From positions 1 to 64,000 of the IMG/VR virus record IMGVR_UViG_3300044911_002386: 64,000 nucleotides of DNA; one strand, written 5' to 3'. Below the pieces are notes generated by a model. The model did not search any database. It had not been told where the DNA came from and saw only the letters and a list, made by a program, of their open reading frames with translations. Source of the DNA: a virus. Below are positions 1 to 64,000 of this stretch, one piece after another. Numbering within the stretch: position 1 is the first letter of the stretch; every line of letters starts with the position of its first letter. The position numbers and the translations under genes are program-made.

Positions 1-213
1 TCCAAACGGCACACCCGTATCACGGTGGTACTCAGTGAATAGATATTTGTGATTAAATTTCTCGCGGATGCCGATAAAACCATTGCTGGCCTGCACGAAA
101 ACGCCAAAGCCAAGATTTCGACTGGACAGTCTATACACCCAGCCGTTGCGACACTCGTTGAGCGGAATAGTGTTTTCTCGAATTGGAGCAGACCCGGCAT
201 CTTCCTGTGTCAT
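1..213 (-). CDS. Phage hypothetical protein, runs off window start
   Basis: Hand translation from ATG at 213 (MTQEDAG...SRNLGFGVF...GFIGIREKF...YLFTEYHRDTGVPFG) is open to position 1; AAAGGAAG RBS upstream. Confidence 0.7.
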   Translation of the reverse strand, partial: MTQEDAGSAPIRENTIPLNECRNGWVYRLSSRNLGFGVFVQASNGFIGIREKFNHKYLFTEYHRDTGVPFG

Positions 214-251
214 ATCAACTTCCTTTCTCGGGCTGCTCAATGCAGCCGTTC

Positions 252-485
252 TCACTTCGTTCTCTCCAAAAGTCCGTCAAGGACCGCCGCTATCTCGTTG
301 CATTTCACATCGTCCTCATCGGCGTAAATGTCTCGCACCTCTTGCAAAACGAACCGTTCCGATTTGGTAAGCGTGGGTTCTTCGCTGTTAATTACGGCCT
401 GTAGGCGCCGCACTTCTGCCGCGAGTAACGCTATCTCGCGATCATCAGGCCGAGATGCCTCAATTACGTCAGGGTCGATTCTCAT
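252..485 (-). CDS. Small protein with shared LTxxER...LLERTK C-terminal module
   Basis: Track ORF 252..524; start moved to ATG 485, an ATGA overlap with the upstream stop. Confidence 0.7.
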   Translation of the reverse strand: MRIDPDVIEASRPDDREIALLAAEVRRLQAVINSEEPTLTKSERFVLQEVRDIYADEDDVKCNEIAAVLDGLLERTK

Positions 486-907
486 TTGGTTTTCTCCAGA
501 AGTCTGCTTAGTGTGATGGCCCACTCCGCACGTTGAGCAGGATTCATTGACGGCTCGCTAACCATTATTTTCCTAGCCATATTTATCGCCTCCCGCTCCT
601 CGTCGGTGAGGGCGTGTTGGCCGGAAAGGCCATCAATGATTTTCTCGCGATCCGCGTCTGTCACCCACAGCATGACGCTGTACGGTGCCTCATCACGCGG
701 AGGTGCAGGAAGACGCATCCAGTGAGTTGGCCTGCCTGACTCATTCCAGCGCAGGCCGGGTTGAGATTCATCGTCGATCTCTCGCCACGCCATGCCGTAT
801 GCGGCGTTTCCCCAGTGCTGGTCTGCATCGCGGAATCCCAGCACGGCCCCGCCCTTTTCGGGCAGGGATTCTTCAACAGAAATCCACATCGAAAGTAATG
901 TCCTCAT
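482..907 (-). CDS. DUF551-like protein with shared C-terminal module
   Basis: WISVEESLPE...PTHWMRLPAPP is the DUF551 signature; ATG 907 overlaps the upstream TGA; ends LTDEEREAI...LSRLLEKTK. Confidence 0.75.
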   Translation of the reverse strand: MRTLLSMWISVEESLPEKGGAVLGFRDADQHWGNAAYGMAWREIDDESQPGLRWNESGRPTHWMRLPAPPRDEAPYSVMLWVTDADREKIIDGLSGQHALTDEEREAINMARKIMVSEPSMNPAQRAEWAITLSRLLEKTK

Positions 908-1104
908 TTCGTCCTCTCCAGTAGTGCGCGGAGCGTAGCGGCTGCGCTGTCTGCGCGAATGTATTTCATTTGGTTGATCGCAAACTTCAGAGAATCCCGT
1001 TCCTCGTCGGCGAGTGTCAAGTTTTGCTGCGACGAATCTGGACAAGGCCCCGTCGCCCAGAGCGTTTTTCGCCACTCGGCCATCTGGTCGTCGAAGTCGC
1101 TCAC
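904..1104 (-). CDS. Small protein with shared C-terminal module
   Basis: LADEERDSL...AATLRALLERTK; GTGA overlap. Confidence 0.7.
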   Translation of the reverse strand: MSDFDDQMAEWRKTLWATGPCPDSSQQNLTLADEERDSLKFAINQMKYIRADSAAATLRALLERTK

Positions 1105-1364
1105 CTTGCGCCTCCAAGCCGCTCCAGTAGGCCCCGCAGCGCGTCGGCCATTTCCTCATGTCGCTTGATATGCTCCGGCCCTTCCGCGAACATTCCGATT
1201 GCCAGCCAGACGGCTTCCCACTCATCGGCGGTGAGCGCGGGCTGCGGTGGATGAACCAGCGGGCCTCCTGCACCGCCTGACAAGGACGCCCGCAATGACT
1301 CTCGCTGCTCGTCTGTGAGCGTCACGTTTATTTGCGACGGAACTTGACATTGTGTTTTAGTCAC
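1101..1364 (-). CDS. Small protein with shared C-terminal module
   Basis: LTDEQRESL and LTADEWEAV...ADALRGLLERL; GTGA overlap. Confidence 0.7.
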   Translation of the reverse strand: MTKTQCQVPSQINVTLTDEQRESLRASLSGGAGGPLVHPPQPALTADEWEAVWLAIGMFAEGPEHIKRHEEMADALRGLLERLGGAR

Positions 1365-1690
1365 TTCGTTCTCTCTAGTAGGTTGCGCAGCGTGTCAACG
1401 CGATCAAACTCTTCGCAGTTTCCAGCGAGTTCTTCCGCCCACTCCACCGCCTCCCGCTCCTCGTCGGTGAGCGTGGGCTGAAAAATCCTCGCAATCCTCC
1501 GCGCCGCAAGCCTCGCCCTGTCTTCGGCGTAACTGTTGCCGCCCTGCCACTTCTTTGTGGTGCCCTCGCGATACCACCGCATGGCGCAGTGGACGATTTC
1601 GGCACCCCGCTCCAGTTGGGATTCCCCGTGAGAACCAGCGGATGCAGGAGACATCGCCTTGTCGTCCTGCGGTGTAGTTTCGTCACTCAT
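1361..1690 (-). CDS. Small protein with shared C-terminal module
   Basis: LTDEEREAVEW...TLRNLLERTK; AGGAG RBS. Confidence 0.75.
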   Translation of the reverse strand: MSDETTPQDDKAMSPASAGSHGESQLERGAEIVHCAMRWYREGTTKKWQGGNSYAEDRARLAARRIARIFQPTLTDEEREAVEWAEELAGNCEEFDRVDTLRNLLERTK

Positions 1691-1715
1691 GCGATGCTCC
1701 TGATCCTGCGTGTTC

Positions 1716-1904
1716 TCACTTCATTCGCTCCAGCAGCCCCCGCAGCGTGCGTATCTCGGCAACGCAATCGGTGGCTGAGTGCAAGGCCATCTCCACGCAC
1801 CACTCCACCGCCGCCCGCTCCTCGTCTGTGAGCCGCAAACGCTCAACTTCGGCGAAAAAAAAACCCGCGCGCGCTTCGACAATCAGTTTTTCTTTGTCAT
1901 TCAT
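1716..1904 (-). CDS. Small protein with shared C-terminal module
   Basis: LTDEERAAVEW...TLRGLLERMK. Confidence 0.7.
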   Translation of the reverse strand: MNDKEKLIVEARAGFFFAEVERLRLTDEERAAVEWCVEMALHSATDCVAEIRTLRGLLERMK

Positions 1905-2033
1905 TGTTGCTTTTTATTTCCTGTTCAAAAGCCACAGTATCACTAACAGCCCGCCCGCTGAGATACAGCAGTGCGTCACGTCAACCAATGTCATATATGC
2001 CTCGCGATCATAACTAAAACGTCAGCCTCCGAA

Positions 2034-2103
2034 AACTAGTGGCGGGAATCGAACCCGCGACCTGCCGATACAATCCGGCGCTCTACCACTGAGCTACACT
2101 AGT
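2034..2103 (-). tRNA. Aberrant tRNA with shortened anticodon arm, identity undetermined
   Basis: ACTAGTG-TA-GCTC AGTGGTA GAGC-GCCGG ATTGTA TCGGC-AGGTC-GCGGG TTCGATT CCCGC-CACTAGT; acceptor, D and T arms are canonical, but the anticodon loop is 6 nt and base 26 is missing. Confidence 0.75.
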
Positions 2104-2106
2104 TGT

Positions 2107-2196
2107 GCCGAGAACTGCCCTACCATCACCGCCGTCACGTATTTCGCCAGTAGGGTGTCAGTCATTAGACGGGACCGTGTTTAGAACACCATCGGC
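2107..2196 (-). ncRNA. Candidate structured RNA between two tRNAs
   Basis: Closing stem GCCGA/TCGGC, hairpin GTGTT-CTA-AACAC, stems ACTG/CAGT and CCCTAC/GTAGGG, crossing pair CCGTC/GACGG. Confidence 0.35.
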
Positions 2197-2199
2197 TTA

Positions 2200-2272
2200 A
2201 TGCCCGGGTAGGATTCGAACCTACAACCGAGGGAACCAAAATCCCTTGCTCTGCCAGTTAAGCTACCGGGCA
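2200..2272 (-). tRNA. tRNA-Gln(TTG)
   Basis: Full cloverleaf TGCCCGG/CCGGGCA; anticodon arm AGGGA-TTTTGGT-TCCCT; T loop TTCGAAT; U1-A72; CCA not encoded. Confidence 0.95.
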
Positions 2273-2277
2273 ACCGC

Positions 2278-2670
2278 TTATTTTTTACAACAACTGTCGC
2301 ACTGCGTCACAATCCAACCACCAGATCTTTGCTTGCCGGGGTTGCCGCATACCTCACAAGTAACTAATGACATCTCGTGGGCCATGCTTAGCACGCCAAA
2401 AATATACTCGTCAGAATATCCGTCGTGGTAGAGCCGCAATCCGCCAAACTTCTCTTTAATTTGAGCCCAGACAAATTTTGCGTCTGGATTTTCCTGCTGC
2501 ACCTTATTCATGTGCAGGCTGATTAACTCTGACGTGGCGTTAATCAGGCCATACCAGCCGTCGCCGCATTCGCAGCCGAAGCACATCAGGCTTTCTGTCG
2601 GCGGTAATTCCGTAGTCGCGAACAACTCGGGATACGACATTACAAGTTCGTGCTCAAGTTCTGACTTCAT
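2278..2670 (-). CDS. Conserved phage hypothetical protein with C-terminal Zn ribbon
   Basis: ECGDGWY...QIKEKFGGLRLY...TCEVCG...CDSC; start moved to ATG 2670. Confidence 0.8.
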   Translation of the reverse strand: MKSELEHELVMSYPELFATTELPPTESLMCFGCECGDGWYGLINATSELISLHMNKVQQENPDAKFVWAQIKEKFGGLRLYHDGYSDEYIFGVLSMAHEMSLVTCEVCGNPGKQRSGGWIVTQCDSCCKK

Positions 2671-3235
2671 TTGGCAATAACTCCAGAAACTTCTTGGCGA
2701 CAGCGATCGTAGCAAGGTTGTCGTTTTCTGCGTTATGGGCCGTGCCGGTTTCAATGTTGAAAAGCGTGCGCAAATGCGGCAAACCACACCCGCCGGAAAT
2801 CATACGTGCTGTCATTAAAAACCGGGCCACAGCACAAGTGTCGAGCGGCGGGTGAGTAAAGTAGTCGCGCCACGCCTTGTCCGGCATCACATAGGCATGC
2901 ATGAACTTCATGTCAAAAGGCACGTTATGCCCTGCCGGCACAAGTTTTTTGACGCCGCTCATAGAAATGGCTTCTTTGACAAACGCCAGAAAAATTTCTT
3001 GGGCCTCTGCCACCGTAAAACCATGCTCATCGTTGTCAGCCAGTTTGATCTGGTTAACTTCCATGGCTCTCGGATGCGTCACGTATTCGGCGTGTTTGAA
3101 CCGCAGGTACACACCTGGGTCAAACCCGTGCGTTGGCACAATGTTGAACTTGCCATCCGTGACAATTGCCGACAGCGTAAGCAGACTGTAGTCAGGAGTC
3201 AGCCCGCCAGTTTCCGTGTCGAAAAACAGATACAT
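2654..3235 (-). CDS. DEDDh 3'-5' exonuclease (DnaQ/Pol III epsilon-like)
   Basis: ExoI FFDTETGG, ExoII GHNVPFD, LDT, ExoIII AHNAEND. Confidence 0.9.
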   Translation of the reverse strand: MYLFFDTETGGLTPDYSLLTLSAIVTDGKFNIVPTHGFDPGVYLRFKHAEYVTHPRAMEVNQIKLADNDEHGFTVAEAQEIFLAFVKEAISMSGVKKLVPAGHNVPFDMKFMHAYVMPDKAWRDYFTHPPLDTCAVARFLMTARMISGGCGLPHLRTLFNIETGTAHNAENDNLATIAVAKKFLELLPNEVRT

Positions 3236-3237
3236 GC

Positions 3238-3498
3238 TTACTCGAATTCGTTTGGGTGAAAACTGACAAATTGTCCGCCGTCATTGTCGAACAGAATGCC
3301 AGGAGAACCGCCGTTCGTTTCAGCCGCCCGCATTGCAATGCGCTCAAGTTGCCGGTAGATAGTTTTACCCTTTTTTCCGAATTTAAGGGAGAGGAAACCA
3401 AAAACCGTCAAGTGTTTCTCGACACCGCCAAGATCATCTGTCATCTCGTATCGGTTGTCGTCGTCGATATGGCCTTCAAAATCAAAGTTGGGCGTCAT
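3238..3498 (-). CDS. Hypothetical protein
   Basis: 86-aa ORF packed tightly between neighbours. Confidence 0.7.
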   Translation of the reverse strand: MTPNFDFEGHIDDDNRYEMTDDLGGVEKHLTVFGFLSLKFGKKGKTIYRQLERIAMRAAETNGGSPGILFDNDGGQFVSFHPNEFE

Positions 3499-4613
3499 TA
3501 AAATATCCTTAATGCAATGAGCTTATCTTGAGTCGGAAATAAATAAATGCCTTGTACCGCGAGTTCACGCGGTTGGTCGTTTCTTAGCAGCACCTCGTCT
3601 GTCTGCTGATCAACTAGCCGAGAAACTATGTAGCCACCTGTATGGCCGTAGTCGGCGTGCAGGGCTACTGCCATGTTCGTACCAGGAACCGGGAGCCGTG
3701 CCGTCGTGGCCGCGGTGACATGTGCCACCATGCTATCTGCTGTTTTAGACGTGTCAACTATTGCCTGTAAAAAGTTAACTGGCGGCTTCGCGGCAAAGGT
3801 TGAAAAAGGAATAACTTTGACGTCGCCCGAAAACGCACCAAGTGCACCGCCGATTACAACACCTTCTGGGTCAATTACAGCCCCAACATTTTCTAAATGA
3901 GCAAACGCCAGGTAGACGTATGCCAGCAGTACTGCCGGTACAGACGTGTAATCCTCGGGCGTTGTGAGCGACGTAATACCGGCCTCAGCCTGCGGAAGTT
4001 GCAGATATTCGCCGGTCTCGAGGATTATGTGCTGCGGGTCAGACCCGAACGAAGCACCCCGAATTTGCGGGCCATGCGGCGCCTTATACAGAACAAGCCG
4101 CATACCCAGACTGCGGCAAATTTTTTCATCGAGCGGTTTTGCTTTGAAGATCTTACTGATGTTCTGCGGCTGAAACAATGCAGTTGCTGTACCCTCAATA
4201 GCCGGCGCGTTCCAATGCGTCTCTATTAGCTCGCTCACTACAGCTTCAAATACTTCGGCCGTCGCTTCTTCGGGTGCGTCTGCAAGGATGTCACTAAAGA
4301 CAGCAATAGCCTTTAACAAGACGAGCATAAGTTTGTCGGCGTCCGCGGGTTCTTTTACGTGCTGTGCTATTGCCTTCTGACAACTTGTGCTCACAGCCTG
4401 CGTGAAAGAGAACTGCAGTTTTTCCCAAGCGACGTCGGGGACCTTGGACGCAAAATTGGCAATAGCCGTGGCGGCCCGTTTGTCCAGCAACTGTGCCCGA
4501 CGCAGCAGTTCGATTACCGCCGCAATAACGAATACCTTTTTTTGCAACTCGTTGGTTTGAATATTTTTAATGAGTTTCGTTACGTGGTCAGAAACAAGAT
4601 TTTTCTCCGACAT
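3498..4613 (-). CDS. Hypothetical protein
   Basis: 371-aa ORF, AGG RBS, TAATG overlap with next gene. Confidence 0.8.
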   Translation of the reverse strand: MSEKNLVSDHVTKLIKNIQTNELQKKVFVIAAVIELLRRAQLLDKRAATAIANFASKVPDVAWEKLQFSFTQAVSTSCQKAIAQHVKEPADADKLMLVLLKAIAVFSDILADAPEEATAEVFEAVVSELIETHWNAPAIEGTATALFQPQNISKIFKAKPLDEKICRSLGMRLVLYKAPHGPQIRGASFGSDPQHIILETGEYLQLPQAEAGITSLTTPEDYTSVPAVLLAYVYLAFAHLENVGAVIDPEGVVIGGALGAFSGDVKVIPFSTFAAKPPVNFLQAIVDTSKTADSMVAHVTAATTARLPVPGTNMAVALHADYGHTGGYIVSRLVDQQTDEVLLRNDQPRELAVQGIYLFPTQDKLIALRIF

Positions 4614-4616
4614 AAC

Positions 4617-5729
4617 CTATTTTCCTATGTATGCGGCGTCGCACGCCGACACTAATTTGCAAAAAGCATCTGAATATGTGCCATCAATAAATACGGTCTG
4701 CCAGCCAGACGGAATAGATGCCAACAATTCTTTAGAGTGTTGCTGTGCCCCAAGCACAACAACCATTCCGCCGGCCGCATTGTCTGGCATACAAGACTGT
4801 AACGTGCGTACGGTCTTGTGTAGCAGACGCAAAGCCCTGTGTGGCTCACCAAGCACGACGAGCACGCCGCCAGGCGGTAAGCATGCCTGTCGCAACTGCT
4901 CGGTCATCACTAACAGATCCACGTACGCTGCTGCGCCGACCGAAGCCCCTAACTCAGCGCCGCGGATTGCCGGTGCTGTGTGCGCCGCAATCTCACCAAT
5001 CTCGGCTTGCACGGTAAGCGGCTTCCTGGCGTGAAAACACGTATGCATGAGATAATCGTCAGCCCAGCGCCCAATGGCTTCGCCGTAGCCGATGCCGTGT
5101 GCCGCCGCAAACTTCGCCATGTCGGTTAAGTCCACGTCAGGGGCTGCGGTCGCCACCGCCGAAAGCGTGACAGCCAAACTAGTCACGTAATCTGTCAGCA
5201 TAAACTCGCGCACGGCTTTGGTGCCGCAATCGGCTACGCCGTCGACACCTAAGAAAAAGCACACCGGTTTCCCGGCAAGCCGGGCCCTGTAAATCGCAGT
5301 CCCGGCGGTGTGTGCGTCATTGCTCGGGGACTTACTGGCACGACGCTTGCACGGTTTAGCGACGGCCGGAACAGTTAACGTGTCAAAGACGGGAAACGAA
5401 CTAGCAAGCGTTGCCGGAAACGTAATGGGTAGCCCGGCCGGTAACTGCTCCGGCTCAAGAACCATCGGCCCTATACCGAGCAAGAGCCACTCTGCTTGCA
5501 CATTCGTATGTGCGGCTATTTGTGCCAGCATCCGTACCGTGATGGTTTTTTTAAACTTTATGCATACGTACAAGTGCCTGTAGTTCACATTTGTGGTGGC
5601 GGCCAGTTGTTTCAGGCTGCCACCAAAAAGAACGTCCGCAACGTGCTGCACGCGAGCACGGTAAACCGACGACTCAGACAGCAGGCGTTGCACCTGCCGG
5701 GCCAGTGAGAGTTTTTTTGGCGAGGGCAT
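4617..5729 (-). CDS. HTH domain fused to degenerate deoxyhypusine-synthase-like domain
   Basis: N-terminal XRE-like HTH ending AEWLLLGIGPM; C-terminal ARLAGKPVCFFLG...GIGYGEAIGR...PLTVQAEIG...GGVLVVLG. Confidence 0.55.
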   Translation of the reverse strand: MPSPKKLSLARQVQRLLSESSVYRARVQHVADVLFGGSLKQLAATTNVNYRHLYVCIKFKKTITVRMLAQIAAHTNVQAEWLLLGIGPMVLEPEQLPAGLPITFPATLASSFPVFDTLTVPAVAKPCKRRASKSPSNDAHTAGTAIYRARLAGKPVCFFLGVDGVADCGTKAVREFMLTDYVTSLAVTLSAVATAAPDVDLTDMAKFAAAHGIGYGEAIGRWADDYLMHTCFHARKPLTVQAEIGEIAAHTAPAIRGAELGASVGAAAYVDLLVMTEQLRQACLPPGGVLVVLGEPHRALRLLHKTVRTLQSCMPDNAAGGMVVVLGAQQHSKELLASIPSGWQTVFIDGTYSDAFCKLVSACDAAYIGK

Positions 5730-6729
5730 CGTTTTTTATTTCGCGCATGTATGGTATGAGTGCCCGGCCGGTTTTTGCCAGCAACCCTGTGCCGCTCACC
5801 AACCGCAAACCGTGTGCTGCATGCAGGTACGCCGACGTTAGTTCCGCGTAACCAGTAAGCAACTCCAGAGGATAGCGGCAAAACTCTCCGAAGAGTTCGA
5901 AAAAGTCCGTAGCGAAATCAGGCCGAGTAGCGTCCAATTTTACGCTCTTTAAGTACGTTACTTTTGCACCTCGAATACGCACAACCGGCAATCGGATATT
6001 AGGCCGGCAAATGAAAAACTGCCGCACTTCAATGTTCCAACCTGCTGCGTCAGGAATAACAACCAGCCGCCACAATGATCCACGCGTCGATCGTGCTAAT
6101 TTTTTGCCATCAATTAATTGACGGTAGTTTTGTTTTTGTTTAACAAGCACTCGTCGCAGCAGCCGGGCGTGTTCTTGGATTTGCTTGTGGTCTGTTCCAC
6201 GTATTGGATTAAAACCAGGAGCGGGTACATACCAGCGAACAACGCGACATACGCCCACAAAATTGGAATCATGTTTTAACAACCTATTGATGGCGTGTTT
6301 GACGTACACATAGTGTGCCGTTACTAGGTTGACCGTGCAAAACGGACAAATGTGCGTACGCCAGCACGGCCGTAACTCAACCTGATGCCCATCAGGCGAC
6401 TGATAATGAGCACACGACGGCCGGCAAAACATGCACCGCCGATACGCGCTCTTAAACTTTTTCAAGTCAAAATTTGGATCGTACGGCGACAACCAGCGCT
6501 GCTTTGTAGGCAACCACATTTCGCGGGTGGTCATCTCTTGCAGACGCCAAATCCATAGCCGCCGAAATCGGTTTAATCTACGAGACAGGGTAAAAAGCGA
6601 TTTGCTCTTCATTCCGAGCACGAAGTGCATAGCAAAAATTTTGCTGATGCGTGTGCCCGCCCTGTCTATCCGCCACCGACGATACCTAAAATTTTTGACG
6701 TATTGCGGGAAATCAAATTCAAACGTCAA
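5674..6729 (-). CDS. Basic Cys-containing protein, possibly a degenerate rolling-circle Rep-like protein
   Basis: 351-aa ORF; PCWRTHICPFC, EFCRYP, LRLVSGTG; the ORF is well supported, the family call is tentative. Confidence 0.5.
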   Translation of the reverse strand: MTFEFDFPQYVKNFRYRRWRIDRAGTRISKIFAMHFVLGMKSKSLFTLSRRLNRFRRLWIWRLQEMTTREMWLPTKQRWLSPYDPNFDLKKFKSAYRRCMFCRPSCAHYQSPDGHQVELRPCWRTHICPFCTVNLVTAHYVYVKHAINRLLKHDSNFVGVCRVVRWYVPAPGFNPIRGTDHKQIQEHARLLRRVLVKQKQNYRQLIDGKKLARSTRGSLWRLVVIPDAAGWNIEVRQFFICRPNIRLPVVRIRGAKVTYLKSVKLDATRPDFATDFFELFGEFCRYPLELLTGYAELTSAYLHAAHGLRLVSGTGLLAKTGRALIPYMREIKNDALAKKTLTGPAGATPAV

Positions 6730-7232
6730 TGGTCTTCGCCTGTTCCTTGGCTAGTGGTTTCCTGACCGCCCTGAATGGCGTCCAGCGTTTCCTGTGCCGG
6801 AGTTAACTCGCCAGCACGTCCGTACTCGATACGCTCGCGCACAAGCTGCGTTGCTATTTCAACATCAACTTCAACGTACGGAATTTTTTCCTTAAGCAAT
6901 TCAAGTTTTGTCGGGCCAACTCCGGCCACATTAATTTCGCCAGGGTTTTGGTCGGCAAAGTCTTCAAGCCTGGCGACCTGCAGTGCGTCTTCGTAAGTAT
7001 CAAATAACAATGCCCGATTGTCTTTGTCAGCAAAAAAACGAACGCCGCTTGGATCGCAAATTACCCAGCGCACAGGACTCTCGCCAGAGTCAATAAACAG
7101 CGGTCGTCGGGGGGCCGCCTGCACTATTGCCGGCGCTTCTGGCGAGCAACAGAACTTGAACTTCTTGCCGCTGTTGCAGGGGCAACGGTCATTGCGACGA
7201 ACGATCATGCCGCCGCGGGGATTGGCAACCAT
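6726..7232 (-). CDS. SEC-C motif (Zn-binding) protein
   Basis: RNDRCPCNSGKKFKFCC; start may be 7208. Confidence 0.85.
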   Translation of the reverse strand: MVANPRGGMIVRRNDRCPCNSGKKFKFCCSPEAPAIVQAAPRRPLFIDSGESPVRWVICDPSGVRFFADKDNRALLFDTYEDALQVARLEDFADQNPGEINVAGVGPTKLELLKEKIPYVEVDVEIATQLVRERIEYGRAGELTPAQETLDAIQGGQETTSQGTGEDH

Positions 7233-7467
7233 ACTGGCCTCCTTGCCGGTCGTTGAGAGGACGAAAGCATATCCAGTCGCTCAAAAACGTCAAGTGGCCC
7301 AAAACTGCATACCCCCTTGAGCGACAAAAATTTGACGCAAACCATTGCACCACAATGAGATCTGACAAGCCACAAAAAAAATCTTGTCCGAAGTACGCTA
7401 TCCATGTGTATTTCCTTCGGAAATACAAGGAGTGTAGTGAAGATTTTTTGAGTCGGGGTGTACGTTA

Positions 7468-7917
7468 CTAAACATTTTCAAGCACGGTAGTGACTGATTT
7501 TTGGTTCAACAGATTTGTTTTGACGGTCATTGGTCCAAAAGATCTATTCCAACTTTCTGCTGCCCAAGTTAAAACTCTGTGGTGTTGTGTTTCTATAACG
7601 GGATAATTCATTCGAATACTCCACCTATTGGTGCCCTCTATTTCTACAGTAAAAAATCCACAGGCTTTAATCTGCTGGGCTAGCTTGTAACTACCTGTGA
7701 ACAATACGTAAAAACCATTTGGGTGTCCTTCGCAGCTGAATTGTGGTTTTCCGCCAAGTTTTTCGATCATTAGCACAAAGAAATTTACACCGCGTTCTAG
7801 TTCTTCTAACTGCCCTGTAAGCGGTGAGACGCGCAGCAATTTTAGTTTTGCCGCTTGTTTCCATGTGCTAATTTTTACAGATTTTTGTCGACTTTTTGCT
7901 GACTTTGTAGCCGCCAT
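7468..7917 (-). CDS. Hypothetical protein (SCEGH motif)
   Basis: 149-aa ORF with FSCEGHP. Confidence 0.7.
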   Translation of the reverse strand: MAATKSAKSRQKSVKISTWKQAAKLKLLRVSPLTGQLEELERGVNFFVLMIEKLGGKPQFSCEGHPNGFYVLFTGSYKLAQQIKACGFFTVEIEGTNRWSIRMNYPVIETQHHRVLTWAAESWNRSFGPMTVKTNLLNQKSVTTVLENV

Positions 7918-8167
7918 ACTTTTGATCGCGTTGTTGATTTAACAGACTTGCCCGCAATAATTCTGCGGGTGTAAGCGCTATACGTACCGGCTGTTTAAGC
8001 AAATTGTTTACTTGTCGTTTTTGGTAAATAACAGTACCAAGCAACGCAAGAACACTAAGGCAAACGCAGACTGAGACGTGTTTGCTGACGGTTTCATGAT
8101 GTACTCCGCAAAGTGTGGCGACCCAAAATAAAAAGGCGTTCTGCCAGTGATAAATTGTGTCAATCAT
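7868..8167 (-). CDS. Hypothetical membrane protein
   Basis: Hydrophobic segment VSVCVCLSVLALLGTVIY; AGGA RBS; promoter upstream. Confidence 0.55.
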   Translation of the reverse strand: MIDTIYHWQNAFLFWVATLCGVHHETVSKHVSVCVCLSVLALLGTVIYQKRQVNNLLKQPVRIALTPAELLRASLLNQQRDQKYGGYKVSKKSTKICKN

Positions 8168-8205
8168 TGTAAATCCTGTTTACATAGGCCAGTTGTTCTG
8201 GCACA

Positions 8206-8214
8206 ATTATAGCA
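8206..8214 (-). promoter_or_regulatory. Extended -10 promoter element
   Basis: Minus strand TGCTATAAT, about 40 nt upstream of ATG 8167. Confidence 0.5.
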
Positions 8215-8234
8215 TCGTTAAATGCACTCTTCCT

Positions 8235-8306
8235 TGAGATCCCGCCATCCGATTTGCGCAGATACGCCGTGGATTATGAGCCCACAGCGGCACTAAGCCC
8301 GGGATG
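8235..8306 (-). ncRNA. Non-canonical tRNA-like cloverleaf with CAT anticodon
   Basis: C-ATCCCG / GGC TTAGT GCC / GCTGTGGG CTCATAA TCCACGGC / ATCTG CGCAAAT CGGAT / CGGGAT-C; four stems pair, D and T loop consensus lost. Confidence 0.6.
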
Positions 8307-8400
8307 TTAGTCTGTTTTCTGGTGACTTAGGCCAGCACGTATAACAGACAAGTGAGTCACGCTTTACCGGATTAAGAGGCTGCGTAACGAGCACTGTGAA

Positions 8401-9066
8401 TTAAGGGACGAACGTGCCCTTGTTGTTGATGATGTTATTCATGATCGCAACAAGGCGCTTTTGGTCGTCAGGGAGCTTTTCTTCCCAGGAAACGACTCTA
8501 AGGGCTTTCGTATTGGACATTCTATCTGTATCAAATGCACCGTAACCGCCTTCAAACGCAATCTCGATCAGCTTCAACTGCGCACGCGAGAAGAAGCCGG
8601 TCAGCCCGTTTGTAAACTTACCGTCCTCAACTGTTTCTTGAAAGTCAAGAATGACCTCTTTCGTGAAATCATTTACGGTTGTTTGATTGTTGTAGAGCGT
8701 GCAGCTCATAAACAGCGCCCCAAGGGCACAGCACTCACAGGCCGGGATCTTCTTTTCCAGGAATAATTCCCGGACCGGCGCTGTGCCGTTGAACTTGATA
8801 TCCAGTTCTATGTTCTCTGTGTTCTTTTCGTTGACGGGATTTACCCAGACGCCAGCCTTGGGCCTGAACCGCTTGGCTTTGATCTGAGCAATGATGTCTT
8901 CAGCGATCAGCACACGCTTTCCAGCCGGCGTGGCTTTTGCGAACAGTCTATTACGCCTTGCGACCTCGGCCGCGACGTCGATCGGCTTTTTTGCTGGCTT
9001 TTTTACGGCCGCCTTTTTGGCCACCCGCTTGGGGCTGGCTTTCTTCTTTTTTGCCTTCGTGGGCAT
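8401..9066 (-). CDS. Hypothetical protein with Lys/Ala-rich N-terminus
   Basis: Start moved to MPTKAKKKK (ATG 9066, GAGG RBS); CECCALGALF motif. Confidence 0.8.
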   Translation of the reverse strand: MPTKAKKKKASPKRVAKKAAVKKPAKKPIDVAAEVARRNRLFAKATPAGKRVLIAEDIIAQIKAKRFRPKAGVWVNPVNEKNTENIELDIKFNGTAPVRELFLEKKIPACECCALGALFMSCTLYNNQTTVNDFTKEVILDFQETVEDGKFTNGLTGFFSRAQLKLIEIAFEGGYGAFDTDRMSNTKALRVVSWEEKLPDDQKRLVAIMNNIINNKGTFVP

Positions 9067-9292
9067 TTTGTTCCTCTTTGTGAAACGGTAAAAACACGGC
9101 TTCAAATCCGGCGCCGAGGATTACAAACGAGAATCCCCAGCCCCATTCGTACGTGTAATACGTGCATTCTGTGGTCGGTTGAAATCGAAACCCGTACTCA
9201 CGCACATCGCCGTACGTACGGAAACCGACAAACGCAATAGGCCAGTACCACTTGATGCTGGTCGGCCAATAGTCGTTAATTATTCTTAGCAT
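8951..9292 (-). CDS. Hypothetical aromatic-rich protein
   Basis: 113-aa ORF; 3' end overlaps the next gene. Confidence 0.55.
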   Translation of the reverse strand: MLRIINDYWPTSIKWYWPIAFVGFRTYGDVREYGFRFQPTTECTYYTYEWGWGFSFVILGAGFEAVFLPFHKEEQNAHEGKKEESQPQAGGQKGGRKKASKKADRRRGRGRKA

Positions 9293-9786
9293 TTGGCAAA
9301 TAGCTTGCGGACAGCATCACGCCGCAAAACATAAGGCTCAATAAGGGCCCGGTCGAATTTCCCGCCATAACCCAGCAGCGGGTCAAACCAGCGATCGAGG
9401 CTGTAGCCGCGCCAGGCGATTACGACAGTCTTTTTGTTGACTTTGGTAACGACATACCACGCGTAGCCGTCGCCCCGCGGGATACTAAAAAGTTTGCCGA
9501 CGAACAGCCCGTCGGGAAGTGCGTCCGACAACGTCCGTGCCGCTTCGGCTTCATTGTTTACGTAGTTGTCGTATTCGCTGCCAAAACTCGTAGGGATTTC
9601 ACGGACGTCTGTTTCTTTTACAAGATACGTCTTGCCGGTAATAGCGTCTGAAATTGTCAACAATTTATGGTCGTTGTAGTTTGCAATCGCTGCACCGCCG
9701 TAGCGATCCAGAATGCCGTACACCGTGTGACCGGCAACACCCGGCAATTGAAACTTGACTTGATAGTAGTCGGGAATTTTACTCAT
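9286..9786 (-). CDS. Hypothetical protein
   Basis: Start moved to MSKIPDYY (ATG 9786, AAGGA RBS); PRGDGYAWYVV motif. Confidence 0.75.
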   Translation of the reverse strand: MSKIPDYYQVKFQLPGVAGHTVYGILDRYGGAAIANYNDHKLLTISDAITGKTYLVKETDVREIPTSFGSEYDNYVNNEAEAARTLSDALPDGLFVGKLFSIPRGDGYAWYVVTKVNKKTVVIAWRGYSLDRWFDPLLGYGGKFDRALIEPYVLRRDAVRKLFAKC

Positions 9787-10783
9787 CGAACATTCCTTGT
9801 GCGTTTTGTACGATGTGCTGTATGACGTCAATAACGACGCTATTGCCAAATTGTTTTATGGCTTCGGTAGTGCGGGCGTGAGGCTCGAATGTTTCTGGGA
9901 ATCCGTTGAGGCGGGCACACTCGCGGGGCGTCAGCCGGCGGACAGCCTTGTGAGCGTAATACATGCCCGTCTTGGCCCCTACGCCGCCGCCAGAGGCCGA
10001 TATGGTGACCGCGTGGCCGTCCACATGGTATATCCGCTCTCCCTGCCGCCCTAGGCCAACCTGGCCGATCCTGACGGGTTTTGGGGTGCCGGGTTTTACC
10101 TTGGTAAGCACGTTGACGACTGGCGGGTATTTAACCTCGTCAATATGCATGTCTTCTACGCCCGGAAACTTTGCGGGCTGTAGGATGTCGCGGACTCGAA
10201 TTGTTTTATTAACAGGTTCTGGCCATTCGTAACGATGGCACCGGAACGGGCGCTTTCGGTCGAAGCCCAGGATGTAAATACGTTCTCGTTTTTGCGGGAC
10301 GCCGTAATGGCTGGCGTTTAACACGCGCCACGTTACGTCGTACCCAATGCCAACCAGCGTGTTGAGGATCGTGGTCAGCGTGCGGCCGTTGTCGTGGGCC
10401 GCAAGGTTCTTGACGTTTTCCAGCAACAGCAAGCGGGGCTTGTGGTGCTTGGCTACGCGCACTATCTCGTGAAAGAGTGTGCCGCGGGTCAGATCTGCAA
10501 AGCCTTCTTGTTGGCCTGCAATAGAGAACGGCTGGCAAGGAAACCCAGCACACAGGATATCGTGTGCTGGGATTTCCTTGGCCGCAATCTTGGTGATATC
10601 GCCCGACGGGCACTCACCGAAATTGTTTAAATACACTTCCCGGGCGTTGGCGTCGATGTCAGAAGAAAATACACACTTCCCACCAAACGACTCCAAGGCG
10701 AATCGAAAACCACCGATCCCGGCAAAAAGGTCTATAAACGTAGCGTTACGCAGAAACCTTTTCTTCGGCTCGATAGTGATCAC
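9779..10783 (-). CDS. DNA (cytosine-5)-methyltransferase, M.HhaI-like
   Basis: FIDLFAGIGG, GFPCQ, ENV, QKRERIY, QFGNSV; target recognition region QGERIY...TISASGGGVGAKTG resembles M.HhaI. Confidence 0.95.
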   Translation of the reverse strand: MITIEPKKRFLRNATFIDLFAGIGGFRFALESFGGKCVFSSDIDANAREVYLNNFGECPSGDITKIAAKEIPAHDILCAGFPCQPFSIAGQQEGFADLTRGTLFHEIVRVAKHHKPRLLLLENVKNLAAHDNGRTLTTILNTLVGIGYDVTWRVLNASHYGVPQKRERIYILGFDRKRPFRCHRYEWPEPVNKTIRVRDILQPAKFPGVEDMHIDEVKYPPVVNVLTKVKPGTPKPVRIGQVGLGRQGERIYHVDGHAVTISASGGGVGAKTGMYYAHKAVRRLTPRECARLNGFPETFEPHARTTEAIKQFGNSVVIDVIQHIVQNAQGMFDE

Positions 10784-10804
10784 GGGTGCTTCCTTGCATA
10801 GGTA

Positions 10805-11206
10805 CTACCGGGTGAATTTGGTTCCGGTAGCGAACGGGCGCCGACCAGCGGCCCCCGAATGCGGCAGCGTACCGTGCTTTCGGCTCCTGTGCAACAACTG
10901 CCAGACGTGAAAACCCGTCATATGCAGGTTGTGCATTGAGTTTAGGTGATTGACGGTCCTATCCATCAACGGCGTATACGGCCAGTGATCGCTGGGGACC
11001 GCCGGACCAGCCGCGTAAAGAAGTTCAACGCCGGTTAAGACGTCAAATAACTTGTCGTTGTCAGCAATGCCGACTTCGAGCAGCGTATTGGCGCCCATTG
11101 CACTGGCAACGGCGTCAATATGCTTACGCATCAACGTTAAACTAGCTTCACGTTCGGCTTTAGTTAACTTTTTCTTGGTAGACACAACACTATCCTTTTT
11201 ACTCAA
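10805..11206 (-). CDS. Hypothetical protein
   Basis: 133-aa ORF, TTGA overlap. Confidence 0.7.
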   Translation of the reverse strand: MSKKDSVVSTKKKLTKAEREASLTLMRKHIDAVASAMGANTLLEVGIADNDKLFDVLTGVELLYAAGPAVPSDHWPYTPLMDRTVNHLNSMHNLHMTGFHVWQLLHRSRKHGTLPHSGAAGRRPFATGTKFTR

Positions 11207-12126
11207 AGACCTGGAATATTGCCCGTTAAAAACTTTTTGCTACCGACGCGGTTGTTGTACAAGTCAAGAAAACACTTCGCCGCTACTTTGTAACGGTCGC
11301 CGCTTTTCAGTTTTCTTAGGCTTGTCTTTGACTGCCCCTCGATAGCGTCGACCACCTTTTCGGGCGTAACTCGTTTCATTCTTTTTAAAAGGTGATGCAG
11401 GTTTACGCGGTCATCAAAAACTGTCAAGAAGTACGACAGCCCGCGCGGAATATCGTCCTGCAGTGCTTCTTTTTTTCCGGGCCACGCGTCGTGAATGAGA
11501 TCTAAGACGGTTTTAAGTTGTGCAATCCCGCCGTCGCTGACGATGTTTTGCACCGCCTTCACGGCCCGAAAATTCGGGTAGCCCGTCTTGTTCGACAGGC
11601 ATGTAAAATCAAAGCCACAACTACGCACAGTCTTGAGCACCGATATGGCGTGCGGGTCTTTTTTTGCCAAGTCGGCAATAAACAACTCCTGAGCCCCGAC
11701 GTTAACCCGGTTTTTATTTATGCGGACAAAGACCTCGGCTTCATGAGCAACCCCTTTCGACTCAAACATAATGCAACGCGCCATGTTGTGCTCGTCGGCG
11801 TTTTCTGGGTCTTTTTCAGCCATAATTTGTTTGGCCGTAATGCGCTGTTGACCGTCAACACCCCACCGTGTCCCATCCTCCCGTACGCCGATAATCGGTG
11901 CGCCGAACGACACCGGACAATAGTTCGCTACGATCTCGTTAATCACTTTGGGTTTTAAAACCCGCTGATACACTTTTCCAATTCTTGTTGGATGTTTGTC
12001 GTCAAAGATATAATCCCTGCAAAATTGCACCGTTGTTAGGTCTATATTCTCAACCCGAGTATTAACACCCAGTATTTTTGAGTGGACAACGGGCGACGAC
12101 TTTAACCGAGCAGTTGTTGCGACCAT
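11203..12126 (-). CDS. ParB/Srx-like (DUF6551-type) protein
   Basis: YQRVL...SFGAPIIG...GVDGQQR...EAEVFVRIN; start moved to ATG 12126 after GGAG. Confidence 0.75.
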   Translation of the reverse strand: MVATTARLKSSPVVHSKILGVNTRVENIDLTTVQFCRDYIFDDKHPTRIGKVYQRVLKPKVINEIVANYCPVSFGAPIIGVREDGTRWGVDGQQRITAKQIMAEKDPENADEHNMARCIMFESKGVAHEAEVFVRINKNRVNVGAQELFIADLAKKDPHAISVLKTVRSCGFDFTCLSNKTGYPNFRAVKAVQNIVSDGGIAQLKTVLDLIHDAWPGKKEALQDDIPRGLSYFLTVFDDRVNLHHLLKRMKRVTPEKVVDAIEGQSKTSLRKLKSGDRYKVAAKCFLDLYNNRVGSKKFLTGNIPGL

Positions 12127-12177
12127 TCTCTTTTCTCCAAGGAATACCGCTACATAGCGGCGTAATATCGACAAAAA

Positions 12178-13527
12178 TCAACGCACGATGTCGGAGTGGG
12201 TTTTGGCAAACCAGTAATCCGCCATCTTTTTCTTAGCAAAGAACTTCCGCAGGTGCATGAGGTCAGACGCTTTGTGCTCGTCCTTGGAGTAGTACAGGTC
12301 CAGGGCGTCCTTGAACTTCGGGGAGAAGTTTTCAGACGGCCGCCTAGCCGGCTTGAACAACTCCTTGACCATCTTCACAACCGCACAGCAGTTCTTGACG
12401 AACCGAGCCTCTTGCGACGTAAAGCCCTTTGAGCCGGGGCATACTTCAAAGCCCATCAGCCCGTCGCACGCTTCACGGCTAATGTCTGACGCGAGATTCT
12501 CGATCAGCTCAGGCGGTGTGGTCTTCAGCAGATGCCCGGTCATGCTGCTGTGAATAAACCCAGGCCGCTCAAACACGTCGACGTACATGCACCAGCCGGC
12601 CAGCGAGTCAGCCGTGATTGCCGACGTATGGCCGTTCCACTCGGGGTAGGCCGGATCGCCAAGCAACTCTAGCACACGCCCGAGCACTTCCGGCCCGTAA
12701 CGGTAATAGAGCTTTTCGACCGTCTGGATCGCCGTAATCTCGAAGCGGCTACTGCGAGTGCCGGCGTGCGTGGAAAACTTGAACCCGTGATGCTCCACCA
12801 GCTTCACGATTTCCTCAAGCCGCTCGTCCTTCTCGGCGATGCGGGCCCGATAAATATCTCGCTTTGCGTGAGCACGGCGGTTGTAGTTTTCGTCCTTGTA
12901 GATCTGTGCTTCGTCGCGCATTTCTTCCACGATGAGCACGGTGGCCCGTACATGCGTGAAGCCCAGTTCCTTTAACGCTACGGTGCGGTGTACGCCGTCC
13001 GTTAAAGAAATAACTACGGACTGCAGTTTTCCGTTTGCCGCAAAAACCTTACGGAACGTAATCTTCGGCAGCGACAGCGAGCCTGGGTTAAAGTCCACCA
13101 CGATCTGTGCGACGTGATTCCAGTCAACTTTTCGTTGCCGGCACCAAGCCTCATCGACTGTAATGAAACTGATTGGCACAAGCCCAATAATTGTGCCGCC
13201 GTTGGTTTTGATGCCCTGCTCTTTCTCTAACTTAAGCAGCGCTTCGTTAAGTTCTTCCAGTTCGTAAGCAACCATGTCGTACAGGTCGCTTTTTTCCTTG
13301 AGCGATCCTTCGCTCTCGGTGAACATGTCCGGGCCTTGGCGGGCAGAAGTAAAGTTCTTGAACGTATACTTCTGCTTGGTGTTTCTAGTCGCAACGGTAA
13401 ACGGTCGCGACTTTGTTGCCGTGCCTTCGGACTCGTGCTCGTCCGAGGACGTGCTTTCTTCGTGCGGGATGATGTTGTCGTCGTTTTCGTCGTTAATAGC
13501 GTCCACGTGCTTTGCGTGTCCTTTCAT
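12178..13527 (-). CDS. ParB/Srx-like (DUF6551-type) protein
   Basis: RQR...DFNP...LTDGVHR...EAQIY..EN..RR; start moved to ATG 13527. Confidence 0.7.
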   Translation of the reverse strand: MKGHAKHVDAINDENDDNIIPHEESTSSDEHESEGTATKSRPFTVATRNTKQKYTFKNFTSARQGPDMFTESEGSLKEKSDLYDMVAYELEELNEALLKLEKEQGIKTNGGTIIGLVPISFITVDEAWCRQRKVDWNHVAQIVVDFNPGSLSLPKITFRKVFAANGKLQSVVISLTDGVHRTVALKELGFTHVRATVLIVEEMRDEAQIYKDENYNRRAHAKRDIYRARIAEKDERLEEIVKLVEHHGFKFSTHAGTRSSRFEITAIQTVEKLYYRYGPEVLGRVLELLGDPAYPEWNGHTSAITADSLAGWCMYVDVFERPGFIHSSMTGHLLKTTPPELIENLASDISREACDGLMGFEVCPGSKGFTSQEARFVKNCCAVVKMVKELFKPARRPSENFSPKFKDALDLYYSKDEHKASDLMHLRKFFAKKKMADYWFAKTHSDIVR

Positions 13528-13541
13528 GGAGCGTTGTGATA

Positions 13542-13853
13542 CTAGTCGACCGCAGCGGGCACAACTTCCCGCGTCGGCATCGGCGGCAATTTTTCGAACA
13601 ACTCGCACGGGATGTCGAGAAACAGCCCGCGAAATAGGTCTGACGCTGGATGCAAAATTTGCAACGAGCATCGGAGGTGCGGATCTACGGGTTTTCCGGC
13701 CGCATGTTCGTGAATCATGATTGGCGACACAGCCACAATGACGTCATCGGGCAATCGTTCTATTGCCTCCGGCACGACTTGCCGGTTGTAGTTCATGTGG
13801 TTTGCAGCCTCGTTCAGTTTTGCCAGGAGCTTTTTGTCAGCGAGTCGAATCAT
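13542..13853 (-). CDS. Hypothetical protein
   Basis: 103-aa ORF, AGGT RBS. Confidence 0.7.
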   Translation of the reverse strand: MIRLADKKLLAKLNEAANHMNYNRQVVPEAIERLPDDVIVAVSPIMIHEHAAGKPVDPHLRCSLQILHPASDLFRGLFLDIPCELFEKLPPMPTREVVPAAVD

Positions 13854-13855
13854 TT

Positions 13856-14128
13856 TTACCTGTTTTTTCGTTGCTGTTGTGCTTCGTGAAACCGCATCAC
13901 TGCGTCAGCCGCTTGGCGAGATTCAGCGGCGTTGTAGCCTTCTTGCTTGAATCGCTCTTGCACATACCTGTGCTCGAAAGAACCGCTGCTTGCGGGTGGC
14001 GTTGTAGAGCTCGAGTTGGAGCTCGTGCTGCCGCCACCGCCGACTAGTTGGCCAAGCATAGCAATGCCAAATACGATGGCAAGTACCACCCAAAATCCGC
14101 CGTTATTTCCGTTATTTTGTGCTGTCAT
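13856..14128 (-). CDS. Small membrane protein
   Basis: Transmembrane segment FWVVLAIVFGIAMLG; AAAGGA RBS before ATG 14128. Confidence 0.7.
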   Translation of the reverse strand: MTAQNNGNNGGFWVVLAIVFGIAMLGQLVGGGGSTSSNSSSTTPPASSGSFEHRYVQERFKQEGYNAAESRQAADAVMRFHEAQQQRKNR

Positions 14129-14151
14129 GATTGTCCTTTCTGCGTTTGAAA

Positions 14152-14721
14152 TCAGTCCCACCACATCGGATAGTGCTGGTTTATGATGGCAAAAAACCAA
14201 CGAGCCTCTCTGGCCTGCGTGGCTTCGTCGGCGTCAATTGCCGCCATGAATTCTTGTCGTTCTTGTTCTGCGGTGGCCGGTGTCACGTTTTGTCGCTTGG
14301 TCACCATTACGGCCCCGCCTCGGCCAGCAAACTTTCCGTTTTCAAACTTTCCGGCTGGCTCAAACGTTGTTTCTGGTTCGCCCCACTTTTTGTTGTGGCA
14401 GTTCATTGCTTGGTCGTAGTTCTCGCGGCTAAGGCGTTCGCCCAAGCGAATGGCGACGCGTAAAGCCTGCAAAGTCTTTGCGTCGTGCTTGCACACAGAG
14501 TCGTTAACTAAACAACGTTGAATGCGTTTTAATTTAAACACTATCAACGCAATTAAATATGCGCCGTCAAAGTCGTAATTTTCTCGCCCGAACATTGCAA
14601 ACGCCCACATACGCTGCACTTGTTTTCGGGTGCGGTATTGCCAATTACGCACGGCGCGAAACGGCTTGAAGAACCAATGGTCTTCAAACAATATCAATGC
14701 CTCTTCCCACCATTTCGTCAT
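14152..14721 (-). CDS. Conserved phage hypothetical protein
   Basis: DFDGAYL...FKLKR...WWD C-terminus; start uncertain. Confidence 0.75.
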   Translation of the reverse strand: MTKWWEEALILFEDHWFFKPFRAVRNWQYRTRKQVQRMWAFAMFGRENYDFDGAYLIALIVFKLKRIQRCLVNDSVCKHDAKTLQALRVAIRLGERLSRENYDQAMNCHNKKWGEPETTFEPAGKFENGKFAGRGGAVMVTKRQNVTPATAEQERQEFMAAIDADEATQAREARWFFAIINQHYPMWWD

Positions 14722-14905
14722 GCAAGTGTCGTCGTGCGGCTTCAAGGGCTTCGTTAGGTGTTGTATATTCATGCCCGTACTTAAGTGCGTTTCGTAACCA
14801 CAGGTCAATACTTTCGACAGTCAGCTTCCAGTCCATGCCATGTATGGCGGCCATCATTTCGCTGTGGTCTTCACTGCTGTCGAACTCAAGAATGGTCTTC
14901 GCCAT
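14684..14905 (-). CDS. Conserved phage hypothetical protein
   Basis: MAKTILEFD...AIHGMDWK...LRNALKY. Confidence 0.7.
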   Translation of the reverse strand: MAKTILEFDSSEDHSEMMAAIHGMDWKLTVESIDLWLRNALKYGHEYTTPNEALEAARRHLHDEMVGRGIDIV

Positions 14906-15137
14906 CGCGCATTTCTTTCGTAATAACGTCCCAGCCAATTTGTGCAAAGACACGCTTTGTGGCTATGTAGTCTTCGTCAGTTTCGGTGCCGGTGACGAGA
15001 ATAAGACGTTGATTCTTTTTGTCAATTTTAAAGGCTATCCCTGAGCGCGGAATGCCCCATACACCGCCGTCTTTCAGCGTTTGCGTTAAATTTCGGCACC
15101 ACTGTAAAACGTGTTCGGGTTCTTTTGGTTCCGTCAC
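14886..15137 (-). CDS. Hypothetical protein
   Basis: LKDGGVWGIPRSG motif; GAGG RBS. Confidence 0.7.
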   Translation of the reverse strand: MTEPKEPEHVLQWCRNLTQTLKDGGVWGIPRSGIAFKIDKKNQRLILVTGTETDEDYIATKRVFAQIGWDVITKEMRDGEDHS

Positions 15138-15145
15138 GAAAACTG

Positions 15146-15829
15146 TTACCTCGTTATAAATGCCGCCAGTTGTTCGCCGATGTGTTGCGTATACGCGGGC
15201 GGCAATCCTTCTTTAAGTTCGTTCCACGTTACTTTACGTGTAACGCCCATAGCCCACATGCCTTCTTCCAACGTCTTGGCTGTTGAGCCGCCAATGACCA
15301 GTTTGCCTGTTTTCTTGCACACGCCTTTGCATGTGTCGCCCATGACGTGGTACACGCCAATAGGCTTTCCCTGCTCTTTGTGGCGGCACGGGAGCCGCAC
15401 GAGGGGTACGGCGTCTGAAAGAAACAGGCGATGCCGGCGAACCTTCAAAGCATGTGAAGATCCGCATTCGATAACCGCGGCCTCCATTCCTGGAGCGCCG
15501 GGAACATTTTCAACTACCCATGGAATTTTCAACTCACGCAACAGAGCAAGTGCGGGAGTAAGCAGGTCGCCTGCTTTACTTTTGCCGCCTTGTGCGTCCC
15601 GCAAATGCTTGGCCCGGGTATGGGCTTGGCACGGCGGACTGGCGTGAATACCGTCGAACTGCTTAAGAAACTCTTTGTCTTTTAAAAGTTCTAGTGCGTC
15701 GGTCTGTATAAATTTGTGCGGGTAATTAGGCTGTGGGCGAATATCCACTCCGGTGACTTTAAAACCTGCGGCTGCATAGCCGTCAGAAGCAAGCCCGGCA
15801 CAGCAAAATAAATCTAATAACTGCAGCAC
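15146..15829 (-). CDS. Short phage-type C5 DNA methyltransferase
   Basis: LLDLFCCAG, VTGVDI, HASPPCQ, VVENV, RRHRLF, PPAYT. Confidence 0.85.
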   Translation of the reverse strand: MLQLLDLFCCAGLASDGYAAAGFKVTGVDIRPQPNYPHKFIQTDALELLKDKEFLKQFDGIHASPPCQAHTRAKHLRDAQGGKSKAGDLLTPALALLRELKIPWVVENVPGAPGMEAAVIECGSSHALKVRRHRLFLSDAVPLVRLPCRHKEQGKPIGVYHVMGDTCKGVCKKTGKLVIGGSTAKTLEEGMWAMGVTRKVTWNELKEGLPPAYTQHIGEQLAAFITR

Positions 15830-15859
15830 TGTAAAATTCCTTTACAACAGCGCCCGCCG

Positions 15860-16255
15860 CTACGCGACGAGTTCTATCTCTTTCGTGTCGTTCTCGGGTG
15901 TCGGCGGTTCAAGCAATTCTTTCTCAAGGCTTTTACGGTTGCCGTACATCCAACTCTGAACCGCGATGTGGCGAAACCAGTCGTTGATCGACGGAATACG
16001 CCCCAAATCTTCTTGTACGTGTTGTTCGCCGATATAGCGAACCATTACCTCGCGTCCGGCAGAATTTGTAATAGTGTGGCCGAAAATCCTTTCCGCCATA
16101 AAGATACCTTCTGAATGGTGCCGCAGGGCTCGATGCCGGAAATCTGCCATGTGGCTTTTAGACTCATCGAACCAGTCGTGAATGGCTTGATAGTCTTCGG
16201 GTTTGCCGCCCCATTTTTTGACGCTTGAAAGTGCGTGATGGTAAGGGTGGGCCAT
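15860..16255 (-). CDS. DUF6915-like protein
   Basis: MAHPYHHALSSVKKWGG...IHDWFDESK...HRALRHH...EQHVQEDLGRIP. Confidence 0.85.
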   Translation of the reverse strand: MAHPYHHALSSVKKWGGKPEDYQAIHDWFDESKSHMADFRHRALRHHSEGIFMAERIFGHTITNSAGREVMVRYIGEQHVQEDLGRIPSINDWFRHIAVQSWMYGNRKSLEKELLEPPTPENDTKEIELVA

Positions 16256-16480
16256 TTAATCCCCGTTTTTCTCGTCTGTTAAAAGAGATTCTAGGCAATA
16301 AAGAATGTCGTCGTGCGTAGAAGACCAGTCAAACTTGTCGTCAATTTGCTCGACGTCGGCAGCCCACGCTTCGTCGTCTTGCCGGTCAAACATATCAGCG
16401 TTCCACCACGCAAGAATAATGCTTTTTACGCCCGCGGCTTTTTCAGCTTCTAGTAGTTTAATGGCTTCGTCAATCGTCAT
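16256..16480 (-). CDS. Small acidic hypothetical protein
   Basis: 74-aa ORF abutting neighbours. Confidence 0.7.
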   Translation of the reverse strand: MTIDEAIKLLEAEKAAGVKSIILAWWNADMFDRQDDEAWAADVEQIDDKFDWSSTHDDILYCLESLLTDEKNGD

Positions 16481-16697
16481 TTTCTACAGCCTCGCGCATG
16501 AATGCGGCATCAGCGTCAAACGCGTAGCAACTAGCCAGCGCGTCGCAATCCTCGCAGTCGACGGCGTAGATATCGACAATAACGCCCTCGTCTGTCTTTT
16601 TAATGTAAACAGAAAAGTCTTTCGTACCGACCCAGGTGCTTTCAGCCAGGTCGTCTATAACGGCGTCTGATTCTTCGTCTAGGACAGGCCTACTCAT
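16470..16697 (-). CDS. Small acidic hypothetical protein
   Basis: Start moved to ATG 16697; SVYIKKTDEGVIVDIY. Confidence 0.7.
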   Translation of the reverse strand: MSRPVLDEESDAVIDDLAESTWVGTKDFSVYIKKTDEGVIVDIYAVDCEDCDALASCYAFDADAAFMREAVENDD

Positions 16698-17271
16698 TTT
16701 CTTCCTCATGACAGAGCTGCTCGTACAAATTAAAGTCTTCGCAGATTTTGTGGGGGATGTGCTCTTCGAGCCACTGCACGGTGTTGTCAAAACCTTCTAG
16801 TGACCACTCTACGTCCACCCCGTAATTAAACTCACCAACATAGCCCATGCTAAGTTCGCAGTATGTGGCAGCAACACCAAAACCAAGTGCCGTCATTTTT
16901 GAGTAAAACTCAACTGGCGGTGACCACGCAGACCGAAAACTTAGCGTAATTTTCTTGTCATTATTTGTGACAACTACATCAGGTGCTCCCTCATGTCGTG
17001 CAACGCCCCATTTAGTGCCCCAGTTAGCGACCTGCCAGTCGTACCAATTCGCATGACCGTAAAGTTTGACGTTTATTTTTTCGCGCTGCTCTTGAATAAA
17101 TTTCTCGGGGGTATTGCTGGGATAGTGGGCTGACGGCGTATTTTTTACATCTTCTGGGCACGGCACAAATGTCTCCATAAGTGCGTTGTTGTTCCAGGCC
17201 TCTGCTACGCGTCTAATCTGCGTGGGGTCGGAATGTGTGAATGTGACTACGTTATCGCACCAGTTTGGCAC
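16690..17271 (-). CDS. DUF1281/YubB ferredoxin-like protein
   Basis: MPNWCDN...WYDWQVANWGTKW...FRSAWSPP. Confidence 0.85.
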   Translation of the reverse strand: MPNWCDNVVTFTHSDPTQIRRVAEAWNNNALMETFVPCPEDVKNTPSAHYPSNTPEKFIQEQREKINVKLYGHANWYDWQVANWGTKWGVARHEGAPDVVVTNNDKKITLSFRSAWSPPVEFYSKMTALGFGVAATYCELSMGYVGEFNYGVDVEWSLEGFDNTVQWLEEHIPHKICEDFNLYEQLCHEEENE

Positions 17272-17290
17272 AGCATCCTCGTAATTAAAA

Positions 17291-17770
17291 CTAATTGTCG
17301 TTGTATTCTTCTGACTCGTAGTCGTCGTGATCGTTGTAGTTCTCGTTGAAATCGATAACTACGGGATCTGTTTTGTGGTACTGAGCCAGTGGCGTAAATG
17401 TAATGTGACCATACGCGCCGGCGTCTATTTCCCAGCCGGCGTGCTTTGTTTCTAGGAGCAGTTCCGCTACGTCAACCACAAGTTCTACGAGCGTTAGCGG
17501 TTTCTTTTTGAAATCGCGGGGTTTGATTGCACCGCCCAAGTAACTGTCGTCGAAATAGGTGTGCGACAGGTCCTCGTTGGCGACGTCTGTAAACACAATT
17601 GTTTCTAGTGACTGGTGCGACAGTTCAACGTCGTCAATAGTTTTAGCGTGCACAGATGACACGCAGCCGCTGTCACCTGAGCCGTCAAAATACGCAATGG
17701 CGTATTTGATTTCGTGATACCGCAGTTTTTCCAGTAGAAAATCTAAGGTAGTTTTTGTTTTACTTGTCAT
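17291..17770 (-). CDS. DUF6878-like protein
   Basis: FDGSGDSG...GWEIDAGAYG. Confidence 0.75.
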   Translation of the reverse strand: MTSKTKTTLDFLLEKLRYHEIKYAIAYFDGSGDSGCVSSVHAKTIDDVELSHQSLETIVFTDVANEDLSHTYFDDSYLGGAIKPRDFKKKPLTLVELVVDVAELLLETKHAGWEIDAGAYGHITFTPLAQYHKTDPVVIDFNENYNDHDDYESEEYNDN

Positions 17771-18156
17771 CGCGGTTTCCGGAAATAAATGTCGAACGCG
17801 GCGTCGCTCACGTCGATACAGAACTCTTCATATTTTTCTAGAGAACTTTTCCAGTTCTTTGGCACGGCGATAAACTCACCAAAATCATCGCCGCCGACGA
17901 GGGCTCGGGCAGTCTCCCACCACTCTTCGTCAATTGCCGGATTGCAGTCTTGCGCGTAAGCACAGTAGGACGAGTCAGTGCCGGCAACTAGATCTCGCGG
18001 GTTGCCGTTCGACATTAAATAAACGCCTTGGTCGTGCACGAACAGAAAGCCTGGCTGGGCAGGTGCGTCCGACCACGCCATGTTCCAGTGTTTTGACATC
18101 AAGGCGTGTTCAACACATCGGCGTATGGCTGTTGTTTTAAAAACACATAGCCCCAT
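17767..18156 (-). CDS. DUF3085-like protein
   Basis: VHDQGVYLMSNG...AYAQDCNP...GGDDFGE. Confidence 0.85.
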   Translation of the reverse strand: MGLCVFKTTAIRRCVEHALMSKHWNMAWSDAPAQPGFLFVHDQGVYLMSNGNPRDLVAGTDSSYCAYAQDCNPAIDEEWWETARALVGGDDFGEFIAVPKNWKSSLEKYEEFCIDVSDAAFDIYFRKPR

Positions 18157-18542
18157 TAGTAACGCCTCACATCACGGCTAGACTCGGTGTAATAGGTCGT
18201 ATGGTCAACAACTATCCGGCCTGTTTTAGTTGTAATTTTGATAGTGCCTTCGCCGCCTTCGTTGTTTTCGAATCCAACGGGCAGCAGTTCCCACAATTCA
18301 CGCTCGACGTCTTTAAGCGTAAAACCGCCGGTGAACACGGTCGTCACGTCCGAGAAATGAAATTCTTCTTCTTCGTTGGCGATAGAAAATTCAAAGTCGC
18401 TGCAGCTGTCGCCGGAACCTGAGTATGTTACGCACATACTTTTCCATCCGGCAGCGTACAGCTCTTTGCAGTATTTTTTGATTTTCTGCGCGTGGTCTAT
18501 AGCCGGAGCTTTGCCGATTATTTTACGCAGTTCAAGCTCCAT
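18156..18542 (-). CDS. DUF6878-like protein (second copy)
   Basis: YSGSGDS...GFENNEGGEG; start moved to ATG 18542. Confidence 0.7.
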   Translation of the reverse strand: MELELRKIIGKAPAIDHAQKIKKYCKELYAAGWKSMCVTYSGSGDSCSDFEFSIANEEEEFHFSDVTTVFTGGFTLKDVERELWELLPVGFENNEGGEGTIKITTKTGRIVVDHTTYYTESSRDVRRY

Positions 18543-18561
18543 ATCCCGTTCGGTGCCCTTT

Positions 18562-19092
18562 TTAGTAGGAGGCGAGGACGGTGCAGGGCTCTCCAGTTTC
18601 TTTTTCTTTTCTTTCGGCAAGTGCGACAAACTCCCTAAACGATTTTGTAACTTCGTAAATATAGTCTTCCCCGTCTTCCGGGTAGAGCGAATTGCAGCGC
18701 AGGCGAATCGCCTCCTCGACAGACATAGGTGCGGTGTGTACGTTTCCGCTGTGGGCGCCAGAGATTGTTACCGGTTCTTTATCCTCGCTGCCGTTGTGTA
18801 TTTTTTTGAGCAGTTCCGGAAGCAGCATCGCTAGCATGTCACCGCCCTCGACGCCCCGGGCTGGCTCTGTGACGCATTTGAGCCGCATCCGCATCGTGGC
18901 GGCAGGGATCTGGGCTTCGCATTCGCTAGCCTCAAACGCCTCACGCACCAAAATCTTTGTCGCATATGGCCCGCCGTGATAGGCCTCTCGCAGGTAACCG
19001 ACGTTGCCAGAAGTTGTGGAGTAGCCCGTTATTTGATTTTGCTTCTCTTCATCAGTCATACCGGGCCACTTTAAATAGATGTCAATTCCCAT
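18562..19092 (-). CDS. Phage hypothetical protein
   Basis: MGIDIYL...GYLREAYHG...VLASY; start moved to ATG 19092. Confidence 0.75.
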   Translation of the reverse strand: MGIDIYLKWPGMTDEEKQNQITGYSTTSGNVGYLREAYHGGPYATKILVREAFEASECEAQIPAATMRMRLKCVTEPARGVEGGDMLAMLLPELLKKIHNGSEDKEPVTISGAHSGNVHTAPMSVEEAIRLRCNSLYPEDGEDYIYEVTKSFREFVALAERKEKETGEPCTVLASY

Positions 19093-19333
19093 CAGTTTTG
19101 CCCTCGTTATTCTTGGCTTCAGTTTCGCGGGCACAGGCCTCAAGCCAGCCTTCGCGCGTCGCCTCGCTCACGTCTACAGACGCACCTACGTCTTCTCGTA
19201 GAAACTTGACATTTTCGGGTGTGCCGCCGTGGAGTCGTTCAGCGGCTGCTCGCTTTGCGTCGTCAGCGTTGGCCGCGATTACAACAAGTTCTTGGCTGTT
19301 CTGGTTGCTGACGCGGACATGGTAGTACTTCAT
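19082..19333 (-). CDS. Hypothetical protein
   Basis: 83-aa ORF, AAGGA RBS. Confidence 0.7.
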   Translation of the reverse strand: MKYYHVRVSNQNSQELVVIAANADDAKRAAAERLHGGTPENVKFLREDVGASVDVSEATREGWLEACARETEAKNNEGKTDGN

Positions 19334-19361
19334 TGTTCAAAATCCTTAACATTGTGGGTGT

Positions 19362-19398
19362 AAAACAAAAAGGGCGTCGAGTACATACTCGACGCCCT
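19362..19398 (-). terminator. Rho-independent terminator
   Basis: Inverted repeat AGGGCGTCGAGTA/TACTCGACGCCCT followed on the minus strand by TTTTGTTTT. Confidence 0.85.
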
Positions 19399-19431
19399 CC
19401 TTAGCGCGAACTTGTTAGTTGCCCGCCGAGA

Positions 19432-19758
19432 TCACTGGCAGCGACCGGCAGCACAGCAGCCGCGACGAACGCGAACCGCCCGAGCCGGAGCCGTCACAAC
19501 CTTGACAGGCACCTCAACAACCGCACGCGTAACGGTACGCGTCCGCTCGATCGTGCGACCGAACAGACCTGGACGGCACGTAGCACGGGTCGAACTTTCC
19601 GCACAACACGTACCTTGAGCACAAGCATTGCAGTCTGTAGCTGGAGCAGCGACGACCACGGGGGTCGGCTCCGGCGTCTTGACGAGAACACTTTCCTCGC
19701 CGGCGAGGCCGCAAGCGCAGAACAGAGCGAACGCAAAAGAAGCAATACAGGTCTTCAT
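19432..19758 (-). CDS. Small secreted Cys-rich protein, Planctomycete-like
   Basis: Signal peptide MKTCIASFAFALFCACGLA; CRPGLFGR; AAGGAG RBS. Confidence 0.7.
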   Translation of the reverse strand: MKTCIASFAFALFCACGLAGEESVLVKTPEPTPVVVAAPATDCNACAQGTCCAESSTRATCRPGLFGRTIERTRTVTRAVVEVPVKVVTAPARAVRVRRGCCAAGRCQ

Positions 19759-19851
19759 TACTAGAAATCTCCTTGAAAAATCGAACAACAAGGTGCACGC
19801 GTCCGTTGCGTGAACCGATCTTCTAACACAAACACACCGGGCGGTCCAGAG

Positions 19852-19875
19852 TGGGCTGAAAAATTTCAGCCCACC
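19852..19875. terminator. Hairpin downstream of vWA gene
   Basis: GTGGGCTGAA-AAAT-TTCAGCCCAC, about 20 nt after the stop; no U tract. Confidence 0.4.
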
Positions 19876-19893
19876 CCAGACTACCTAGTTTCC

Positions 19894-22800
19894 TTAGTCT
19901 CCGATCCCGACCAACTTCCGTTCTTGCTGCATTGCGTTTCTGAGGAAACGCACAATTTGCGGCAAGCACTTCGCGACATCGTTGACAAACACAACGTGCT
20001 TGTCGCCATACTGTCGCTTAAAAGCACCCTGCTGCGTACCGTGCACGCCAACAGCGAACGCATATGTGCTGATCTTGAGGCGCTCACGTGTGAATTTGCA
20101 CACGCTCGTGACATGCTTTTCAGCAGTTTCACCGCCGTAGCCAGAACCAGCTGGCAAACCGTCGGCAATTACAAACAAGTACTTCTTTTTAGCCTGATCC
20201 TCTGACAGCCGTTTTGCTACATCTTTGATAGCGTAGCCGTCGTAATTGTTGGAATGTGCACGAATACCGCCGAGCCTGGTTAAATTTTCACCGTCGCGCG
20301 GCGTATAGTGCTCAAAAATAGTCATTGAGTCGGCACCAAACTCATTAGCAGTGTGACCGTAAACATACAAACGCACTCCCGCGATCTTTCTGACCGCCTC
20401 GGCGAGCATAATGCAGATGTCACGGGCACTGTTGATTTTGGGGCCTGACATGCTACCAGACTGGTCAACGAGTAAACCGACTGCCACGTCGGGCAGTTTG
20501 CTTATCGTCTTTTGCGACCAGATATGTTCGCAGTCGTAATCCAACTTATGCAGGCTGCCCTCGTCGAGATCGCCGGACAATAAGCCGTGAACTTCAACGC
20601 TGCGGCGGCCCGCCTGGAACTGCAATGCACTCCGAATACGTGCAATAGCGTTTTTGTTTTTCGTACGTACGATTTGCACAGTCTTTTGGCTGTCACCGAG
20701 GCGACCACTTTCTTCGCGCACCCGTGCCTTTGGTTTTGTAGAATCGCTGTTGTTTAAATACGCAACATACTCTTCTTCTTGGGCGTTGCTGGCCTCGTCA
20801 TTAACGTGACCGATAGCGTCGCCAGTCAAAACCTTGGTCTTAGCCTCAACCTTTTCGCCGAACAAACCACCGTCAACCGGACTAAATGCCGCATGTGCGG
20901 CCCCCATCTTTTCATTAACGTTTTCCGCGGTCTTTTCTGCAGCACTGCTGTCTTTGGCGGAACCCCTGAGCGTATTCAATGCCCGAATTAACTTTTCCAT
21001 CGTATCTAGGTCGAGCTTGGGCGCGGCTATCGCGTTACGGCGCTCTATCGGTTCCAGCCCGCTTAACTTTGACAGAAAGCCGCCCGACAGCGTCTCAAGC
21101 AACTGTGCGAGAAATCCAACGTCGGAGATTGCCTCGTGGCCCATGGTATTTTCTACGGCCACGGGCACAGCCGCTGATTTAGGCAGGTCATCATGTTGCA
21201 TCGCCTGGCTCAACTCGCGAACCAAGTTCCGCAGCAGTCCACTAGTGTGCAACTCATAGTTGTCATAAAACGTATGTGCAGCACGACTATTAAGTGCCGA
21301 CATTACGGATCTGACTGCGTTAAGCTGTGTTACCAGTTTGTCTGACGTACGACACTCCGCGACAAGATTCTCAGAATGCTCGATGCGCGGCAGATTGTCT
21401 TTGATTGTCTGAATATAAGTGGAAACACCCTCAATAAGTTTATTTAACAACGCTGTTGCACACACTTTTTCGCCGTGTAACGTGGGGCCGGCCGCAACGT
21501 CATTTCGCAGTTTTTCAAGTTTTGCTTGAATCTCTACGAACTTTTCTCGCTGGGTTTCAAAATGAGTTTTTGCCCCGTGAATTGCCTCTTGAACTTCTGT
21601 CTTGTTTGGGCCGTGAAGCGTCTTAGCTGCGGCTTTTGCCTTTTTAACAAGATCTTCTAGCAGGCTTTGGACTTTTTCGACGTCCTTTTCGGTCGGCGCT
21701 GTACTCATTAATTCGGCGTGCAGTTTATCGAGATTCGGTACAAACTCGCGAGCTTCTGCCACACCCGCTTTTTCCAAAGCCTCTATTGCCTGCGGCCGAG
21801 CCTGCAGCGCGTAGGCTATTTGATGCCGCAGCGTGTCAACGGTTGAACGCTTGGCGGCGGGGGTGAGATGCTCGTCGGCACAACTAGACTTAACACTTTC
21901 AAGCTGCTTATCGAGCGACTTAATCGCTTTGATTAACTGCTCAATAGACTGCTCACCACGCGCCTTGCTGCCTGCCCGTGCCAACAATTCTTCTTGCTCG
22001 TTGCTTTTTGCCAACCCGTTGCGCTGCTGCTCTGCAATATCGCCCATACCCTCGCCGAGACAGGTCAGCATATCCTTCATTGCACTGGCACCAGTACTCG
22101 TCTTACTCTGCTCTTCTTGTGCCTGCTTGAACATATCCTGCAGGGCGTTTTCAATATCGCCTGCGGGGGCATCTTCGTTTTCTTTATGCAACAAATCGCT
22201 GATGTCGTGTACAAGCTTCTGACACGTCTCAAGCAAGTTTGCCGGCTCGACCTCGGCACCCAAATGCTTTGACGCGAGTTCGGCTACTTGCTCTGGAATG
22301 GCTAGCGGGTCCTCATCAGCGATCATGTTGTAAGCCAGCCGGCCTACAATCGCTTCTAACGACGGTTCTGCCTTTTCCAGGTTTTCACGTACCGTAATAA
22401 ACTTTTTCGCGTGACGCACGAAGTAGGGCGCGAAACCACCCCAGTCTGACACCACCGTACGGCGAGCCAGCCGCGTGAGCATGCTTTTTGCAAGCATTCC
22501 AGCCAGGTAGTACTCGGTTGTAGCGAGTGCCATTTTCTTGGCGTCTAACTTGCTAAAATTTGCGTCATTTGCGAAAAATTCTTTGGCCGCGTGAAAGCCA
22601 ATCAATTGCAGACCTGTGCCGTTAATTGGTCCCAGCACGTCAGGAGTGATATCCTGCGAAATCTGCACACGAAGCAATACAAACCCTGTAAGTGCGTCGA
22701 CAATCGCGTCTTCGACTTCGGCCGTATCGCTCGCCAGCAGGTCGTCGGGCGACACAAAAACGACACGCTGTTTGTTGTCGTTTAATGCGTCGGTGACGCC

Positions 22801-23316
22801 GTTGCTGTCAGAGCCCTGGCTAAACTGCACAGCAAATGACGTCTTATTTTGACCAGTCTTATCGACAATCGTATTGGCACTGCGTGTCAGGTTGCGCAGT
22901 GCACGGATCGCCTTGTTCTGTGCGTCGCTGTCTGTACCGTAAGCAAATGACGTACGACTAGAAAACGTCGAACGAAACAAGCTAGAAGGCGAGTAATCGA
23001 CATTGCGACTATATCGAAAACTGTTTCGGCGATACCAGTCCATGTCCGAATCGTCAAACGACTCGCTGTAACTGTAGCCGCTGTATCCGTATCCGCCGTA
23101 ATCAGAACCCGCGCGATCATCGGCAGCATAATCGCCGTAAGAGGAATAACCGCCTGACTTTTCAGTGTGAAAACCAATTGGTCCGTGTTCGTCGCCGTCG
23201 TCTTCAATAGATCGATAATCTGGATTTGGCCGAGGACCGCGAGGCTTCTTAGCCTCGTCGGTATCCTTTTCGGCTTCGTAGTTGCCCCACAGAGACTTCC
23301 ACTTTTTATCTGCCAT
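19894..23316 (-). CDS. Large vWA-domain protein (CobT/NorD-like), partner of the AAA+ ATPase
   Basis: SGDLDEGSL, MIDAS DQSGSM, NYDG, IADGLP; central coiled coil; Tyr/Ser/Gly-rich N-terminus. Confidence 0.9.
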   Translation of the reverse strand: MADKKWKSLWGNYEAEKDTDEAKKPRGPRPNPDYRSIEDDGDEHGPIGFHTEKSGGYSSYGDYAADDRAGSDYGGYGYSGYSYSESFDDSDMDWYRRNSFRYSRNVDYSPSSLFRSTFSSRTSFAYGTDSDAQNKAIRALRNLTRSANTIVDKTGQNKTSFAVQFSQGSDSNGVTDALNDNKQRVVFVSPDDLLASDTAEVEDAIVDALTGFVLLRVQISQDITPDVLGPINGTGLQLIGFHAAKEFFANDANFSKLDAKKMALATTEYYLAGMLAKSMLTRLARRTVVSDWGGFAPYFVRHAKKFITVRENLEKAEPSLEAIVGRLAYNMIADEDPLAIPEQVAELASKHLGAEVEPANLLETCQKLVHDISDLLHKENEDAPAGDIENALQDMFKQAQEEQSKTSTGASAMKDMLTCLGEGMGDIAEQQRNGLAKSNEQEELLARAGSKARGEQSIEQLIKAIKSLDKQLESVKSSCADEHLTPAAKRSTVDTLRHQIAYALQARPQAIEALEKAGVAEAREFVPNLDKLHAELMSTAPTEKDVEKVQSLLEDLVKKAKAAAKTLHGPNKTEVQEAIHGAKTHFETQREKFVEIQAKLEKLRNDVAAGPTLHGEKVCATALLNKLIEGVSTYIQTIKDNLPRIEHSENLVAECRTSDKLVTQLNAVRSVMSALNSRAAHTFYDNYELHTSGLLRNLVRELSQAMQHDDLPKSAAVPVAVENTMGHEAISDVGFLAQLLETLSGGFLSKLSGLEPIERRNAIAAPKLDLDTMEKLIRALNTLRGSAKDSSAAEKTAENVNEKMGAAHAAFSPVDGGLFGEKVEAKTKVLTGDAIGHVNDEASNAQEEEYVAYLNNSDSTKPKARVREESGRLGDSQKTVQIVRTKNKNAIARIRSALQFQAGRRSVEVHGLLSGDLDEGSLHKLDYDCEHIWSQKTISKLPDVAVGLLVDQSGSMSGPKINSARDICIMLAEAVRKIAGVRLYVYGHTANEFGADSMTIFEHYTPRDGENLTRLGGIRAHSNNYDGYAIKDVAKRLSEDQAKKKYLFVIADGLPAGSGYGGETAEKHVTSVCKFTRERLKISTYAFAVGVHGTQQGAFKRQYGDKHVVFVNDVAKCLPQIVRFLRNAMQQERKLVGIGD

Positions 23317-23319
23317 TAA

Positions 23320-24783
23320 TTAGGCTCCCTTGCTGGTCGCCGCCGCCTGGGCCGCGATCAGGTCACCAAACTTGCCCTGAATAATGCTCTGCACCTTGAC
23401 GCGCTCGGAATCGTCGTCGCCTTCGGGAGAGAAATGGTTTGTGATTGTAAACTGCAGGGTGTCAACGCCGCCCAGCACAAAGTCGTGGGCTGCCGCGATC
23501 AACTGCCGGGTAGACAGGCTTTCCGTCAGCGTAGCCGACAGTCCAGTCGAATCTTGCCGGATCTTGTTAGCCATCTGTACGAGCCGCGACGCAATGTCCT
23601 TGGTTACGCCAGTACGGTTAACAAGCAACTTTACCTCGTCGCTTTCGGCAAGATACGTCAGTTCGACGGCACGCGGGAAACGATCTCGAATCGCACGGTC
23701 GAGTGCCGACGTACCGGTATAGCCGGCGCCCTCGTTCATCGACGCAAAGAACACCGTACCCGGCCCGACGATGATCTTGTCGCCCTTCTCCTCAAGGTAT
23801 GTAAACCGGCGGGCGTCCAGAATCGGCATCAACGTATTGAGCAGATTCGGATTTGCACGGTTAAGCTCGTCGAGCAGGATGACGTGGTTGCCGTTCTGCA
23901 CCGCACGCACAAACTGCGACTCATGCCAGAACACGGTGCCCTCGCGGGCAGACTTGTACCCGAACCAGTCGCGAGCCTCACGGAGATTAGCGCAGTCCAT
24001 GATCAGCAGCGGCCGATCGTGTCGGGCTGCAAACTGGATGGCCAGTTCAGTCTTACCGCAACCATGTGGTCCGATAAGATTAACATTTTGCGGGCACTTT
24101 TTGCTGGACGTTTCCAGAATTCCAAACAGGCGCTCGATTTGCGGGTTAATGATGTACGTCGTGTCAGACTTCGGATAAAAGACGCCGTGCTCTTCGTCCT
24201 TTTCCTTTTCGGCTTCCGCACTAACCACACCGAGCTTTGGAGACTCCTTGGTCATCCGGGCGAAGCCGTAATCGTTACCCGCAACCGGCGTTCCAAACGA
24301 CATTTCGGCCGCCTTCTCTGCGGCGGCAATTGCCTTGGGGTGACCGTTAATGAACCAGCCGTACTTTCGCTCGTTCATGATCGAGTTCACAGCCCGCTTG
24401 TTCAAGTTAATAACAGCCACTGCACGACCCATCCAGTCAGAACCTGGGCAGCCGTCGGCAGCGTTGAATTCGTCTACAAGTGCCTGAAGGGAGTTACGCT
24501 GTTTCTCCCACATCGAGCCGGACAGCGTATCGATCATCGCGACGAGCACGCCATAGGCGACCGATTCGCCGGACACTGCGTCGCTATCAGAGGCAGACCC
24601 GTTCTCGATTACCCAGTCCTTTAACTTCTTGGCAGTCGTGCCTTCAGCGCTGATAAGTTCGTTTGGAACAACGCTGACAGCCACTTCAATATCTTCGCGG
24701 TTATAGTGATTCGCGGCCATACGACCACGGTTGCTCGGCATAAAACCAACAGCGTCAGCGTCTTCGTTCACGTACAGGTACAT
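23320..24783 (-). CDS. MoxR/CbbQ/CobS-family AAA+ ATPase
   Basis: Walker A GPHGCGKT, Walker B ILLDELNR, ASMN, LDRAIRDRF, STR. Confidence 0.93.
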   Translation of the reverse strand: MYLYVNEDADAVGFMPSNRGRMAANHYNREDIEVAVSVVPNELISAEGTTAKKLKDWVIENGSASDSDAVSGESVAYGVLVAMIDTLSGSMWEKQRNSLQALVDEFNAADGCPGSDWMGRAVAVINLNKRAVNSIMNERKYGWFINGHPKAIAAAEKAAEMSFGTPVAGNDYGFARMTKESPKLGVVSAEAEKEKDEEHGVFYPKSDTTYIINPQIERLFGILETSSKKCPQNVNLIGPHGCGKTELAIQFAARHDRPLLIMDCANLREARDWFGYKSAREGTVFWHESQFVRAVQNGNHVILLDELNRANPNLLNTLMPILDARRFTYLEEKGDKIIVGPGTVFFASMNEGAGYTGTSALDRAIRDRFPRAVELTYLAESDEVKLLVNRTGVTKDIASRLVQMANKIRQDSTGLSATLTESLSTRQLIAAAHDFVLGGVDTLQFTITNHFSPEGDDDSERVKVQSIIQGKFGDLIAAQAAATSKGA

Positions 24784-24786
24784 GCG

Positions 24787-25095
24787 TTATTTCTTTTTCT
24801 TGTTTTGTTTATGCTCTTGAATGGCACAAACAATAGTGTTTTCAAAATCTTCCGGCGCAATGTAGTCGGCGCCGTTGAAATAATCTAAGACGTGTTGTGC
24901 CGTTTCTCGGTCAAACATGTCTTTAAACAACTTTACACCGCTGGCGGTTTCCAGGCGGTATTCGGTGATGTCGTGGAGGGTCACGACCTCTGGAATAGCG
25001 ACAACGTCTTTGTACGCCTCACGCAATTGAAATAATGCGTCTAAGGCGTCCAAAATACGTTCTTTGTCCTCGACGTATTTTTGGTCTGTGCTCAT
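24787..25095 (-). CDS. Hypothetical protein
   Basis: 102-aa ORF. Confidence 0.7.
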   Translation of the reverse strand: MSTDQKYVEDKERILDALDALFQLREAYKDVVAIPEVVTLHDITEYRLETASGVKLFKDMFDRETAQHVLDYFNGADYIAPEDFENTIVCAIQEHKQNKKKK

Positions 25096-25213
25096 TTAAT
25101 GGGCGGCACGGCCGGCATCGGCCAGCATAGCCGAAGCGAGAGAGAACCTCAAATACCGCGTGCTGGCCGGGCATAAACGCCTCGACCAGCGACGCGGCTT
25201 TGGGCTAAGAGGC

Positions 25214-25993
25214 TCAGAGAACGTCGGTCAGCTGCTGGTGCAGCTCCAAGACGTTACGTGCCTCTTCGTACGAATCGCCGCAGGCGGCGATAAATGCCTT
25301 TGCCGCTCGCAGATGAGCGACAGGCAGGGAGTCAGTGGTGTCGGCCGCGGGACGCACCTTATTGGCTGGCCGCTTCAGTTCCACGCCTTTGCGTGTGCTT
25401 ACGGCAGCACGGTGCTGCTCGGCGGTTTCAGCCGCCTTGGTCTTCCGCGGGTTACGACCCTTGGCACTAACGCCCGCCTTCTTTAAAAGCTGGCTTACTT
25501 GTGCTGGGCTAACCTTAACGCCCTTCTTCGTGAGTGCGTTAACAATGTCAACGCCGCGGAGAGATTCGCCAGCGGCGTTGCGCCGGTCAATCTCGTCACG
25601 GACGTAATCGGACATGCTCTTCTTCTTCTTATCAGCCATGGCAGTAACTACCCTCGTGGTCTTACTTGGTTCTTCGTCGGCGTCCACAGCGGAGTCGACC
25701 TCTTCGTCATCTTCCTCGTCGGCGTCGTCGCCGGTTTCGGAATCGAATCCGTCAGCGTCGTCATCGGCGCTGTCGTCTTCAACGTCATCACTTACCGCGG
25801 AACCAACAAGCTCAGCATCAGTGGGCTCGTCTTCGAGTTCCGCGTCGACGTCCGAGTCGATCTCATCATCAGGCAACATCCGTGTTTCCTTTTCCTTTGA
25901 AGTTTTTAGGGCTGGCGCCGGGCGGTTGCCAAGCGGTTTTCCCCAAAGATTTGCCGGGTTAATAATTTCTCCGGCTTCTACCTTTTTGGACAT
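25214..25993 (-). CDS. Acidic-basic bipartite putative DNA-binding protein
   Basis: D/E-rich N-half; KKSMSDYVRD...ALTKKGVKVSPAQVSQLLKK; AAGGAG RBS. Confidence 0.75.
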   Translation of the reverse strand: MSKKVEAGEIINPANLWGKPLGNRPAPALKTSKEKETRMLPDDEIDSDVDAELEDEPTDAELVGSAVSDDVEDDSADDDADGFDSETGDDADEEDDEEVDSAVDADEEPSKTTRVVTAMADKKKKSMSDYVRDEIDRRNAAGESLRGVDIVNALTKKGVKVSPAQVSQLLKKAGVSAKGRNPRKTKAAETAEQHRAAVSTRKGVELKRPANKVRPAADTTDSLPVAHLRAAKAFIAACGDSYEEARNVLELHQQLTDVL

Positions 25994-26085
25994 GACTACT
26001 CCTTGTTGCCGTCGGCAATGCCGACAACATCTACAATAGACCCAGAAAAACAGAAATCAATAGCCGACAAATTTTGCCGACTAGA

Positions 26086-26565
26086 TTAGCGATTTGAAGC
26101 AGCAACAAGGGCTCTAAGTGCTTCAAACGTACTGGTCGTTTGCACTACTTGTTGCTGCGGTGGCGGTACGGGCGTTGGTACCGGAAGGTTAGACGCCGTC
26201 GGTGCCCGACTGGCGGCGACATTCGGCGGGGCACCGCAATTTTCTGTACGCAGCAAGTCTTTGTTCAGATGCGGCCACAGTTCCATTGAGTGGATCGCCC
26301 CGAGCAGATTCCAGGCTGCATGTGCCAAATGTTCTTCACTGCGGTCACCGCCAAGAAAATTGTATATGTGTGCGATTGCGTGATTCAGCATGTCAGTAAC
26401 CGGCATGCCGTTCTCCCAGTTGCCGGCCCCAAATTTTTCCGCACCTTCAGCATACGTGCGTGCTAGAGCCCGCAGCCCAATCGGCGAAATCAAATCGTAG
26501 CGTACGTTATCGCAATCAGCACTTCGAACAGCGCCGGTGTCGTATTCATGACGATTATTGCTCAT
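26086..26565 (-). CDS. dATP/dGTP diphosphohydrolase-like (DUF5664)
   Basis: TGAVRS...RYDLISP...GAEKFGAGNWENG...EHLAHAAWN; start moved to ATG 26565. Confidence 0.85.
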   Translation of the reverse strand: MSNNRHEYDTGAVRSADCDNVRYDLISPIGLRALARTYAEGAEKFGAGNWENGMPVTDMLNHAIAHIYNFLGGDRSEEHLAHAAWNLLGAIHSMELWPHLNKDLLRTENCGAPPNVAASRAPTASNLPVPTPVPPPQQQVVQTTSTFEALRALVAASNR

Positions 26566-26863
26566 CGTGAGTCTCTGCGACGAAGGAGAAATAAAACCTG
26601 GGTGTATCAAGAAACAGCACTGTACCACGCTGGCCGTCTTTTTTACGGATTACGTAAACGTACGGTGCATCGAAAAAGGCGACCTCGAATATTTTTAGCA
26701 GTTCTTCGTCGGTCCACACTTCATCGGCGTACGCGTTTTCCAGCAGTGTCCGTATTTCGCCGCGCTCATACCTGCCGTATTGATGCGCCAGTATAGTTAC
26801 AAGTGCCTCGCGAGAACCGGTGAACGGAATAGATATTTTTTCCGGACATTTTTTATTGCTCAT
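26555..26863 (-). CDS. Conserved hypothetical protein
   Basis: VWTDEEL...FEVAFFDAPYV..IRKKDGQRGT..F...PRFYF. Confidence 0.8.
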   Translation of the reverse strand: MSNKKCPEKISIPFTGSREALVTILAHQYGRYERGEIRTLLENAYADEVWTDEELLKIFEVAFFDAPYVYVIRKKDGQRGTVLFLDTPRFYFSFVAETHDEQ

Positions 26864-27284
26864 TACGCTGTTGTTCGTCAGTGGGCTGATTTAATGCATT
26901 TAATTGATCGACTCGATCTTTAATGCGTTCTGCGAGCTCGGCGGCATACCGATCGAACATTTGCAATTGATTTACAAAGTCGCGTTGCACGTCTACGCTG
27001 AACGCTGCAATGCGTTTTAATAACGCTAAGAGGCCTGCGATGTACGGCGGCTGTTGCTGCCGCAACCGCAACAGACCCGCGGGCAAGTTTTCGGGTTGGT
27101 TTGTCCAGATTGGAATGATCGCCACGCCGGCAAGTTCTGGCACTGCCGTGAGGGCTTCGACACAAAAATCATCGCAACGCTTATAGAATTCGGCGTCAAA
27201 AGGCAGACGGGCTGGTTCTATCTGATTACTCTGATCGGGTGTCGGCTGACTGTCCATGATTGTCTCCAAAAGGGTCTTGTACAT
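26853..27284 (-). CDS. Hypothetical protein with coiled-coil C-terminus
   Basis: 143-aa ORF; start may be 27257. Confidence 0.7.
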   Translation of the reverse strand: MYKTLLETIMDSQPTPDQSNQIEPARLPFDAEFYKRCDDFCVEALTAVPELAGVAIIPIWTNQPENLPAGLLRLRQQQPPYIAGLLALLKRIAAFSVDVQRDFVNQLQMFDRYAAELAERIKDRVDQLNALNQPTDEQQRNEQ

Positions 27285-27621
27285 ATCGCATACGGGCTGG
27301 TAATAAGCCGTCTACGATGTTGCTCACGCGTGTTGCGGCGAGGCTGTAGATAATTAATCGTGCCGCCGCGGCCATCGTATCACCGAGCCAGACTCCCGCC
27401 AAGAGGGCGATGAAAAAATAGAATGGTACGTGATAACTCTTGCAAAACGGGCAATTCAGCAACTCAAGTAATTTGCCTTTTATCGAGTCTGGCGCTGTGA
27501 CGTCTTGCACAGCCTGCGAGTACGCCCGCAAATGGTCGAATATCGAGCCTTTGTGCCAGACCTCGATCACCGCACCAGTGGCGAAAATGACAGCAATAAA
27601 ATCGAGAAGTGTGAATGTCAT
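27226..27621 (-). CDS. DUF1360-like membrane protein
   Basis: IFDHLR...LLELLNCPFC plus transmembrane segments; ATGA overlap at 27618-27621. Confidence 0.7.
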   Translation of the reverse strand: MTFTLLDFIAVIFATGAVIEVWHKGSIFDHLRAYSQAVQDVTAPDSIKGKLLELLNCPFCKSYHVPFYFFIALLAGVWLGDTMAAAARLIIYSLAATRVSNIVDGLLPARMRYVQDPFGDNHGQSADTRSE

Positions 27622-27806
27622 TGGCGTTTCTTTTGCCGGGCTTTCTTTTCGCCGCGGCTGATAGCGTTTGTGGCGGTAAGCATGAAGTACATGGCGACAT
27701 AAATAGGAATTACAGCACCAGCACCAAATACCGGCCCGCACACCAAAGACGCCAGCAGCATTAGACCAGCGAGCGTAATAAACGAATTGGTGGGACTAGA
27801 GCTCAT
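27618..27806 (-). CDS. Small two-TM membrane protein
   Basis: Two hydrophobic segments and a basic C-terminal tail. Confidence 0.55.
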   Translation of the reverse strand: MSSSPTNSFITLAGLMLLASLVCGPVFGAGAVIPIYVAMYFMLTATNAISRGEKKARQKKRQ

Positions 27807-27816
27807 TTAATTTGTC

Positions 27817-28059
27817 CTAGGGCGCATTGGCATCTCCATTTGGCCAGGCTTCAGTTAGGTTTGAAGTATTAACAATCGGGCTGTCGGTAACGCAGTCTAT
27901 TTCTACTGGTTTAGGTGCCGGATACGGCGCCGTCAGCGTAATGTGATGCACCGGATTATCAGGGAGGTACACTTGAGGTTTCGGGCCACGGGACGTTCCC
28001 GGAAACTCGGCCTGCCGGCGATCCTGATATAGACGTGCACTTTTTCCAACTTGAGCCAT
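27817..28059 (-). CDS. Pro-rich hypothetical protein
   Basis: 80-aa ORF, AGGAG RBS. Confidence 0.65.
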   Translation of the reverse strand: MAQVGKSARLYQDRRQAEFPGTSRGPKPQVYLPDNPVHHITLTAPYPAPKPVEIDCVTDSPIVNTSNLTEAWPNGDANAP

Positions 28060-28075
28060 GCTATACTCCTTCGAT

Positions 28076-28120
28076 TAAGTAGGCAGCGGGTCACCGTTTA
28101 GTATACCCGCCGCCTACTTA
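28076..28120. repeat. 16-bp inverted repeat in divergent intergenic region
   Basis: TAAGTAGGCAGCGGGT-13 nt-ACCCGCCGCCTACTTA, one mismatch (G-U on the minus strand). Confidence 0.75.
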
Positions 28121-28271
28121 AATACTCGGTCTACTGCTTACACAAACTTCGGTACGCATACACCGGCAACATAAGCACACCGAAAAGCACGGTCAGGATT
28201 AAGCCTCCTGTTATTATGCATAGTTCGGTGGCTATGTTTTCGAGCCACTGTAGTTCGACCGGATCTGAGTC

Positions 28272-30242
28272 GTGCCGAGACGACCGATTAAACCTACGCC
28301 TACGTTTGCACATATGGCACCAGAAAAAATAATGCAGGATGGTAGCCTGCACGAATCAACAGCGGTTGAAATTCCAGACGCAGGAGTTCAATCGCTGTTA
28401 CAAGAACTGCTGTCAATTAACACGGCCGACCAAGCGTCCGTTACATCGCGGACGGCTGTGTTGAAAGAACTGGCAACAAGATGCGCGTTTCCGTCGCTTG
28501 AGCCAATTCTTCCGCTTGTATTGAATTTAAATGGTAAGCCGTACAGTATTAAAGATCATTACCCGTTCGGCCCATTATTCAGAGTATTAACACCCAAAAA
28601 TCAAGTGTGGAAAACCGGGCGTCAGTTAAGTAAATCTACGTCGCTCGCGGCGCATGGAATTGTAGTCGCTAACTCTATTCCATTTTTTAAGACGTTGTAT
28701 GTCACGCCGCTGTACGAGCAGATTCGCCGTTTTTCCAACAATTACGTGCGACCGTTTATCGACCAGTCGCCTGTCAAGTCTCAGTGGTCGAGCAGCGAGA
28801 CTGAGAACTCTGTGTTGCAGCGCAGCTTCAAGAACAAGTCTTTAATGCTGTTTTCTTTTGCACTGCTTGACGCTGACCGTGTCCGCGGTGTGTCGTCTGA
28901 TCGAATGTGCATCGACGAAGTTCAAGACATGGACCCTGACCACATTCCAATTATTCAAGAGACGATGAGTTATTCGCGTTACGCGATTTCTCATTTTACG
29001 GGGACGCCAAAATCGACTGATAACCCGTTAGAGGGGTTGTATAAAAGGAGCAGTCAAGCCGAGTGGTTCATTCCGTGTTACTCGTGCGGCAAGTGGAACA
29101 TACCGTCTATCGAGCACGATCTTGATGCCATGATCGGGCCCATGAACATTCACATCAGCGAGAAAAACCCTGGTACTGTATGTGCAAAGTGTCGCAAACC
29201 GATTAGCCCGCGGCATGGGCGGTGGGTGCATAGACACCCTGACCGCCGCTGGCAATTTGCCGGGTATCACGTGCCGCAATTAATTTTGCCGCTGCACTTC
29301 TCAGATCCTGAAAAATGGAACACGCTGCTACTGAAGCGCGAAGGTTACGGCAACATGACGCAGGCACAGTTCTACAACGAAGTCATGGGCGAATCTATCG
29401 ACGCCGGTCAAAAACTTATTAGCGAAACAGAACTACGTGCGGCGTGCCTGTTGCCATGGGAAAACAAAAAAGAACCCGTACGTGAAGTGTTTGAAAATTT
29501 GAATGATTACCGCTCACGCGTGCTGGCCATCGACTGGGGCGGCGGTGGCGAAGAGGGTATTTCGTTTACTGTGTTGACGGTTCTTGGTTTTCGTCACGAC
29601 GGCACAATTGACGTCCTCTGGGGGAAACGTCTGCTCATCGGCGGCGATCACTTAGCAGAAGCCGTTGAATGCATGAAATACTCTGATTTATTTCAGTGCG
29701 AATTTGTGGCTCACGATTACACCGGGGCCGGCACGGTACGTGAAACCGTTATGGTGCAGGCGGGGTTTAACCTAGACCGCGTGCTAGCGATGCGTTTGGT
29801 GCGGTCAGCGTCGCAGGATCTTATGGTGTACAAACCGCCGACAGCGATCAACCACCGCGCACATTACAGCCTAGATAAAACACGTTCTATTCTTTACACG
29901 TGTCAGGCTATCAAATTAAAACAAGTCAGGTTTTTCCAGTACGACTGGGCTTCGCAGGACTCGCCTGGTTTGATTTCTGACTTTTTAGCGCTGGTAGAGA
30001 ACAAAGCAGAATCACGCATGGGCGGCGACATTTACACCATCACGCGAAACACGCTTCTTAGCGATGATTTCGCGCAGGCTGTAAACATCGGCTGTGCCGC
30101 GTTGTGGCACATCAACGAAGCCTGGCCTAACTTTGCCCAGTTGGCCGGTCTCGGCCGCATTACGCAGCAGCAGGCCAAAAACGAACTTGAAGACGACCAC
30201 TGGGCAGACGACGCTACGGCAGATCGTTTTTTCGGCTATTAA
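28272..30242 (+). CDS. Terminase large subunit (GpA-like ATPase plus RNase H-like nuclease)
   Basis: KTGRQLSKST, DRVRG, IDEVQD, GTPKS, CxxC..CxxC, GYHVPQL, FYNEVMG, AIDWGGG, DDFAQA; true start may be ATG 28314. Confidence 0.88.
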   Translation: MPRRPIKPTPTFAHMAPEKIMQDGSLHESTAVEIPDAGVQSLLQELLSINTADQASVTSRTAVLKELATRCAFPSLEPILPLVLNLNGKPYSIKDHYPFGPLFRVLTPKNQVWKTGRQLSKSTSLAAHGIVVANSIPFFKTLYVTPLYEQIRRFSNNYVRPFIDQSPVKSQWSSSETENSVLQRSFKNKSLMLFSFALLDADRVRGVSSDRMCIDEVQDMDPDHIPIIQETMSYSRYAISHFTGTPKSTDNPLEGLYKRSSQAEWFIPCYSCGKWNIPSIEHDLDAMIGPMNIHISEKNPGTVCAKCRKPISPRHGRWVHRHPDRRWQFAGYHVPQLILPLHFSDPEKWNTLLLKREGYGNMTQAQFYNEVMGESIDAGQKLISETELRAACLLPWENKKEPVREVFENLNDYRSRVLAIDWGGGGEEGISFTVLTVLGFRHDGTIDVLWGKRLLIGGDHLAEAVECMKYSDLFQCEFVAHDYTGAGTVRETVMVQAGFNLDRVLAMRLVRSASQDLMVYKPPTAINHRAHYSLDKTRSILYTCQAIKLKQVRFFQYDWASQDSPGLISDFLALVENKAESRMGGDIYTITRNTLLSDDFAQAVNIGCAALWHINEAWPNFAQLAGLGRITQQQAKNELEDDHWADDATADRFFGY

Positions 30243-30472
30243 GTGCCTGCAGCGGCGACTGGCTGCGTAATAACCTCAATGATATCAGGCGGGCAGATAC
30301 ACGACAGCCCGCGACCGTTATCCCACTTTACGTGCAATTGCGTGAACTTCTCTCGTGCCCAGCCCGCGTTAACGTGTGTCACATCTTCGATAGTACCCTC
30401 GGTGCCGGGCGGGATTGGCTGTGGGTCATTAGGCATAAAAACCATGCGAATGCGGTCACCCGGCTTGTACAT
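30239..30472 (-). CDS. DUF4314-like protein
   Basis: GDRIRMVFMPNDP..IPPGTEGT...HVKWDNG. Confidence 0.85.
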   Translation of the reverse strand: MYKPGDRIRMVFMPNDPQPIPPGTEGTIEDVTHVNAGWAREKFTQLHVKWDNGRGLSCICPPDIIEVITQPVAAAGT

Positions 30473-30968
30473 CGTCATCGTCCTTTTCAAATAGACTTCT
30501 GTGGTTGGCAACAAACTGACGGCCATTGTCGTTTACGGAAAACGCAAAACTATCATTGTCAGAATCGAAAGAGACATCAATAAGATCTCTGCTGACGCCT
30601 GCTGAAATGACGTTTGACATGATTCGCGTAAACAGTGCTTCCATCAACTTATGCAGTTGCTCCATGGCTGCCTTCTTGGAATTGCCACCGACAGCAAACA
30701 GCGCTCCGTTATCCGCGGCACTGAAGTCGCGCACGATGGTTTCGGTTTCCTGCAGCGACAGAAACGCGCATTTTTCTTCAAACGACGCGCTGTTGGCATC
30801 GACTGCTATGCCGCTTTGCTCGGCAATGTAGTGATCGAACAACTTGATCGCTGAGTCTCGCAAACATTCCATAGGCAGAACTGGGGCGCCTGGGTTTTCA
30901 AAGTCCGGCTGCCCGTCAGAACTACGATGGAAAAATTCGTCTAGTGGGCTGGTGTCTTCGTCAAACAC
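30456..30968 (-). CDS. Acidic hypothetical protein
   Basis: Start moved to GTG 30968 after GGAGG. Confidence 0.7.
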   Translation of the reverse strand: MFDEDTSPLDEFFHRSSDGQPDFENPGAPVLPMECLRDSAIKLFDHYIAEQSGIAVDANSASFEEKCAFLSLQETETIVRDFSAADNGALFAVGGNSKKAAMEQLHKLMEALFTRIMSNVISAGVSRDLIDVSFDSDNDSFAFSVNDNGRQFVANHRSLFEKDDDDVQAG

Positions 30969-31275
30969 GGGAATCCTCCTGCAGTCGGGCCGCGGCCAGG
31001 CTGGCCTCGTAGTTACCGCGGGCAAGAATACGGGCACGGACAGCGTTACGCATGTCGGCAAGGTAATCCTGATACTGCACGTCAGTGTTTACGATCGCTT
31101 CTGCAGACGAATACGAGTGCGGCTTGCCCGTCAGTGCATTGTCGCCGCTAGCCATGATTCTTTCAATAGCCGCCAACTTTACCGCGATCCGGTTATCTTC
31201 GAGTCGCATTTCAGCGAGCGTGGCATCAGCGAGATTAGAGGCTGTTACTTCGATGTTACGCACAAAATCAGTCAT
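30961..31275 (-). CDS. Hypothetical helical protein
   Basis: NALTGKPHSYSSAEA motif; 104 aa. Confidence 0.7.
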   Translation of the reverse strand: MTDFVRNIEVTASNLADATLAEMRLEDNRIAVKLAAIERIMASGDNALTGKPHSYSSAEAIVNTDVQYQDYLADMRNAVRARILARGNYEASLAAARLQEDSRV

Positions 31276-31283
31276 TTTTTTCT

Positions 31284-31547
31284 CTAAGTGGTTTCGTAAT
31301 CTTTGAAGTCGTAATTTGACTTCTGTTCTTTAATAGTCAGTTGCCGTTTGGGGTATTTTTCCGGGTGGCATACCTGACAACGAGCTCGGGCGCAGCCAGC
31401 ACAACGTAAAGACTTTCTGAATCGACCGGCTTCTACTTCTGGCCAATTTCCGATTAAAGACCAAAGTAAGTGCCGGCGCAACTTAGCGCGATTTTCTAGA
31501 ATGTGCTTTTCTTCGTGATAGCGTTTCATTTTTAACTCCGTGTACAA
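31284..31547 (-). CDS. Small basic Cys-rich protein
   Basis: CAGCARARCQVCHP; start may be 31529. Confidence 0.65.
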   Translation of the reverse strand: MYTELKMKRYHEEKHILENRAKLRRHLLWSLIGNWPEVEAGRFRKSLRCAGCARARCQVCHPEKYPKRQLTIKEQKSNYDFKDYETT

Positions 31548-31578
31548 GTAACTACATAGTTATTGTAACACGCGGGAA

Positions 31579-32271
31579 TCAGACCTTGACGAGCGACTTC
31601 GAAGCACGACGCTTCTTCATCGCAGCCTCAGTGGGCTCTTCGCCGTACACGGCACTCATGCCAGGCGTGAGGCAATCAGCCGTGAAGCGCCCGAACCTAG
31701 GCCGCCACTCGCACAGGCCGCACATCGTGCCCGCTTTCTTGATCCAGCGATCAAGTTGGGCAAAATTGATGATTGAGTCCTCGAACGAAATCGACACAAC
31801 AGCCGACCAGTCATGGAAGATTGGCCGAGTCGAGACGACGCGAGACTGCTGCCGCGCCACCAGCGTGGTGAACCGGAAACCTTCGGCTTCCGGAGTCGGG
31901 CGGGGCGACGTGTCTTCAAACATTGCTTCCGGCTCGCGCGGACCGGCGTACTCTAACTTAAAGAATCCCGGGGGCGCCGCGAACACAGCGCACTTGGCGA
32001 GCTGGCCTTCCTTGGTCTTTCGAGCCGCGGCGTTAATCGCTGCTACGATGGTCGCACCGGGCAGTACGGGACCCAACTCCTCGTGCATATGCAGGCTGCC
32101 GAGGAACTCAATATGCCCCATCTCGATGTGGTCGGCGTCGGTCTTGACGCGCTTCGAACTGACGCTCTTGAGCGCCTTAGAGAACTTGTTCAGCGGGTTT
32201 GCCATCTGAACGTTTTTCACAACCATCGGGCCGTCCCCGGTGATCTTGTAATCAACATTAACCCAACTCAT
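31579..32271 (-). CDS. Cas7/RAMP-like RRM-fold protein, putative effector for the adjacent GGY-NN array (Vipr-like)
   Basis: N-terminal YKITGDGPMVVKN strand, VLPGATIVAAI helix, SRVVSTRPIFHDW, C-terminal Gly-rich loop AGTMCGLCEWRPRFGRF; ATGA-coupled to the HNH gene. Confidence 0.75.
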   Translation of the reverse strand: MSWVNVDYKITGDGPMVVKNVQMANPLNKFSKALKSVSSKRVKTDADHIEMGHIEFLGSLHMHEELGPVLPGATIVAAINAAARKTKEGQLAKCAVFAAPPGFFKLEYAGPREPEAMFEDTSPRPTPEAEGFRFTTLVARQQSRVVSTRPIFHDWSAVVSISFEDSIINFAQLDRWIKKAGTMCGLCEWRPRFGRFTADCLTPGMSAVYGEEPTEAAMKKRRASKSLVKV

Positions 32272-32585
32272 TGATCTATGTCCTTCCGTTGATGAATCGT
32301 GGGAACAATGTAATTACAGCCCAAGTCTTTGTTTTTGTAGCGACGAGCTCGTATTACATTTGTTATTGCTTCGTGACACTCGCTGCATAGCGTAATTAAA
32401 TCTTTTTCGACATCCTCTTCGCCAAACCGTTCATACGTCTTGTGATGCACTTCGAGCTGATATACAGATCCGTCGTGCAAACACGTTTGGCATTCATAGT
32501 TGTCAATCACTAGACGTTGCGTGCGCTTTTCACACCAGTCATATCTGGCCATGCGCACGGCATAATTTAACGTCGTTGAATCCAT
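32268..32585 (-). CDS. HNH endonuclease
   Basis: W..KR..RL..DNYECQTC...LEVHHKTY...DLITLCSECH; AGGGG RBS. Confidence 0.88.
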   Translation of the reverse strand: MDSTTLNYAVRMARYDWCEKRTQRLVIDNYECQTCLHDGSVYQLEVHHKTYERFGEEDVEKDLITLCSECHEAITNVIRARRYKNKDLGCNYIVPTIHQRKDIDQ

Positions 32586-32596
32586 TTGTTACCCCT

Positions 32597-32629
32597 GGTT
32601 TATGTGTAGTTTCCGCAGCACATAAAACC
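32597..32629 (-). other. Hairpin at the 3' end of the array, just upstream of the HNH RBS
   Basis: Plus strand GGTTTATGTG...CACATAAAACC inverted repeat. Confidence 0.5.
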
Positions 32630-33457
32630 GCAACCTACCCTAATTGTTTTGAAAGAAAAAACCAAACCCAACGTCACCCTGCGTTACCTTACCGGACGTT
32701 ACCCGACCTTACCGGACCATATTTTGTTTGAAAGAAAAAACCAGACCTGACCAAACCCCAGCTTATGCCACCCCACCGAGCCAAACCCTATTTTGTTTGA
32801 AAGAGAAAACCAGACCTTACCGTGCCTGACGTTACGCTACCGAACCAGACCGCACCCTAAATTGTTTTGAAAGAAAAAACCGAACCAAACCCAATAGCGC
32901 CATGCGTTACCGAACGAAATCAAACGTTGCCAAAACAGACACTACCGAACCGTACCGGACCTAACGCAAATTATTTGAAAAAACCATACCGAAAGCTACC
33001 GGACAAAACGCAACGATACCGGACCTGACCGCAAAATTTTGAGAAGAGAAAACCAAACAAAACCGAGCCTAACGATACCCTGCCGTACGCTTGTTGAGAA
33101 AAAAACCATACCTGACCTGATCCCGCCATACCGTACCATGCCGTACCGGACAAGACCCTACACGACGTTACAACACCTTATATGTTTGAAAGAAAAAACC
33201 AGATCTGACCAAACCCCAACTTACCCTGCCCCACGCTACAGTTTTGAAAAAGAAAAACCCTGCCACACCGTACCAAACCTAACCCGACGGCATTCGACCG
33301 AAGCTAACCACAAAGTTTTGAAAGAAAAAACCATACCCGATCGAACGTTACAACACCTCACGTCACCAGACCCGACCTAACGATAAAGTTTTGAAAGAAA
33401 AAACCTAACCTTACGCCGCCATACCGAGCCGGACCTGACCTTACGCCAGCCGACCAT
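32624..33457 (-). repeat. Non-coding array of 11 GGY-NN pentamer units separated by a conserved U-rich delimiter; putative guide-RNA array
   Basis: Plus-strand delimiter TTTGAAAGAAAAAACC or variants at 32648, 32727, 32796, 32866, 32974, 33038, 33093, 33185, 33243, 33317 and 33390, followed by 11, 9, 9, 17, 9, 7, 14, 8, 10, 10 and 10 in-phase NN-RCC pentamers (hand count); strand inferred from flanking genes. Confidence 0.92.
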
Positions 33458-33464
33458 AAGTATG

Positions 33465-33914
33465 TTATTTAGCGCTGTCGCCAAGAATGACGTTGCGACA
33501 GCCGCACGATGTTGCGAGAGGAAGCACATCATCTGCATAGCCCGCGACTAGTTTCTCTTTGTCGAGATAACCAGTGCTGATAAGTGCCTGCAAGCCTAAT
33601 CGAGCAAAGCCCCGCCGCCGGAACGCCGGGTCGACAAAGCATTCCACCGTCTGCACAGCGACAAACGTGTCTTTTACATGCTCGCGCCATGGGCGTGTGC
33701 CCACCCAGCCGACTAAAACACCTTTAAGCCACACGAAGGCTATTGCCATGTTGGGGTGCGGGCCTGGCTGCGGGTTGAGGTAACGCTTATCCAGTTCTTT
33801 TTGAATAGAGCTCGCACTGCCTGAGTCTGGCCACGAAAGCCGCGAACAAATAGCAGCGACATCAACCGGCCGCAATTGATTGATGTCTTTGATGTAAATG
33901 TTAATCTCGTCCAT
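33465..33914 (-). CDS. GNAT-family acetyltransferase
   Basis: LVGWVG...ECFVDPAFRRRGFARLGL (motif A); GGAGG RBS before ATG 33914. Confidence 0.85.
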   Translation of the reverse strand: MDEINIYIKDINQLRPVDVAAICSRLSWPDSGSASSIQKELDKRYLNPQPGPHPNMAIAFVWLKGVLVGWVGTRPWREHVKDTFVAVQTVECFVDPAFRRRGFARLGLQALISTGYLDKEKLVAGYADDVLPLATSCGCRNVILGDSAK

Positions 33915-33949
33915 ATAGGCCTCCATACCTGGCACACGAGTTTAACTAT

Positions 33950-34022
33950 AGCCGGCGGCGGGAGTCGAACCCGCAACCTACTGATTACAAATCAGTTGCG
34001 CTGCCAATTGTGCCACGCCGGC
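33950..34022 (-). tRNA. tRNA-Thr(TGT)
   Basis: GCCGGCG/CGCCGGC acceptor; ACTGA-TTTGTAA-TCAGT; GCGGG-TTCGACT-CCCGC. Confidence 0.95.
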
Positions 34023-34034
34023 GATCCGCACAGT

Positions 34035-34400
34035 TTACCCAAAATCGATGGCGCTAATAGCCGCAAATTGTCGCATGGTCATGAATTTAACGCGTTCGCG
34101 GTAAAAAGCCGCGTCGTGATGAGCACTGATTGATTCGCCCTCGTTATCATTGCCAAGAACTAAACCGTAACCCGCCAGCGGTTGCGGGTAGTCGGGCAGT
34201 GCAAAAAACTTAGTGCTGGGCTCGAGTTTGAGTAAGCCTTCGTCGTCAACAAAGACGTCATCGTCATCAGCCAGACGCACCAACGCAAAACAATCGACCT
34301 TGATGTGCTCATAGATTTGCTTGTAGTCGCCGTTATACGTGACGTCTGTGACTTCTTCTTTGTACGGGTCAATCAGGACAGCCTTGTGTTCAGCAGTCAT
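34035..34400 (-). CDS. DUF3846-like protein
   Basis: AVLIDP...FVDDEGLL...PLAGYGLVLG. Confidence 0.8.
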   Translation of the reverse strand: MTAEHKAVLIDPYKEEVTDVTYNGDYKQIYEHIKVDCFALVRLADDDDVFVDDEGLLKLEPSTKFFALPDYPQPLAGYGLVLGNDNEGESISAHHDAAFYRERVKFMTMRQFAAISAIDFG

Positions 34401-34858
34401 ACGGGCTCCAGTTTTGTAGGCCATACGTACGGCAGGTAGATCTCTTCCATCCAGCCAAATTTGGAATAGTGCGCGTAATCTTTACGCAAGAGATTGCCGC
34501 GGTGAGACGCATGAAAGTCATCGTCGCCAAACCACGGCGGGTAATTATTTGCTTTTATTGTCGGTCTAATAATTGAGTACCGATGTTCAAATTCCCGGCA
34601 TAGATTGTCTGTAAACTTGCGGCGGCGCCACTCACGGCACATGACGATGCTATAAACAAGCAGGGCTGTTTCATAGCCTGCCCACATTTGCACCGCCGGG
34701 TGGTTACGCCAGCGAGAGACGCTTGGCATATGGGCACCAATCGGCACGCCTAGGCACAGCAGTATTTGTTTACACTCTACGCGCTGTTTGCCTAGACGCT
34801 TATTGTCCAGCACCGCCGCCGACCGCCGAAAACTCGGCAGGGGCAGAAATGTTTGCAT
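34397..34858 (-). CDS. Pyrimidine-dimer DNA glycosylase / endonuclease V-like protein (MSMEG_6728 type)
   Basis: MQTFLP...LDNKRLGKQRVECKQI...HPAVQMW...PPWFG...SHRGNLLRKD...YVWP. Confidence 0.88.
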   Translation of the reverse strand: MQTFLPLPSFRRSAAVLDNKRLGKQRVECKQILLCLGVPIGAHMPSVSRWRNHPAVQMWAGYETALLVYSIVMCREWRRRKFTDNLCREFEHRYSIIRPTIKANNYPPWFGDDDFHASHRGNLLRKDYAHYSKFGWMEEIYLPYVWPTKLEPV

Positions 34859-34863
34859 GTTAA

Positions 34864-35205
34864 TTAGTCATCGTAATCGTCGGAATCAAAGTCGTGCTCG
34901 TACTCGGGCTCTTCTTCGTCTTCGTCTTCGTCGTCTTCGTCTTCGTCATTCCAGCTAAATGACTCTTCGTCATCTTCTTCTTCGTAATCCTCGTCTTCGT
35001 AATCCTCATCTTCGTCTTCGTCATCTTCGTCGGCGTACCAGTCGACATTTGGCTTGTATAAGACGTCGTCATCGTCGTCATCGTCATCGTCATCGTTGTC
35101 GCTGACGAACTGCCACTCTTCTTCAATGAAATCGTCGTCCAACCCGTCGTCGTGGTCTTTTTTGCTAAAAATGGATTGTTCAGCCCGTCGACGATCATAT
35201 GCCAT
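34864..35205 (-). CDS. Extremely acidic protein
   Basis: About 65 of 113 residues are D/E (hand count); fits between flanking genes. Confidence 0.75.
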   Translation of the reverse strand: MAYDRRRAEQSIFSKKDHDDGLDDDFIEEEWQFVSDNDDDDDDDDDDVLYKPNVDWYADEDDEDEDEDYEDEDYEEEDDEESFSWNDEDEDDEDEDEEEPEYEHDFDSDDYDD

Positions 35206-35210
35206 AGACG

Positions 35211-37841
35211 TTATCCAATTTCTCTTGCAGGAATCTCGTTGTTTGTCCAGTAGTTATCACACCACGGCGTACTGACTAAAATGCCCGGCATACCTTGGAC
35301 GGTTTCTTCTCCGCCAAACACGCCGTCATTAATTAGCAAGTTTATAACACCGAGCCAGTTTGGCGGAATATTTTTATCGTTTGTGAAATAGTTATCTATG
35401 GCCCGGCGATTTAACCACCAAAACTCTTTGCGGCGGAGCAGGTAATTTTTTGGCTGCATTTTTCGCCGGGGCCTAGGAATTACGTCTAATTTTTCGTGGT
35501 GCACGCCGCGAACTATTTCTTGGATTAAAGCCTCGTGGGCACGTTCCGACACGCCAAATTGCTGGAGCGTTTGGGGTAAATGAAACGTGGCGCCGTAAAC
35601 CTCGTCGAGCCATGTGTGCAAATCTGTTAAAACGCTGATGACCAAATTTGGTGACTTGGCGACCAGATTCATGCGGCTAAGCAGGGTATGGCGGATATAG
35701 GCCGGCAGTACATAACGCAAATCGCTAAAATCGTTTAGCGTGTCGGGCGCTACGCCGGTGCTTATTTTGTTCCAGCCGTAACCTAGTGCGGCAACCGCCC
35801 CGGACTCTGGCATGCGCACGATTACCGGTCTGTTATGAATATGTGTAATGCTAGGTGCTGTGTCGGCGTCGTTGAACTCACTGGCTAGAAACACCGGCCA
35901 GAGTAAATCGGCCGAGTTTTTACGCAAGAAGTCGGCGACGCTGGCGCGGTGCAGTGTGGATGTCACCCGCTGCTGGCAACCAAGTGCTGCCCCGATTCGA
36001 GCGGCGGTATTAAACGCGACTCCAGATATAGCCGTGGCGACGCAATCTTTTCTGACAATTGGTGCAATTAAATTAGCGGCTATGGTGCCAAAGACGCCCC
36101 AGACAAACGCGTTCTTATTTTCTGCTGTTAGAAAGCGCCGCACGCCAATCGGGCCGGCATCGAGCGGCTCTGGGAAACTAACCGCCTGTGATTGTTTAAT
36201 TATCGCCGGCGTGTTTATAGTTTCCCCGGCATTGGTGAACGCATAGTCACGGAAACGAAACATGCTCGCCTGCTCGTCCCAGCCTGTTTTTGTGGAAACA
36301 AGCGTGAGCACGGGGCTGTGCAGTTGTATAGAAATAAGGTGGCTGCGCTTATTCCAGGACCTGTCGTAGGTGATGAGTTTCCCGTGAGGGGCGGCGATGG
36401 CGGCTGCATAAGCAAGAAGCCCCATGTGCTCGATTCGTCGTGCGTTTTCTGTGAACGTTATCTCCCAATCCCGCATGCAGACACGCCCGGCGTAAATTTT
36501 TTCACCGTCGTCTGCCTGCATAATTTGCGTGATTACCACGCGGGCATTGCACACCTGCTGCCCGACATGGTTCCACCACGCATTGTCCTGCTCGACCAAA
36601 ACCCATTTTTTATGCGTTCTTGTCGGCGCTGTCGGGGCCAGATCTATTGTCTGCAGTACGCGTTTCACAAAGTCTTCAGAGAATTGATCGCCGTGGTTTT
36701 TAAAGAACAACTGTAGCCGGCTATGTTCGATAGCCAGTTTTGTCGCAAATGAGTACGACGTCATCTCGTTGTGCCCGGCGAGCGTTTTATTCAATACGCT
36801 TTGCCAAGTATCCGCGGCACTACATATTTTTGCGAGACACTGCAGCGTATACCGGCAACTAGGCCGGGCCGCGACGTCAGGAGCCACGACGCTTACGTAG
36901 CCTTTTCCATTGGCCGCCTGACTCAGTAATTCTGGTGTAGCGGCATTGCCCTGAAAAAATCTGGGCGTGGGTGGCAGGGCGCTCCAATTAGTGCCGTAAC
37001 TAATCGCCTCCGGCCCGGCGTACCCGGCGACGATGGGCAGTGCGGGTAGGCCGTACTTAAATTGCCGGCACTGCTCTTTTAATGCCCACAGCTGGTCCTC
37101 TACGACAAACTGTTTGTTTTTTAGCACGGTCGGTGGCGGCAATAAAAGATTCGGCAAGAAGCAATAACCGGCATCAACGCGTTGGCGGTCATACCCGCTG
37201 ACCGGGATAAATGTTTTACGCATTTCTGCGTCAGCGGAGTAATGGAGCAATAAGAAACCAGACAGGCGGCCCGGAAGCGTGTAATACGGCAGCACAAGAC
37301 TAGAGCCGTCTTTACGGGCTAGACGTGGCTTTGCTCGCCCGAGTTCGCGACACAACTTTAATACTTGATCAGGATGTGCGGCTCCGACAAGGTTTGTTAC
37401 GTCATACTCTGGTTTTAAACCGATGTCGTAGATCCGGCAGGCTAGCAAATCGTCGCTGTGATTCCAGAGTTGACTTGCCGCTGCCGTCCAGAATGTTTCA
37501 GCCGCTTTTTGACGACTAAACGCCCGGTCGTAATCAGCCGCTGCTTTGTCGGCTTCGGACGGCGTTATTACCCCTAGTTCCGCCATTTTTGACAGGGCAT
37601 GCGGTAAACTTGTATTCCAGATTTGAGCCCCAAAGGTTATGATATCTCCATGGGCTAAACACGAATTACAGTGCAGCCAGATACCGTCAGTGACAATATC
37701 GTCAAACAAATGTAGGGTATTTTCCTGACATAATGGACATAGAACCACAGCCGGAAACGCAGGAGTTTCCGGGGCTACCCCAAGAGCCGACAGGGCGCGA
37801 ATGTGGTTATGTCGGCGAATTAAACAGGTAGGTAAACCCAT
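35211..37841 (-). CDS. Large protein with N-terminal primase-type Zn-binding domain
   Basis: CPLC...WLHCNSCLAHGDII; LVLPYY..PGR.SGF; later KTGWDE reminiscent of DUF927. Confidence 0.6.
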   Translation of the reverse strand: MGLPTCLIRRHNHIRALSALGVAPETPAFPAVVLCPLCQENTLHLFDDIVTDGIWLHCNSCLAHGDIITFGAQIWNTSLPHALSKMAELGVITPSEADKAAADYDRAFSRQKAAETFWTAAASQLWNHSDDLLACRIYDIGLKPEYDVTNLVGAAHPDQVLKLCRELGRAKPRLARKDGSSLVLPYYTLPGRLSGFLLLHYSADAEMRKTFIPVSGYDRQRVDAGYCFLPNLLLPPPTVLKNKQFVVEDQLWALKEQCRQFKYGLPALPIVAGYAGPEAISYGTNWSALPPTPRFFQGNAATPELLSQAANGKGYVSVVAPDVAARPSCRYTLQCLAKICSAADTWQSVLNKTLAGHNEMTSYSFATKLAIEHSRLQLFFKNHGDQFSEDFVKRVLQTIDLAPTAPTRTHKKWVLVEQDNAWWNHVGQQVCNARVVITQIMQADDGEKIYAGRVCMRDWEITFTENARRIEHMGLLAYAAAIAAPHGKLITYDRSWNKRSHLISIQLHSPVLTLVSTKTGWDEQASMFRFRDYAFTNAGETINTPAIIKQSQAVSFPEPLDAGPIGVRRFLTAENKNAFVWGVFGTIAANLIAPIVRKDCVATAISGVAFNTAARIGAALGCQQRVTSTLHRASVADFLRKNSADLLWPVFLASEFNDADTAPSITHIHNRPVIVRMPESGAVAALGYGWNKISTGVAPDTLNDFSDLRYVLPAYIRHTLLSRMNLVAKSPNLVISVLTDLHTWLDEVYGATFHLPQTLQQFGVSERAHEALIQEIVRGVHHEKLDVIPRPRRKMQPKNYLLRRKEFWWLNRRAIDNYFTNDKNIPPNWLGVINLLINDGVFGGEETVQGMPGILVSTPWCDNYWTNNEIPAREIG

Positions 37842-39009
37842 GACGAATATTCCGCTGGATCACGCACACGACGTCAGTGGTCGCGAAACGCACCGTTTAA
37901 CGTCGCTGTATGCCGCGCCCGACTTTGTTAAAAATGCATCCGAGGATCGACTGGTCGGTACAGACCTTCCGCGTCATTTATACGCTGACCAGCACAATAA
38001 ACTTTACCCGTGTCACACCGGTCCCGCAACATGGATGTCTGCGTTATTCTTCGCGGACAAGCAGGCTGAGTTTAACGAAAAGGTTGCGGGTGAGATCCGG
38101 CAACGTATTAATACCGCCGCAGAATACTTCGGTATTGCCGGGTTGGTACGCGGGCTGGAAGAGAAGGTAGCCGCCTCGAACGCCTCCGATCTGACAACGC
38201 TGCCCGATTCTGATTTCGCTATTGTGTGGGCTAGCGAGGGCGGGGCTGTTCGCCAGTGGCCGCTGCGTAACGCCACTGAAGTTAAATTTGCCGCGGCGCA
38301 TTTTAAAAAGTACCGTGACGAGTTTACGTTTAACGACCGGCACGTTATTGCCACAAAAATCTTAAACAAAGCGGCGCAGTATGACGCCGACGTTAGCGAG
38401 GCCGACGATACGCTGGCACTCGCGGCTGGCCTGGGGGTTTGTGCTTCCAAGGTTGCCAGTGACATGCTCAAAGATCGCGTAAGGCTTACTCAGCGCAAGT
38501 ATCATGACTTGGCGGGTGAGTTGTCCAAGTTAGCCGACGCTATCGACCAAAACCCTGAACGGGCCCGGTCGGTCGAGGTGCGTCTTAAGTTGGCGAGCGC
38601 GGTCGACACTTTTGATAGGAATACGCATCTTAATCGCCTGTACGATTCGGGCGGGCTGTCCAGGCCTGAAGAGGTGCTCTTTGCTATCACGGAAAAGGTC
38701 GCTCGGGCGTTTATGGCCGACAACGTCGAAACCACAACTGGTAATGTTTACTCGTTATCCGATCTTGAGAAACTGGCGGTTGAGGACGTCCGGGAATGGC
38801 TGGGTGATGACTTCGTAGACGCTGTCAGTGCTGGTGGCGTGTACATGGACCGCGACAAGCTCGCGGCGATTATCCCCACACTTGATCGCGGCATGGCCAT
38901 GACTTTAGACCGGCTGCTGCAAGAAAGCGGTGCGACGGCCGTCGTGAAACAAGCCTCTGAAGATTCACTGCTTCCGTTGGCCAAACTGTACGAACTGGCT
39001 AACAGTTAA
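37840..39009 (+). CDS. Hypothetical protein, possibly virion or head associated
   Basis: Long plus-strand ORF with internally repeated YPCHT...SALFF / WPLRN...AAAHF motif. Confidence 0.75.
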   Translation: MTNIPLDHAHDVSGRETHRLTSLYAAPDFVKNASEDRLVGTDLPRHLYADQHNKLYPCHTGPATWMSALFFADKQAEFNEKVAGEIRQRINTAAEYFGIAGLVRGLEEKVAASNASDLTTLPDSDFAIVWASEGGAVRQWPLRNATEVKFAAAHFKKYRDEFTFNDRHVIATKILNKAAQYDADVSEADDTLALAAGLGVCASKVASDMLKDRVRLTQRKYHDLAGELSKLADAIDQNPERARSVEVRLKLASAVDTFDRNTHLNRLYDSGGLSRPEEVLFAITEKVARAFMADNVETTTGNVYSLSDLEKLAVEDVREWLGDDFVDAVSAGGVYMDRDKLAAIIPTLDRGMAMTLDRLLQESGATAVVKQASEDSLLPLAKLYELANS

Positions 39010-39051
39010 CCTTGGTCCCGATAGGGACTAACCTTGACCCGCCGGGTGTGG

Positions 39052-39576
39052 CTACGAGCGTGCCCCGGCGGGTTTCTTTTTTACAGTCTTCGGCCGGCGA
39101 AGTGTCGCCGTATCGCGAAGCAGTTTCTTGAGCCGCTTTAAAACAGTTGCGGCCGGAACGTCATGCCATGCAACCTTATCCCACGCAATACGCTCGTCAA
39201 CGTTGCGCCTGCCGGCTTCGGCGTGCAGCTTGCGAGCGTACTTTGGATTTATCCAGCGATATGCCTGCTGCCGCCGAGACTCACGATTATCTACGGCCGT
39301 TATTTCGCAGACTTGCTGGTCGGTAAGGCTAATGACCGCCTGCGCAGAGCCAAGGCTTAAAGCTATATCAACGTCAAAGAATGACGCCTTTGGGCCGTAG
39401 CACGACCAGCAATACCGACTAACTTCGTTTAGATTAAATTCCGCAGCAGCGAAAAAGTCGGCCGGTGTTGGGGCTGGCGGCACAGCCGGGGCTTTTGCTG
39501 CTTTCTTTTTTACAACTGTCTTTGCGGTTTTCTTTGCGGTCTTCTTTTTGGTGGGTGATCGTCTTGACTTCGTCAT
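39052..39576 (-). CDS. Hypothetical protein with Lys-rich termini
   Basis: YCWSCYGP...AYRWINP...AWD motifs. Confidence 0.7.
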   Translation of the reverse strand: MTKSRRSPTKKKTAKKTAKTVVKKKAAKAPAVPPAPTPADFFAAAEFNLNEVSRYCWSCYGPKASFFDVDIALSLGSAQAVISLTDQQVCEITAVDNRESRRQQAYRWINPKYARKLHAEAGRRNVDERIAWDKVAWHDVPAATVLKRLKKLLRDTATLRRPKTVKKKPAGARS

Positions 39577-39781
39577 GTGTTTCAATCCATACACGAGCGC
39601 CGCAGTCGAGCGGCTCTTTGGGCTGGTATACGACCCTACACGGGCCAGAGATTATGACTTCGTGGCATTTAGTGTTGCTGTTATACGTCTTGACAGTCAG
39701 CGGCGGTTCCAGTTGTCCCGCTGTCGCATTCTTCTTGATGATGTGTTGGTTGACGTGAATTATCGTTCGCTTCTTTCTCAT
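39434..39781 (-). CDS. Conserved phage hypothetical protein
   Basis: IHVNQHII..N...PPLTVK...VYQP..PLDCGARVWIET. Confidence 0.8.
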   Translation of the reverse strand: MRKKRTIIHVNQHIIKKNATAGQLEPPLTVKTYNSNTKCHEVIISGPCRVVYQPKEPLDCGARVWIETHDEVKTITHQKEDRKENRKDSCKKESSKSPGCAASPNTGRLFRCCGI

Positions 39782-39974
39782 TGCTCTCATCGACTATGTC
39801 GGTCAGTCGTCGAATGTCGTCTTTTGATATATTCTGGGACGAGATGCCCGCATTGGCTTCTGCTTCATCTAACTGGCTTTCAAGGTAGGCGCACCAGTTT
39901 TCGTAAGAGTCGCGATCGTCGTTGTTCTGTTCAGGCCAATACGGATCTTCAAACAGTCGATCGTTCCAACCCAT
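39681..39974 (-). CDS. Small acidic hypothetical protein
   Basis: AAAGGT RBS; 97-aa ORF. Confidence 0.55.
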   Translation of the reverse strand: MGWNDRLFEDPYWPEQNNDDRDSYENWCAYLESQLDEAEANAGISSQNISKDDIRRLTDIVDESNEKEANDNSRQPTHHQEECDSGTTGTAADCQDV

Positions 39975-39983
39975 AAAGCACCT

Positions 39984-40664
39984 TTAGGCTGAGCGGCCGA
40001 GACTATTTTGCAGTAGTTCTGCAACTTGCTTTGTCTTGCCGTTTTTAAGTTGCAGTGCTGCTAATTGCGCGGCCAGCAGTTTTGTACGCAATACAATCGT
40101 GTGGTTGATGTCTTCTGTCTTGCCCGTCTCCAAATCGTAGACGGCATTGAACATTGTAGGGTCGTCCGAGAAGTCGCCAATTGTCGGCGAGACTCGGGCG
40201 GCTCTGAGGGCAATCCGCAAGACATCAGGCGGATTGATGATGCCCTCGCTATCCAGCACGGCACCGATGTAGGCCCGTATCTCGTCCGTGAACGGCTCTG
40301 GGTCGTCGTCGTCAGGCGGGCTGATGAGGACACTTTCCGTAATCCCCCACGCCACCTCTTCGGCATCCGCCGGATTGAACACGTCCGGGCGGTACTCGTC
40401 GCCGCTCAGGACGTTGCAGAACATGATGAAGTCGGGCAGGTTTTTGTAGAACCTGTCGGTAGTCAGGATCTGAATTGCGGCAATTAACTTGTCGAAAGTT
40501 TCTTGCGGCAAGTCGACGTTAAACTCCTCTTCGACCTCAAGCGCGATGGTCGCGGGGTCCCAGGTGAGTGCCTCGGTCCCGAAGGCGTCAAGAAACAGCG
40601 TTAGCAGAACGGCTGCAAACGTCTCCTGACTTGTCCACGCTTCCTGCATTATATTTTTGACCAT
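39984..40664 (-). CDS. Hypothetical protein
   Basis: 226-aa acidic ORF. Confidence 0.8.
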   Translation of the reverse strand: MVKNIMQEAWTSQETFAAVLLTLFLDAFGTEALTWDPATIALEVEEEFNVDLPQETFDKLIAAIQILTTDRFYKNLPDFIMFCNVLSGDEYRPDVFNPADAEEVAWGITESVLISPPDDDDPEPFTDEIRAYIGAVLDSEGIINPPDVLRIALRAARVSPTIGDFSDDPTMFNAVYDLETGKTEDINHTIVLRTKLLAAQLAALQLKNGKTKQVAELLQNSLGRSA

Positions 40665-41001
40665 GGAATCCGTTCCTGTTTTCGAGCATTAGAACACCCT
40701 GCCTATACAGCTCGCTTAAATTGTACCCGATTGAGATGACGGGCACGGCGGGCATACAGGTAACGTTTTCGCCGCTCTGCAGGTCAAGAAAGCCCGTATA
40801 GCCGGTCCACGTGCTGTACCGGTTGTCGGCAAACAGCAGGTGTATTAAATCCGTAGCCGGGTCAGCATTAAACACCGTACGCAATTCTGTTAAAAGCAGC
40901 GTGCGCTGTTCCGGCTGCAGAGCGGATATCCGTTCTAAGGCGTCAGCCACGAGCAGGCAAAACAAGTCTTCTTGGGCTATTTCGCTGGTATCGGCAGGCA
41001 T
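40588..41001 (-). CDS. Hypothetical protein
   Basis: Track ORF trimmed to ATG 41001 because the upstream part overlaps a better plus-strand gene. Confidence 0.6.
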   Translation of the reverse strand: MPADTSEIAQEDLFCLLVADALERISALQPEQRTLLLTELRTVFNADPATDLIHLLFADNRYSTWTGYTGFLDLQSGENVTCMPAVPVISIGYNLSELYRQGVLMLENRNGFHGQKYNAGSVDKSGDVCSRSANAVS

Positions 41002-41044
41002 TGACTTTTGTAGTATTGTCGTGAAAATAGTCCTCACCTGTAAC

Positions 41045-41073
41045 TTGCTGAAATTCAAACCAGCTGTTACCAT
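41045..41073 (+). promoter_or_regulatory. Sigma70-like promoter
   Basis: TTGCTG-17 nt-TACCAT upstream of GGAGG and ATG 41114. Confidence 0.45.
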
Positions 41074-41113
41074 ACCCAGAGTTAACTTGTTTCTTTCTTT
41101 GGAGGTTTCTTCC

Positions 41114-41389
41114 ATGGTCTCAATTCTCGAGGATATTTCGGTCGTCACGAACGGGCGAGCAGAATTTGTTGTGTCGGGCGCCAGCATCAAGGAACTGATG
41201 GCCGGCGACACGTCACACATCGTACTGCAGAAAGCGGCTGAGCTTGGATTAAATCGTCCCGGCGTTTCTAGCGCAAGTGGCCCGTACCCGGTAGACGCCG
41301 CCGGCAAGACCGACGATGACCTGTTAATGGGCAAGCGTGGTCCGATCAGTGGTTATCGCCGGGACTTTGTGGTGCTCGCGTCGATCTGA
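41114..41389 (+). CDS. Hypothetical protein
   Basis: GGAGG RBS and promoter-like element; MVSILEDISVV...; 91 aa. Confidence 0.7.
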   Translation: MVSILEDISVVTNGRAEFVVSGASIKELMAGDTSHIVLQKAAELGLNRPGVSSASGPYPVDAAGKTDDDLLMGKRGPISGYRRDFVVLASI

Positions 41390-41394
41390 CCGCC

Positions 41395-41736
41395 TCACTT
41401 TTGTGCCCGCTGTTTTTCAAGTTGCGCCCGAATGTGGGGATGCTTGAGGGCGTGCGGCAGAAGTGCGGGCGGCTGCATTTCTTTTTTGCCCGTCTCGATG
41501 TTCTCTGTGTAGATATGCATCTTGTAGCCAAGAGCGTGAAACATCTTGGCGATGTCGAAGAGCGTGGGACTACCGCCCATGATATCTTCGATGTGCTTGG
41601 TTGTAAGGCGCATCTTTCTAGCCACGATGCTGTTTGACATCTTTGTGTTTAACTGCAACGTGGCAAGCCAATCAGTCGCAGTGATTTCGACGCCTACGGC
41701 ATACGTATCGCCGTCTGTAGTCGGATTACGCTTCAT
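41395..41736 (-). CDS. HTH (XRE-like) protein
   Basis: MSNSIVARKM..TTKHIEDIMGGSPTLFDIAKMFHALGYKM; GAGGAGG upstream of ATG 41736. Confidence 0.65.
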   Translation of the reverse strand: MKRNPTTDGDTYAVGVEITATDWLATLQLNTKMSNSIVARKMRLTTKHIEDIMGGSPTLFDIAKMFHALGYKMHIYTENIETGKKEMQPPALLPHALKHPHIRAQLEKQRAQK

Positions 41737-41920
41737 CGTCTTCCTCCTCAAGCGGATCGCTATCAACCACTGTGTAGCGTGCCTCTCCGCCGCATTCCTC
41801 ACAGAAGGTGTTGTCGTACGGGCCGCCGGCAACAGCACCGCCGAGATCAACCCATGCATCGAACCACACCTCGCCGCCGCATTCGTCGCACCTGGCCCAC
41901 TGTCGTTTGCTGTCACTCAT
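41726..41920 (-). CDS. Small Zn-ribbon protein
   Basis: CDECGG...DAWV...FCEECGG. Confidence 0.75.
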   Translation of the reverse strand: MSDSKRQWARCDECGGEVWFDAWVDLGGAVAGGPYDNTFCEECGGEARYTVVDSDPLEEEDDEA

Positions 41921-42395
41921 TTTCTTCTGCGCCAAACTTTTCAATGTGAGCTAGCCGGGCAGCATAAAATTCCGCTACCATTCCGCTTACGGCACGGAAC
42001 CGCTCTAAAATATCAGTCATAACCCGCTGCTCGAATACGGCCATAACGGTCTTGTTGAACTTTTTAATAGCTTCGGTCGAGTAACCAGCACTCTTTACTT
42101 TTTCCGCGCCTGCTCGAATTGCCGGCTCTGCGTCGAGCAGCATCTGCACGTAACCAGTGCATATGAAGTCTATATTGTGCCCGTAGATATTTCGCGTCTC
42201 TAAACTTGTCGGGACGGTAAACACATACGGCCCTGGCCACGGGTCGGTATCTTTTGGATCTGCGTTCGGGTCTTTGTGCCGCAGTTTACCCAGTGACCAG
42301 CCGAACGCCTCTGCATCATCGTTGGGTGGCGGCATAACGTATGCGGCTGCCGGCTTTTTTTCTGCGTCTTTCTTTTTGAGCGTATGCTTTTTCAT
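41913..42395 (-). CDS. Hypothetical protein
   Basis: 160-aa ORF. Confidence 0.75.
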   Translation of the reverse strand: MKKHTLKKKDAEKKPAAAYVMPPPNDDAEAFGWSLGKLRHKDPNADPKDTDPWPGPYVFTVPTSLETRNIYGHNIDFICTGYVQMLLDAEPAIRAGAEKVKSAGYSTEAIKKFNKTVMAVFEQRVMTDILERFRAVSGMVAEFYAARLAHIEKFGAEENE

Positions 42396-42438
42396 TTGCT
42401 GATATCTAAGGAAAAGGCCCGATAGTTAAACACACATA

Positions 42439-42516
42439 CCCTACCTAGTGGCGGACGACCAGAGCACTGCACCTTTTTGGGGTGGAGTGTCCGGGCGTCA
42501 TCGCCACTAGACAGGG
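42439..42516. ncRNA. Long imperfect intergenic hairpin, candidate structured RNA
   Basis: Stacked stems CCCT/AGGG, CTAGTGGCG/CGCCACTAG, GACG/CGTC, CACT/AGTG, CACC/GGTG. Confidence 0.5.
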
Positions 42517-42522
42517 ATTGTT

Positions 42523-42930
42523 CTACGTCAAAGACGCAACTGACGCCACGTAGGCGTCGTAGGCTGCTCGCGCGTGGCCGCCGTACAACGGAATCGTGGG
42601 GCTGTCGTCGTCATCGGACATCGCCATCTCGCCTCGGATAGAGGCTGCCACGTACTCGTGAAAGTACACGGCGAAGAGACCGCGTTTGTTGTTCTCGACC
42701 GATTCGAGAACTTGCTCTTTCCAGAAGTGCACGCGGCACTTCTTATCGGCGAGAGAGTTCGTCGACCAGCGATCGAACGCTTCGTCGTGATTGAGCATAA
42801 TGACGCTTTCGATGGTATGGATGGCATCTTCCGCCACCACCTGAAAGGTCGGATGTCGGCCGATTCGTCCTTGAATCGCCGCCCAGGTCTGTTCAACTTC
42901 CCTGTTATCCAAAACGAGATGAGACATCAC
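42523..42930 (-). CDS. Hypothetical protein
   Basis: 135-aa ORF, GGGAG RBS. Confidence 0.7.
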   Translation of the reverse strand: MMSHLVLDNREVEQTWAAIQGRIGRHPTFQVVAEDAIHTIESVIMLNHDEAFDRWSTNSLADKKCRVHFWKEQVLESVENNKRGLFAVYFHEYVAASIRGEMAMSDDDDSPTIPLYGGHARAAYDAYVASVASLT

Positions 42931-43026
42931 ACTCTCCCAGTGAGATGAGAACCGAACAATGCCCGTTGATACCGAACAACGGGAACAATTAATATGCCGC
43001 GATTCTGGGAGAAATTTAGCGGCGTA

Positions 43027-43329
43027 CTAGAAGGTCAACTGCACGGTTTGCCCGGCACCGTTGACGTAAAGAATGCGCACTTGCTGTGCGTCTAACTTTT
43101 GCCGGATAAGTGCTTTCTTATCCGGGCTTAAACCTGAAAGGCACGTTTTTATCGTTGCCATTTCTCGGCGGTATTTTTCTTGTCTTTTACGAGCACACGA
43201 ACTGCACCCGCCGGCTCCGGGCCTGAACACTTCTCTCTTGTTGTATAAGCACGGAATCTGCGTAGAAAACTCTACGTCATTAACTAATGACATAATCAGA
43301 CTGTCGTCGAGTACAACGAGCGGGCGCAT
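43027..43329 (-). CDS. Small CxxC protein
   Basis: GGCSSC; end of the tail operon. Confidence 0.75.
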   Translation of the reverse strand: MRPLVVLDDSLIMSLVNDVEFSTQIPCLYNKREVFRPGAGGCSSCARKRQEKYRREMATIKTCLSGLSPDKKALIRQKLDAQQVRILYVNGAGQTVQLTF

Positions 43330-43339
43330 GTGTTGAATC

Positions 43340-43759
43340 CTACGGTGGCGGGTTTCCGATCCACGTCATTCCGCCCGGTAACAAATTATCCGAGACGTCC
43401 AGTGTATCCTTCAACGCGTTTACGTCGGCCGTGACGTCGCGAATAAAGGCGTCTACTTCTTCCCTAGACCGCAACAACACATCTACGTACGGCAGCCGAA
43501 ACCAGGCTGGCCGCACGTTGGGGATCGGGTCATCCTCGGGGTACTCTTCCAGATCCACAGCCGAGCACACATGATCGAACGCCCCGACGCGAAAATCGTC
43601 GCCCGGCCGAACTGGCATCAGCATGTAAGCGAATATCTTTGTTGGCATAAGGTTCGCATTGCTGGCAGTAATGCGTACGCGAATACCGTTGCCGTCCGTA
43701 GAACTGGCGTAATATCGGCTCACCTGCCACGTTAATTTAATTCTGCGTGCTGTAGGCAT
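43340..43759 (-). CDS. Hypothetical protein, tail operon
   Basis: FDHVCSAVDLEEYP...FRL..VD.L.RS. Confidence 0.75.
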   Translation of the reverse strand: MPTARRIKLTWQVSRYYASSTDGNGIRVRITASNANLMPTKIFAYMLMPVRPGDDFRVGAFDHVCSAVDLEEYPEDDPIPNVRPAWFRLPYVDVLLRSREEVDAFIRDVTADVNALKDTLDVSDNLLPGGMTWIGNPPP

Positions 43760-43761
43760 CG

Positions 43762-44145
43762 TTAGGCTATGAACTCGTATTTTTGCGGATTAGTTTCGCC
43801 GGCTTTGGCAAAATAGATGCTGACGCATGTTTGTTGACCGGGCAGCACCGGCCGACCGTTAACATATTCTACAAATGTTTGCACCACGCCGACGTCTGTG
43901 GTTTTTGCCTGCTCTAAAAGCATTATAAACTGTTCAATGCACGGCAGCATGTGTTGAATGTTTCCGCCACAGCCACAACTACTTTTTTGTTTTGACTGCG
44001 CGTATTGCTCGCGACAAGTTGCCACATCTGGCAACAATGGCTGGAAGCCTGGATTTTTTTCGTAGAACGAGTCATCCAGTAAATACCGTAAAATGTTGTC
44101 GCGGGAGATAGAAATGCTTGTGGTTATGTGTGACATTTTTGGCAC
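43762..44145 (-). CDS. Small Cys-motif protein
   Basis: SSCGCGG; weak resemblance to 43027..43329. Confidence 0.7.
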   Translation of the reverse strand: MPKMSHITTSISISRDNILRYLLDDSFYEKNPGFQPLLPDVATCREQYAQSKQKSSCGCGGNIQHMLPCIEQFIMLLEQAKTTDVGVVQTFVEYVNGRPVLPGQQTCVSIYFAKAGETNPQKYEFIA

Positions 44146-44198
44146 CTAGTGGGGATCAAATTTTGTCGGCAATTTGCCTGCCTGTCAACGCAGCCGCA

Positions 44199-47100
44199 TC
44201 AAACGTTGCGGATAGCAGTCCGTAATGCCGCATTCGTATTAATTGCGACAATTAACTGCGCCAAGAAATCCGCTGTTAACATTGCTCCGCCGGTGGGACC
44301 TGTAGACCCGGTAATACCCTGCTCGCCTGGGGCACCGGGAGGCCCGCATAAACCTGTCGGCCCAGTCACGCCAGTTAAGCCTGTGACGCCTGTTGTGCCT
44401 TTGTCGCCCTTTGGACCCGTCAGCCCTGTTACGCCCGTTACGCCTAATCCTGCAGGCCCTGTGGCTCCTGTAACGCCCGTCAGCCCAGGCACACCCTGCA
44501 GGCCTAATCCTGACGGTCCGGTAGCCCCGGGCGAGCCAGACGGGCCTGTAGACCCTGGCGGGCCAGATGGGCCTGTAGCCCCTGTACGACCAGTTGGGCC
44601 GGTGCTGCCAGTAACACCCTTTTCGCCCCTGTCGCCCTTTGTACCCCTATCGCCTTTGGAGCCGCTTGGGCCTGTACCGCCGCTGGCGCCGCTCGGGCCA
44701 CGCCCGCCGCTTGGGCCTGTGCCGCCGGTGGCGCCGCTTGGGCCGTCTGGCCCCGTAGGTCCAGTTGGACCTGTGACGCCTGTAATACCTGTAACACCCG
44801 TGACTCCTGACGGGCCTTCGGCGCCGGTTGGGCCTGTAACCCCCGTCATCCCCATAAGGCCCGGAGAGCCGTCGAAACCGCGTGGGCCGCCCAGACCAAT
44901 AGGGCCGCTGGGGCCGCTAAGACCTGTAGCGCCCGTTACACCTGTCATGCCGCTCGGGCCGGTCATGCCCGTCATACCGTCTAAGCCGTTATTACCCGGC
45001 TGCCCGGGTGGCCCCTGAAAACCTGTTACGCCGGTTACACCGGTAATACCAGTCGGACCTGTAACGCCGGTAATACCTTTGTCGCCCTGCTCACCTTTTT
45101 CTCCCTTCGGCCCCGTCGGTCCCGTAATCGGCTCCGGACAATCGCCGCCACTAGAACCACCACCGCTACCACCACCGCTACCGCCACCGGTGTCGCTGTC
45201 AGGTTCCGGGCAAGTCGTAGTTTGAAAATTTAAATCTAAGTCAATGAAAGTCATGCCGCTTTCTTCGACAAATTTTATTTCACCAGTACCGATACCCTCT
45301 GGAGTTATTGTGACTTTCCCGCCACGTAATGCCTTTGGTTTAATTTTTAACTTTGGCTTATACGTTAACGAATTGCCGCCGCCACTGCCGCAGCCGCCGC
45401 CATCAGTCGTGGCCTCTAGTTTGATGTACTCGACTGGGTTGTAAACGCCGCCGACAAGCCCCGTCCCGCCGCCGATCTGGTAACCCACATATTCAGTTTC
45501 TTGCGGCTCAAAAACTGGAAGTTCAATATTTAATCTGATGTACGGCGCAATCCAGTATTTGCACTTGTCATACTGGTCACGCACGACGGCGATTGCCGCT
45601 TTATGCTGCCCGCCGGGAGACGCCGAGCCTTTTTTGTGATAGCAAATAACGACGCGCTGGTTCTCTGGCCCGACGCCGGTTTTCTGCCCTGTGAAGTCGT
45701 ACTCAATTGTCGTTTTGCAAAACGGCAGATTAAGTTGCAGACCAATGTTGTAGTTGCAGTAATATCCTGGATTGGTGGCTGACGTTACTGTCAACTGGCC
45801 TGTCGGATTTTGGTCCGGATCAATTTTTCTGATTATGACCGGCCCCGGCGAGATAGTCGGGCACGGCGGCTTCGGAATGCGAATGTCTATCGACAAGTAG
45901 AAATCAAAGTTGCATTCGTCTACTTCGCAGTCTTTGACGATAGGTCGTTTGACAATTCGAAAGTCTAGGTTTGTGTTATTTTCATACGACGCGTTAAGCC
46001 GACTTGAAATAACGTTTAACGTCGGGCACGGTGGTTTTGGCAAGGCAATGGATACACCTAGACCAAATTCAAATACGCAGATCGGCGGTGTTTTGCACGT
46101 GGCGGGAATGTTGCGGGATACGATGTAAAACGCTGAAGCATTACCGTTGCCAAAACTTCTGGCATTCGGTAATGACATAACCGCTGATTGGTTTGCCGCC
46201 GCGCATGTTGAGCCTGCATATGCACCGGCGGCAAAGTTTGACGACACTACAAACGCGGGGCACACCGGCCCGATCAGCGGAATGTATATCTCTAATTCAA
46301 TATCAAAAATACACTGCCCAGGATCATTACAGGTGGGCTCAGTGTGGTTTGGCGTAATCGCGAATTTGTTTTGTTTAGTAATGCAGCCGCCGTAATTTAC
46401 GTAGCCGCTGTCCACGCTAAATTTTTTGACGTTTAACTGCGGGCATCGTGGCACCGGAATAGGTATGTCAATAATAAGTTCGACGTCAAACGTACACTGA
46501 CCCGGCCCATCACACGTGGGCTCAGTGTGTCTTGGTGTAATTGAAAATTTAGTGTTCTCTTTTTTGCAACCCGGTTTATTGAAATACGAATTTACCTTGG
46601 CGGGCAAGACATTAAATTGCGGGCATGGCGGCAGCGGTATCGGAATGTCGATGACCAGCTCGACCTCGAAATCGCAACGGCCCGGGTCGTCGCATGTTGC
46701 CGGACTTTGCCGGACCGGATAAATGCGAAACTTGTTTTCTCTTACCGGGCACTCTGGCCGGTCTATATGCGGATTTACAGTAAACTCTGTAACGGTTATT
46801 TCGGGGCACGGGATGCGTGGAATTGGTACGTTGATGTAGACTTCGACATCAAAGATGCACGCGTTTGGATCTTTACAACTTGAGGCAGTTGCTGGACTAA
46901 ACGTGGCGGCATCTGTCCCGAGCGTAAAGTTTTCAACAACGTTTAACTCGAACAATTTTGATTTGTTCGTCAGTCCGTCAGCGACTAAAAACTGGCGATA
47001 GTTGTTCGTTAGAAAATCTGCTGAACTATTTAAATACTCTACACGTGTTATGACGTTAAACGGATCACCGCCAGTTGCTTTTGTATAATCGACAACGTAT

Positions 47101-48311
47101 ACGCCGGCTCTGTGGTTGTCGCTAACGACTGTGCCCGCGCCGCCCGGGTTTGTGTTTTTTGGCGTCCAGATAAACACTTCGTCTTGATTTAAAACAACGC
47201 CATCGGCCGTTATTTTATTGGTGACATTATTAAGCAGGTAGACGCTATCTTTTGCTTTAACTGGTGTCGCGGTGGCGGCTGAGCCGCTATTGCGGCGTGC
47301 AATGCTAAATTTGTTTTCTTTAATCGTGCAACCAGTAACCGAGTCATCACCGACAAAATATGTGCTGACGCCGAAATCAAGAAGATTGAACTCAGGGCAC
47401 GGTATCCGCGGAATCGGTACCTCGATGACCAGTTCGACATCAAATATGCACTGGCCGGGGTCGTTGCAATTTTGCGGTTCAATGTGCCGAGGAATGATTC
47501 GAAATTTGTTGTTGTTAGCGCCGCTACCACAAATATCGTCTGGGTCGTTCGGGTCATAAAAATATGTGTCAACGTTGAACTCTGTGACCGAGATTATCGG
47601 GCACTTAATTCTCGGAACCGGGATATTGATAGCGAGCTCAACGTCAAAAATACATCGACCCGGGTCGTTACAGTTTTGCGGCTCTTCATGCCGCGGCGTA
47701 ATAAAGAAGACGTTATTAATTTTGCAGGCGTCAGAATTTTCGTCTTCAAAATACGTATTGACCCTGAACCGATTTAAACTGAACTCAGGGCATTTGAGAC
47801 GCGGAATAGGTATGTTGATGTCCAACACAATGTCGAACGTGCATTGCCCGGGGTCGCTACAGGTAGGAGGCGTGTGCCGTCGGTTAATTGTTAGCGTGCT
47901 TGTCTTAGCCGGGCAATTTGAGTTGTCAACGAAGTAAACCGACTGCGACGTGGGAGCGATATTAATCTGCGGGCACGGAATGTTTGGTACCGGAACATTG
48001 ATGTCTAAGTTAATTTCATATTCGCACGGATTTGTTTCTTTGCTCGGTCGCGTAATTGTGAGCAAAGCTCGCGGAGTATTGTCGCACCCAGCTGCGGCGG
48101 TCGCGACGCGAATCGTAGATTCGGCTGTAAATTCTGGGCATTGGAAATCAGGCGTACGCGGCACGATTGGCAACACGCACTCAAAGATCGGCGGCGGTGT
48201 CGGCGCGATACGACAATCTTGAATAAAGTCAAAATTGACTTTTGGTACCGGCGCCACTTGGCAGTCGGGATCAGACTCTACAAAAAGATTGTCGGATGTG
48301 TTGTCAGCCAT
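44199..48311 (-). CDS. Fibre protein with about 11 Cys-rich repeats and a collagen triple helix
   Basis: Repeats CP...C...NKF.I...C.DPG.C.FDVEL.I.IPIP; about 90 Gly-X-Y triplets at roughly 44290-45125. Confidence 0.85.
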
Positions 48312-48314
48312 GAT

Positions 48315-49229
48315 TTAACAGTTGCCGGCGTTATTGATATTTCTTGTGATCGTAATTTTTGGTGGATCAGTTTGCGTGGCAATATTTATACCTTGCCCAC
48401 CAAGAAGTGTCACGTTGGGACCACTTAGGCCGTTTAAAGTAAAAATCAAATCGTCACACGCCGGGCCATTAGTAAAAAACTTACCTGTGGCTATCTCGCC
48501 CGCGAAAAGCGGCAACTCACTGCCGTTAGCGCATAACTCTGCGTCTGTCGGCATTCCGGCGCCTATGGCGGCACCAATTCTTAACTCGTTAGTCCAGCTC
48601 GGCTGACGAATGCTGCAATTGTAACCCTCTTTAAATTTTACATCTCCGGTGAGGCAGAGTTTATTTAGTACCACGTCCGGGACAGGCGCGGTATCGTCGT
48701 CGCCGCACGCCGGGATAAATGTCCGCTCGTAGTTCCCGACGTTTATTGTGCGGACATAACCTTTGTTTAAGTTCTGTATTCGCGCGGGCTCTATTTGCTG
48801 TTCGTTTTGTGCAAATGTTTTAACGCTATCGACGGGCACATCGGCCGCGAGTGCTTGCAACGGCCCCGTAACGATAAAGCCTTCCCAGACTGGGTCATAA
48901 TTTTCTTCACACGATACGGCGTTGTCCGCCGTGCGGGCCAAGCTCGCACTTTCTCCGTACACAATAGCCCACTCGTTGCTGCTGCTCGGGCATGTGAACG
49001 TTAGTGGGGTGGCATGCGCGTTCGTCCGGAACGTAAACGTAAACTGCATTGCGGTGCGGGCCACTTGGGCGAGCCACACAGTATGCAAAGATTCTTCGAA
49101 CTGGCTATCAATTCTCATGATAAAACCAGCATCAACGACTGCACTTTCCGGCAGCCTGGGTTCGCCGGGCCTAAAAATAAATGGGTAAGCCCGATGCTCG
49201 TTGTCGTTGTAAAAACCTGGTTGCGGCAT
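48315..49229 (-). CDS. Tail/fibre-base protein, YP(F/L) paralogue 5
   Basis: FYNDNEHRAYPF; GDVKFKEGYN; FTLNG. Confidence 0.7.
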   Translation of the reverse strand: MPQPGFYNDNEHRAYPFIFRPGEPRLPESAVVDAGFIMRIDSQFEESLHTVWLAQVARTAMQFTFTFRTNAHATPLTFTCPSSSNEWAIVYGESASLARTADNAVSCEENYDPVWEGFIVTGPLQALAADVPVDSVKTFAQNEQQIEPARIQNLNKGYVRTINVGNYERTFIPACGDDDTAPVPDVVLNKLCLTGDVKFKEGYNCSIRQPSWTNELRIGAAIGAGMPTDAELCANGSELPLFAGEIATGKFFTNGPACDDLIFTLNGLSGPNVTLLGGQGINIATQTDPPKITITRNINNAGNC

Positions 49230-50059
49230 TAGCTCACCTGCGGACCAACGGTGTCAAAATTAATGGCGTCGCCCGTGGGGTATATCCGAACAACTGTATG
49301 CGGGTTTTTCTCGCTCGCCACATGCGAGATATTACCCGTGGCTGTAAACGTAAAATTACCGTACTCGTCAGCGCCGCAACCGTTGATAGTGCGTAAAAAC
49401 TTTTTTGGCGGAAAAGACGTCAGCGGGGCACACACAAAACGTTTAAATAACGGCACGCCTACGACATCAACACGAATTGTGTTAGCACCCTCAACACGCA
49501 GTACAACGCCAGCGTTACCAATCAGCCATACGTCGCCAGTGCTTATCTCGGGTGATGACGACGCTGTGATAGCCCGTACGCCGGGTTCTTGTGCCGGCAC
49601 TGATACGCTGGCAACAAACTCTGCTGTTGCGGCATTAAACCTGTGCTCGCCAGCCGGCCACGCCGCGAGGTCTACAAGTGGCGTCACTTCTTTTATGGTG
49701 CCGGCCGCGTCACGAACCGTTGGTGCCGCCACGAGCAAGCCCGCAGGCCGCCCGTACGTGTCGACAAAATTTAATACCCCGCTGTCCGGTGGCGAGGCAG
49801 AGGCATAGGTCGCAGTAAATTTTCTATCAGCACCGCTGTCGCCTATTGTGACGGTGACTGTTTGCGTCGTAACGATTACTGCAGATAAATACAGCCCGAC
49901 GTTCGTGCCAATACCAAAAAAAGACGCGTCTAAAAACAAATCGGTCGGCAGTCTAATGCCGGTGTTTATTGCAAGCAGTGTGACGTGATCGGCAAACGGA
50001 TACTTTGAATCCGCCTGCTCGTCCCGAAACTGTGGGAATAGAATACGTGCGCTAGACAT
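49229..50059 (-). CDS. Tail/fibre-base protein, YP(F/L) paralogue 4
   Basis: QADSKYPF; GDVWLIG; RTINGCGADEYGNF. Confidence 0.7.
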   Translation of the reverse strand: MSSARILFPQFRDEQADSKYPFADHVTLLAINTGIRLPTDLFLDASFFGIGTNVGLYLSAVIVTTQTVTVTIGDSGADRKFTATYASASPPDSGVLNFVDTYGRPAGLLVAAPTVRDAAGTIKEVTPLVDLAAWPAGEHRFNAATAEFVASVSVPAQEPGVRAITASSSPEISTGDVWLIGNAGVVLRVEGANTIRVDVVGVPLFKRFVCAPLTSFPPKKFLRTINGCGADEYGNFTFTATGNISHVASEKNPHTVVRIYPTGDAINFDTVGPQVS

Positions 50060-50064
50060 TGGTT

Positions 50065-51876
50065 TTACGTAATGGTGAATTTATTGAAGTAGGTGTACGC
50101 TCGGCTTGTAAATAAGCCCGCCGCCCCGGTAAATGCACCGTAATTTGCGGCGCTAATATTCACAACAATGTTCGCGGTTGCCGGACTGTTCAGCGTCATC
50201 TCCTCGACAATAGCGTTGATAATGACGTTATTACCGTTGATGTTGGGCGTGGCGGATAACCGGTACCACGTATTTGTTTTTATGCGGACATTTACGGTGC
50301 TTTCTACCGTAACTGAATTATTAGTGTACCGCAGTACGCGCAACTGGCTTTTAGATGCATCTATGACGATGGCAATGTATGTCGTATAGACGAGTTGCAG
50401 AGCGCTTAAATCACGACGAAAGTTTAAGATTAATCCGCCGTTACGCTCTATGCCCGCTGAACTTATTCGTAGTTCAGTTGTGACCGTCTGCCCGATGTTC
50501 CAGTTAGTCGCACAATTTTTTAGCGTGGCTATATTTACATTGCCGCTGTCAGTCGCGGCATAGGTATTGTGCGCAGACAGTGTGTAGTTGTCTGATAAAA
50601 AGTTAGCGGGGTTTGGGGGAAGCGGGTTGCCGCTTGCGTCGCAGTAGGCACACGGCGGAGGTGCCGCAATACTGGCAGCAAAAAATGTACCGGACTGCGT
50701 GTTAAAAGCAGGTGCGGCGCCGTTACACGTGTTGAAGTCGACGCAAAATGGTACGGTAAGGCATGGATAGTTCGCGATGGGCGGAAGTTCCTCTGCGATA
50801 ATGTCTGGTATTTTATCGGTGGGATCGGGCCACCCGCAGTACTCTTCCGACTCGGCGGCTGTCCATGTGATCAAATCTGCATTAAGCGTAAATCGATTGT
50901 TTGTGTCTTTAGTTTTTACAAGCATTCCGGCGGTGCGATTGGAAGACGGTATTGTGTAAATGTCGGCTTCCCGCTCCACCTCAAGATCTGGACTGCAGCA
51001 ATTGTCTTTGAAGTTGCGCGGCGGATTAACTGTGCCGCACACTGACGGCAAGTCAACGTCGGTAAGCACGTCGACGCCGCCGCACGCGTCAAATAATTTC
51101 CCAGTAAGCCCGCCAAAGTCGATGGCTATATTGCCGTTGCAATCAGGCAATATGCCGTTAATACTTTCAATGGGTGTTTTGTCGCAGGTGCCGCTTTCTG
51201 GTCGCTGCCCGCACGGCCCAAGAAACTGTTTTAACGGATTGTATTCTGTCGTGATCTGAGTAGTGTCGAGTTCTATGACAATTCCGCTTGCCGCGTTTTT
51301 AACAACTGTTTTTGTGCCAGACGTCATGTCGACGATTCGACCGACGTTGGCAACGCGGCTAACTTTTATGGGCACGTCGCCTACAATGTTAATAACGCCC
51401 TCAAGCCCTGCACTGACACCATCCTTCCGCAAAGATGTGACGCCGATTGGTCGATAACCGCGGCCATTCCTCGGTGCGACCAGTGTTTGGCGCGGGCTGC
51501 CGTAACGCCCCGTAAAATTTGTCAAAATACCAGGACCAAAAACGACCCAGCCGCTTACACCTGGCAACATAGCCGTGACAGGGTAATTAACATACGGCAC
51601 TACGGGCTTCGGTAGCGACAGCACGGCGACCGTTGGGCCAGTTGCCGCGGCTAGTTCGCTCACCGCTCCGAAGAGCACTGTTACAATGCCAGTCGAAACA
51701 GTAATGCCTTGCACATATAAATAACGCCCGACTGCGGCTGGAAACTTTATATGGCAGTCGACGAGAATGTCGTCTCGAATAAGTTGCCCGTCGTCAGAGA
51801 TACCCGTGCTATTTTCATCTAGCGGATATCGCCGAGTCGACTGCAGGTTATACCAATTGTGATTTCTAACGCTCAT
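50065..51876 (-). CDS. Tail/fibre-base protein with beta-rich C-terminal domain, paralogue 3
   Basis: WYNLQSTRRYPL; ESINGILPDCNGNI; lectin-like beta-sandwich tail (NTWYRL...GAAGLF...FNKF). Confidence 0.7.
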   Translation of the reverse strand: MSVRNHNWYNLQSTRRYPLDENSTGISDDGQLIRDDILVDCHIKFPAAVGRYLYVQGITVSTGIVTVLFGAVSELAAATGPTVAVLSLPKPVVPYVNYPVTAMLPGVSGWVVFGPGILTNFTGRYGSPRQTLVAPRNGRGYRPIGVTSLRKDGVSAGLEGVINIVGDVPIKVSRVANVGRIVDMTSGTKTVVKNAASGIVIELDTTQITTEYNPLKQFLGPCGQRPESGTCDKTPIESINGILPDCNGNIAIDFGGLTGKLFDACGGVDVLTDVDLPSVCGTVNPPRNFKDNCCSPDLEVEREADIYTIPSSNRTAGMLVKTKDTNNRFTLNADLITWTAAESEEYCGWPDPTDKIPDIIAEELPPIANYPCLTVPFCVDFNTCNGAAPAFNTQSGTFFAASIAAPPPCAYCDASGNPLPPNPANFLSDNYTLSAHNTYAATDSGNVNIATLKNCATNWNIGQTVTTELRISSAGIERNGGLILNFRRDLSALQLVYTTYIAIVIDASKSQLRVLRYTNNSVTVESTVNVRIKTNTWYRLSATPNINGNNVIINAIVEEMTLNSPATANIVVNISAANYGAFTGAAGLFTSRAYTYFNKFTIT

Positions 51877-51877
51877 G

Positions 51878-53437
51878 TTAACACGGCATATCTGTATCGC
51901 CGTTATCGTCGCAGTACAGTGCCTGTGTCGTTTCGGCTACTGCTACGATACGGTCAGCTTCTGGTGTTTCGGCAGCACAGCCTGTTTTTAGCGGTGCCCC
52001 GACCGGCGAATCTAGTGTACCCGTGAGTACGCCCTTTATGGCGAAATTCAATCTCGGTGAAAACTTGAGCCTAAATTTTAAATAAGCAGACGAGCCTGAA
52101 TTAATTGACGGCATTTTAAAAGTTGCTGCCGTAACATTGCCGTTTGCGGTCACAGTTATACCGACTGACTGGCCGTTGATCCCTGGTGCGAACAACGCCG
52201 TGTAACCGCAAACAAGTTCGGCTGATACCGTGCCCGGCTGATTCACTGGGGTTAAAGTTAACTGTAACGTGCTTCCGCTAAGGCAGCTATCGCATGGGTT
52301 GCAAATCATGGCAACCACGTCCATAAACGGACAACCTTGCGGAACCAAAATAAGTTTTAATGGGTTACCCAGCGAACAATCACGCTTGTCGAGCCATCGG
52401 TCAATGTTAGATTCGTGAATGCCCTTTATGTTTTCTACACGAGTGCCGACAAGTTGATAGCGGCTACCAACGCTATTCATGTACAGTGCGGCTGCCACAT
52501 AATCGTCGCACTCGCAGCACGGCGGACAGTCGGCGCCCATTTGCTGTTTATGCACTGGATCTGGATAAAGACTGTTCGCTGTAGGCCGCACAGTCGGTCT
52601 GCGGAGATACAAACAATCGCCAGCCGACAGCAGGAAGTCGCCGGATGCGTTGGGCGCCGCGCCGTTAATTGTCCTGATTGGTTGCGGCGGGCGCGGGCCG
52701 ATGCCCTGATCAAAACCGTCACCGCAAACCGGGTAATAGCCAGCGCCGGAACCTGCGACAGCAGACAATCTAACTTCTGTATTTTTTAGGTAATTTGAAA
52801 CGCTGCTCGTCGCAGTTATTTCTGTGTTGTAGCCGTTTTTAAAAACTACGTTACCGGTGTACGGGCCTAGCACGGTTGTGCCGCTGCGTTGCTTTACGCG
52901 CAGGGAAAGCAATCTTTTTGGCAGCTTATACACAACTCGGGCGTCAAGCGTGCCGTTTGCCGGCGCGATATACCGGTCATAATGCCTAGGGGCTGGTTCA
53001 CCAGTCTTCCAGTTTGTGTGAGCGACGAGATGACACGTGCCAGCGGCAGTTGTCCATTTATAGATCGTGTAGTCTGTGTTCCACGGTGTTGCGGTGTAAG
53101 TTACCGTCGCCGCACCAGTGGTGTCGAATACCACGTTGTTATTTATGTCAACAATGACAATGTCAGCCTCGTTGCCGCGCGGGGCGGGCGCCCCAGCAGG
53201 CAAGGCATTCGGATTGCAACCGACGTTGTATAAATACTTCACACGATATGGCGGCTGCCGCTCGGCTGTGCCTGGCACGGCCACTGCCGGGTCGTCAAAC
53301 GCTACATGCAGGTCAGCAACAAGAAAACGGATATCCTCCGACGGCGCCACGAATGGGTAGTCAAGACCGCTCTGCGGCTGGCAGATCCCGATACCTTCAC
53401 GGCCATGCGGTGTAAATGTGAAACCGGGGCAACTCAT
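51878..53437 (-). CDS. Tail/fibre-base protein, paralogue 2
   Basis: QSGLDYPF; GNVVFKNGYN; RTINGAAPNASGDF; CPPCCEC. Confidence 0.7.
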   Translation of the reverse strand: MSCPGFTFTPHGREGIGICQPQSGLDYPFVAPSEDIRFLVADLHVAFDDPAVAVPGTAERQPPYRVKYLYNVGCNPNALPAGAPAPRGNEADIVIVDINNNVVFDTTGAATVTYTATPWNTDYTIYKWTTAAGTCHLVAHTNWKTGEPAPRHYDRYIAPANGTLDARVVYKLPKRLLSLRVKQRSGTTVLGPYTGNVVFKNGYNTEITATSSVSNYLKNTEVRLSAVAGSGAGYYPVCGDGFDQGIGPRPPQPIRTINGAAPNASGDFLLSAGDCLYLRRPTVRPTANSLYPDPVHKQQMGADCPPCCECDDYVAAALYMNSVGSRYQLVGTRVENIKGIHESNIDRWLDKRDCSLGNPLKLILVPQGCPFMDVVAMICNPCDSCLSGSTLQLTLTPVNQPGTVSAELVCGYTALFAPGINGQSVGITVTANGNVTAATFKMPSINSGSSAYLKFRLKFSPRLNFAIKGVLTGTLDSPVGAPLKTGCAAETPEADRIVAVAETTQALYCDDNGDTDMPC

Positions 53438-53440
53438 GGG

Positions 53441-54385
53441 TTACTCCGGTGTGCAGGCTGCGTAATCGGAAAAGCGGCTACCCAGTACGACCAGGCTCAT
53501 TTGCGTGACCTCAGAGCCCAGGCGCGTTACAAAGTTTTGGAGCGTGGTCACGCCATCGCCAAAGCGGTCAATCTGCGTGTTGATTGCGTCTAACTCATTG
53601 CAACCACAGCACGGCGACGCGCACGTGTCAGTAAATGATAAGCCGTTTGTGATCTGTGAAATTTCTACGCATGCGTCTTGTGCAAACGTGAACGTCCCGT
53701 CGTCCGAGCAGACACCGTTAATGCAACGAATACATTCTCCGCTTGGCGGTACGTTGCAAAGACAGTCTTGATTTAGATTTGCACCAGAGATGGCATTGAA
53801 CACGATCTCTGTTTGATTGCCGCTCGTCTGCACGTCTATACGTACATTGGTGCCGGCTACTAACGTGACATGGCCGTAAATCGGGTCACTGTATTCATTG
53901 TTGTTTAAAATTTGCAGACGCTGCACGGCACGCAGCATCGGGCGTATGGCGTCGGGCTCTACGGCGCCGCCTGCTGGTGTAAAGGTATAAAATCCGGGGG
54001 CCAAGCGGTCGATATCGTCAAGCACGCCGAGCACAATAGTTCCAATAGAATCATCAAACTCGTCTATGCCGCCAAGGGCGTACGAACGGTTTGGCACGTG
54101 TGTGCCACGCACGACGTTAGCACTGGCTACGTCAATATTGCTTATACCGTCGCTGTAGCCGAGCGTGATTGCAAAGCCAGTTGGTGCAATCATCAAACTC
54201 TTAATAAAAAAGTTTGTTGGCAGAAAATTGCCGCCGGCGTGCGTAGGAAAATAAAGACCTACAATAAAGTTATCTGGAATTATGACGGTGTTCGTAATGT
54301 CCGTCTTGGTAGCGGCCTCTGTCAGCGGATAAGATCGCTGCGAGTTGTGGTTAAGCCACTGTAGATTCCAGTTACCGATTGGCAT
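53441..54385 (-). CDS. Tail/fibre-base protein, paralogue 1
   Basis: WLNHNSQRSYPL; GHVTLVAGTN; RCING; CASPCCGC. Confidence 0.7.
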   Translation of the reverse strand: MPIGNWNLQWLNHNSQRSYPLTEAATKTDITNTVIIPDNFIVGLYFPTHAGGNFLPTNFFIKSLMIAPTGFAITLGYSDGISNIDVASANVVRGTHVPNRSYALGGIDEFDDSIGTIVLGVLDDIDRLAPGFYTFTPAGGAVEPDAIRPMLRAVQRLQILNNNEYSDPIYGHVTLVAGTNVRIDVQTSGNQTEIVFNAISGANLNQDCLCNVPPSGECIRCINGVCSDDGTFTFAQDACVEISQITNGLSFTDTCASPCCGCNELDAINTQIDRFGDGVTTLQNFVTRLGSEVTQMSLVVLGSRFSDYAACTPE

Positions 54386-54394
54386 GATAATTCG

Positions 54395-56299
54395 TTATGT
54401 AAGCGATAAGATTCCGGCTACACGTAAAACGCCAACCTCCGGATATGTGTCACCTGCTGTGCGGCCGATAGTGACAAGCACTGTGTCGCCAGCGGTTACG
54501 CTAAACGCCTCGCTATCACGAACAATGGCGGCGTTCGCACTGACTGCTAATGCTGTATCAATGTTAAGCGGCGTGTCAGTATTCAGCAGAGATATCGCCG
54601 TCGTCGGTGTAGTGCCGGGTTTCTGCAGTTTGCGGTACGACATATAAAGCGCTGGCATGGTCTGCGTGCCCTTGCCAAACAATTGCAGCCGCACACGCAT
54701 TAAAACACCCGTGCCGATGTTTGCGTCCGGTACATTAAATCGCAAACGCATAGACGACGCCTGCCCGGCAGGAAAGCCCAGATACGGAATGTCATTGTAA
54801 AGGCGTTCAACTGTGTCGTTCAGGCGGATAATTTGAGGCGTCAGTTCTTTATCTGCTAACACGTCAAAATTCAATTTCACGAGGCCGCGATGTAGTTGCA
54901 CAGTGGCCCCGGTAGGCAGGGCGAGTGCTGTTTTTTCAGCCGTCGTCAAGTTGCGCTGATTCGTACTTGATACTGACACTTGCGGTAAATTGTGGGCGAC
55001 AATTCCGCCGGCCACCCAGCCGCGCTGCAACCGCCGACCAGATGGCGTCTTACCGGTAACAATTAAACCTTGTTCTGCCGGCGTGTTAGCGTCATCGCGT
55101 GCGTCGTTATCCACGGCGTACTGAAGGCTAAGATTTAATTCAAGGTCGCCTGTGCCTGGGTTTGCCGCGGTTGCCGGCAGGCCTGTGGCGCACGTAATGA
55201 TTTGCACGGGGCTGTCTGTGCCAGGAATTAAACTAGTCACCAAACTGCGATCGTTGCCGACGAGCATTCGGATGAATACCACGACGACGCGCATGCTCTC
55301 GGCACGCGGACATTCTGTTTCCGTAATAACAGTGTCTTCTTCCGGTGTGCCGCTGTAGTTTTCAGGCCAGGGCACATCGCCGCGACAATCGCTCATCCAC
55401 CAGATGCCGTGCAGATCGCAAATAACGAGGCCGTCGGGACCTGTTGGGACCTCAGTAGCCCCGGCGTAACTCGTTGCCTTATCGACTAGCACGGCCACTG
55501 ATTGCACTGGCAGTGGCGGCCACACGCTGTTCAGTGCCGGGTGCCGAGACAAGTTGTAACCAAAAACAGCGCCAGCCGGAGCCTTACCGTTAAACACGGC
55601 ATCATCAAATGGAAGCCAGCCGGGCAGATCGCTGTCGGCGTTGCCGATTTCGTGGCGCTCATTGCTGTCACCATCTACGACGATTTGATTGTTACCGGCC
55701 GGGCGGGCAACTAATTCAAAACGATAATGTGTGTGCTCGTCAATTAACTCGCGCGTGTTCGGCATAACAACGACGCGCGGTGCTGGGTTACACGTGTCTG
55801 TAGCACCCTGCACATAGCACACGCTGACAGTAACGCCCGGTTTTTGTTTTACGAGTTTTCCGGGCTCAGCGGCCGACAAGTAATAGCGGCCCGGCGTGAG
55901 TGTGCCGACCACGCTATTAGCAATTTCCGGCAAAGTGACGATACCGTTTAACACAATATCGCCGAGCGTCTCGTTGATTTTGCGGCAACACAGCCCGACG
56001 CAATCAGACGATGGCAGTACGGTATACGTCTGGCTTTCTTCGTTTAACTCTACGGCGGCCAGTGCCTTCTCATATTGTTTTGTTGTGTAGTTCCAGTACA
56101 CGGCGTGGCCGGGCTGCACGTCGGGCGCAACGGTGGCACCCGTGTCGAAAATGGCTTTGCCAAGTTCGGCGGCGTCTAAGCGCTGCCGCAAATATTCAGT
56201 TCTGTCTTGCAGGGCCTGGTCAGGTCGACTTACGACGCCTGCCTGTACCGGCTCGCCCGGCGTCACATGTTTAATGTTGTACAGCCAATTTTCGGACAT
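54395..56299 (-). CDS. Virion structural (tail/baseplate) protein
   Basis: GEPV.A.V.SRP.Q.L.DRT.YL N-terminus typical of tail-fibre attachment; LTPGRYYLS...GKL. Confidence 0.7.
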   Translation of the reverse strand: MSENWLYNIKHVTPGEPVQAGVVSRPDQALQDRTEYLRQRLDAAELGKAIFDTGATVAPDVQPGHAVYWNYTTKQYEKALAAVELNEESQTYTVLPSSDCVGLCCRKINETLGDIVLNGIVTLPEIANSVVGTLTPGRYYLSAAEPGKLVKQKPGVTVSVCYVQGATDTCNPAPRVVVMPNTRELIDEHTHYRFELVARPAGNNQIVVDGDSNERHEIGNADSDLPGWLPFDDAVFNGKAPAGAVFGYNLSRHPALNSVWPPLPVQSVAVLVDKATSYAGATEVPTGPDGLVICDLHGIWWMSDCRGDVPWPENYSGTPEEDTVITETECPRAESMRVVVVFIRMLVGNDRSLVTSLIPGTDSPVQIITCATGLPATAANPGTGDLELNLSLQYAVDNDARDDANTPAEQGLIVTGKTPSGRRLQRGWVAGGIVAHNLPQVSVSSTNQRNLTTAEKTALALPTGATVQLHRGLVKLNFDVLADKELTPQIIRLNDTVERLYNDIPYLGFPAGQASSMRLRFNVPDANIGTGVLMRVRLQLFGKGTQTMPALYMSYRKLQKPGTTPTTAISLLNTDTPLNIDTALAVSANAAIVRDSEAFSVTAGDTVLVTIGRTAGDTYPEVGVLRVAGILSLT

Positions 56300-56324
56300 C
56301 CTTGTCCTCCAGTCAGACGGGCGA

Positions 56325-56957
56325 TTATTCGAACGAGATGTCCCACGTGATGCCGATTTGCGACGACGCCTCTTTTGTTACTTGGTTGGCCGACGAAAAA
56401 ACTGTTCTGGCAAAAATTACGTCTTTGGTGCGGTCACTAAACACAGGTGCGGCTACCAGTGCCGCGGCAAACACTTTGCTGTTTACCGTGTCATTAAACG
56501 CACGTCCGTGTGCGCCCACGGCCCCAGACGTCTGCACGAAAAACGTTAGTTTGTTGCCTTGTTGATTAACATCCAGATATGACTCAAAACCGGTCGAGAC
56601 ACCGATGGCCGGTTCAACAATGATTGGTACACGTAAGAAGTCACGATTTGTAGAACTACCTAAAGAGTTATAGTAATTGACACTAAGTGTGCGGGGGAAA
56701 TTTGACGCCTCAGATACCGCAAGTTCAGGATCTGACTGATTCTCATATTCAATGTACATTGCGGAGATACTGTAGTCAGGCCTATCTGGCTGAGCACGAC
56801 GACCAAGCTGCTTGGCGGCAACAAACCCCCATGAATACTGAATCTGGTTTAGCTGCGAGCAGACAGGCAGTTTTAAACCAGTCGCCTCATCGACAGCCCA
56901 CAGCGTCACATGGCCACGCACGCCGAACTGCTCTGGGCTAATGTTGTCAGCAAGCAT
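56325..56957 (-). CDS. Baseplate/tail-collar-like structural protein
   Basis: GHVTLW...FAR...KE....GITWDISF. Confidence 0.65.
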   Translation of the reverse strand: MLADNISPEQFGVRGHVTLWAVDEATGLKLPVCSQLNQIQYSWGFVAAKQLGRRAQPDRPDYSISAMYIEYENQSDPELAVSEASNFPRTLSVNYYNSLGSSTNRDFLRVPIIVEPAIGVSTGFESYLDVNQQGNKLTFFVQTSGAVGAHGRAFNDTVNSKVFAAALVAAPVFSDRTKDVIFARTVFSSANQVTKEASSQIGITWDISFE

Positions 56958-56966
56958 AAGTAATCC

Positions 56967-58679
56967 TTATTGGCACGTGCCGGATATCAGACGGACGGTT
57001 ACGCCGCGATCGTTAATTTGATTGCTGATTGTATCGCTTACGGGTGCCATACCTGTAAAAAAACTAGTACCCTCGGTCAACTGCCGATCGCCGCGAATCC
57101 TGTCTTCTGGTGCGTTTAATTCAAATACCAACAACATTGCGGTGCCAGGCGGCAGCAACTGACGCAGGTGTCTAATATTGTACAAACCCAGCCTATTTTG
57201 CCCTAGGGCGCTTATGTTGATTCTGACAACAAAAACATTGTTACGGAGCACGTTTTCAACAACAAATTTCAGGGGGTTTATAGTTTTCGGCAGATGTGTC
57301 GCATCGGGCTCGCTTAGCGGGTTTTTACGCCGGTCGAGCCACTGGGCAAGCGTGTGTCTTTTATATCCTGGCGGACACGGTGCCGCTGCCTGTGCCGCGA
57401 GAACACCCCGGTAGTGAATCTCGTCAAAAAACCGCTCTACGTCCGCCGGCAAACCGACGACTGGAAAACTAACATACGTGTAATCTGTTACATGATTTGT
57501 GTTGACATGTACCGGCACTTCTTTGTTCTCAAATACTAGGTCGCCGTAAAAGCAGGCAGACAAAAAGCCACGATCAAGACTCAAAGCCGCTAACGCCTTT
57601 CGGCCGTAGCAGCTCTGCAGATTTGGGTCTAGTAAAAGATCTTCGTCTGTTTCAGTGAGCAAGTCGTGGTAAGCATTGGTAGCCAGTAAAAGATTTGGTG
57701 CCGGGCAGCAGATCAGTTCATCGTCTGGCGGCGGACCATACGTGCTACCTACAAAAAACTCGTCAATCTCAAAGCCGCGCACCAACTGTGAGCCGGCCTT
57801 AAGTTTTTGGCCGACGATTACAACAGGTACTGCTGTTGCGGCAAAGCGGTATAGGTTTTTATCCGTGCTTATGAATACGCCGTGCGTATCACTGTCAACG
57901 ACTTCTACTGTCTCGTGGTTATCGAGCGTTACCGGAATTCCGCAGATAGCAGATAGTGCCAGATCCAAATCTGCGGCAGACGCACCGCCATTAATTAAGC
58001 CGTTGAAAACGGCATTCATTAAATCTTTGTAACCTTGACTGCTCTTTAGCCGGATACCCAGTGCGTACGCAAACTGCTCAAAAACGTAGTTATAATCAAA
58101 CTGCCCGCAGAAACCCCACAGTACAATTTCTTCATCCGGCTGTCCGCTGGTGACTGCAGCACGTTTCAAAATAGCCGGGTTATCGAACGGGTTTTCAGAG
58201 AAGACGATAGCACTAGATTTTGTATCAATGATGTAGTCGATGTGTTCGAGCAGGGCGACAGTCGGAAAAATAATCTTGTTGAAGATTTGCCCGACACCGA
58301 CTAAGTTTTTTGGCGCCGGGGCGTAAAACAACTCAGTCTGTGCCGATCCGTCAAAGACCGCAGTTGTCTGATTAAACTTATCTGCAGTACCATCAAAAAA
58401 ATTATTAACTAAGCGCTGGCCGTTGATGTCAGATTTTTTAATGACAATCGGCACCCAGTATTCGCTGTGGAACACTGGCACGTCAAAACGGCTAACCGCG
58501 GCGACAGCCTCTAGAATATTTCGATACGTCTGTGCTACGAGCGTCGCAGTCGCGTCCGCATAAGATGTCAGTTGATCTTTGGCGGAATAAATGCGGGACC
58601 AAAAACTACCCAGCATCGCCAGCATGTTTCTGCTGCGATCAATATCTGATCCCGGGTAAATAAAAGTGCGCTTGTACAT
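56967..58679 (-). CDS. Probable baseplate wedge protein
   Basis: 570 aa directly after baseplate J; LGSFW, LRQLLPP motifs. Confidence 0.6.
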   Translation of the reverse strand: MYKRTFIYPGSDIDRSRNMLAMLGSFWSRIYSAKDQLTSYADATATLVAQTYRNILEAVAAVSRFDVPVFHSEYWVPIVIKKSDINGQRLVNNFFDGTADKFNQTTAVFDGSAQTELFYAPAPKNLVGVGQIFNKIIFPTVALLEHIDYIIDTKSSAIVFSENPFDNPAILKRAAVTSGQPDEEIVLWGFCGQFDYNYVFEQFAYALGIRLKSSQGYKDLMNAVFNGLINGGASAADLDLALSAICGIPVTLDNHETVEVVDSDTHGVFISTDKNLYRFAATAVPVVIVGQKLKAGSQLVRGFEIDEFFVGSTYGPPPDDELICCPAPNLLLATNAYHDLLTETDEDLLLDPNLQSCYGRKALAALSLDRGFLSACFYGDLVFENKEVPVHVNTNHVTDYTYVSFPVVGLPADVERFFDEIHYRGVLAAQAAAPCPPGYKRHTLAQWLDRRKNPLSEPDATHLPKTINPLKFVVENVLRNNVFVVRINISALGQNRLGLYNIRHLRQLLPPGTAMLLVFELNAPEDRIRGDRQLTEGTSFFTGMAPVSDTISNQINDRGVTVRLISGTCQ

Positions 58680-60322
58680 TAGTAAGCAAAGCCCGCAACA
58701 ACAGTAGATACGGTGACGTCTTCGGGTCGCGTCATGAATGCGGTTGTGCGGCCTGTTATTAAATGCCCGGGGTCATTGGGGATCTGCAGGATCGCCGAAT
58801 CACGCACGTAGATGTTTTTACCGTCAGGCCGTCTAATCCGGCCAAACATGTCGATGGGGCCTAGACCCTGTTTGCCAGACAATAACTGCTGTGCAACAGA
58901 TGAAATGTGGGATGCGTGCAGTTGCCCGGAAAACCCAATTGTGCTGATTTTATTACTGACCGCCTGCTGAATGGCCGCGATATCTGGATCTAAGTCGTTC
59001 GCATCTTTGCGAATTTGAAACGAGATCTTTGTAAAGCACGGCAGTGCGGCACGCACAAGCACGTCAGTTGTACGTGAACGATTTTCGCGGGCACTGAACA
59101 TGTCTTGCACATCTGAGATCAGGGGCATGCACACGGCTTCTACGTCGTACTTTGCTTTGCTCTGATTAGCCACAAGATTAATAATCGATGTATCGGTGTC
59201 CTCAAACTGAATCATGACGGTCTGATACCGCGTGTATGCGCTTTCATGCATGTATTTGATTGACGGCACAAATGCTAATTCTGAAAAATTGACGCCGCGG
59301 TACTCGTTAACAATTTTGTAGCCTGTCGTTGTTAACGCGTTCGGCTTCGCTACGCGTGAAATCTCGTACAGCGCGGGAAACGTATCGCGATCTAGTATGA
59401 TCTGCCACCGACCACCTGTAACACCGGGACCGATGTACGTCGCCTCCAGCAGTTGTGTTTGTGTCTGCGGGTACGGGTAACTCTGCAAATAAATGTCAAC
59501 TTTGCCGCCGCCCGATATTGGAAACAAACCGTGCTGATCACGTTGCTGCTCAACGTCGCCAGCACCGATAATTGAAATGTGCTGGATATCTGCGAACGCT
59601 GCATTGGCCCTGATTGCGGCGACGTAACTCTGCCGCCCGCCGATTGTTTTCGCTGCTAGGGCCGGAGCAAGTTTTGAAATGTAATTTTCGTTTGTCGCTA
59701 CATCGCGCCCGTTTACGAAATCTACAGTGGCGTAAATTTTGCTAACGTTAACAGGTTGAAAATCTGGTACTAACTCTGTGCCCTTATTTATGTTGCCGCT
59801 GGTGCCAACTTCTTCAGCCTGCACCGTTATTGTCGCTACATATGTGCCGTCACCGACGGGCTGCATTACGCGCTCTGTGGCAAGCGACGCTGTGCTGCCC
59901 GGGGCTAAAATAATGAATGTGGCTGTTGGCCGGAATATGGCGACGCCGGCAGTCATGCGCGTCTCAACGGCAACAGTGGTCTGGGCAGCGAGAGGCAGGA
60001 CGAGCGTTATGGTTCCAGACGCTGCACGCCCCTGATCCCGCGAGAGCCCGTAGTTAGACAGCACCTGGTCGACAAGTTCCGGCTCGGCTAAGGCCGGGTT
60101 GGCCGATATGCTGAGTAAACTATTGCTTTGTCGGACGCGGTCTACGTTTTCCTGGATGGCCGCGTTAAGTACGCCATTAAAATACAGCACTAAGTCGTGA
60201 AATACACCCCGAGTTAATTCTACCTCCGGGTGGCGCTCCTGCATTAACTGGCTCAAAGTGTTAAACATGGCCTCGATTTTTTCGGGAGCCAGTTCTTTTA
60301 GACTTGTAATTTCAATAGCCAT
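58679..60322 (-). CDS. Baseplate J-like protein
   Basis: GVFHDLVL...RAASGTITL...VQAEEVGTSGNI...NGRD..TNE...GGKVDIY. Confidence 0.85.
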   Translation of the reverse strand: MAIEITSLKELAPEKIEAMFNTLSQLMQERHPEVELTRGVFHDLVLYFNGVLNAAIQENVDRVRQSNSLLSISANPALAEPELVDQVLSNYGLSRDQGRAASGTITLVLPLAAQTTVAVETRMTAGVAIFRPTATFIILAPGSTASLATERVMQPVGDGTYVATITVQAEEVGTSGNINKGTELVPDFQPVNVSKIYATVDFVNGRDVATNENYISKLAPALAAKTIGGRQSYVAAIRANAAFADIQHISIIGAGDVEQQRDQHGLFPISGGGKVDIYLQSYPYPQTQTQLLEATYIGPGVTGGRWQIILDRDTFPALYEISRVAKPNALTTTGYKIVNEYRGVNFSELAFVPSIKYMHESAYTRYQTVMIQFEDTDTSIINLVANQSKAKYDVEAVCMPLISDVQDMFSARENRSRTTDVLVRAALPCFTKISFQIRKDANDLDPDIAAIQQAVSNKISTIGFSGQLHASHISSVAQQLLSGKQGLGPIDMFGRIRRPDGKNIYVRDSAILQIPNDPGHLITGRTTAFMTRPEDVTVSTVVAGFAY

Positions 60323-60330
60323 GGCGGCAC

Positions 60331-60795
60331 CTACGGCAGGGTATTGATCGGCATAATTGCGGCCCGCGACGTGCCTGCAACGCTCTCAATCATAACATGT
60401 AACGATAAATATCCCGGATAAAATGTAACAGACGTGAGCGTCGCCGATTTAAACTTTTCGTCGTCGGGCATGTCGGCGTATTCTTCGTTTTTCAAATTGC
60501 GTGTAATGTCGATATCAGCCGATAAAAACGCCCATATTATTTCTTGCTCTGTACGAGCCGTCTGCGTTCGGACGGCTGCCATGAACTCGCAGCCGCGCTC
60601 GGGCAGGCCGGGCATTGACCCCACCTCTGTAAGAAACTCGAGTGCCCAGCGCTGCGCCAGTTTTTGTACGCCAACGCAAATCTGACCGGAACTATCTTCG
60701 CTGTACAACGCCAGCCCCAGTTGCCGCTCGCCTCGCGGGGCGACGTTTCTAAAACCTAGAAAGTCGTATTTTCGTCCTTCATATGCTGTTGCCAT
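60331..60795 (-). CDS. gp25/GPW-like baseplate protein
   Basis: GVQKLAQRW...LTEVGS....RG; directly upstream of baseplate J. Confidence 0.65.
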   Translation of the reverse strand: MATAYEGRKYDFLGFRNVAPRGERQLGLALYSEDSSGQICVGVQKLAQRWALEFLTEVGSMPGLPERGCEFMAAVRTQTARTEQEIIWAFLSADIDITRNLKNEEYADMPDDEKFKSATLTSVTFYPGYLSLHVMIESVAGTSRAAIMPINTLP

Positions 60796-60803
60796 AGCTC
60801 ACC

Positions 60804-61265
60804 TTAACTGCTTACACGACCGGCATTGATAATGCTGTCAATTGAGTTTAAAACAAACGAAAACACGCCGCGGTCTTTTTTGCCGTACCCGTCCAAGCGG
60901 CCATGTGCCATAGCAGCACATCGGGAGTAAGTTGCGTGGCGTAATCTAAACGCACGCTCCTCGACGGCCATGAAATCGATTTGCGATTTGACACCGATGC
61001 AGTCAGCTACGGTACCGCCAGCATCACCCGGACCCGCGAGCACCTGCGAGCAATACATCTCGTTTAATTTGTTGCGGTCCCAAGCAGGGTTATGCAGCGA
61101 TGGCACGTCTAGAAGATCTTTCACTTCTTTTGGCGTGCACCACTTTAAATACGTAGAGTAGCCATCGCGAAAAGCGTCCGCTGACGCCTGCGCCGCTTCT
61201 TCTAAATGCCGAATGCGCTTTTCAAATGTGCTGTCTATGCTCGCACGGGAAACGCCGTTTGCCAT
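60804..61265 (-). CDS. Hypothetical protein
   Basis: 153-aa ORF, TAATG overlap. Confidence 0.75.
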   Translation of the reverse strand: MANGVSRASIDSTFEKRIRHLEEAAQASADAFRDGYSTYLKWCTPKEVKDLLDVPSLHNPAWDRNKLNEMYCSQVLAGPGDAGGTVADCIGVKSQIDFMAVEERAFRLRHATYSRCAAMAHGRLDGYGKKDRGVFSFVLNSIDSIINAGRVSS

Positions 61266-62089
61266 TAAAAGCCTCCGTAGTCAAAACGTTTATCGAGCAT
61301 TTGCTGTATCTTTGCCGCACGCTGACTGACCGCCCCGGGCGTTATTTTTAATCGCGCTGCGATATCTTGCGTCGACGCACGTCGTCTACCGTTCCTGCCC
61401 AGCGTCATGTCCATGATCATTTTATCGGTCGGTCCGAGATCGTCGTATACGAAGTTCATCCACGCATCTGTTCCACGGTTGCTGCCTGGGATGTGACTTG
61501 CAACATCGCCACCGGCTGACTCTTCTGTGACACGAGAAACAGAACCTTCTGCAAGCGGCTGATTAAACGCACGAATCTTACGAATTCGCCGTGTAGACAA
61601 ATTGGTGTGATCGGCTAGTTCGTCGTCTGTCGGATCGCGGCCAAGTGCATCAGTAAGCTCACTTTCAGCTAGCGTCAATTTTTGAAAATCTAGCCCTACT
61701 TGTTCTGGCAGGCTAATGATGTGTTGCTCTTTTGCTGACAGCCGCCGCAGGCTTTGCAACTGAGACAACAAATGCGTGCGCACATTGCCTCGTTTGGGGT
61801 CATATGTGTCAAGCGCTTTAAGAGCCATGAGTTTGGCACGAGACTTAAGATTTGGAGTAGCGTTGGCGCCACCGTATGACGAAACAGCGGTGTCAATAAC
61901 CGGCTGTAATGCGGCTAGCACCTTGGTGTTGTTTTCTGGCGTCTTTGTCGTTTGCCAGGTCGTGTACAGGTCATCAAATTCCGGCGCGACGCCGGTAATA
62001 GATCTTGGTGCCGAATATGGCGGCGTGACGTCGCCCAGAATGGACGGCATACCTTTTGGGCTATTCGTTTGCGGCATGTTTGGTTTCAT
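61265..62089 (-). CDS. Sigma-70 family RNA polymerase sigma factor-like protein
   Basis: Region 2 ALDTYDPKRGNVRTH, region 3 LGRDPTDDELAD, region 4 STQDIAARLKITPGAVSQ. Confidence 0.85.
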   Translation of the reverse strand: MKPNMPQTNSPKGMPSILGDVTPPYSAPRSITGVAPEFDDLYTTWQTTKTPENNTKVLAALQPVIDTAVSSYGGANATPNLKSRAKLMALKALDTYDPKRGNVRTHLLSQLQSLRRLSAKEQHIISLPEQVGLDFQKLTLAESELTDALGRDPTDDELADHTNLSTRRIRKIRAFNQPLAEGSVSRVTEESAGGDVASHIPGSNRGTDAWMNFVYDDLGPTDKMIMDMTLGRNGRRRASTQDIAARLKITPGAVSQRAAKIQQMLDKRFDYGGF

Positions 62090-63753
62090 GTGTATTTAAT
62101 TTTTGAGGAGAGCGGGCCGCCGGCCCAGCGTTCATTGTATAACGGCGGCGTGTCGGACCCAGCGATTAAACGATCGTCGTTTTCAGCAGGTGAACGAATA
62201 TGTGATACGGAAAACGCCGTACCTGCGTTTGCGTTTTCAGCGTTAATGGAGAACGAAACTTGCACGACAGTTGCTATCATGTCCGTGTTATCTGACAACT
62301 GCGGCATGTTTTCTGTGGGTGCTTTAATTTTAATGACGCTGCCCGGAGCTATATCAAAGCGTAACTTGCCGGAAAACTCGCCGTAACGCTGCTGCAGTAA
62401 TTCTGTTTTAAACCACTGTTCGGCAAACCTGTCTAACACCGGACTGTCTTTTATATTTTGCTGCAGTTCAGATTCTTTTTTTGCTTTTTCTGTAGCGTCG
62501 GCACCTTTGCTGGCGTCGTTATTAGCGCCTAGCACGCTACCGCTTAACCCGGCCGTCCGAGATGTATTCGATATTTTGCTCATGATGTTGCCGAACCAAC
62601 TCGGTGGTTCTTTTACAAGCACAGTGCCCGGCCGCGTTTTGCGGGCTTCATGTGACGGAAAAAGACCTGGCGGGTCGCAAAACGACGGCGGGCGATAATC
62701 GTTCTGTACCGGCGTGCCGGCGACTAAACCAGAGCCAAAACTTGCAGGCCAGATAATGTCTATGCCGCCAAGTGTTTGACGGGTGTTGCCCATAAAATTA
62801 GCGTAGCCGTACTCGTCAGCGTAAACGACTTTGTCGCCGTCGCGCCACTTTAACCCGCCGAAGACAGGCACGACTTGTGCAAAGTCAACTCCGGGCGACA
62901 GTGCGAACAAAAATTGCGGTGCGTATTCGCCGGTAAGTTTGCTCCAAAAAGTTGAGTAACTAAACGCTTGCACGCCAACTTTTGTTAAAGCATCGTTGAC
63001 GGAATCTCTAATGAGATCTCCCGTAAGCCCGCCGGGGCCGTCAAGGTTTAAGCCAAGTTTTACTTTGTTCGGTGCGGAGCCAGGCATCTTCTCTAAGGCC
63101 GCTTTGATCTTTTTTTCATGCTCGGTGTCTACGCCTGTGGCGCACTTATTCGTGCCCCAACCAGCAATAACTGTTAGAACAGGCTTCAGCACATCGCCCC
63201 ACAGGTCGTTCGTGATATTTGAATACGTTATGATTTGATTGTCAGGATCAATTGCCGGGGCCATTACAAAGCCAGAGCCCTGTGCCTGGTTCGTCGCCGT
63301 GTAGTAGCCCGCGTTATCGGCTACGTTAAACGGCGCCCCGGGGAACCACTGCCCGTTTAACATCGAGCCTATGTTTAAGTCATCGAGCCAGTGCACTAGG
63401 TGCAGCGTGTAATTTGCATTATTGTTCGAACGCTGAAAACCAAACCCCGCATAGTATCCGTCAAACACCATGAACGTTTTTTCGCTCGGCATTTTTTCCT
63501 TGTAGCCATCGGTCGTGTCTACTTCTAAGTACACGGACACGCGAGCACGTGACTTTATTTTGCCCATAATTTTTGAGTGGGCACTGGCCTGCGCGTTCGT
63601 TGTAGCGTTAATACCGCAAGCCAAAATGAGTGCAGCTGTTGGAATCGTGTTTAACGCAAAGTTGCCGGATATGGCGACAATATCGTCTACACGCCCGATG
63701 TCTTCTATCATGGCGTAAAGTTTAAACTGCGAGAATACGTAATTGTCAGGCAT
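62086..63753 (-). CDS. Probable baseplate hub / tail protein
   Basis: ALNTIPTA...VFDGY...GKLRFDIAPGSVIKI...VVQVSFSI. Confidence 0.6.
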   Translation of the reverse strand: MPDNYVFSQFKLYAMIEDIGRVDDIVAISGNFALNTIPTAALILACGINATTNAQASAHSKIMGKIKSRARVSVYLEVDTTDGYKEKMPSEKTFMVFDGYYAGFGFQRSNNNANYTLHLVHWLDDLNIGSMLNGQWFPGAPFNVADNAGYYTATNQAQGSGFVMAPAIDPDNQIITYSNITNDLWGDVLKPVLTVIAGWGTNKCATGVDTEHEKKIKAALEKMPGSAPNKVKLGLNLDGPGGLTGDLIRDSVNDALTKVGVQAFSYSTFWSKLTGEYAPQFLFALSPGVDFAQVVPVFGGLKWRDGDKVVYADEYGYANFMGNTRQTLGGIDIIWPASFGSGLVAGTPVQNDYRPPSFCDPPGLFPSHEARKTRPGTVLVKEPPSWFGNIMSKISNTSRTAGLSGSVLGANNDASKGADATEKAKKESELQQNIKDSPVLDRFAEQWFKTELLQQRYGEFSGKLRFDIAPGSVIKIKAPTENMPQLSDNTDMIATVVQVSFSINAENANAGTAFSVSHIRSPAENDDRLIAGSDTPPLYNERWAGGPLSSKIKYT

Positions 63754-64000
63754 GTTTATTCTTCCGCAATTCTTCCGTACGATAGATCAGGGCCATGGTC
63801 AGGCCGGCGAGGCGATACACCGGCGAATTATGGTCGCGCCATAAATTTCTAAACGTGGCGTAGGGTTCTTCATCCCCCAGCCCAAATAAGCCCAACATAA
63901 TTGGCTCGCCGAGCAGTTCGATCGTCGGAATGCCGGTTGTAATAATTGGCGATGGGACAGCACGTACAGTGACAAACCACTGGGCGATAACTTCCGCGAT
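63746..64000 (-). CDS. Structural-module protein, 5' part outside window
   Basis: Hand translation open from 64000 to TGA at 63746 (...FRNLWRDH....RLAGL..ALIYR...). Confidence 0.65.
   Translation of the reverse strand: MAEVIAQWFVTVRAVPSPIITTGIPTIELLGEPIMLGLFGLGDEEPYATFRNLWRDHNSPVYRLAGLTMALIYRTEELRKNKHA

What the first reader, a model, noticed from the sequence alone, without database searches (positions are those of the whole stretch)
31579..33457. Candidate RNA-guided system: GGY-NN pentamer array, HNH nuclease and Cas7/RAMP-like protein
Seen: an ~830-bp gene-free array of 11 units sits just upstream of two coupled genes. On the minus strand each unit reads (NN-GGY)n then TTTTTCTTTCAAA; for example AT GGT CG GCT GG CGT AA GGT CA GGT CC GGC TC GGT AT GGC GG CGT AA GGT TA GGT. 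By hand count there are 114 pentamers. Of these, 72 have an exact GGY, all keep the pyrimidine, and none breaks the 5-nt phase within a unit. Established: Cas7/RAMP proteins have an RRM fold with a C-terminal Gly-rich loop and polymerise on guide RNA with a fixed periodicity. The 230-aa protein shows that motif layout. Inference: one subunit binds each pentamer through the GGY scaffold and displays NN for target pairing, and the U-rich delimiter splits the transcript into 11 guides. No cas1/cas2 or palindromic repeat is present, so this is not CRISPR. From memory it matches the description of recently reported phage VIPR systems (RAMP-like protein plus GGY/NN RNAs). I cannot verify that here, so novelty may lie mainly in this locus architecture.
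Basis: partly seen in the sequence, partly recalled or inferred. Interest (0 to 1): 0.96.

Follow-up and report, generated by a model that had tools for sequence, protein, structure and literature searches.

The report
Phage VIPR guide-RNA system with HNH
This is a real example of the recently described VIPR system (a small Cas7-like protein plus guide RNAs built from five-base repeats) in a large lake phage, paired with an HNH nuclease. At least two of its eleven guides spell genes of a small mobile element that lives in Planctomycetota chromosomes.

Summary
On the minus strand, 32647..33457 carries 11 units and 124 in-phase NN-GGY pentamers. Of these, 83 have an exact GGY and all 124 keep the pyrimidine. 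Each unit ends in a U-rich tail (TTTTTCTTTCAAA) that occurs nowhere else in the 167.8-kb phage record.

The 230-aa protein is a Vipr: phmmer E 2.6e-26 to PDB 36pp 'SUSP1 Vipr protein', and family profile E 5e-56. The 105-aa HNH gene overlaps its start by 4 nt. An HNH sits directly upstream of vipr in 41 of 84 related loci, which form one clade separate from the published type II exemplars.

Under the published 1-nt-skip rule, guide 11 matches 24/24 and guide 2 matches 21/22. Both sites are in frame with the skipped base at the wobble position. Both lie in one integrative element (DNA polymerase A plus integrase) of Planctomycetota genomes. Other skip lengths and shuffled guides give chance scores, and there is no self-target. 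Nine guides have no target yet.

VIPR was published in 2026 preprints, and this scan has already met HNH-linked VIPR loci on other DNA, so this is a new member of a known kind. What it adds is modest: a nuclease-linked VIPR on a true phage, a short unstructured tail, and a satellite-like target in a distant phylum.

The parts
32647..33457 (-). vrRNA array: 11 units, each a short leader, then 8-18 NN-GGY pentamers, then a U-rich tail
   Evidence: RNA folds worse than all 200 shuffles (z +2.5). No Rfam ribozyme or other family.
33403..33457 (-). guide tract 1 (11 pentamers)
   Evidence: no target found
33330..33384 (-). guide tract 2 (11 pentamers). Its NN string matches 21/22 in the 78-aa gene of the Planctomycetota element.
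33257..33311 (-). guide tract 3 (11 pentamers)
   Evidence: no target
33198..33237 (-). guide tract 4 (8 pentamers). It shares its 3' half with guide 10.
33105..33179 (-). guide tract 5 (15 pentamers)
33052..33091 (-). guide tract 6 (8 pentamers). It is related to a guide of the syntenic phage contig L085 (13/16).
32983..33032 (-). guide tract 7 (10 pentamers)
32879..32968 (-). guide tract 8 (18 pentamers). It is homologous to a guide in L085 (25/32 NN bases).
32809..32858 (-). guide tract 9 (10 pentamers)
   Evidence: no exact target in IMG/VR
32740..32789 (-). guide tract 10 (10 pentamers)
32661..32720 (-). guide tract 11 (12 pentamers). Its NN string matches 24/24 in the 261-aa gene of the Planctomycetota element.
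32597..32646 (-). degenerate terminal unit (3 pentamers) and a hairpin (about 32597..32629) between the last tail and the HNH ribosome-binding site
   Evidence: the only stable helix in the centroid fold
32268..32585 (-). 105-aa HNH nuclease, the accessory (Vap-like) gene, overlapping vipr by 4 nt
   Evidence: Pfam HNH E 2.6e-8. PHROG HNH families. C32, C35, H47, H48, C67, C70 and H71 kept in at least 90% of 37 distinct homologues. Directly upstream of vipr in 41 of 84 loci.
31579..32271 (-). vipr: 230-aa RAMP (Cas7-like) protein that binds the pentamer repeats
   Evidence: PDB 36pp SUSP1 Vipr E 2.6e-26, profile E 5.3e-56. AF2 pLDDT 90.7. Foldseek best hits Csm3/Cas7. phrog_4652 E 1.3e-43.

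Best explanation
The locus is an HNH-associated VIPR system carried by a large tailed phage of lake Planctomycetota.

1. The minus strand is transcribed through the array (inferred).
2. Vipr protomers coat each run of NN-GGY pentamers, one protomer per pentamer. They hold GGY and present the NN bases (shown for the SUSP1 homologue, inferred here).
3. The U-rich tails stay bare and mark where the transcript is cut into 11 guides of roughly 50-100 nt (inferred; the cutting enzyme is unknown).
4. Each filament reads double-stranded DNA two bases on, one base off.
5. At least guides 2 and 11 read the first genes of two operons in a roughly 8-kb integrative element of the host. These are a 78-aa gene and a 261-aa gene that heads the DNA polymerase A operon. 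The phage would thereby block that element during infection, as SUSP1 does to its satellite.
6. The coupled HNH most likely cuts the bound DNA (inferred, least certain step).
For: Family membership:
- Sequence homology to the solved Vipr.
- RAMP fold.
- The SUSP1 contacts for G2 and Y are kept: R138, W178 and R179 correspond to R149, W189 and R190 here.

Array:
- Strict 5-nt phase.
- RNA selected to be unfolded.
- Tail motif unique to the array.
- Same-strand arrays lie beside vipr in most of 80 viral loci.
- Relatives L001, L002 and L085 have the same array-HNH-vipr layout and a similar tail.

Targets:
- Guide 11 has 2 exact 24-base hits in metagenome contigs.
- Guide 11 scores 19-24/24 across the gene family, and guide 2 scores 18-21/22.
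- A guide of relative L085 hits the same 261-aa gene at 22/26.
- All of this holds only with a 1-nt skip. Skips of 0, 2 or 3 nt and 60 shuffles stay at or below 18 (guides 2 and 11) or 21 (L085 guide).
- Sites are in frame and the skipped base is the wobble base. The exact hits differ from each other only at wobble bases.
- Both guides read like the sense strand, so they cannot pair with the mRNA.
- There is no self-target.

Element and host:
- The element's gene order includes DNA_pol_A, HTH_17 and Phage_integrase.
- It occurs in Planctomycetota MAGs.

HNH:
- It tracks a Vipr clade rather than the terminase.
Against: - Nothing here shows transcription, processing, RNP formation or cleavage.
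- Nine of the 11 guides have no target in what I could search.
- The element shares no detectable gene with the phage. It has no capsid-related gene that I could see, so 'satellite' is an analogy.
- The host is inferred only from where the targets live.
- The two SUSP1 residues that read G1 (H17, D177) are K19 and E188 here, so repeat reading may differ in detail.
- The published type II systems silence without a nuclease.
Confidence: 0.8

Rival explanations
1. Same VIPR system, but it only silences. The HNH does not cut the target. Instead it matures the array transcript or helps DNA binding, as the non-enzymatic Vap1 does in type II.
For: Type II VIPR represses transcription without a nuclease, and Vap1 is required in vivo. 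The short bare tails need some processing activity, and no ribozyme is present. Both target sites sit early in operons, where a roadblock would be enough.
Against: The catalytic His and the zinc ligands are conserved across 37 homologues. HNH domains are typically DNA nucleases (established knowledge). The discovery paper reads nuclease-bearing VIPR types as target-destroying.
Confidence: 0.3
2. The targeted element is not a parasite of the phage. It is a host island that harms the phage, for example by carrying or triggering defence, and the phage shuts it off as counter-defence.
For: In one genome the element lies beside BREX genes. Most of its small genes have no known function.
Against: The BREX genes lie outside the integrase-bounded module. 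No defence family was recognised inside the element. The element has its own polymerase, an excisionase-like HTH and an integrase, like a self-mobilising replicon.
Confidence: 0.2
3. The HNH gene is an unrelated homing or packaging endonuclease that happens to sit next to vipr and near the terminase.
For: HNH genes are common in phages. Terminase large subunit lies about 2 kb away.
Against: The HNH is directly upstream of vipr in 41 of 84 loci from unrelated contigs, and those loci form one Vipr clade. Terminase is nearby only in this phage's own relatives. The two genes overlap by 4 nt.
Confidence: 0.03
4. The pentamer tract is inert repetitive DNA, or a CRISPR-like array.
For: None beyond its repetitiveness.
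Against: The phase is perfect over 124 units. The partner protein is conserved. Targets match under one specific rule. There is no Cas1 and no palindromic repeat.
Confidence: 0.01

Closest known systems
VIPR systems, type II exemplars: Escherichia phage SUSP1 and the Pseudomonas fulva prophage (bioRxiv 10.64898/2026.04.26.720920, .720927, 10.64898/2026.10.15.759431; PDB 36pp)
   Same: - Homologous Vipr protein (33% identity, E 2.6e-26).
- Guides of about 8-18 NN-GGY repeats on the vipr strand.
- 1-nt-skip targets in coding DNA, with the skip at the wobble base.
- No self-targets.
- Phage-borne and aimed at a resident integrative element.
   Different: - The accessory gene is a 105-aa HNH upstream of vipr. 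Type II has a DNA-binding Vap1 downstream.
- All 11 guides sit in one upstream array.
- The 3' tail is a 13-16-nt unstructured U-rich stretch, not a pseudoknotted tail.
- The G1-contact residues H17 and D177 are K19 and E188 here.
- Vipr carries a 9-residue insert and a basic C-terminal extension of about 30 residues.
Nuclease-bearing VIPR types (III-V) of the discovery preprint. The HNH Vap is most likely type III. I infer this from the text and the legend of fig. S21, because the figures and tables were not available.
   Same: A Vipr protein coupled to an HNH-domain accessory protein.
   Different: The preprint describes types III and V as enriched in cellular defence islands and aimed at viruses, with single guides or ribozyme-separated arrays. 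This system is on a large phage next to its terminase. It has 11 guides separated by short U-rich linkers with no ribozyme. It is aimed at a chromosomal element. I could not place this protein on their tree.
Class 1 CRISPR backbone proteins Cas7/Csm3
   Same: RRM core, thumb hairpin and Gly-rich loop. Foldseek best hits are Csm3 chains with probability 1.0. The protein polymerises on guide RNA.
   Different: Sequence identity is about 10% and TM-score about 0.4-0.5. There is no CRISPR repeat, no Cas1 and no Cas6-type hairpin. Periodicity is 5 nt with 2 bases read, rather than 6 nt with 5 read.

Membership tests
VIPR | A Vipr protein homologous to characterised Vipr | tested here: met
   phmmer E 2.6e-26 over residues 7-204 to PDB 36pp_D. 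Profile of 27 homologues E 5.3e-56.
VIPR | RAMP hallmarks: RRM core, thumb, Gly-rich loop, and the GGY-contact residues | tested here: met
   AF2 pLDDT 90.7 with a beta-hairpin at 133-152 and a loop at 185-195. Csm3/Cas7 are the best folds. R149, W189 and R190 are conserved. H17 is K19 and D177 is E188 here.
VIPR | vrRNA genes made of tandem YNNGG pentamers (9-16 per guide) on the vipr strand | tested here: met
   11 tracts of 8-18 pentamers. Y in 124/124, G2 in 111/124, G1 in 92/124.
VIPR | An invariant 3' tail after each repeat tract | tested here: met
   TTTTTCTTTCAAA-type tail after all 11 tracts, unique to the array in the genome and similar in L001, L002 and L085. It is short and unstructured, unlike the SUSP1 pseudoknot tail.
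VIPR | A conserved accessory (vap) gene | tested here: met
   HNH directly upstream of vipr in 41 of 84 loci, forming one clade.
VIPR | Natural targets that fit the 1-nt-skip rule, with the skip at the wobble base and no self-target | tested here: met
   Guide 11 24/24 and guide 2 21/22. Skips of 0, 2 or 3 nt and shuffles give 18 or less. No self-target. Nine guides remain unassigned.
VIPR | vrRNAs are expressed and co-purify with Vipr, and the complex binds DNA | not testable with these tools
   Needs small-RNA sequencing, pull-down and binding assays.
VIPR type III (HNH Vap) | Placement in the type III clade of the published Vipr tree, with its vrRNA architecture | not testable with these tools
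   Supplementary tables and figures are not held. Only the HNH partner could be checked.
CRISPR-Cas | Cas1/Cas2 adaptation genes and a repeat-spacer array | tested here: not met
   No Cas1 in the 167.8-kb record, with the control positive in 7 of 14 genomes. The array has a 5-nt period and no 25-40-nt repeats.

The most novel reading that the evidence does not exclude
A true phage carries a nuclease-armed VIPR that destroys, rather than merely silences, a satellite-like integrative replicon of Planctomycetota. It uses a guide array processed at short bare U-rich linkers by a route different from the published tail or ribozyme architectures. That would show that nuclease-coupled VIPR is also a weapon between mobile elements and not only a host defence.
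Probability: 0.3. Interest if true: 0.6.

Novelty: new member of a known kind. Interest (0 to 1): 0.45.

Why it matters
VIPR is months old, and its biology rests on two enterobacterial and Pseudomonas examples. This locus gives an independent, sequence-only confirmation of the 1-nt-skip, wobble-skipping code, in a distant Vipr branch and a distant host phylum.

It shows the phage-versus-resident-element pattern outside E. coli. It also places an HNH-coupled system on a genuine large phage, whereas the discovery paper links nuclease-bearing types to host defence islands.

The guide-target pairs link this uncultured phage to Planctomycetota. They also provide ready-made substrates for testing whether the HNH cuts.

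Tried and rejected
- **Exact NNx scans of IMG/VR.** Guides 1, 3, 9 and 11, a guide 8 / L085 consensus, and the guide shared by L001 and L002 gave no hit.
- **Guide 1 in Planctomycetota genomes.** Allowing 3 mismatches in 251 genomes gave 2 hits against 2 in the reversed control, which is chance.
- **Relatives' guides against this phage.** 204 guides from related loci scored no better than shuffles.
- **G1 degeneracy.** I asked whether the K19/E188 substitutions explain the relaxed G1 (74% G). Loci with H/D residues span 59-100% G, so there is no clear link.
- **Promoters and ribozymes.** No sigma-70-type promoter, and terminator-like sites at chance level. No Rfam family in the array.
- **MegaBLAST against phage GenBank records.** No near relative. 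The baseplate protein also found nothing.
- **Function of the 261-aa target protein.** No Pfam, PHROG or PDB sequence match. The AF2 model has pLDDT 68.7, and Foldseek gives only weak OB-fold/SSB-like rows at E about 0.3, too weak to use.
- **Defence-system library.** PADLOC gave only generic HNH hits.

Full report
**1. The observation**

Read on the minus strand, 32647..33457 is cut by eleven delimiters of the form T4-7 C T3 C A3-4. I anchored the reading frame at the 3' end of each unit. The tracts then contain 11, 11, 11, 8, 15, 8, 10, 18, 10, 10 and 12 pentamers, 124 in all.

| Pentamer position | Content |
|---|---|
| 1-2 (NN) | all 16 dinucleotides used |
| 3 (G1) | G in 92, C in 23 |
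| 4 (G2) | G in 111 |
| 5 (Y) | pyrimidine in 124/124 |

Exact GGY occurs in 83 pentamers. Strong 5-nt G periodicity occurs nowhere else in the window. No second array exists in the 167,811-bp record. The tail motif TTTTTCTTTCAAA, allowing one mismatch, occurs seven times in the genome, all inside the array.

The array RNA folds worse than all 200 dinucleotide shuffles (z +2.5). That is what one expects of RNA meant to lie extended in a protein filament. It matches no Rfam family, so no ribozyme separates the units.

**2. The proteins**

The 230-aa product of 31579..32271 has no Pfam family. It matches phrog_4652 (E 1.3e-43). It also matches chain 36pp_D of the Protein Data Bank, 'SUSP1 Vipr protein', at E 2.6e-26 over residues 7-204. 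A profile of 27 homologues reaches E 5.3e-56.

The AlphaFold model is confident (pLDDT 90.7). Its best structural neighbours are Csm3/Cas7 backbone subunits.

The cryo-EM preprint names the SUSP1 residues that hold GGY. Through the alignment they map as follows:

| SUSP1 residue | Contact | Here |
|---|---|---|
| R138 | G2 | R149 (kept) |
| W178 | G2 | W189 (kept) |
| R179 | Y | R190 (kept) |
| H17 | G1 | K19 |
| D177 | G1 | E188 |

G1 is the least conserved repeat position here (74% G). However, loci with the H/D pair show a similar spread, so I draw no conclusion from this.

The 105-aa product of 32268..32585 is an HNH nuclease (Pfam E 2.6e-8; several PHROG HNH families). Its stop codon overlaps the vipr start (ATGA). 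In 37 distinct homologues, the two CxxC pairs, the HH pair and the final H are each kept in at least 90%.

**3. Comparative evidence**

A scan of IMG/VR found 483 relatives of the protein. I kept the 80 best loci.

- Most carry GGY-pentamer arrays next to vipr, almost always on the same strand.
- A homologue of the small HNH lies directly upstream of vipr in 41 of 84 loci.
- On a midpoint-rooted tree these loci form one large clade that contains the window. The other clade lacks the HNH and holds the type II exemplars: a SUSP1-like Felixounavirus, the P. fulva-like LESphi2, and a Gordonia phage. In those, vipr is followed by a DNA-binding Vap1.
- The terminase is nearby only in this phage's own relatives, so the HNH belongs to VIPR and not to packaging.
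- The closest relatives (L085/L086 at 75% Vipr identity on a 196-kb syntenic contig; L001/L002 at 67%) share the order array-HNH-vipr and a similar tail (TTTTATTTTCAAAC). Their guide sets differ, with a few shared or diverged guides.

**4. What is known**

VIPR was described in April 2026, with further preprints in October.

- It consists of a Vipr RAMP protein, an accessory vap gene, and vrRNAs of 9-16 YNNGG repeats plus a 3' tail.
- DNA is read with a one-base skip after every two bases.
- Seven types are defined. Types III-V carry nucleases or helicases, and types III and V are said to be enriched in defence islands.
- From the text and the legend of fig. S21, the HNH Vap is most likely type III. 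The figures and tables are not held, so I could not place this locus on their tree.
- This scan has already reported VIPR loci, including HNH-linked ones, on other DNA.

**5. Targets**

I converted each guide to an NNx pattern.

- *Self-targets.* There is none in the phage's own genome. Only the trivial 3-nt-skip self-match appears.
- *Exact scans of IMG/VR.* These found nothing.
- *Guide 11 in metagenomes.* Its 24 specified bases gave two exact hits in metagenome contigs. The collection's size in bases is not given. On a rough assumption of about 5e11 bases, roughly 0.003 hits would be expected by chance (my estimate).
- *The hit sites.* Both lie in the same gene family, on GC-rich contigs (63-67% GC), at the peptide IPNRKPNKSEWF. 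The site is in frame with the skipped base at every wobble position. The two sites differ only at three wobble bases.
- *The gene family.* It has about 290 members. In genome assemblies it occurs in 12 loci. Eleven are labelled Planctomycetota, Pirellulales or Planctomycetia, several of them from lakes.
- *Gene order of the element*:
  - a 300-383-aa gene
  - a 78-aa gene
  - a 135-aa gene
  - a 99-aa gene
  - the 261-aa target gene
  - a 161-aa gene
  - DNA polymerase A
  - a 138-aa gene
  - an HTH_17 (excisionase-type) gene
  - a tyrosine integrase
- *All guides against 197 kb of these loci.* Guide 11 scores 19-24/24 in 21 loci. Guide 2 scores 18-21/22 at the peptide IYRLDEVKARM of the 78-aa gene. 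One guide of relative L085 scores 22/26 in the 261-aa gene on the other strand. Sixty shuffles of each guide reach at most 17, 18 and 21. Skips of 0, 2 or 3 nt give 15-19.
- *Position.* Both window sites lie early in genes that follow intergenic gaps, so they head two operons.
- *DNA, not mRNA.* Both guides read like the sense strand, so they cannot pair with the mRNA. This fits DNA targeting.
- *Limits.* The element shares no detectable gene with the phage and carries no GGY array. Its 261-aa protein remains of unknown function. Nine guides have no target yet. Guide 1 was at chance in 251 Planctomycetota genomes.

**6. Reading**

Membership in VIPR is as firm as sequence analysis allows. The most likely working is this. 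The array is transcribed with the upstream genes. Vipr then coats the pentamer tracts, and the bare U-rich tails are cut by an unknown RNase. The filaments bind the host-resident element at the head of its regulatory and replication operons. The HNH then either cuts the bound DNA or has a supporting role.

Published work on the SUSP1 homologue shows the filament, the code and the silencing. What I show here is the homology, the architecture, the clade-wide HNH link and the guide-target matches. Transcription, processing, cleavage and the satellite nature of the target are inferred.

**7. Verdict**

This is a clear, well-supported new member of a known, very recent class. Interest is moderate. 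It offers an independent check of the code in a distant branch, a nuclease-linked system on a true phage, a simpler tail, and a host link for an uncultured phage.

Noticed in passing
L007:5697-6146, L009:5691-6194, L012:5703-6134, L017:5625-6146 and about 20 further loci: In most HNH-linked relatives, the HNH reading frame runs 115-145 nt past the vipr start codon in another frame and ends at a similar place each time. In the window and its closest relatives the overlap is only 4 nt. This could be a real dual-coding stretch or an effect of the conserved vipr N-terminus.
   Followed up: partly
L085:1478-3022 (and L086): The syntenic 196-kb relative has a 514-aa gene with a faint GmrSD_N match, inserted between the GNAT gene and the array. 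The window has no such gene, so this spot looks like a swap site for conflict genes.
   Followed up: no
window 33198..33237 and 32740..32789 (-): Guides 4 and 10 share their last five or six NN pairs (13/16 overall). They may be a duplicated and diverged guide, or aimed at two variants of one site.
   Followed up: partly
window 31284..31547 (-): An 87-aa ORF with a Cys-rich motif lies directly after vipr. It is conserved in L003 (39% identity), and an 83-aa gene sits at the same place in L085. It matches no family, and any link to VIPR is unknown.
   Followed up: no
window 2033..2104 (-): ARAGORN calls a tRNA-like gene with an irregular anticodon loop (anticodon reported as 'tg'), next to a tRNA-Gln. 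A tRNA-Thr lies at 33950..34022, just upstream of the GNAT gene and the array.
   Followed up: no
L089:1-5236: In one assembly labelled Chitinophagaceae, though the element family is otherwise in Planctomycetota, the targeted element is integrated next to BREX genes (BrxB, BrxC/PglY, a methyltransferase).
   Followed up: no
window 19894..24783 (-): The phage carries CobT-like and CobS/porphyrin-biosynthesis-like ATPase genes, as seen in other large phages.
   Followed up: no

Follow-up and report, generated by a model that had tools for sequence, protein, structure and literature searches.

A gene for a 105-residue HNH nuclease lies between a guide-RNA array and a RAMP-like gene in a phage genome, which raises the question of whether it belongs to the RNA-guided system around it and, if it does, whether it lets that system cut DNA. 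The locus is found in the window, the 64,000-nucleotide stretch analysed here, which is the first 64 kb of a virus record of 167,811 bases that is 82% complete; the host element of the cassette is a ~205-kb jumbo phage. The gene order on the minus strand is guide-RNA array, HNH and vipr, and the cassette and its surroundings contain the following features:

28272..30242, plus strand: terminase large subunit (Pfam, PHROG), a viral marker and the anchor for comparison of sister phages
31284..31547, minus strand: gene for an 87-aa protein, the downstream flank of the cassette
31579..32271, minus strand: vipr, a RAMP/Cas7-like guide-binding subunit (230 aa, of which the last ~25 form a basic C-terminal extension)
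32268..32271, minus strand: ATGA stop/start overlap of the HNH TGA and the vipr ATG (sequence)
32268..32585, minus strand: HNH (His-Me finger) nuclease of 105 aa, the VIPR accessory (Vap) (Pfam, alignment and model)
32281..32287, minus strand: GGAAGGA inside the 3' end of HNH, a putative Shine-Dalgarno-like site for vipr read from the sequence
32622..33457, minus strand: vrRNA array of 11 complete units and a partial twelfth, with GGY/NN-type pentamers
33465..33935, minus strand: GNAT acetyltransferase gene, the upstream flank of the cassette

Identification of the locus as a VIPR system

The locus is a VIPR system (bioRxiv 10.64898/2026.04.26.720920), a CRISPR-related system for RNA-guided DNA targeting. 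That preprint defines a VIPR by a stand-alone RAMP, guides whose NN pairs skip one base in reading DNA, and a lone accessory gene; the window has a Vipr homologue, a pentamer array with a constant tail, and vipr accompanied by a single accessory gene. The RAMP-like protein matches the Vipr of Escherichia phage SUSP1 (PDB 36pp) over residues 7-204 (phmmer E 2.6e-26), and its profile search and its match to phrog_4652 gave E values of 4.8e-56 and 1.3e-43, respectively. The initial annotation had seen an RNA-guided locus with an array and a RAMP-like gene, which the SUSP1 match now identifies as a Vipr homologue, but had not recognised in it the published VIPR.

Array units hold about 6-17 pentamers each and are closed by a constant T-rich tail, GGTTTTTTCTTTCAAA. 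GG starts about half to two thirds of the pentamers, and the rest are degenerate (CGT, GCT, TGT). The final GG pentamer ends near 32625, 39 nt before the HNH ATG, in agreement with the gap of ~40 nt first reported between array and HNH; the end of the last complete unit, 32648, is 62 nt from the ATG. No sigma-70 promoter was found at the locus.

The open reading frame and its match to PF01844 (34.3 bits, E 2.6e-8, cut-off 21.4) bear out the earlier description of a 105-aa HNH with CxxC, VHH and CxxCH motifs, here placed on the minus strand. The motifs are C32xxC35, V46-H47-H48 and C67xxC70-H71; C32, C35, C67 and C70 are the zinc cysteines and H48, D62 and H71 the triad. The subfamily carries the signature residues T75, R79, R82 and Y83, in the pattern CxxCH-x3-T-x3-R. 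The protein also matches many PHROG HNH families. PADLOC holds no model for the HNH or Vipr protein apart from weak HNH matches, and none of the cultured phages in the collection has an HNH of this kind adjoining vipr.

VIPRs and their HNH-domain accessories are already known as predictions from the 2026 preprints. The first preprint gives predicted nucleases or helicases to types III-V (Yoon et al., bioRxiv 10.64898/2026.04.26.720920), and the legend of its fig. S21 places HNH among the Vaps of types II, III and VII, of which its text calls II and VII DNA-binding. The HNH-domain accessory is a prediction there, and the preprint reports no activity of a nuclease Vap. The companion structure paper describes what such accessories do as unclear; for published VIPRs, silencing is the sole activity demonstrated, and cutting by any of them is stated as an open question (bioRxiv.720927).

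The window locus is probably a type III VIPR, the type with a nuclease Vap. With the published nuclease-Vap VIPRs (Fig. 5A, figs S21-S22) it shares the Vipr homologue, GGY/NN vrRNAs, the two-gene layout and the HNH-domain accessory. It differs from them in setting: the pair is carried by a free jumbo phage and is preceded by an array of 11 guides, whereas the first preprint describes nuclease types as enriched in host defence islands, with nuclease genes gained after transfer to cells. This is a tendency in that paper and not a rule, and the window locus lies in a virus record, with the terminase gene 2 kb away. Relatives on plasmids of Bradyrhizobium and Azospirillum have HNH, vipr and a short GGY/NN tract downstream, like the published single-vrRNA systems, and in our own Vipr tree the window Vipr groups with the plasmid HNH-vipr loci (weak support).

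The type II VIPR of SUSP1 (PDB 36pp; bioRxiv.720927, 10.64898/2026.10.15.759431) likewise has a homologous Vipr, is phage-borne and multi-guide, and is aimed at competing elements. In contrast to the window locus, its accessory Vap1 lies downstream and is predicted to bind DNA, the system acts by silencing, and its Vipr falls in the non-HNH group. An HNH profile search of a Felixounavirus locus found nothing.

Some neighbours of the cassette deserve mention. A tRNA-Thr gene lies at 33950-34022(-), just upstream of the GNAT gene, as one of 8 tRNA calls in the genome. Further along are a pyrimidine-dimer DNA glycosylase gene (PF03013) at 34397-34858(-), kept in most sister phages, and a 113-aa ORF at 34864-35205(-) whose product is nearly all Asp and Glu and could be a DNA mimic or histone-like decoy.

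Linkage and co-descent of HNH and vipr

Small HNH genes are common in phages, and the HNH could be a passenger: an ordinary small phage enzyme, such as a homing or packaging helper, that happens to sit between array and vipr. The genome does encode a second generic HNH (124877-125059(-), 29.9 bits), which is unrelated and has no vipr adjoining it, and both a GVE2-like structure and the terminase 2 kb off would suit such an origin. The genomic distribution of the gene argues against it. Counted in 90%-clusters of HNH-anchored loci from viral, genome and metagenome collections, an HNH with the signature lies directly upstream of vipr in 78/79 informative clusters, while look-alikes that lack the signature have vipr downstream in 3/36 (Fisher p 3e-24, for clusters that are not phylogenetically independent). 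All 57 informative clusters at 100 bits or more are paired with vipr, versus 0/20 below 60 bits, and three divergent homologues chosen by HNH sequence alone were each followed directly by vipr, although their surroundings were unrelated. Phages that are not related to one another, plasmids and MAGs all carry the pair, and none of the 121 neighbours of the family is a third conserved one. These neighbours are mostly phage genes (terminases, portals, tails, replication); most of the loci come from a viral collection, and the viral share of the family cannot be read from them.

The same question can be put to the site itself. Among 55 terminase-anchored loci of sister phages that span it, both genes are missing in 51 and both are present in 2; another 2 carry a different Vipr-like gene and no HNH, and HNH alone occurs in none. 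The flanking genes persist in cassette-free sisters, in most of which the GNAT gene adjoins the 87-aa gene. This all-or-none pattern indicates that the cassette moves as a unit. Selection on the protein is strong and purifying: for unsaturated close pairs of the jumbo-phage clade, dN/dS of the HNH core is 0.016-0.085, and its dN tracks that of vipr.

The HNH is thus a dedicated partner of vipr. The suggestion in the initial annotation that it might be a passenger is rejected by the 78/79 linkage and the sister-phage survey, and we regard that reading as very improbable. It resembles free-standing phage HNHs (GVE2 HNH, PDB 5H0M; T4 mob genes, PMC2988022) in size, zinc-finger HNH fold and optional presence among related phages, but differs from them in having no DNA-binding domain of its own, in its strict linkage to vipr and array, and in showing no sign of independent movement or decay. 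A homing HNH that moves independently was rejected on the same sister-locus and linkage counts.

Viewed from Vipr, the HNH is present upstream in 32/61 informative clusters and near-throughout one Vipr clade, rather than absent from most homologous loci. The HNH-bearing Viprs largely form one group apart from SUSP1-like Viprs (8 label changes vs 29 when shuffled, with weak deep support), and on the HNH tree the paired state changes 2 times vs 28.8. The co-phylogeny of the two proteins, a check proposed with the initial annotation along with co-occurrence, is partly apparent: the Mantel correlation is rho 0.26 (p 0.001) and after thinning 0.24 (p 0.014), and 16/24 strong Vipr splits recur in the tree of the 78-aa HNH alignment, with five split conflicts between HNH and Vipr. 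Three Viprs inside the HNH clade (L039, L040 and L091) are without HNH, so Vipr can be kept without it.

Several loci of the family differ in detail. One signature HNH (L270:2344-2712) is without vipr and is followed by another HNH-like gene, and the HNH of L006 was missed by the gene caller and recovered by six-frame search. A UvrD helicase gene directly precedes HNH-vipr at L011:3271-6051, where a four-unit array has hairpin-forming spacers. In a close relative (L003:2478-4022), a 514-aa gene with a faint GmrSD match is inserted just upstream of the array, and other relatives have 2OG-Fe(II) oxygenase genes upstream of it. At L007:1-667 a close vipr homologue is split across two frames, by a frameshift or an assembly error.

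At the HNH/vipr junction, the TGA and ATG do overlap as first described, sharing ATGA at 32271-32268; the translational coupling that was read from this overlap may operate, though vipr also has the GGAAGGA as a possible site of its own. As a family trait such coupling was rejected: the ATGA junction occurs in 7/83 HNH-vipr clusters, mostly of the jumbo-phage clade. In 75/83 clusters, for example at L008:5001-5877, the HNH frame instead extends, typically by 50-290 nt, into vipr out of frame, covering the first 25-45 or more vipr codons. In this long-overlap group, third bases that would create a stop are found at 11/292 positions in the first 25 vipr codons vs 574/1662 later, whereas the ATGA group shows no stop avoidance in the first 25 codons (12/35). 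Synonymous change in the overlap region is 0.22-0.26 vs 0.40 (few controls). Stop avoidance and lowered synonymous change together indicate that most relatives keep an overlapping HNH tail under selection. The spacing of the HNH anchor is 108 nt in the ATGA clade vs 107 nt in long-overlap relatives, and the overlapping tail was apparently lost in the jumbo-phage clade by a one-base shift.

Other relations between the two frames were considered. A programmed frameshift into vipr was not supported: inspection of the window junction by eye revealed no slippery heptamer, and the HNH stops have no context in common. No HNH-Vipr fusion occurs among 87 longer HNH homologues or 148 representatives, which is weak evidence of absence; P0196, with a lone 22-residue Vipr-like match of 15 bits, is not a fusion. 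At L026:1869-3137 the HNH open frame runs ~420 codons stop to stop upstream, possibly as an N-terminal fusion.

Active site and predicted role of the HNH

The predicted structure of the HNH (pLDDT 87.7) shows a beta-beta-alpha core and a long final helix. Its best PDB match by sequence is the type I-E Cas5-HNH (E 3.5e-6), which is also ranked first by Foldseek (E 4.4e-3); with VIA-align, the GVE2 phage HNH (PDB 5H0M; Z 8.8, rmsd 3.2, 80 aligned residues) stands above Cas5-HNH (Z 7.1). Cas5-HNH uses H310, D324 and H333, with Asp in place of Asn, and the H310A and D324A substitutions abolish cutting (PMC11794572). These residues align with H48, D62 and H71 of the window HNH, which are conserved in 80/80, 68/80 and 80/80 paired homologues; H47, C32, C67 and C70 are invariant in the 80 as well. 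From this sequence comparison, the active site looks competent. Asp at the 'N' position is also found in unpaired look-alikes, so the triad match is not specific. Cas5-HNH, on a long branch, takes no firm place inside or outside the VIPR HNH clade (39.9 vs 34.9 bits), and the two HNH domains may or may not share a special ancestor.

Type I-E HNH-Cascade (PMC10910872, PMC11794572; PDB 8YB6, 8ZP9) shares with the window locus the H-D-H triad, the Thr after the last His and, as predicted for the window, an HNH working with a RAMP filament on guide RNA. In HNH-Cascade the nuclease is fused to Cas5 and held by Cas6/Cas11, and the crRNA pairs contiguously next to a PAM; the window HNH is a separate protein. 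Its separate gene and the lack of cas genes led us to reject an assignment of the locus to HNH-Cascade (type I-E/I-F variants), in which HNH is fused to Cas5 or Cas8 in a cas operon that has a CRISPR array.

Structure prediction of the HNH-Vipr complex, one of the checks proposed initially, gave a score of 0.60 vs 0.15 for the best control. The mark used was reached by 58/80 solved complexes and 2/110 mismatched pairs; those that reached it with a score of 0.60 or under were only 7 of the 80 solved complexes, but both mismatches. The contacts shared between runs amount to at least 0%, the pLDDT of the partner is 61 or more, and no interface was returned; support for binding is weak. Given the genomic linkage, the prediction shifts the odds of HNH-Vipr binding a little.

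How might such a protein work with Vipr? According to the two preprints (bioRxiv 10.64898/2026.04.26.720920 and.720927), in other VIPRs the Vipr subunits polymerise on each vrRNA, and the NN pairs read double-stranded DNA with a one-base skip and no PAM, forming an R-loop triplex. We consider it fairly likely that the HNH is a dedicated nuclease Vap: the Vipr-vrRNA filament would find the target, and the separate HNH would dock and cut near the filament end. The array, HNH and vipr are gained and lost as a single cassette, and a few HNH molecules, supplied in trans from the same transcript, would dock on the target-bound filament. There the HNH may nick or cut the DNA where the filament ends or slightly past that point, by analogy with Cas5-HNH, which acts at the end of Cascade; the cut is placed here because in the SUSP1 structures the non-target strand is clamped within the filament, which leaves a nuclease access to the ends alone. 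DNA and Vipr are probably bound by the basic helix after H71 (T75-Y83) and the next conserved segment. With cutting, co-infecting phages, satellites or prophages would be destroyed and not just silenced. Recruitment of the HNH by the RNP and guide-dependent cutting, as proposed in the initial annotation, fit the intact Cas5-HNH-type triad and the weak complex prediction. Counting against this explanation, most relatives keep a long overlapping C-terminal tail under selection, and the window HNH is without it.

The HNH could instead be an accessory that does not cut but boosts silencing, as a zinc-finger protein for DNA binding or loading. Its model would be SUSP1 Vap1, which is predicted to bind DNA and increases the protection given by VIPR. 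Of the 80 paired HNHs, 77 have Thr four residues past H71; the commonest residue there in look-alikes is His, a third metal ligand in many HNHs, and the conserved basic helix would suit DNA binding. However, active Cas5-HNH has the same Thr (T337), four residues after its last His, and the same Asp, and the general base H48 is invariant in 80/80 homologues, which would be needless in a dead enzyme. We therefore judge a non-cutting role to be improbable. With a nuclease Vap as the preferred reading, the HNH would probably enable VIPR to go beyond silencing and cleave the DNA of rival phages, and the locus offers a compact test case, with an active site of known type and ready point mutants (H48A, D62A). 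If cutting holds true, the locus would encode an RNA-guided nuclease of very small size that needs no PAM and reads a gapped code.

Candidate guide targets and movement of the cassette

Two guides of the window gave matches that may bear on its victims:

32727..32795, minus strand: guide unit 9, which by the 1-nt skip rule spells FSGGKGFHL
33317..33389, minus strand: guide unit 2, with an 18/20 in-frame match in a small gene beside the terminase of the VIPR-free sister L321

Candidate targets under the skip rule are single wobble-phased matches, at 18/18 in L292, 18/20 in L321 and 20/22 for a guide of a relative. The motif FSGGKGFHL was recognised as a primase motif ahead of the search. Guide 9 matches 18/18, in frame, at that motif in a phage primase-helicase gene (L292), its sole exact match in viral contigs. 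Guide 4 has 6 exact matches in viral contigs, of which one is in frame in an SGSKGFHL motif and five look like chance, which puts the chance of a stray 18-base match near 0.3. With a stray match at ~0.3 and the motif being widespread, guide 9 names a gene family and not a victim. Guides 4 (33185-33242) and 9 have their last five dinucleotides (K-G-F-H-L) in common, which suggests that one guide was duplicated and the copies were redirected to different versions of a single primase motif.

Most window guides are without a target in the searches run: guides 1 and 10 have no exact match in viral contigs. Guides of 18 or more bases have no match above 80% in their own genome that would indicate self-targeting. 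The matches that are observed fit competition between viruses.

The presence of the cassette as a polymorphism at one site among sisters would suit homing in the manner of the free-standing homing endonucleases of T4 (PMC2988022). An RNA-guided version of this, in which guides direct the HNH to cut in a cassette-free sister during co-infection and repair copies the cassette into it, would add to the preferred reading of a nuclease Vap and not replace it. The match of guide 2 lies ~1.3 kb from the empty site of L321 and is the only one in 39 records, with none for the reversed control. In up to 30 sister loci, an AAA-ATPase gene is matched at 20/22 by a guide of the relative L002, the skipped base being the wobble base, and a guide of L001 matches 16/18 in a sister's DUF1257 gene. 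Against homing, seven other window guides have no match in 20-39 sister records, two guides spell the primase motif, and the guide-9 pattern has no match in 20 sister records. Skip-1 matches of 210 guides to the pooled loci number 11 vs 5-10 in controls, without enrichment, and those of 36 clade guides to sister loci 4 vs 2-3. The cassette is also rare among sisters (2/55), unlike an efficient homing element. Homing of the cassette is possible, if thinly supported, and we think it rather unlikely.

Compared with the predictions in the preprints, what is new here is the quantified exclusivity of HNH and vipr, the correspondence with the triad of Cas5-HNH, the presence or absence of the cassette as a whole in sister jumbo phages, the overlapping tail under selection, and a phage setting at odds with the model of host-acquired nucleases. 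Spread of the pair among phages questions whether nucleases were added only after hosts had captured VIPR, and the timing of nuclease gain bears on the origin of CRISPR class 1 interference. We offer, tentatively and as a doubtful extension, that HNH-VIPR could be a programmable nuclease without a PAM that arose in phages, consists of two small proteins (105 + 230 aa) and serves in conflicts of virus with virus, perhaps also in RNA-guided homing of the cassette into sister phages, that the HNH subfamily may be the source of the Cas5-HNH domain, and that the nuclease would predate host defence islands, against the published model.

The two sister loci with a different Vipr-like gene (L319:15127-15978(-) and L369:14370-15161(-)) each encode a distant Vipr/RAMP-like protein (37-39 bits) with a glycine-rich C-terminal loop. 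No GGY array is evident in the 700 nt upstream of the gene in L369. Both genes lie, without HNH, in the same variable region as the window cassette, and cassettes of this kind may preferentially insert there in the sister phages.

Follow-up and report, generated by a model that had tools for sequence, protein, structure and literature searches.

What does a long phased array of GGY/NN pentamers do in the genome of an uncultured 168-kb tailed phage, and, if its variable dinucleotides act as guides, how are they read and at what are they aimed?

A phased array ahead of HNH and Cas7-like genes

The array occupies positions 32641-33457 on the minus strand of the window (the whole 64,000-nucleotide stretch of DNA analysed here), with genes for an HNH protein and a Cas7-like protein downstream of it, in a 167,811-base virus record that carries terminase and tail genes and holds no other long phased GGY tract. 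Read on the minus strand from 33457 to 32641, it consists of 11 tracts of 8-18 NN-GGY pentamers, each followed by a conserved U-rich 3' tail of 13-20 nt that ends in CAA(A). The features of the locus, all on the minus strand, are as follows; vrRNA denotes a predicted guide RNA, each given together with its U-rich 3' tail.

31579-32271, minus strand: vipr, encoding a 230-aa RAMP/Cas7-like putative guide-binding protein with homology to SUSP1 Vipr
32268-32585, minus strand: accessory (vap) HNH nuclease gene, 105 aa, PF01844 (E 2.6e-8), sharing 4 nt with the start of vipr
32641-32720, minus strand: vrRNA U1, 12 pentamers (32661-32720); sense match, 21-23/24, to a gene that precedes a family-A polymerase in integrative elements
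32721-32789, minus strand: vrRNA U2, 10 pentamers; 18/20 on an AEP primase motif, by itself no better than chance
32790-32858, minus strand: vrRNA U3, 10 pentamers; target not found
32859-32968, minus strand: vrRNA U4, 18 pentamers; DUF5906-type helicase gene, antisense, 28-31/36
32969-33032, minus strand: vrRNA U5, 10 pentamers; target not found
33033-33091, minus strand: vrRNA U6, 8 pentamers; a short unit orthologous to sister-phage guides with matches in pglX, itself 11/16 there
33092-33179, minus strand: vrRNA U7, 15 pentamers; target not found
33180-33242, minus strand: vrRNA U8, 9 pentamers; relative of U2 with the same AEP motif, best 15/18 in host-family AEP loci
33243-33311, minus strand: vrRNA U9, 11 pentamers; target not found
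33312-33384, minus strand: vrRNA U10, 11 pentamers; 18-19/22 on a small gene that lies, in these same elements, about 1-2 kb away from the target of U1
33385-33457, minus strand: vrRNA U11, 11 pentamers; Walker A codons of the helicase family matched by U4, sense, 19-20/22

The first-pass annotation had listed eleven variable strings on the plus strand. Its letters are exact throughout, but the meaningful strand is the minus strand, on which NN-GGY is followed by the U-rich tail; moreover, each string stops one dinucleotide short, omitting the 5'-most pair of the RNA strand, and the units thus hold 16-36 informative nt rather than 14-34. The strings are distinct, as had been stated, but not all independent, for U2 and U8 have 13 of 16 bases in common and are aimed at one motif. 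The claim that variation falls mostly on two of the five positions is borne out by the positional entropy over 125 pentamers, which is 2.00 and 1.93 bits at the variable positions and 0.51, 0.63 and 1.10 bits across the scaffold triplet. The scaffold reads GGY in 83/125 pentamers, NGY in 112/125 and CGT in 19/125. Because positions 32200-33183 recur without a difference in a contig from another lake run, the array is not an assembly artefact. At the locus we found no CRISPR array, and the neighbouring genes are not cas genes; nor did we detect a stable fold in the tails, a sigma-70-type promoter or a convincing terminator, or any Rfam family nearby besides tRNA. A tRNA-Thr gene lies at 33950-34022, 500 bases upstream of the array, and is one of eight tRNA calls genome-wide.

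Homology to SUSP1 Vipr and linkage to the HNH gene

VIPR is a phage RNA-guided DNA-targeting system composed of Vipr and of vrRNAs with GGY/NN units and a 3' tail, which read DNA with a wobble-aligned skip of one nucleotide, in vitro and in vivo (10.64898/2026.04.26.720920); structures of the Vipr of Escherichia phage SUSP1 include PDB 36pp (10.64898/2026.04.26.720927). The 230-aa protein of the window has no Pfam hit and matches SUSP1 Vipr with a phmmer E of 2.6e-26, a profile E of 4.8e-56 and 32-33% identity; it also matches the SUSP1 genome itself. Its structural model (pLDDT 91) has as its closest folds the Csm/Cmr/Cas7 RAMPs (Z 9-10). Because this Cas7-like protein matches a solved Vipr, we assign the locus by sequence to VIPR, as a system of eleven predicted guide RNAs, vipr and an HNH gene. 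The hallmarks found here comprise a stand-alone RAMP with RRM, thumb and G-loop, GGY/NN tracts (for which the criterion is at least 4 repeats, typically 9-16) with 3' tails, vipr accompanied by one accessory gene and no CRISPR array, a one-nucleotide wobble skip and the lack of a self-target. The guide-contacting SUSP1 residues R138, W178, R179, K33 and R39 correspond here to R149, W189, R190, K35 and R41; in the SUSP1 structure these retained residues hold G2, Y3 and the DNA backbone (10.64898/2026.04.26.720927). By contrast, the two readers of G1 are changed, H17 to K19 and D177 to E188. K19 is limited to the eight closest Vipr sequences, and its putative link to the relaxed first scaffold base (the CGT pentamers) is only suggestive, as it represents one evolutionary event; degenerate scaffolds in VIPR have already been reported (10.64898/2026.04.26.720920). 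With this Vipr as query, no close relative was found in GTDB genomes.

The HNH gene lies directly upstream of vipr in 11/13 loci, down to 36% Vipr identity, and its residues H47, H48 and H71 and both CxxC motifs are invariant among 18 homologs. This linkage and the invariant catalytic histidines mark it as a true accessory gene; more distant HNH homologs likewise stand upstream of Vipr homologs (tblastn), and an HNH domain is listed among the Vap proteins (fig. S21, 10.64898/2026.04.26.720920). One distant vipr without HNH adjoins, directly upstream, a DUF5906 helicase gene (L113:3001-6594) of the family that is targeted by the guides described below.

Turnover of units between sister phages

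Seven further loci from the same phage clade have arrays at the same position, in which units are gained and lost whole. Strain L004 (run X22), whose Vipr is 98% identical, keeps five units and lacks U7-U10; the loss (window 33096-33396) joins within tails, and two different units replace U2-U3. Further unit variants occur in run X16. In units shared by two strains, NN positions differ at 1/118, scaffold positions at 5/177 and third codon positions of vipr at 26/231; the array is therefore not decaying, given how far NN divergence falls below that of vipr third positions, and recent recombination could contribute to the low value. At 15/16 positions, a sister-phage guide is the reverse complement of U8, which implies that one site is targeted by the two phages on opposite strands and in a common register. 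Unit-by-unit turnover and both-strand guides at one site make the writing or acquisition of vrRNAs tractable in lake time series. In another sister phage (L008:895-1090), a short extra GGY/NN tract directly follows a tRNA gene, away from the main array, and is a possible solo vrRNA.

Reading of the guides with a one-nucleotide gap

The first-pass annotation had proposed that the dinucleotides are read with a fixed gap of 1 nt that skips codon wobble positions. We compared 39 guides of the phage clade, with 50 shuffles each, on two sets of host-family mobile-element DNA fetched around target hits. At gap 1, 8/39 and 9/39 guides beat all 50 shuffles in the first and second set, respectively; as the sets were partly picked with gap-1 patterns, U1, U2, U4, U11, L006_5 and L008_7 do not count as independent evidence on the gap, whereas the other guides do. 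At gaps 0, 2 and 3, the same test yielded 0, 1 and 0 guides in the first set and none at any of the three in the second. Only gap 1 thus surpassed the shuffled controls, as proposed, and the skipped base is codon position 3 wherever a match lies in the frame of an identified gene. The code itself is not new, for it is the published VIPR code, shown in vitro and in vivo (Yoon et al. 2026, 10.64898/2026.04.26.720920); the present data test the wobble-skip rule independently and with controls in a distant phylum, and the rule holds. Scanning the phage's own genome at gaps 0-3 gave no self-target above shuffles, in keeping with an earlier search of the window by eye.

The gap test also bears on whether the array has a guide function at all. 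A decaying pentamer satellite, or a protein-binding DNA array of the iteron or operator type, would accommodate the third of pentamers that depart from GGY and the several guides that lack a target. The adjacent Vipr homolog, the conservation of NN between strains and the occurrence of codon-phased matches at one gap only all contradict it; the gap test effectively refutes this reading, to which we attach almost no probability. The view taken in the first-pass annotation, that the array is not a decaying satellite, agrees with the latter two observations.

Guide matches in mobile elements of the probable host family

A gap-1 pattern built from U4 (its 5' half) and the ortholog L006_5 retrieved 14 metagenome contigs, each of which carries the pattern within a single gene family, on the antisense strand and wobble-phased. 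The gene encodes a DUF5906-type helicase of about 700 aa, on which U4 matches 28-31 of 36 positions and L006_5 up to 31/32; the 16 bases of U4 that were not part of the search pattern match at 10-13 positions (mean 11.2), compared with about 4 expected. Elements that bear this helicase carry an integrase, an excisionase and a family-A polymerase, and are found in Planctomycetota and Pirellulales genomes. The helicase family is also hit by U11, in 3/171 family genomes and always at its Walker A codons (19-20/22; control 0). U1 hits 8/176 family genomes, all in one gene upstream of the polymerase (21-23/24; reversed-pattern control 0), and U10 matches 18-19/22 positions of a small gene in the same elements as U1, with 0.012 such matches expected by chance after correction for 39 guides. 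Guides that had played no part in choosing the targets fall on the same elements as well: L008_2 (23/24), L006_3 (22/26), L009_3 (19/22), L002_2 (22/24) and U10 (19/22), with corrected chance expectations of 2e-6 for L008_2 and 3e-4 for L002_2. U2 matches an AEP primase motif at 18/20 on a 2.4-kb contig, where 1.2 matches are expected and the hit is by itself at chance level; it is corroborated by a sister-phage guide that matches the opposite strand at the same site (24/28). The AEP contig is not long enough to reveal the element around it, whereas the helicase and polymerase-side genes belong to integrase-bearing elements of one Pirellulales family. Significant targets were not found for five of the eleven guides (U3, U5, U6, U7 and U9), and U8 has a match at motif level only. 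A search of 171-176 Pirellulales-family genomes gave no match for U3, U7 or U9, and matches of U7 and U9 in GTDB genomes proved to be unrelated short ORFs. Assignment of U5 to a RuvC motif was unsupported (16 hits at three mismatches, with 24 expected), as was that of U9 to a prim-pol.

None of the window guides has a perfect match (the best are 23/24, 20/22 and 31/36), and phage and matched elements derive from different samples. The guides might therefore owe their matches to conserved protein motifs of mobile elements, the true targets being other phages or satellites with homologous genes. The imperfect matches, with the same mismatches recurring across copies, would fit this explanation, as would the wide distribution of Walker A and AEP motifs and a search scope of one metagenome scan and eight viral scans. 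Exact scans of viral contigs with U4 (3' part), U7, U2 and U9 returned chance hits or nothing, and the phage itself has no homolog of any targeted gene. Since the helicase family matched by U4 was not found in viral contigs, and since several genes within the same families of elements are matched by different guides of five phages, also at sites outside motifs, we regard such other targets as unlikely and favour the elements themselves. Among the matches listed for 86 ORFs of the elements, there is one small terminase and no capsid, portal or tail family; the elements may be satellites or defence-carrying islands.

The phage shares with the targeted elements a DUF6915 gene (61.6% identity), a neighbouring gene and an SprT-like gene, located at window 15920-16255 and about 18159-18308 and at about 125290-125597 of the genome. 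These shared genes suggest gene exchange and a common host, and together with the targets they indicate that the phage probably infects freshwater Pirellulales. The guide targets by themselves yield a putative host assignment for this uncultured 168-kb phage. One record titled Candidatus Kuenenia (L094, G004) is grouped in the searched Pirellulales family and is probably mislabelled. A contig that bears a targeted element (L151, minus strand near base 539) contains a GGY-phased tract, either a candidate element-borne decoy vrRNA or a product of chance.

Proposed mechanism and the role of the HNH protein

We consider it very probable that this tailed phage employs VIPR with guides aimed at conserved replication genes of host-resident, integrase-bearing elements, and that it stops these elements during infection. 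Gene order suggests that the minus strand would be transcribed through the array, the HNH gene and vipr, and the array RNA may then be resolved into units at the U-rich tails. By analogy with SUSP1, Vipr would polymerise with one subunit per pentamer, burying the GGY scaffold and presenting the NN pairs, which would read double-stranded DNA at two bases out of three, as the gap test supports here; the filament would bind its target in an R-loop triplex, as expected from the same homology. To judge from the sequence matches, the guides are aimed at the positions of element replication genes that determine amino acids. Binding of Vipr would block transcription of these genes, the coupled HNH protein probably nicks or cuts the bound DNA, and resident elements would be kept from replicating or interfering during infection, much as has been demonstrated for SUSP1 and its satellite.

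Alternatively, the system could work by repression only, as do SUSP1 filaments, with an HNH protein that does not cut, is regulatory or serves cassette mobility (homing). We hold this to be possible though rather doubtful: all experimentally characterised VIPRs act by repression, and the discovery preprint assigns Vaps that are nucleases to the cellular types III and V, but the catalytic histidines are invariant across the 18 homologs and HNH stays beside vipr even at 36% Vipr identity. Homing would further need guides that point at genes flanking the cassette, and no decoded guide does so, the own-genome scan being negative. If HNH does cut as we propose, the two proteins (230 and 105 aa) would form a compact, PAM-free programmable nuclease.

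Relation to known systems

The system, the code and HNH accessory genes are already published; what we add is a set of decoded targets, an inferred host and the BREX lead described below. Like the type II VIPR of SUSP1, the locus has a homologous Vipr, GGY/NN vrRNAs of similar length and a one-nucleotide wobble skip, with targets on both strands, no self-target and a phage set against host-resident elements; the SUSP1 system suppresses a resident satellite, in a case of satellite conflict (10.64898/2026.10.15.759431). It differs in having eleven units in one upstream array rather than four, U-rich tails of 13-20 nt with no stable fold detected rather than a pseudoknotted tail, an HNH gene in the place of vap1, a relaxed G1 (CGT 19/125) with K19/E188 for H17/D177, and targets that are replication genes of planctomycete elements without detected capsid genes. 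VIPR types III and V likewise have an accessory gene predicted to encode a nuclease (figs S21-S22, 10.64898/2026.04.26.720920). Those types are described as enriched in the defence islands of cells and directed against viruses, whereas the present system is phage-encoded and aimed at host-integrated elements. The fold, with RRM core, thumb and G-loop (Z 9-10), resembles the Cas7/Csm3/Cmr4 RAMPs of class 1 CRISPR; unlike these systems, the locus has no repeats or cas genes, its guides are non-contiguous, and there is no excess of matches at gap 0. In the VIPR preprints searched we found no mention of this class of targets, which comprises the replication modules of integrative elements in which no capsid genes were detected and, for the sister phages, a BREX gene.

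Sister-phage guides matching a BREX gene

Two guides from sister phages match a conserved stretch of pglX in phase (21-22/24 and 22/26; chance about 4e-4 each); because these guides are orthologs, the two matches count as one observation. The targeted pglX, a BREX methyltransferase gene, lies in a brxB-brxC-pglX-pglZ-brxL operon beside the replication module of the element. U6 is an 8-unit ortholog of the pglX guides (15/16) but matches pglX itself at only 11/16, which is chance level, and any anti-defence claim therefore rests on the phage clade and not on the window genome. We put forward tentatively, as something short of an even prospect, that the HNH-armed VIPR of the clade is a programmable anti-defence weapon that cuts or silences element replication genes and pglX in the host chromosome, in which H17K may relax the first scaffold base. 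The BREX-bearing elements encode an integrase and a family-A polymerase and occur in freshwater Pirellulales (L144:14262 to L145:19998 in G047:C7, and L146 in G013:C2). One of them also holds a SIR2-type candidate defence gene.
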